7,347 bases of DNA from a virus. The stretch spans positions 1 to 7,347 of the IMG/VR virus record IMGVR_UViG_3300028584_000654, one strand, 5' to 3'. How positions within the stretch are numbered: position 1 is the first letter of the stretch; each line of letters opens with the position of its first letter. The notes beneath the pieces are model-generated. The model was given only the letters and a program-made list of their open reading frames with translations. It was not told where the DNA came from and searched no databases. Shown piece after piece: positions 1-7,347 of this stretch. A program made the position numbers and the translations under genes.

Positions 1-255
1 ATCATCGCCTGTGCAATCGCCAAAACCGTCACCATCGCCGTCTGGATTGGTGTTCTTATCAGGGCATGAAGCGCCAGTACATGAACCTGTAGTACCAGTG
101 GTGGCACCGCTGGAGTTGGTGTTAGTGGTAGTTGTGGTGGTGGTTGACGTAGAACTGCATTGGCCAGCACCTGAGCAGGTGGTTTTAGTGGCAACATCAG
201 TCTTAGTAATAACTTTGCTGCCGTCTGGATTAGTTTCAGTCTTGACGGTTGTTTG
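1..255. repeat. Terminal redundancy copy 1, identical to 7093-7347
   Basis: A base-by-base comparison by eye of 1-255 with 7093-7347 found no mismatch. Both copies lie inside the gIII-like reading frame. Confidence 0.95.
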
Positions 256-1023
256 AATAGATATGCCGTCCTTTGTTGGCTTGCTATCGACACAGGTTTT
301 AACACCATTAACAGTACCGCAATACTGGCCCTCTTTTTCATTCGACTTTTCAGAGGTGCAAGTTTGAGTGTCACCAGAGGAGGAATAAACGCAAGGCTTG
401 TCTTCAAGAAGAATCTGCGGCTCAGGCTTAGGTTCATTGGCAGTATTATCCTGAATCTCAGAACCCGAGCCAGAAGTTGCACAGGCCTGACCAGAAAATG
501 AAGCATTGCCACGACAAGTATATTTGCCGGATGTTCGACCGGTGCACTTTTGATCAACAGTACTAACAGCACACCCTCCGAAACAGCCAGATTGAGGTGC
601 GACAACAAAACCACCAACTACAGAACCATAACCATCGCCAGAAGTTCCGGACTTAGTGAACTTTTGGGAGCCTCCAGTTTTGCCGGCGCAAGGATTATCA
701 GGAGGAGCAACACATTGACCATTGACCAAGGTGCTTGGGGCGTTACAGGATGAATTACAAGTAGTGCCGTTGTCACCAAATGGGCAGGTGGCAGTGAAAA
801 GACTGACGTTAAAAACATAACCACTAGGAGGCGTGTTGTTATAACAGCTGGCATAAGTTGGGTTTATATTGCCAACCTGCATATATGAGCCATATTGCTT
901 ACAAGCAAGCAAGGCCGTGGAATGATGGTCTGTAACGTAGCGCCCCCAGTAAGAGATAGTAGACGCGCTTGAAATGCTCGGAAAATAAGTAAGAAGAACA
1001 AAGAAAAATAGTGTCAATCGCAT
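1..1023 (-). CDS. gIII: Adsorption / minor coat protein (gIII-like), 5' portion: the first 341 codons. The ORF continues across the circle junction into 7092..6778, for 445 aa in total.
   Basis: This ORF is missing from the ORF track because it runs off the window edge. I checked every in-frame triplet from 1023 down to 1 and found no stop. ATG at 1023-1021 is preceded by a GGGGG Shine-Dalgarno-like run. The N-terminus MRLTLFFFVLLTYFPSISSAS looks like a signal peptide. It is followed by a Cys-rich region and then a poly-Thr stretch. The position directly after the major coat gene and its terminator matches Ff gIII. Confidence 0.8.
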   Translation of the reverse strand, partial: MRLTLFFFVLLTYFPSISSASTISYWGRYVTDHHSTALLACKQYGSYMQVGNINPTYASCYNNTPPSGYVFNVSLFTATCPFGDNGTTCNSSCNAPSTLVNGQCVAPPDNPCAGKTGGSQKFTKSGTSGDGYGSVVGGFVVAPQSGCFGGCAVSTVDQKCTGRTSGKYTCRGNASFSGQACATSGSGSEIQDNTANEPKPEPQILLEDKPCVYSSSGDTQTCTSEKSNEKEGQYCGTVNGVKTCVDSKPTKDGISIQTTVKTETNPDGSKVITKTDVATKTTCSGAGQCSSTSTTTTTTTNTNSSGATTGTTGSCTGASCPDKNTNPDGDGDGFGDCTGDD

Positions 1024-1111
1024 ATCAAAGCCCCCAAAACAGGCAAAGCGCAGACATTCCGCCAAAGAAAAAAAACGTGAAGTAATAGAGATCGGCCACG
1101 GTTAAACCCTC

Positions 1112-1137
1112 AAAAAAAAGAGCGGCCGAAGCCGCCC
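1112..1137 (-). terminator. Rho-independent terminator downstream of the major coat gene
   Basis: The minus-strand RNA reads GGGCGGC-UUCG-GCCGCUC followed by U8. That is a 7-bp GC-rich stem (one G.U pair) formed by 1131-1137 and 1120-1126, a UUCG tetraloop (1127-1130) and a T-run (1112-1119). Its placement between the gVIII-like and gIII-like genes matches the Ff layout. Confidence 0.85.
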
Positions 1138-1156
1138 CGTGTGGAACGGCTAGAAC

Positions 1157-1381
1157 TTACGACCCGCGAACCATGCCAATCAGGATGCGTGCACCCTTCA
1201 CAGCGCCGTAAAGACCAACCAGCAGGCCGGCAACAGCCAAAATGCCGGTGATGACAGAGGCCCAATCGATGCCAGAGGTGATAGTTGTGTAGTCGGGACC
1301 AGCAGCGAAAGCAGCCTGTGCAACCAGGGCGGAAGCAAGAGCAGCAGTTACAACACGACCAGCGAAACGAACTTTTTGCAT
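1157..1381 (-). CDS. gVIII: Major coat protein precursor (gVIII-like), 74 aa
   Basis: The sequence MQKVRFAGRVVTAALASALVAQAAFA | AGPDYTTITSGIDWASVITGILAVAGLLVGLYGAVKGARILIGMVRGS shows a signal peptide ending in AxA. The roughly 48-aa mature part has an acidic N-terminus, a hydrophobic core and a basic C-terminus, the classic inovirus coat design. ATG start at 1381. Confidence 0.9.
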   Translation of the reverse strand: MQKVRFAGRVVTAALASALVAQAAFAAGPDYTTITSGIDWASVITGILAVAGLLVGLYGAVKGARILIGMVRGS

Positions 1382-1386
1382 TTTGA

Positions 1387-1617
1387 TTACCCGTTTTTTA
1401 CGAGATGAATGATTGCTCTAGCTCCAGCGATCACCAGCAACACGCTGGCAATACTGATGAAGCCGACCCCGAACGCCTGCAAAATTACTGCAGGGTCGAG
1501 CGATGTGGGGTCGAAAGGGGTTGGCACCTGAACAAGCATCCAGGCGTCAGAACAAAACGGCGCACCGTCGGCGGACGTGGAAACGTCACCGGTACAAACC
1601 AGAGCGCCAGAAGCCAT
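1387..1617 (-). CDS. Small membrane protein, putative minor coat protein (gVII/gIX position), 76 aa
   Basis: ATG at 1617 directly abuts the upstream stop (TAAATG). There is a C-terminal hydrophobic segment AVILQAFGVGFISIASVLLVIAGARAII followed by a basic tail. It sits immediately upstream of the major coat gene. Confidence 0.65.
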   Translation of the reverse strand: MASGALVCTGDVSTSADGAPFCSDAWMLVQVPTPFDPTSLDPAVILQAFGVGFISIASVLLVIAGARAIIHLVKNG

Positions 1618-1842
1618 TTATGCCGCCTCAGAAGAAAGACGCTGGCAGGCGATCTGAACAACCTGGTCAGCCTCCTGGGCGTAGATATCGGAAGCGGATT
1701 CACTGATAGCACCGGACTTTTGGAGGCCACGAAGGTAGCCAGCATGTTCAGCACTAGAGAAAGCCAATTCGTAATGGTCAGGGGCGTCACGCATGGACAA
1801 AAGCAGGCGGTGGCGCTCTTGATGAATGTCAGGCGTAACCAT
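1618..1842 (-). CDS. Hypothetical protein, 74 aa, soluble and acidic
   Basis: ATG at 1842 follows GGGGAGGG with a spacing of about 7 nt. It is tightly packed between the gV-like gene and the next ORF. I see no TM segment and recognise no family. Confidence 0.6.
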   Translation of the reverse strand: MVTPDIHQERHRLLLSMRDAPDHYELAFSSAEHAGYLRGLQKSGAISESASDIYAQEADQVVQIACQRLSSEAA

Positions 1843-1857
1843 GGTGGCGCCCTCCCC

Positions 1858-2148
1858 TTAGCTGGCTTGACGGACAGCAACAGCGGGCGCGGGAATCAAG
1901 CGCGGACGCATCTGCAAGTCATCGAAGCGGCCAACGAAGAAGCTGGTGTCATCGAGCATGTACTTGCCAGGCGGGTACGGCTTCGCGTCGTCGTTCAGCG
2001 TCACCTTGATTGGCTGCGGGTACTTGTTCGGGGGAATGTGGACGTAGGCCGTTTGTTCGCGAATCTGATACGGCTTGCCGGTACGCGCAGAGGTGCCGCT
2101 TTTCATTTTTACTTCAGTGCTTTCAACGTCGATAACTAGCATTTTCAT
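1858..2148 (-). CDS. gV: ssDNA-binding protein (gene V protein family), 96 aa
   Basis: Three blocks align by eye to M13 gVp (recalled from memory). SGTSARTGKPYQIREQTAYV aligns with SGVSRQGKPYSLNEQLCYV. PIKVTLNDDAKPYPPGKY aligns with LVKITLDEGQPAYAPGLY. FFVGRFDDLQMRPRLIPA aligns with FKVGQFGSLMIDRLRLVPA. An AGGAG SD lies 4-5 nt upstream of ATG 2148. Confidence 0.92.
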   Translation of the reverse strand: MKMLVIDVESTEVKMKSGTSARTGKPYQIREQTAYVHIPPNKYPQPIKVTLNDDAKPYPPGKYMLDDTSFFVGRFDDLQMRPRLIPAPAVAVRQAS

Positions 2149-2163
2149 CGTGCTCCTATGGGG

Positions 2164-2439
2164 TTAGTAACCGAAGGAATCGCCAACAAATGGCGTGCCC
2201 TTTTCGGTGCTGTGAGGAAACCAAACACGCTCAGGCTTGATGCCCTGGGCTTTCCTTTGTTCGAGTTTGGCGAAGGTCTCGTCGACCATTGCCGTGAGGT
2301 GTTGATTCAAGAACGAGGCTTGAACCTGCTGACGCAAAGCGAGGTTGCGGCGCTGGGGATCGCTGAGCTGGGTGCCTTGAAAGCTGACCGTGCGGAAGGT
2401 CATGCCCTGCCCTGGCAGATCGCTAACGGCGGAAATCAT
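2164..2439 (-). CDS. Hypothetical protein, 91 aa, translationally coupled to rep
   Basis: ATG 2439-2437 overlaps the rep stop TGA 2438-2436 (ATGA overlap). It fills the gap between rep and the gV-like gene. I recognise no family. Confidence 0.6.
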   Translation of the reverse strand: MISAVSDLPGQGMTFRTVSFQGTQLSDPQRRNLALRQQVQASFLNQHLTAMVDETFAKLEQRKAQGIKPERVWFPHSTEKGTPFVGDSFGY

Positions 2440-3590
2440 GCAGCCACCAGACGCAGATGGCTGGGCGCAACTGGGCGCTGATACCAGCTAGGCGGAGCCA
2501 GATCGAAAGACTTAGTAACCTCGCGAGCCTCGCGCACGATCACAGTGGCCGAGCGTGTGCCGTCGAAGGGTTTGCCAATGTCGATGCCGATTTGGCGAAG
2601 ACGGGCGCGGTGATTTTTGACCTGAGATTTGGATAGATCGAAGGTCTGACCGTTAGCCCAGTTGATGGCGTACATGGCCGTTACGTTGGCGGCGTACGTC
2701 GAAGTAACCACTTTTTCAATAACAAGCTGTTCTGCAATCGTCACCAAATCCATCGCCGTCACCTTCAATCTCTGATCTATCGCCAAGAACTCATCGTGTA
2801 GGGGTTGAAGCTGTTTTTCGTCGAACAGGCCCCAGAAGCGGAGACCCTTGCGCTGCAAAAACTCGGACTTAAGTTCCTGCTCAAACCGCACTACACCGTT
2901 GGCTTCACAGAAATCACGGACGCGGTTCACATAGGCATACTCGGGTGATGTGTCACCGTAGAGCCGCTTGATTTTTCGGATAACGCCCTTGGGCGTGGAC
3001 ATCTCAAAAGCCTTGTCATAAGCCTTGCGGTACTGGAGCCGACCACCCTCCCCGTTGCCCTCTGGAGTCCAGGCAACAGTGCGACCGTTGGGGTACAGGA
3101 AGCCGACCGAGTGACCGATGCTCTGAGTAGAAACGCCGCGCAAAAAAGCAAGGACGTTGCCCTTGCCCAGAATGACGTTGGTGGTCAGGTCCATTCGTTC
3201 AATGCAAACGCCGTCGGAAACTAGACTTTCATCCCAAGTGCCGCGGGCGTCCTGCGACTGGCGCTGCTGGACCTGAGTGCAGCGGGTGAAAGCAGGCAGG
3301 CCGTAGGGAGCAAGCAGCGCGTTGTAAACGTCTATGCACTGCTGAATCGTTTCAAAGCCGAAAAGGTTGTCCAGGCGATCAATACGACTGGGGTTGCCGT
3401 CAACAGTCAGCTTGCGGCCCTGAATGCTGATGCTGATGGAAGAGCTATGACTTCCACGGTGCTGAAAACGAGGCTGTTTGGTGCTGAGGATTTCGTGAGT
3501 GTTGGCGTCGATGGTCAGGGAATAGACATCACAGACCGTAGGCAGGTCGTGAGGGAACGTCTGTGAAATCCTGAGCCAGTCGATGAACAT
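2436..3590 (-). CDS. gII: Rolling-circle replication initiator (gene II/X family-like), 384 aa
   Basis: The ORF-track start at 3617 is a TTG. The first ATG (3590-3588) has AAGGA 6 nt upstream and gives MFIDWLRISQ..., an N-terminus I recall as typical of inovirus gII-family Reps. It is the largest ORF upstream of gV. The motifs YRKAYDKAFE and VRFEQELKSEF resemble my recollection of conserved gII-family blocks. No search was run. Confidence 0.85.
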   Translation of the reverse strand: MFIDWLRISQTFPHDLPTVCDVYSLTIDANTHEILSTKQPRFQHRGSHSSSISISIQGRKLTVDGNPSRIDRLDNLFGFETIQQCIDVYNALLAPYGLPAFTRCTQVQQRQSQDARGTWDESLVSDGVCIERMDLTTNVILGKGNVLAFLRGVSTQSIGHSVGFLYPNGRTVAWTPEGNGEGGRLQYRKAYDKAFEMSTPKGVIRKIKRLYGDTSPEYAYVNRVRDFCEANGVVRFEQELKSEFLQRKGLRFWGLFDEKQLQPLHDEFLAIDQRLKVTAMDLVTIAEQLVIEKVVTSTYAANVTAMYAINWANGQTFDLSKSQVKNHRARLRQIGIDIGKPFDGTRSATVIVREAREVTKSFDLAPPSWYQRPVAPSHLRLVAA

Positions 3591-3605
3591 TGGCAGTCCT
3601 TGTTT

Positions 3606-3689
3606 GCATGTGTGCAAATAACATTGGTGGCAAATCTACACATGCACACATGCGAACGTCAATACAGATAACGTGCACACAAGTATTAT
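3606..3689. promoter_or_regulatory. Divergent control region between rep and the plus-strand regulator: three TGCACACA-type repeats and a candidate rep promoter
   Basis: An 11-bp perfect inverted repeat is formed by GCATGTGTGCA (3606-3616) and TGCACACATGC (3643-3653). A third copy of TGCACACA lies at 3674-3681, 31 bp from the second. The candidate minus-strand promoter has -35 TTGACG (plus coordinates 3657-3662), an 18-nt spacer and -10 TAGATT (3633-3638). The middle repeat sits in that spacer. A weaker plus-strand candidate has AATACA (3661-3666), a 17-nt spacer and TATTAT (3684-3689). Confidence 0.55.
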
Positions 3690-3706
3690 TTGGAGGATTT
3701 TTTAAA

Positions 3707-3916
3707 ATGAGCGCCACGGGAATGCCGACGAACATCCGCCTTACTCAGCAGGAGCAGGAGCAGTTGAGGCAAAAAGCCATAGAAATCAACAAGTTACTTG
3801 TTAAGCAGGGGCGGCAGCCGCTTAGGGACAGCGAGCTAGTGCACAAAATCCTCGAAAAATCAGTGAGTTATGCGCAGGTAAGCAACAGCGGAGAGATAGA
3901 GCTGGTGTTTGATTAG
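3707..3916 (+). CDS. Small DNA-binding regulator, RHH-like (putative phage repressor / switch protein), 69 aa
   Basis: ATG 3707 has a GGAGG SD (3692-3696) 10 nt upstream. The longer ORF-track N-terminus (from 3590) lacks any such signal and overlaps rep. MPTNIRLTQQEQEQLRQKAIE...LRDSELVHKILEKSV fits a beta-strand / helix / helix RHH pattern and resembles the Arc-like and RLTxxE mobilisation-type RHH proteins I recall. Its orientation opposite to rep matches the repressor position in temperate inoviruses. Confidence 0.65.
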   Translation: MSATGMPTNIRLTQQEQEQLRQKAIEINKLLVKQGRQPLRDSELVHKILEKSVSYAQVSNSGEIELVFD

Positions 3917-3935
3917 TATGGGAGTCCATACCGAA

Positions 3936-3959
3936 GTGGGGGTGTAACAGCACCCCCAC
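3936..3959. other. Perfect 9-bp GC-rich hairpin, GTGGGGGTG-TAACAG-CACCCCCAC
   Basis: The stem is 3936-3944 / 3951-3959 with a 6-nt loop. No T-run follows on either strand. A smaller hairpin precedes it (TATGG-GAGT-CCATA, 3917-3930). Confidence 0.7.
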
Positions 3960-4011
3960 CGCTCGGCGACCGAAAATCAGCAACAGCTGAAAAGCCAGAA
4001 AGGCAAAGAAG

Positions 4012-4194
4012 ATGACCGGATGGATGCTTGCGCTGTTCCTAGAAGGGAGCAAAGCGCCAGACATAACCGCAGGGCCGTACAAAACCGAACAGCAGTGCTT
4101 TATGGCTGGTGATCTCATGAAAGCAGCAGACAAGGCTGCTAGGCAGCTAGAGCAGCTGTACACAATCTCATGCACCGAGCAGCAGGAAGACTAG
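4012..4194 (+). CDS. Hypothetical small protein, 60 aa, co-oriented with the regulator
   Basis: ATG start with only a weak AGG/AAGAAG upstream. The composition looks protein-like to me and it contains two Cys. It is followed by the plus-strand terminator candidate. I recognise no family. Confidence 0.4.
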   Translation: MTGWMLALFLEGSKAPDITAGPYKTEQQCFMAGDLMKAADKAARQLEQLYTISCTEQQED

Positions 4195-4480
4195 AAGCAA
4201 GGCTTCGCCCTGGACAGCTGCGCAGTCCTTGCCTAGTCGGCGGCTGGAATGCACAACGGGACGGATCGCCAAGGAAGCAAAAGCGGTAATCAGCGCGAAG
4301 TGCCGTCGCTGTCGCCGGATCGAACGAAGCACGCGAAAGCCTCCTGAGGTGCCTATAGCATCGCTGGGGGCTTTTTTGTTGGCTTGAGAAAGGCCGCTGC
4401 GCGGGTGCCGTCGCGCATGTAGTGACGGCAGCAGGTCAGGACGTGCGGGCGACTAATGCCCTGCGGGCAGGTCGAGGAAA
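4195..4480. other. Large GC-rich noncoding region with multiple hairpins (candidate packaging signal and/or complementary-strand origin)
   Basis: No ORF of 60 aa or more lies wholly inside it on either strand. Four stems are visible. GCAAGG (4197-4202) pairs with CCTTGC (4227-4232). TGCCGTC (4406-4412) pairs with GACGGCA (4424-4430) and is extended by CTGC (4397-4400) with GCAG (4431-4434). TGCCC-TGC-GGGCA lies at 4457-4469. A 10-bp direct repeat GTGCCGTCGC occurs at 4300-4309 and 4405-4414. Confidence 0.5.
4336..4380 (+). terminator. Candidate intrinsic terminator of the plus-strand transcription unit
   Basis: AAAGCCTCC (4336-4344) pairs with GGGGGCTTT (4366-4374) with one T.G wobble. An inner stem is formed by GGTGC (4348-4352) and GCATC (4358-4362). 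The structure ends in TTTTTTGTT (4372-4380). Confidence 0.55.
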
Positions 4481-4738
4481 TCAACCGTTAAGCAAATCAC
4501 CCTGGGCAACGTGATCAAGAAGCGCTGAAGCCGAATCGCGAGCACGATCAATAACCTGCTGCTGAACGCGGCAGCGCTCCTTGATCTGGCCAATCTCACG
4601 CTCAAGACGAGCAATCATGTCCAGCTGATCGAGATAGGAAAGATAGGCGGCAGCAACAGCCTTGGCGCCAGTGCGCTGGCCGGTGACTTCCTTGAGGCGC
4701 TCAACGTAGTCATCGTCAGCTTGAAACTTGATAAGCAT
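4481..4738 (-). CDS. Small RHH-like protein with coiled-coil-like C-terminal half (ORF B), 85 aa
   Basis: I prefer ATG 4738 because the AAGGA SD lies 9 nt upstream. The ORF-track ATG at 4747 has zero spacing to that SD. MLIKFQADDDYVERLKEVTGQRTGAKAVAAAYLSYL fits a strand-helix-helix pattern. The C-terminal part LDQLDMIARLEREIGQIKERCRVQQQVIDRARD is heptad-like. Confidence 0.65.
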   Translation of the reverse strand: MLIKFQADDDYVERLKEVTGQRTGAKAVAAAYLSYLDQLDMIARLEREIGQIKERCRVQQQVIDRARDSASALLDHVAQGDLLNG

Positions 4739-4880
4739 AGGTACCATTCCTTTTCACCAGGTGAGATCGAGGGAGAGTGAAACGGTACCATTTATTAAAA
4801 ATAACGCAATGATTTTTGGTACCAAAAAAGAGCAAAAAATCTCCTGCAGGATCTGCTGCAGCAAAATTAATGGTACCTAT
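4737..4880. promoter_or_regulatory. AT-rich intergenic spacer with four GGTACC-core palindromes (operator-like array) and a tentative ORF B promoter
   Basis: GGTACC occurs at 4740-4745, 4784-4789, 4818-4823 and 4872-4877. The outer sites form a 12-bp inverted repeat: ATAGGTACCATT (4737-4748) and AATGGTACCTAT (4869-4880). Site 3 is a 16-bp perfect palindrome, TTTTTGGTACCAAAAA (4813-4828). The tentative minus-strand promoter has -35 TTGGTA (4820-4825), a 16-nt spacer and -10 TATTTT (4798-4803). Confidence 0.6.
4834..4861 (-). terminator. Candidate weak intrinsic terminator or attenuator after ORF A
   Basis: On the minus-strand RNA, CUGCAG (4856-4861) pairs with CUGCAG (4844-4849) across a 6-nt loop. 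GAGA and then U6 follow (4834-4839), with a second T6 at 4824-4829. A longer imperfect stem is also possible (4843-4867 with 4893-4916). Confidence 0.4.

Positions 4881-7347: not shown

What the first reader, a model, noticed from the sequence alone, without database searches (positions are those of the whole stretch)
4737..4880. All four GGTACC palindromes found in the genome are packed into 140 bp between ORF A and ORF B
Seen in the sequence: GGTACC occurs at 4740, 4784, 4818 and 4872, and a by-eye scan found no other copy in the 7,092-bp unit. Chance would give roughly 1-2 copies in the whole genome. The shared flanks suggest a consensus close to ATGGTACCAT. Sites 1 and 4 form a perfect 12-bp inverted pair. 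Site 3 is a 16-bp perfect palindrome flanked by A/T tracts. The centre-to-centre spacings are 44, 34 and 54 bp, close to whole numbers of helical turns. Site 1 overlaps the ORF B start codon and SD, site 3 overlaps the tentative -35, and site 4 abuts the ORF A stop codon. Inference: this is a cooperative operator array for a dimeric (RHH-type) regulator that autoregulates ORF B, possibly with DNA looping. An alternative is an iteron-like element of a replication origin in the AT-rich stretch.
Basis: partly seen in the sequence, partly recalled or inferred. Interest (0 to 1): 0.66.

Follow-up and report, generated by a model that had tools for sequence, protein, structure and literature searches.

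The report
Phage repressor's four-site operator array
The four clustered GGTACC sites are real and are most likely the binding sites of the small DNA-binding protein encoded just downstream (ORF B), a regulatory module shared by many Pseudomonas-type filamentous phages and not yet described.

Summary
GGTACC occurs exactly four times in the window, at 4740, 4784, 4818 and 4872, far more clustered than chance allows. The window is a circular 7,092-bp filamentous phage with its genes on the minus strand.

The array is a conserved module. 28 non-redundant relatives carry four GGTACC sites in the same layout directly upstream of an ORF B homologue that is 39-85% identical. The layout is two 44-bp two-site units joined by a linker of about 22 or 34 bp, so all spacings are roughly multiples of 11 bp.

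The reverse test also holds. Of 43 viral contigs matching the array pattern, 39 have an ORF B-family gene next to it.

When the N-terminal strand of the protein changes, the repeated 8-mer changes too, always within TGnnnnCA. MLIKF goes with GGTACC, IMIRHA with TGTTAGCA, VLIRDF with TGATATCA and LTLRDV with TGCTATCA.

The array does not track Rep, ORF A or the attP site.

ORF B is modelled as a strand-helix-long-helix protein, which is ribbon-helix-helix-like. A sigma-70 promoter with an extended -10 appears to overlap the third site in gene order.

Best reading: a cooperative auto-repressor operator. Binding has not been tested, and any role beyond autoregulation is unknown.

The parts
4872..4877 (-). 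GGTACC lies 2 nt after the ORF A stop codon. It is the first site of the upstream two-site unit.
   Evidence: A homologous first site is present in 28 non-redundant arrays.
4844..4861 (-). CTGCAGcagatcCTGCAG hairpin followed by a T-run, inside the a-b spacer. It looks like a terminator for the zot-ORF A transcript. This 48-nt spacer is 10 nt longer than the usual 38 nt.
   Evidence: Terminator-like hit. Related CTGCAG/GATC motifs recur in the spacers of other loci.
4813..4828 (.). GGTACC at 4818-4823 lies within the 16-bp perfect palindrome TTTTTGGTACCAAAAA.
4804..4809 (-). Candidate -35 hexamer TTGCGT of the ORF B promoter, in the b-c linker.
   Evidence: In most arrays with a long linker (8 of 11 read), a TTG-containing hexamer sits 15-17 nt upstream of TAnnAT in site c. 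The scan tool calls the equivalent promoters in L041, L043 and L020. It did not call this one in the window, so this is an inference.
4782..4789 (-). GGTACC is at 4784-4789. On the minus strand, TGG-TACCGT reads as a TG-extended -10 element (TACCGT, 4787-4782).
   Evidence: At site c, T at -1 and T at +2 and +3 are 100% conserved in 28 arrays. Promoter alignment; tool-called promoters in relatives.
4754..4764 (.). 11-bp palindrome TCACCAGGTGA (ACCWGGT element) in the c-d spacer, centred 16.5 bp from site d. Its function is unexplained.
   Evidence: CCWGG is present in 27 of 28 c-d spacers, mostly 16.5 bp from a site centre. Seen across motif classes.
4740..4745 (-). GGTACC lies between the Shine-Dalgarno sequence (AAGGAA, 4752-4747) and the ORF B start codon (4738-4736).
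   Evidence: In relatives the last site lies 1-17 nt before the ATG.
4481..4738 (-). ORF B, 85 aa (phrog_8031, function unknown). It is the predicted ribbon-helix-helix-like, coiled-coil DNA-binding protein and the proposed binder of the array.
4880..5110 (-). ORF A (phrog_13909), the gene upstream of the array. It is an optional neighbour and not required for the array.
   Evidence: Arrays occur without ORF A in L001, L005, L021, L024 and L027.

Best explanation
The four GGTACC sites are the operator array of the protein encoded immediately downstream (ORF B, 85 aa).

**The protein.** ORF B is modelled as an N-terminal strand, a short helix and a roughly 55-residue helix. This is the shape of a ribbon-helix-helix protein with a coiled-coil extension.

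**The sites.** Inferred: a dimer reads each 8-bp site (T-GGTACC-A) with its paired N-terminal strands. The sites come as two 44-bp two-site units joined by a linker. All spacings are about n x 11 bp, so bound dimers would lie on one face of the DNA. They could then interact through the long helices.

**The promoter.** Inferred: the ORF B promoter has its -35 in the b-c linker (TTGCGT, 4809-4804). Its TG-extended -10 lies inside site c (TGG-TACCGT, 4789-4782). Site d sits between the ribosome-binding site and the ATG. Occupancy would therefore shut off ORF B's own transcription, and possibly read-through from the upstream zot-ORF A operon.

**Shown here:**
- the array;
- its conservation;
- its two-way association with the ORF B family;
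- motif and N-terminus covariation;
- independence from Rep, ORF A and attP.

**Inferred:**
- binding;
- oligomeric state;
- promoter position;
- repression.

What ORF B does for the phage beyond autoregulation is not known.
For: 1. Four GGTACC sites in the same layout lie directly upstream of ORF B homologues of 39-85% identity in many phages and prophages. 28 non-redundant arrays have an a-b spacer of 38 nt in 26 of 28, and linkers of 26-30 or 16-17 nt.
2. Reverse test: 43 IMG/VR stretches match GGTACC-N38-GGTACC-N14-32-GGTACC-N38-GGTACC. 39 have an ORF B-family gene (N-terminus ML[IV]K) right after the array. The other 4 are unrelated GGTACC tandem repeats.
3. Covariation of the repeated 8-mer with the N-terminal strand:
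   - IMIRHA with TGTTAGCA in 3 independent loci;
   - VLIRDF with TGATATCA;
   - LTLRDV with TGCTATCA in L043 and L004;
   - LTIRD/N with TGATTGCA or TGCTATCA.
   The 44-bp unit architecture is retained in the inovirus loci.
4. Non-palindromic motifs occur in direct or inverted orientation. That fits protein binding and does not fit hairpins.
5. The AF2 model of ORF B has pLDDT 88.5, with residues 1-8 extended, helix 9-19 and helix 24-78. The top Foldseek PDB hits, though not significant, are RHH proteins such as NikR, VapB, FitA and 1y9b. 5 of 79 family members hit Pfam FitA-like_RHH, best E 1.4e-4.
6. Promoter: TTGnnn lies 15-17 nt upstream of TG-n-TAnnAT at site c. The flanks of site c are 100% conserved. 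The scan tool calls such promoters in L041, L043 and L020.
7. There are no other GGTACC sites in the genome, so the array is the protein's only perfect target.
Against: - No experiment shows binding or repression.
- The window's ORF B has no significant Pfam or NCBIfam match.
- Foldseek matches to RHH structures all have E > 1.
- hhalign against single FitA and Mnt sequences gave nothing.
- The promoter scan did not call a promoter in the window's own array. The window's hexamers are weak (TTGCGT and TACCGT).
- The sites are far apart (22-55 bp), unlike the contiguous repeats of classical RHH arrays.
- The conserved ACCWGGT and CTGCAG palindromes in the spacers are not explained by this model.
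- A pure autoregulator with no other target has no obvious benefit to the phage, so part of the function is missing.
Confidence: 0.75

Rival explanations
1. The array with ORF B is a cis-acting architectural complex whose main job is not autoregulation. Two possibilities are a centromere-like or maintenance site for the replicative form, and an accessory complex that steers XerCD recombination at the adjacent attP. In this reading the conserved C-terminal tip of ORF B recruits a partner. This reading can coexist with autorepression.
For: - In many relatives site a starts only 6-10 nt after the XerC-type arm of a CTX-like inverted dif pair.
- The C-terminal motif ALLDHVAQGDLL is among the most conserved stretches of the protein in the closer relatives and is kept across a change of DNA specificity (L019/L029).
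- The layout of N-terminal DNA-binding fold, helical region and conserved tail, with an array in front of its own gene, resembles ParR/parC (my own knowledge).
- The array is the only GGTACC target in the genome.
- Extra 44-bp units occur away from the promoter, in L020 after ORF B and in L027 inside zot.
Against: - No partition NTPase gene is present in the 7-kb genome.
- In the window, L020, L023 and L026, ORF A separates attP from the array.
- Family members also head ordinary operons outside inoviruses (L044, L046). That looks like a plain transcription factor.
Confidence: 0.15
2. The palindromes matter in the single-stranded viral DNA. Sites a:d and b:c would pair to build a branched hairpin that serves as the packaging signal or the minus-strand origin, as in the intergenic region of Ff phages.
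For: - The viral-sense strand folds with a:d and b:c paired. Energies are -21.1 kcal/mol (z = -3.4) for the window and -31 kcal/mol (z = -4.4) for L001.
- The region follows the last morphogenesis gene, as the Ff packaging signal does (my own knowledge).
- The spacers are enriched in 6-bp palindromes, 73 observed against 29 +/- 5 in shuffles.
Against: - The hexamer is invariant in all four sites across phages whose ORF B is only 39-85% identical, while the flanks drift. A stem would tolerate compensatory changes.
- In the non-palindromic classes the sites are mostly direct repeats (L043 all four; L019 and L030 five of six), which cannot pair.
- The motif tracks the N-terminus of a protein.
- Any four copies of a palindrome fold well, so the z-scores are not independent evidence.
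Confidence: 0.06
3. The sites are iterons of the rolling-circle replication origin, bound by the phage Rep (G2P-family) protein.
For: - The region is AT-rich and non-coding, between the morphogenesis and replication modules.
- In CTX-type phages the plus-strand origin lies in this general area (my own knowledge).
Against: - The same GGTACC array occurs with at least three Rep lineages that share no detectable similarity: the W/L001 group, the L020/L002 group and the L024/L027 group.
- L001 and L002 have near-identical arrays but Reps from different lineages.
- The window Rep's 62%-identical relative in L019 goes with TGTTAGCA instead.
Confidence: 0.03

Closest known systems
Omega (ω) repressor of inc18 plasmids such as pSM19035, and its heptad arrays (from my own knowledge)
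   Same: A small ribbon-helix-helix dimer reads a short (7-8 bp) site. The sites are repeated several times in front of promoters, including its own. They work in direct or inverted orientation, and binding is cooperative.
   Different: Omega heptads are contiguous with a 7-bp period. Here the sites are 22-55 bp apart in n x 11-bp phase and are organised as 44-bp two-site units. Omega lacks the 55-residue C-terminal helix and the conserved tip. No sequence similarity was detected.
ParR/parC of type II partition systems such as R1 and pB171 (from my own knowledge)
   Same: An N-terminal RHH is followed by a helical region and a conserved C-terminal tail. An array of repeats flanks the promoter of its own operon. 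The repeat period is 11 bp, and the protein is both autoregulator and architectural complex.
   Different: No ParM-like partner gene is present. ParR iterons are contiguous. Family membership is not supported by any profile hit.
Phage P22 Mnt and Arc (from my own knowledge)
   Same: Phage-encoded RHH repressors whose operators overlap promoters. Mnt tetramerises through a C-terminal coiled coil.
   Different: P22 has single operators with adjacent half-sites, not four dispersed sites. hhalign of the family against the Mnt sequence gave nothing.
CopG of rolling-circle plasmid pMV158 (from my own knowledge)
   Same: A small RHH autorepressor in a rolling-circle replicon. In some relatives (L024, L027) the ORF B homologue lies upstream of Rep on the same strand, as copG does with repB.
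   Different: In the window, Rep has its own divergent 69-aa regulator and ORF B is convergent with that operon. CopG binds one pseudosymmetric element.
RstR and the ig-2 operators of CTXφ (from my own knowledge)
   Same: A regulator-plus-operator cassette in a XerCD-integrating filamentous phage, which exists in several specificity variants.
   Different: RstR is a helix-turn-helix protein divergent from rstA. The module here is a different protein fold at a different genome position, next to attP and downstream of zot.

Membership tests
Ribbon-helix-helix (RHH) DNA-binding superfamily (ORF B) | N-terminal beta-strand followed by two helices, with a G-x-x-[ST] turn capping helix 2 | tested here: met
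   The AF2 model has residues 1-8 extended, helix 9-19, a turn at 20-23 and a helix from 24. The family alignment conserves ML[IV]K..., LK..TG..T[AG]SKA.
Ribbon-helix-helix (RHH) DNA-binding superfamily (ORF B) | Significant match to a curated RHH profile | tested here: inconclusive
   The window protein has no Pfam or NCBIfam RHH hit. 5 of 79 relatives hit FitA-like_RHH (best E 1.4e-4) and 2 hit PSK_trans_fac, all as single-protein E-values that I did not compare with the families' curated score cut-offs.
Ribbon-helix-helix (RHH) DNA-binding superfamily (ORF B) | Structural similarity to solved RHH proteins | tested here: inconclusive
   The best Foldseek PDB hits are RHH proteins (1y9b, NikR, VapB11, FitA), but all have E > 1. 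This was a monomer model. BFVD gave no annotated match.
Ribbon-helix-helix (RHH) DNA-binding superfamily (ORF B) | Homodimer whose paired strands enter the major groove | not testable with these tools
   Only monomer prediction is available. This needs a multimer or DNA-complex model, or an experiment.
Autoregulatory operator array (omega / CopG / Arc-Mnt type) | Repeated short sites next to the regulator's own gene that match the regulator's specificity | tested here: met
   The evidence is indirect. There is a two-way association, and the 8-mer covaries with the N-terminal strand in six classes.
Autoregulatory operator array (omega / CopG / Arc-Mnt type) | Sites overlap the promoter or ribosome-binding region of the regulated gene | tested here: inconclusive
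   The predicted extended -10 lies in site c, and site d lies between SD and ATG. The tool calls such promoters in L041, L043 and L020 but not in the window. No transcription start site has been mapped.
Autoregulatory operator array (omega / CopG / Arc-Mnt type) | Contiguous tandem repeats (7-11 bp period) | tested here: not met
   Sites are 22-55 bp apart, in 44-bp pairs.
Type II partition centromere (ParR/parC) | Adjacent partner NTPase (ParM or ParA) gene | tested here: not met
   No such gene is present in the 7,092-bp genome. All ORFs of 89 aa or more on the coding strand are accounted for as inovirus genes or as ORF A and ORF B.
Rep iterons / rolling-circle origin | The repeat sequence covaries with the initiator protein | tested here: not met
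   The same array occurs with at least three unrelated Rep lineages, and a close Rep relative goes with a different motif.
Ff-type ssDNA hairpin signal (packaging signal or minus-strand origin) | Pairing potential is conserved, with sequence free to covary | tested here: not met
   The hexamer is invariant. The non-palindromic classes are mostly direct repeats that cannot pair. Good folding of the palindromic class is expected from any repeated palindrome.

The most novel reading that the evidence does not exclude
ORF B bound to its phased 44-bp units may build a defined nucleoprotein complex next to the XerCD attachment site, acting as a cis-acting machine and not merely as an autorepressor. 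It might control integration or excision at dif. It might instead tether or segregate the replicative form. The invariant C-terminal tip (ALLDHVAQGDLL) would recruit a conserved host or phage partner. The kink-prone ACCWGGT and CTGCAG elements in the spacers would allow a tight DNA wrap. This would be a previously unrecognised accessory system of CTX-type filamentous phages.
Probability: 0.18. Interest if true: 0.75.

Novelty: new variant of a known kind. Interest (0 to 1): 0.5.

Why it matters
- It gives a testable function, sequence-specific DNA binding and autoregulation, to a widespread protein family with no annotation. The family has 177 clusters at 50% identity and belongs to PHROG 8031, 'unknown function'. 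It occurs in XerCD-integrating filamentous phages of Pseudomonas and relatives, including P. aeruginosa prophages from cystic fibrosis isolates.
- The family offers a natural set of matched protein-strand and 8-mer pairs (TGnnnnCA). This amounts to a small recognition code that could be tested by strand swaps and might yield orthogonal repressors.
- The strict 44-bp two-site unit, the n x 11-bp phasing and the conserved spacer palindromes point to a higher-order complex that has not been described.
- The module's position next to attP raises the question of whether it affects lysogeny or maintenance of these phages.

Tried and rejected
- Megablast of the whole window against GenBank phages found no match. 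Relatives were found only through proteins.
- A PDB sequence search with the family profile gave only coiled-coil noise.
- NCBIfam gave nothing.
- Foldseek against viral models gave no annotated match.
- Rfam found no RNA family in the region.
I used single class representatives instead.
- A genome-contig scan gave only 2 loci.
- Literature searches found no description of the array or of ORF B. They covered the accession of the related phage, 'filamentous phage' with RHH, inovirus with XerCD and repeats, and RHH with GGTACC. The paper describing Pf 17897 does not mention the array. PMBT54's omega-like ORF13 is not detectably similar to ORF B (tblastn with ORF B against the GenBank phage collection found only 17897 and NEU2023; I did not check that PMBT54 is in that collection).
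- I considered and rejected these explanations:
  - Rep iterons;
  - an ssDNA hairpin signal;
  - binding by ORF A, which is absent from many array-bearing loci;
  - a dif-like site inside the b-c linker (the real attP is at 5104-5190);
  - chance.
- My first circular-statistics run measured phase concentration rather than zero phase. It peaked near 10.5 bp with a constant offset. The n x 11 reading rests on the raw distances 22-24, 33-36, 44 and 54-55.

Full report
**What the window is.** The 7,347 bases are a 7,092-bp circular unit with a 255-nt terminal overlap. The genes lie on the minus strand and are those of a filamentous phage:
- a G2P-type Rep (3617-2436);
- a gene-V-type ssDNA-binding protein (2148-1858);
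- a major coat protein (1381-1157);
- a DUF2523 minor protein (6770-6471);
- a Zot/pI homologue (6467-5193).

Three small proteins fall in PHROG families of unknown function: ORF A (phrog_13909), ORF B (phrog_8031) and a 69-aa regulator on the plus strand (phrog_5642). No near-identical phage is in GenBank.

**The observation.** GGTACC occurs exactly four times, at 4740, 4784, 4818 and 4872. Shuffles give a mean of 0.78, and 1 of 200 reaches four. All four lie within 138 bp of an AT-rich gap between ORF A and ORF B. The spacings of 44, 34 and 54 bp are as described. So are the 12-bp inverted pair formed by sites 1 and 4 and the 16-bp palindrome at site 3. I name the sites a to d in gene direction, so a = 4872, b = 4818, c = 4784 and d = 4740.

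**The array is a conserved module attached to ORF B.**
- tblastn with ORF B found two Pseudomonas aeruginosa filamentous phages, 17897 and NEU2023, at 49% identity. Both carry four GGTACC sites directly upstream of the homologue, spaced 44/22/44.
- Phages found through ORF A alone carry no GGTACC array.
- IMG/VR, GTDB genomes and metagenome contigs gave many more ORF B homologues at 39-85% identity. Wherever upstream sequence was available they had the same four-site array. Two (L008, L024) have one site degenerated to GGTACT, and one prophage (L022) has the array displaced about 190 nt upstream.
- After collapsing near-identical copies there are 28 distinct arrays. The a-b spacer is 38 nt in 26 of them. 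The linker is 26-30 nt in 25 and 16-17 nt in 3.
- The reverse test also holds. The pattern GGTACC-N38-GGTACC-N14-32-GGTACC-N38-GGTACC matches 43 viral contigs, where I estimate far fewer than one by chance. 39 of them have an ORF B-family gene beginning ML[IV]K within 1-17 nt of the last site. The other four are unrelated GGTACC tandem repeats.

**The motif follows the N-terminal strand of the protein.** A profile search finds 177 clusters of this roughly 85-aa family. Members with a different N-terminus have a different repeated 8-mer in the same place and, in the inovirus loci, in the same architecture:

| N-terminal strand | Repeated 8-mer | Loci |
|---|---|---|
| ML[IV]K | (T)GGTACC(A) | 28 non-redundant arrays |
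| IMIRHA | TGTTAGCA | L019, L029, L030 |
| VLIRDF | TGATATCA | L041 |
| LTLRDV | TGCTATCA | L043, L004 |
| LTIRD/N | TGATTGCA / TGCTATCA | L044, L046 |

All the motifs fit TGnnnnCA. A protein only about 45% identical to ORF B that keeps MLIK still has GGTACC (L031). The non-palindromic motifs occur in direct or inverted orientation without a fixed pattern.

**What the array does not follow.** The same GGTACC array occurs with at least three Rep lineages that share no detectable similarity. L001 and L002 have nearly the same array but Reps of different lineages. The window Rep's 62%-identical relative (L019) goes with TGTTAGCA. ORF A is present upstream in some loci and absent in others, where a CTX-type inverted dif pair or zot abuts the array. 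The neighbouring repressor type also differs: a cI-like HTH protein in L026 and L043, and a 69-aa protein here.

**The protein.** AlphaFold2 with 17 homologues gives pLDDT 88.5. Residues 1-8 are extended, followed by helix 9-19, a turn, and one helix from 24 to 78. The conserved TG..T[AG]SKA turn is typical of the loop and N-cap of helix 2 in ribbon-helix-helix proteins (from my own knowledge). Foldseek finds nothing significant, but its best PDB hits are RHH proteins. 5 of 79 relatives touch Pfam FitA-like_RHH at E down to 1.4e-4. I therefore treat ORF B as RHH-like with a coiled-coil extension. Membership of the superfamily is likely but not proven. The C-terminal tip ALLDHVAQGDLL is strongly conserved among the closer relatives and is kept across a change of DNA specificity (L019/L029).

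**Architecture and promoter.**
- Centre-to-centre distances across 15 arrays are 22-24, 33-36, 41-44 and 54-55 bp, that is about n x 11 bp.
- The window's 54-bp a-b distance is the usual 44 bp plus one helical turn. The extra sequence contains a terminator-like hairpin and T-run.
- In most long-linker arrays (8 of 11 read), a TTG-containing hexamer lies 15-17 nt upstream of TAnnAT inside site c, and that element is preceded by TG.
- At site c, the T before the hexamer and the TT two and three bases after it are 100% conserved.
- The scan tool calls TTGACC-16-TATCAT and TTGAAT-16-TATCAT, both with TG, in L041 and L043. It also calls a promoter at the same place in L020.
- In the window the equivalent elements are TTGCGT (4809-4804) and TGG-TACCGT (4789-4782). 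They are too weak for the scan to call.
- Site d lies between AAGGAA and the ATG at 4738.
- Bound protein would thus cover the -10 element and the translation start region, which is autorepression.

**Rivals.**
- The viral strand folds with a:d and b:c paired, with z = -3.4 and -4.4. Any repeated palindrome would do this, and the direct-repeat classes cannot fold this way, so an ssDNA signal is unlikely.
- Rep iterons are contradicted.
- An architectural role is not excluded. Evidence for it: site a starts 6-10 nt after attP in many relatives. Extra 44-bp units occur after ORF B in L020 and inside zot in L027. The C-terminal tip looks like a partner-binding motif.
- Evidence against an architectural role: family members also head ordinary operons outside inoviruses.

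**Unexplained.** The 38-nt spacers are enriched in 6-bp palindromes, 73 against 29 +/- 5 in shuffles. They carry CCWGG, usually as ACCWGGT, in 27 of 28 c-d spacers and 22 of 28 a-b spacers, mostly 16.5 bp from a site centre and in either orientation of the unit. These elements persist across motif classes. Their CA/TG steps might allow sharp bending, but that is speculation.

**Comparison and novelty.** The module works like known RHH autoregulator arrays (omega, CopG, Mnt/Arc, ParR/parC; from my own knowledge). It differs in four ways: dispersed sites, strict 44-bp two-site units, a long C-terminal helix, and a family-wide switch of 8-mer specificity. No paper in the searchable library describes it. 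I rate it a new variant of a known kind, of moderate interest.

Noticed in passing
window 5104-5131 (+) and 5163-5190 (-): Two dif-like XerC/XerD sites lie in inverted orientation between the zot stop codon and ORF A: TTCGCATAATgggaccTACATTAAAT and TTCGCATAATcaaggacTTACGTTCAAT. This is a CTX-type attP that would fold in ssDNA. The likely ORF A start codon (5110-5108) lies inside one XerC arm. Related loci have the same arrangement directly in front of the array.
   Followed up: partly
window 4754-4764 and the spacers of all related arrays (e.g. L001 150-160, L020 3974-3984): ACCWGGT palindromes, often 11 bp with covarying outer bases, are centred about 16.5 bp from a site. The spacers also carry CTGCAG, GATC, CTCGAG and GCCGGC palindromes. 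6-bp palindromes are 2.5-fold enriched in the 38-nt spacers. No explanation was found.
   Followed up: partly
window 4880-5110 (-): The ORF A N-terminus (MRTPIDLPSRLVDLAKLYAPGRDPSDAVSYVIEDY) also reads like strand-helix-turn-helix, followed by a coiled coil. ORF A may therefore be a second RHH-like protein. It precedes the array in L020, L023, L026, L019, L029 and L004 but is absent in many others.
   Followed up: no
window 3602-3616 / 3643-3657: A 15-nt inverted repeat at 93% complementarity (GTTTGCATGTGTGCA / TGCACACATGCGAAC) lies in the divergent region between Rep and the 69-aa regulator, beside a promoter-like hit (3662-3633, minus strand). It is a candidate operator for that regulator.
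   Followed up: no
L020 4255-4304; L027 3440-3489: Extra single 44-bp GGTACC units with the usual spacer content lie outside the main array. One is right after the ORF B stop codon in L020. The other is inside the 3' part of zot in L027.
   Followed up: partly
L024 3994-4191, L027 4254-4385, L041 4324-4509, L043 1887-2081, L044 4346-4543: In several relatives the ORF B homologue is followed on the same strand, often overlapping its stop codon, by a small hydrophobic, membrane-like ORF. The window has no such ORF; its 43-aa ORF at 4484-4353 is not hydrophobic.
   Followed up: partly
IMGVR_UViG_2912953232_000005 (L031, L015, L017): One 34.5-kb contig carries three tandem filamentous prophages. 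Their ORF B homologues are of two types, about 45% identical to each other, and both are preceded by GGTACC arrays. L031 has seven sites. Cross-regulation between co-resident phages is therefore possible.
   Followed up: no
L076 1860-2110; L058 2380-2620; L049/L082: Other dense GGTACC clusters have no ORF B-family gene nearby: a cluster of more than ten sites in L076, AGGTACCGC repeats in L058, and a 22-bp tandem repeat in L049 and L082. These are unrelated uses of the same hexamer.
   Followed up: no
window 4012-4194 (+): A 60-aa ORF lies downstream of the 69-aa regulator. By eye it shares a G-x-x-T-[QE]-x-x-C-x-x-AG motif with the small ORFs that follow the repressor in L001 (721-918) and L023 (914-1111), but it gave no BLAST hit to either at E <= 0.01; only L001 and L023 matched each other. 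If related, it would suggest a conserved two-gene regulator operon convergent with ORF B.
   Followed up: no
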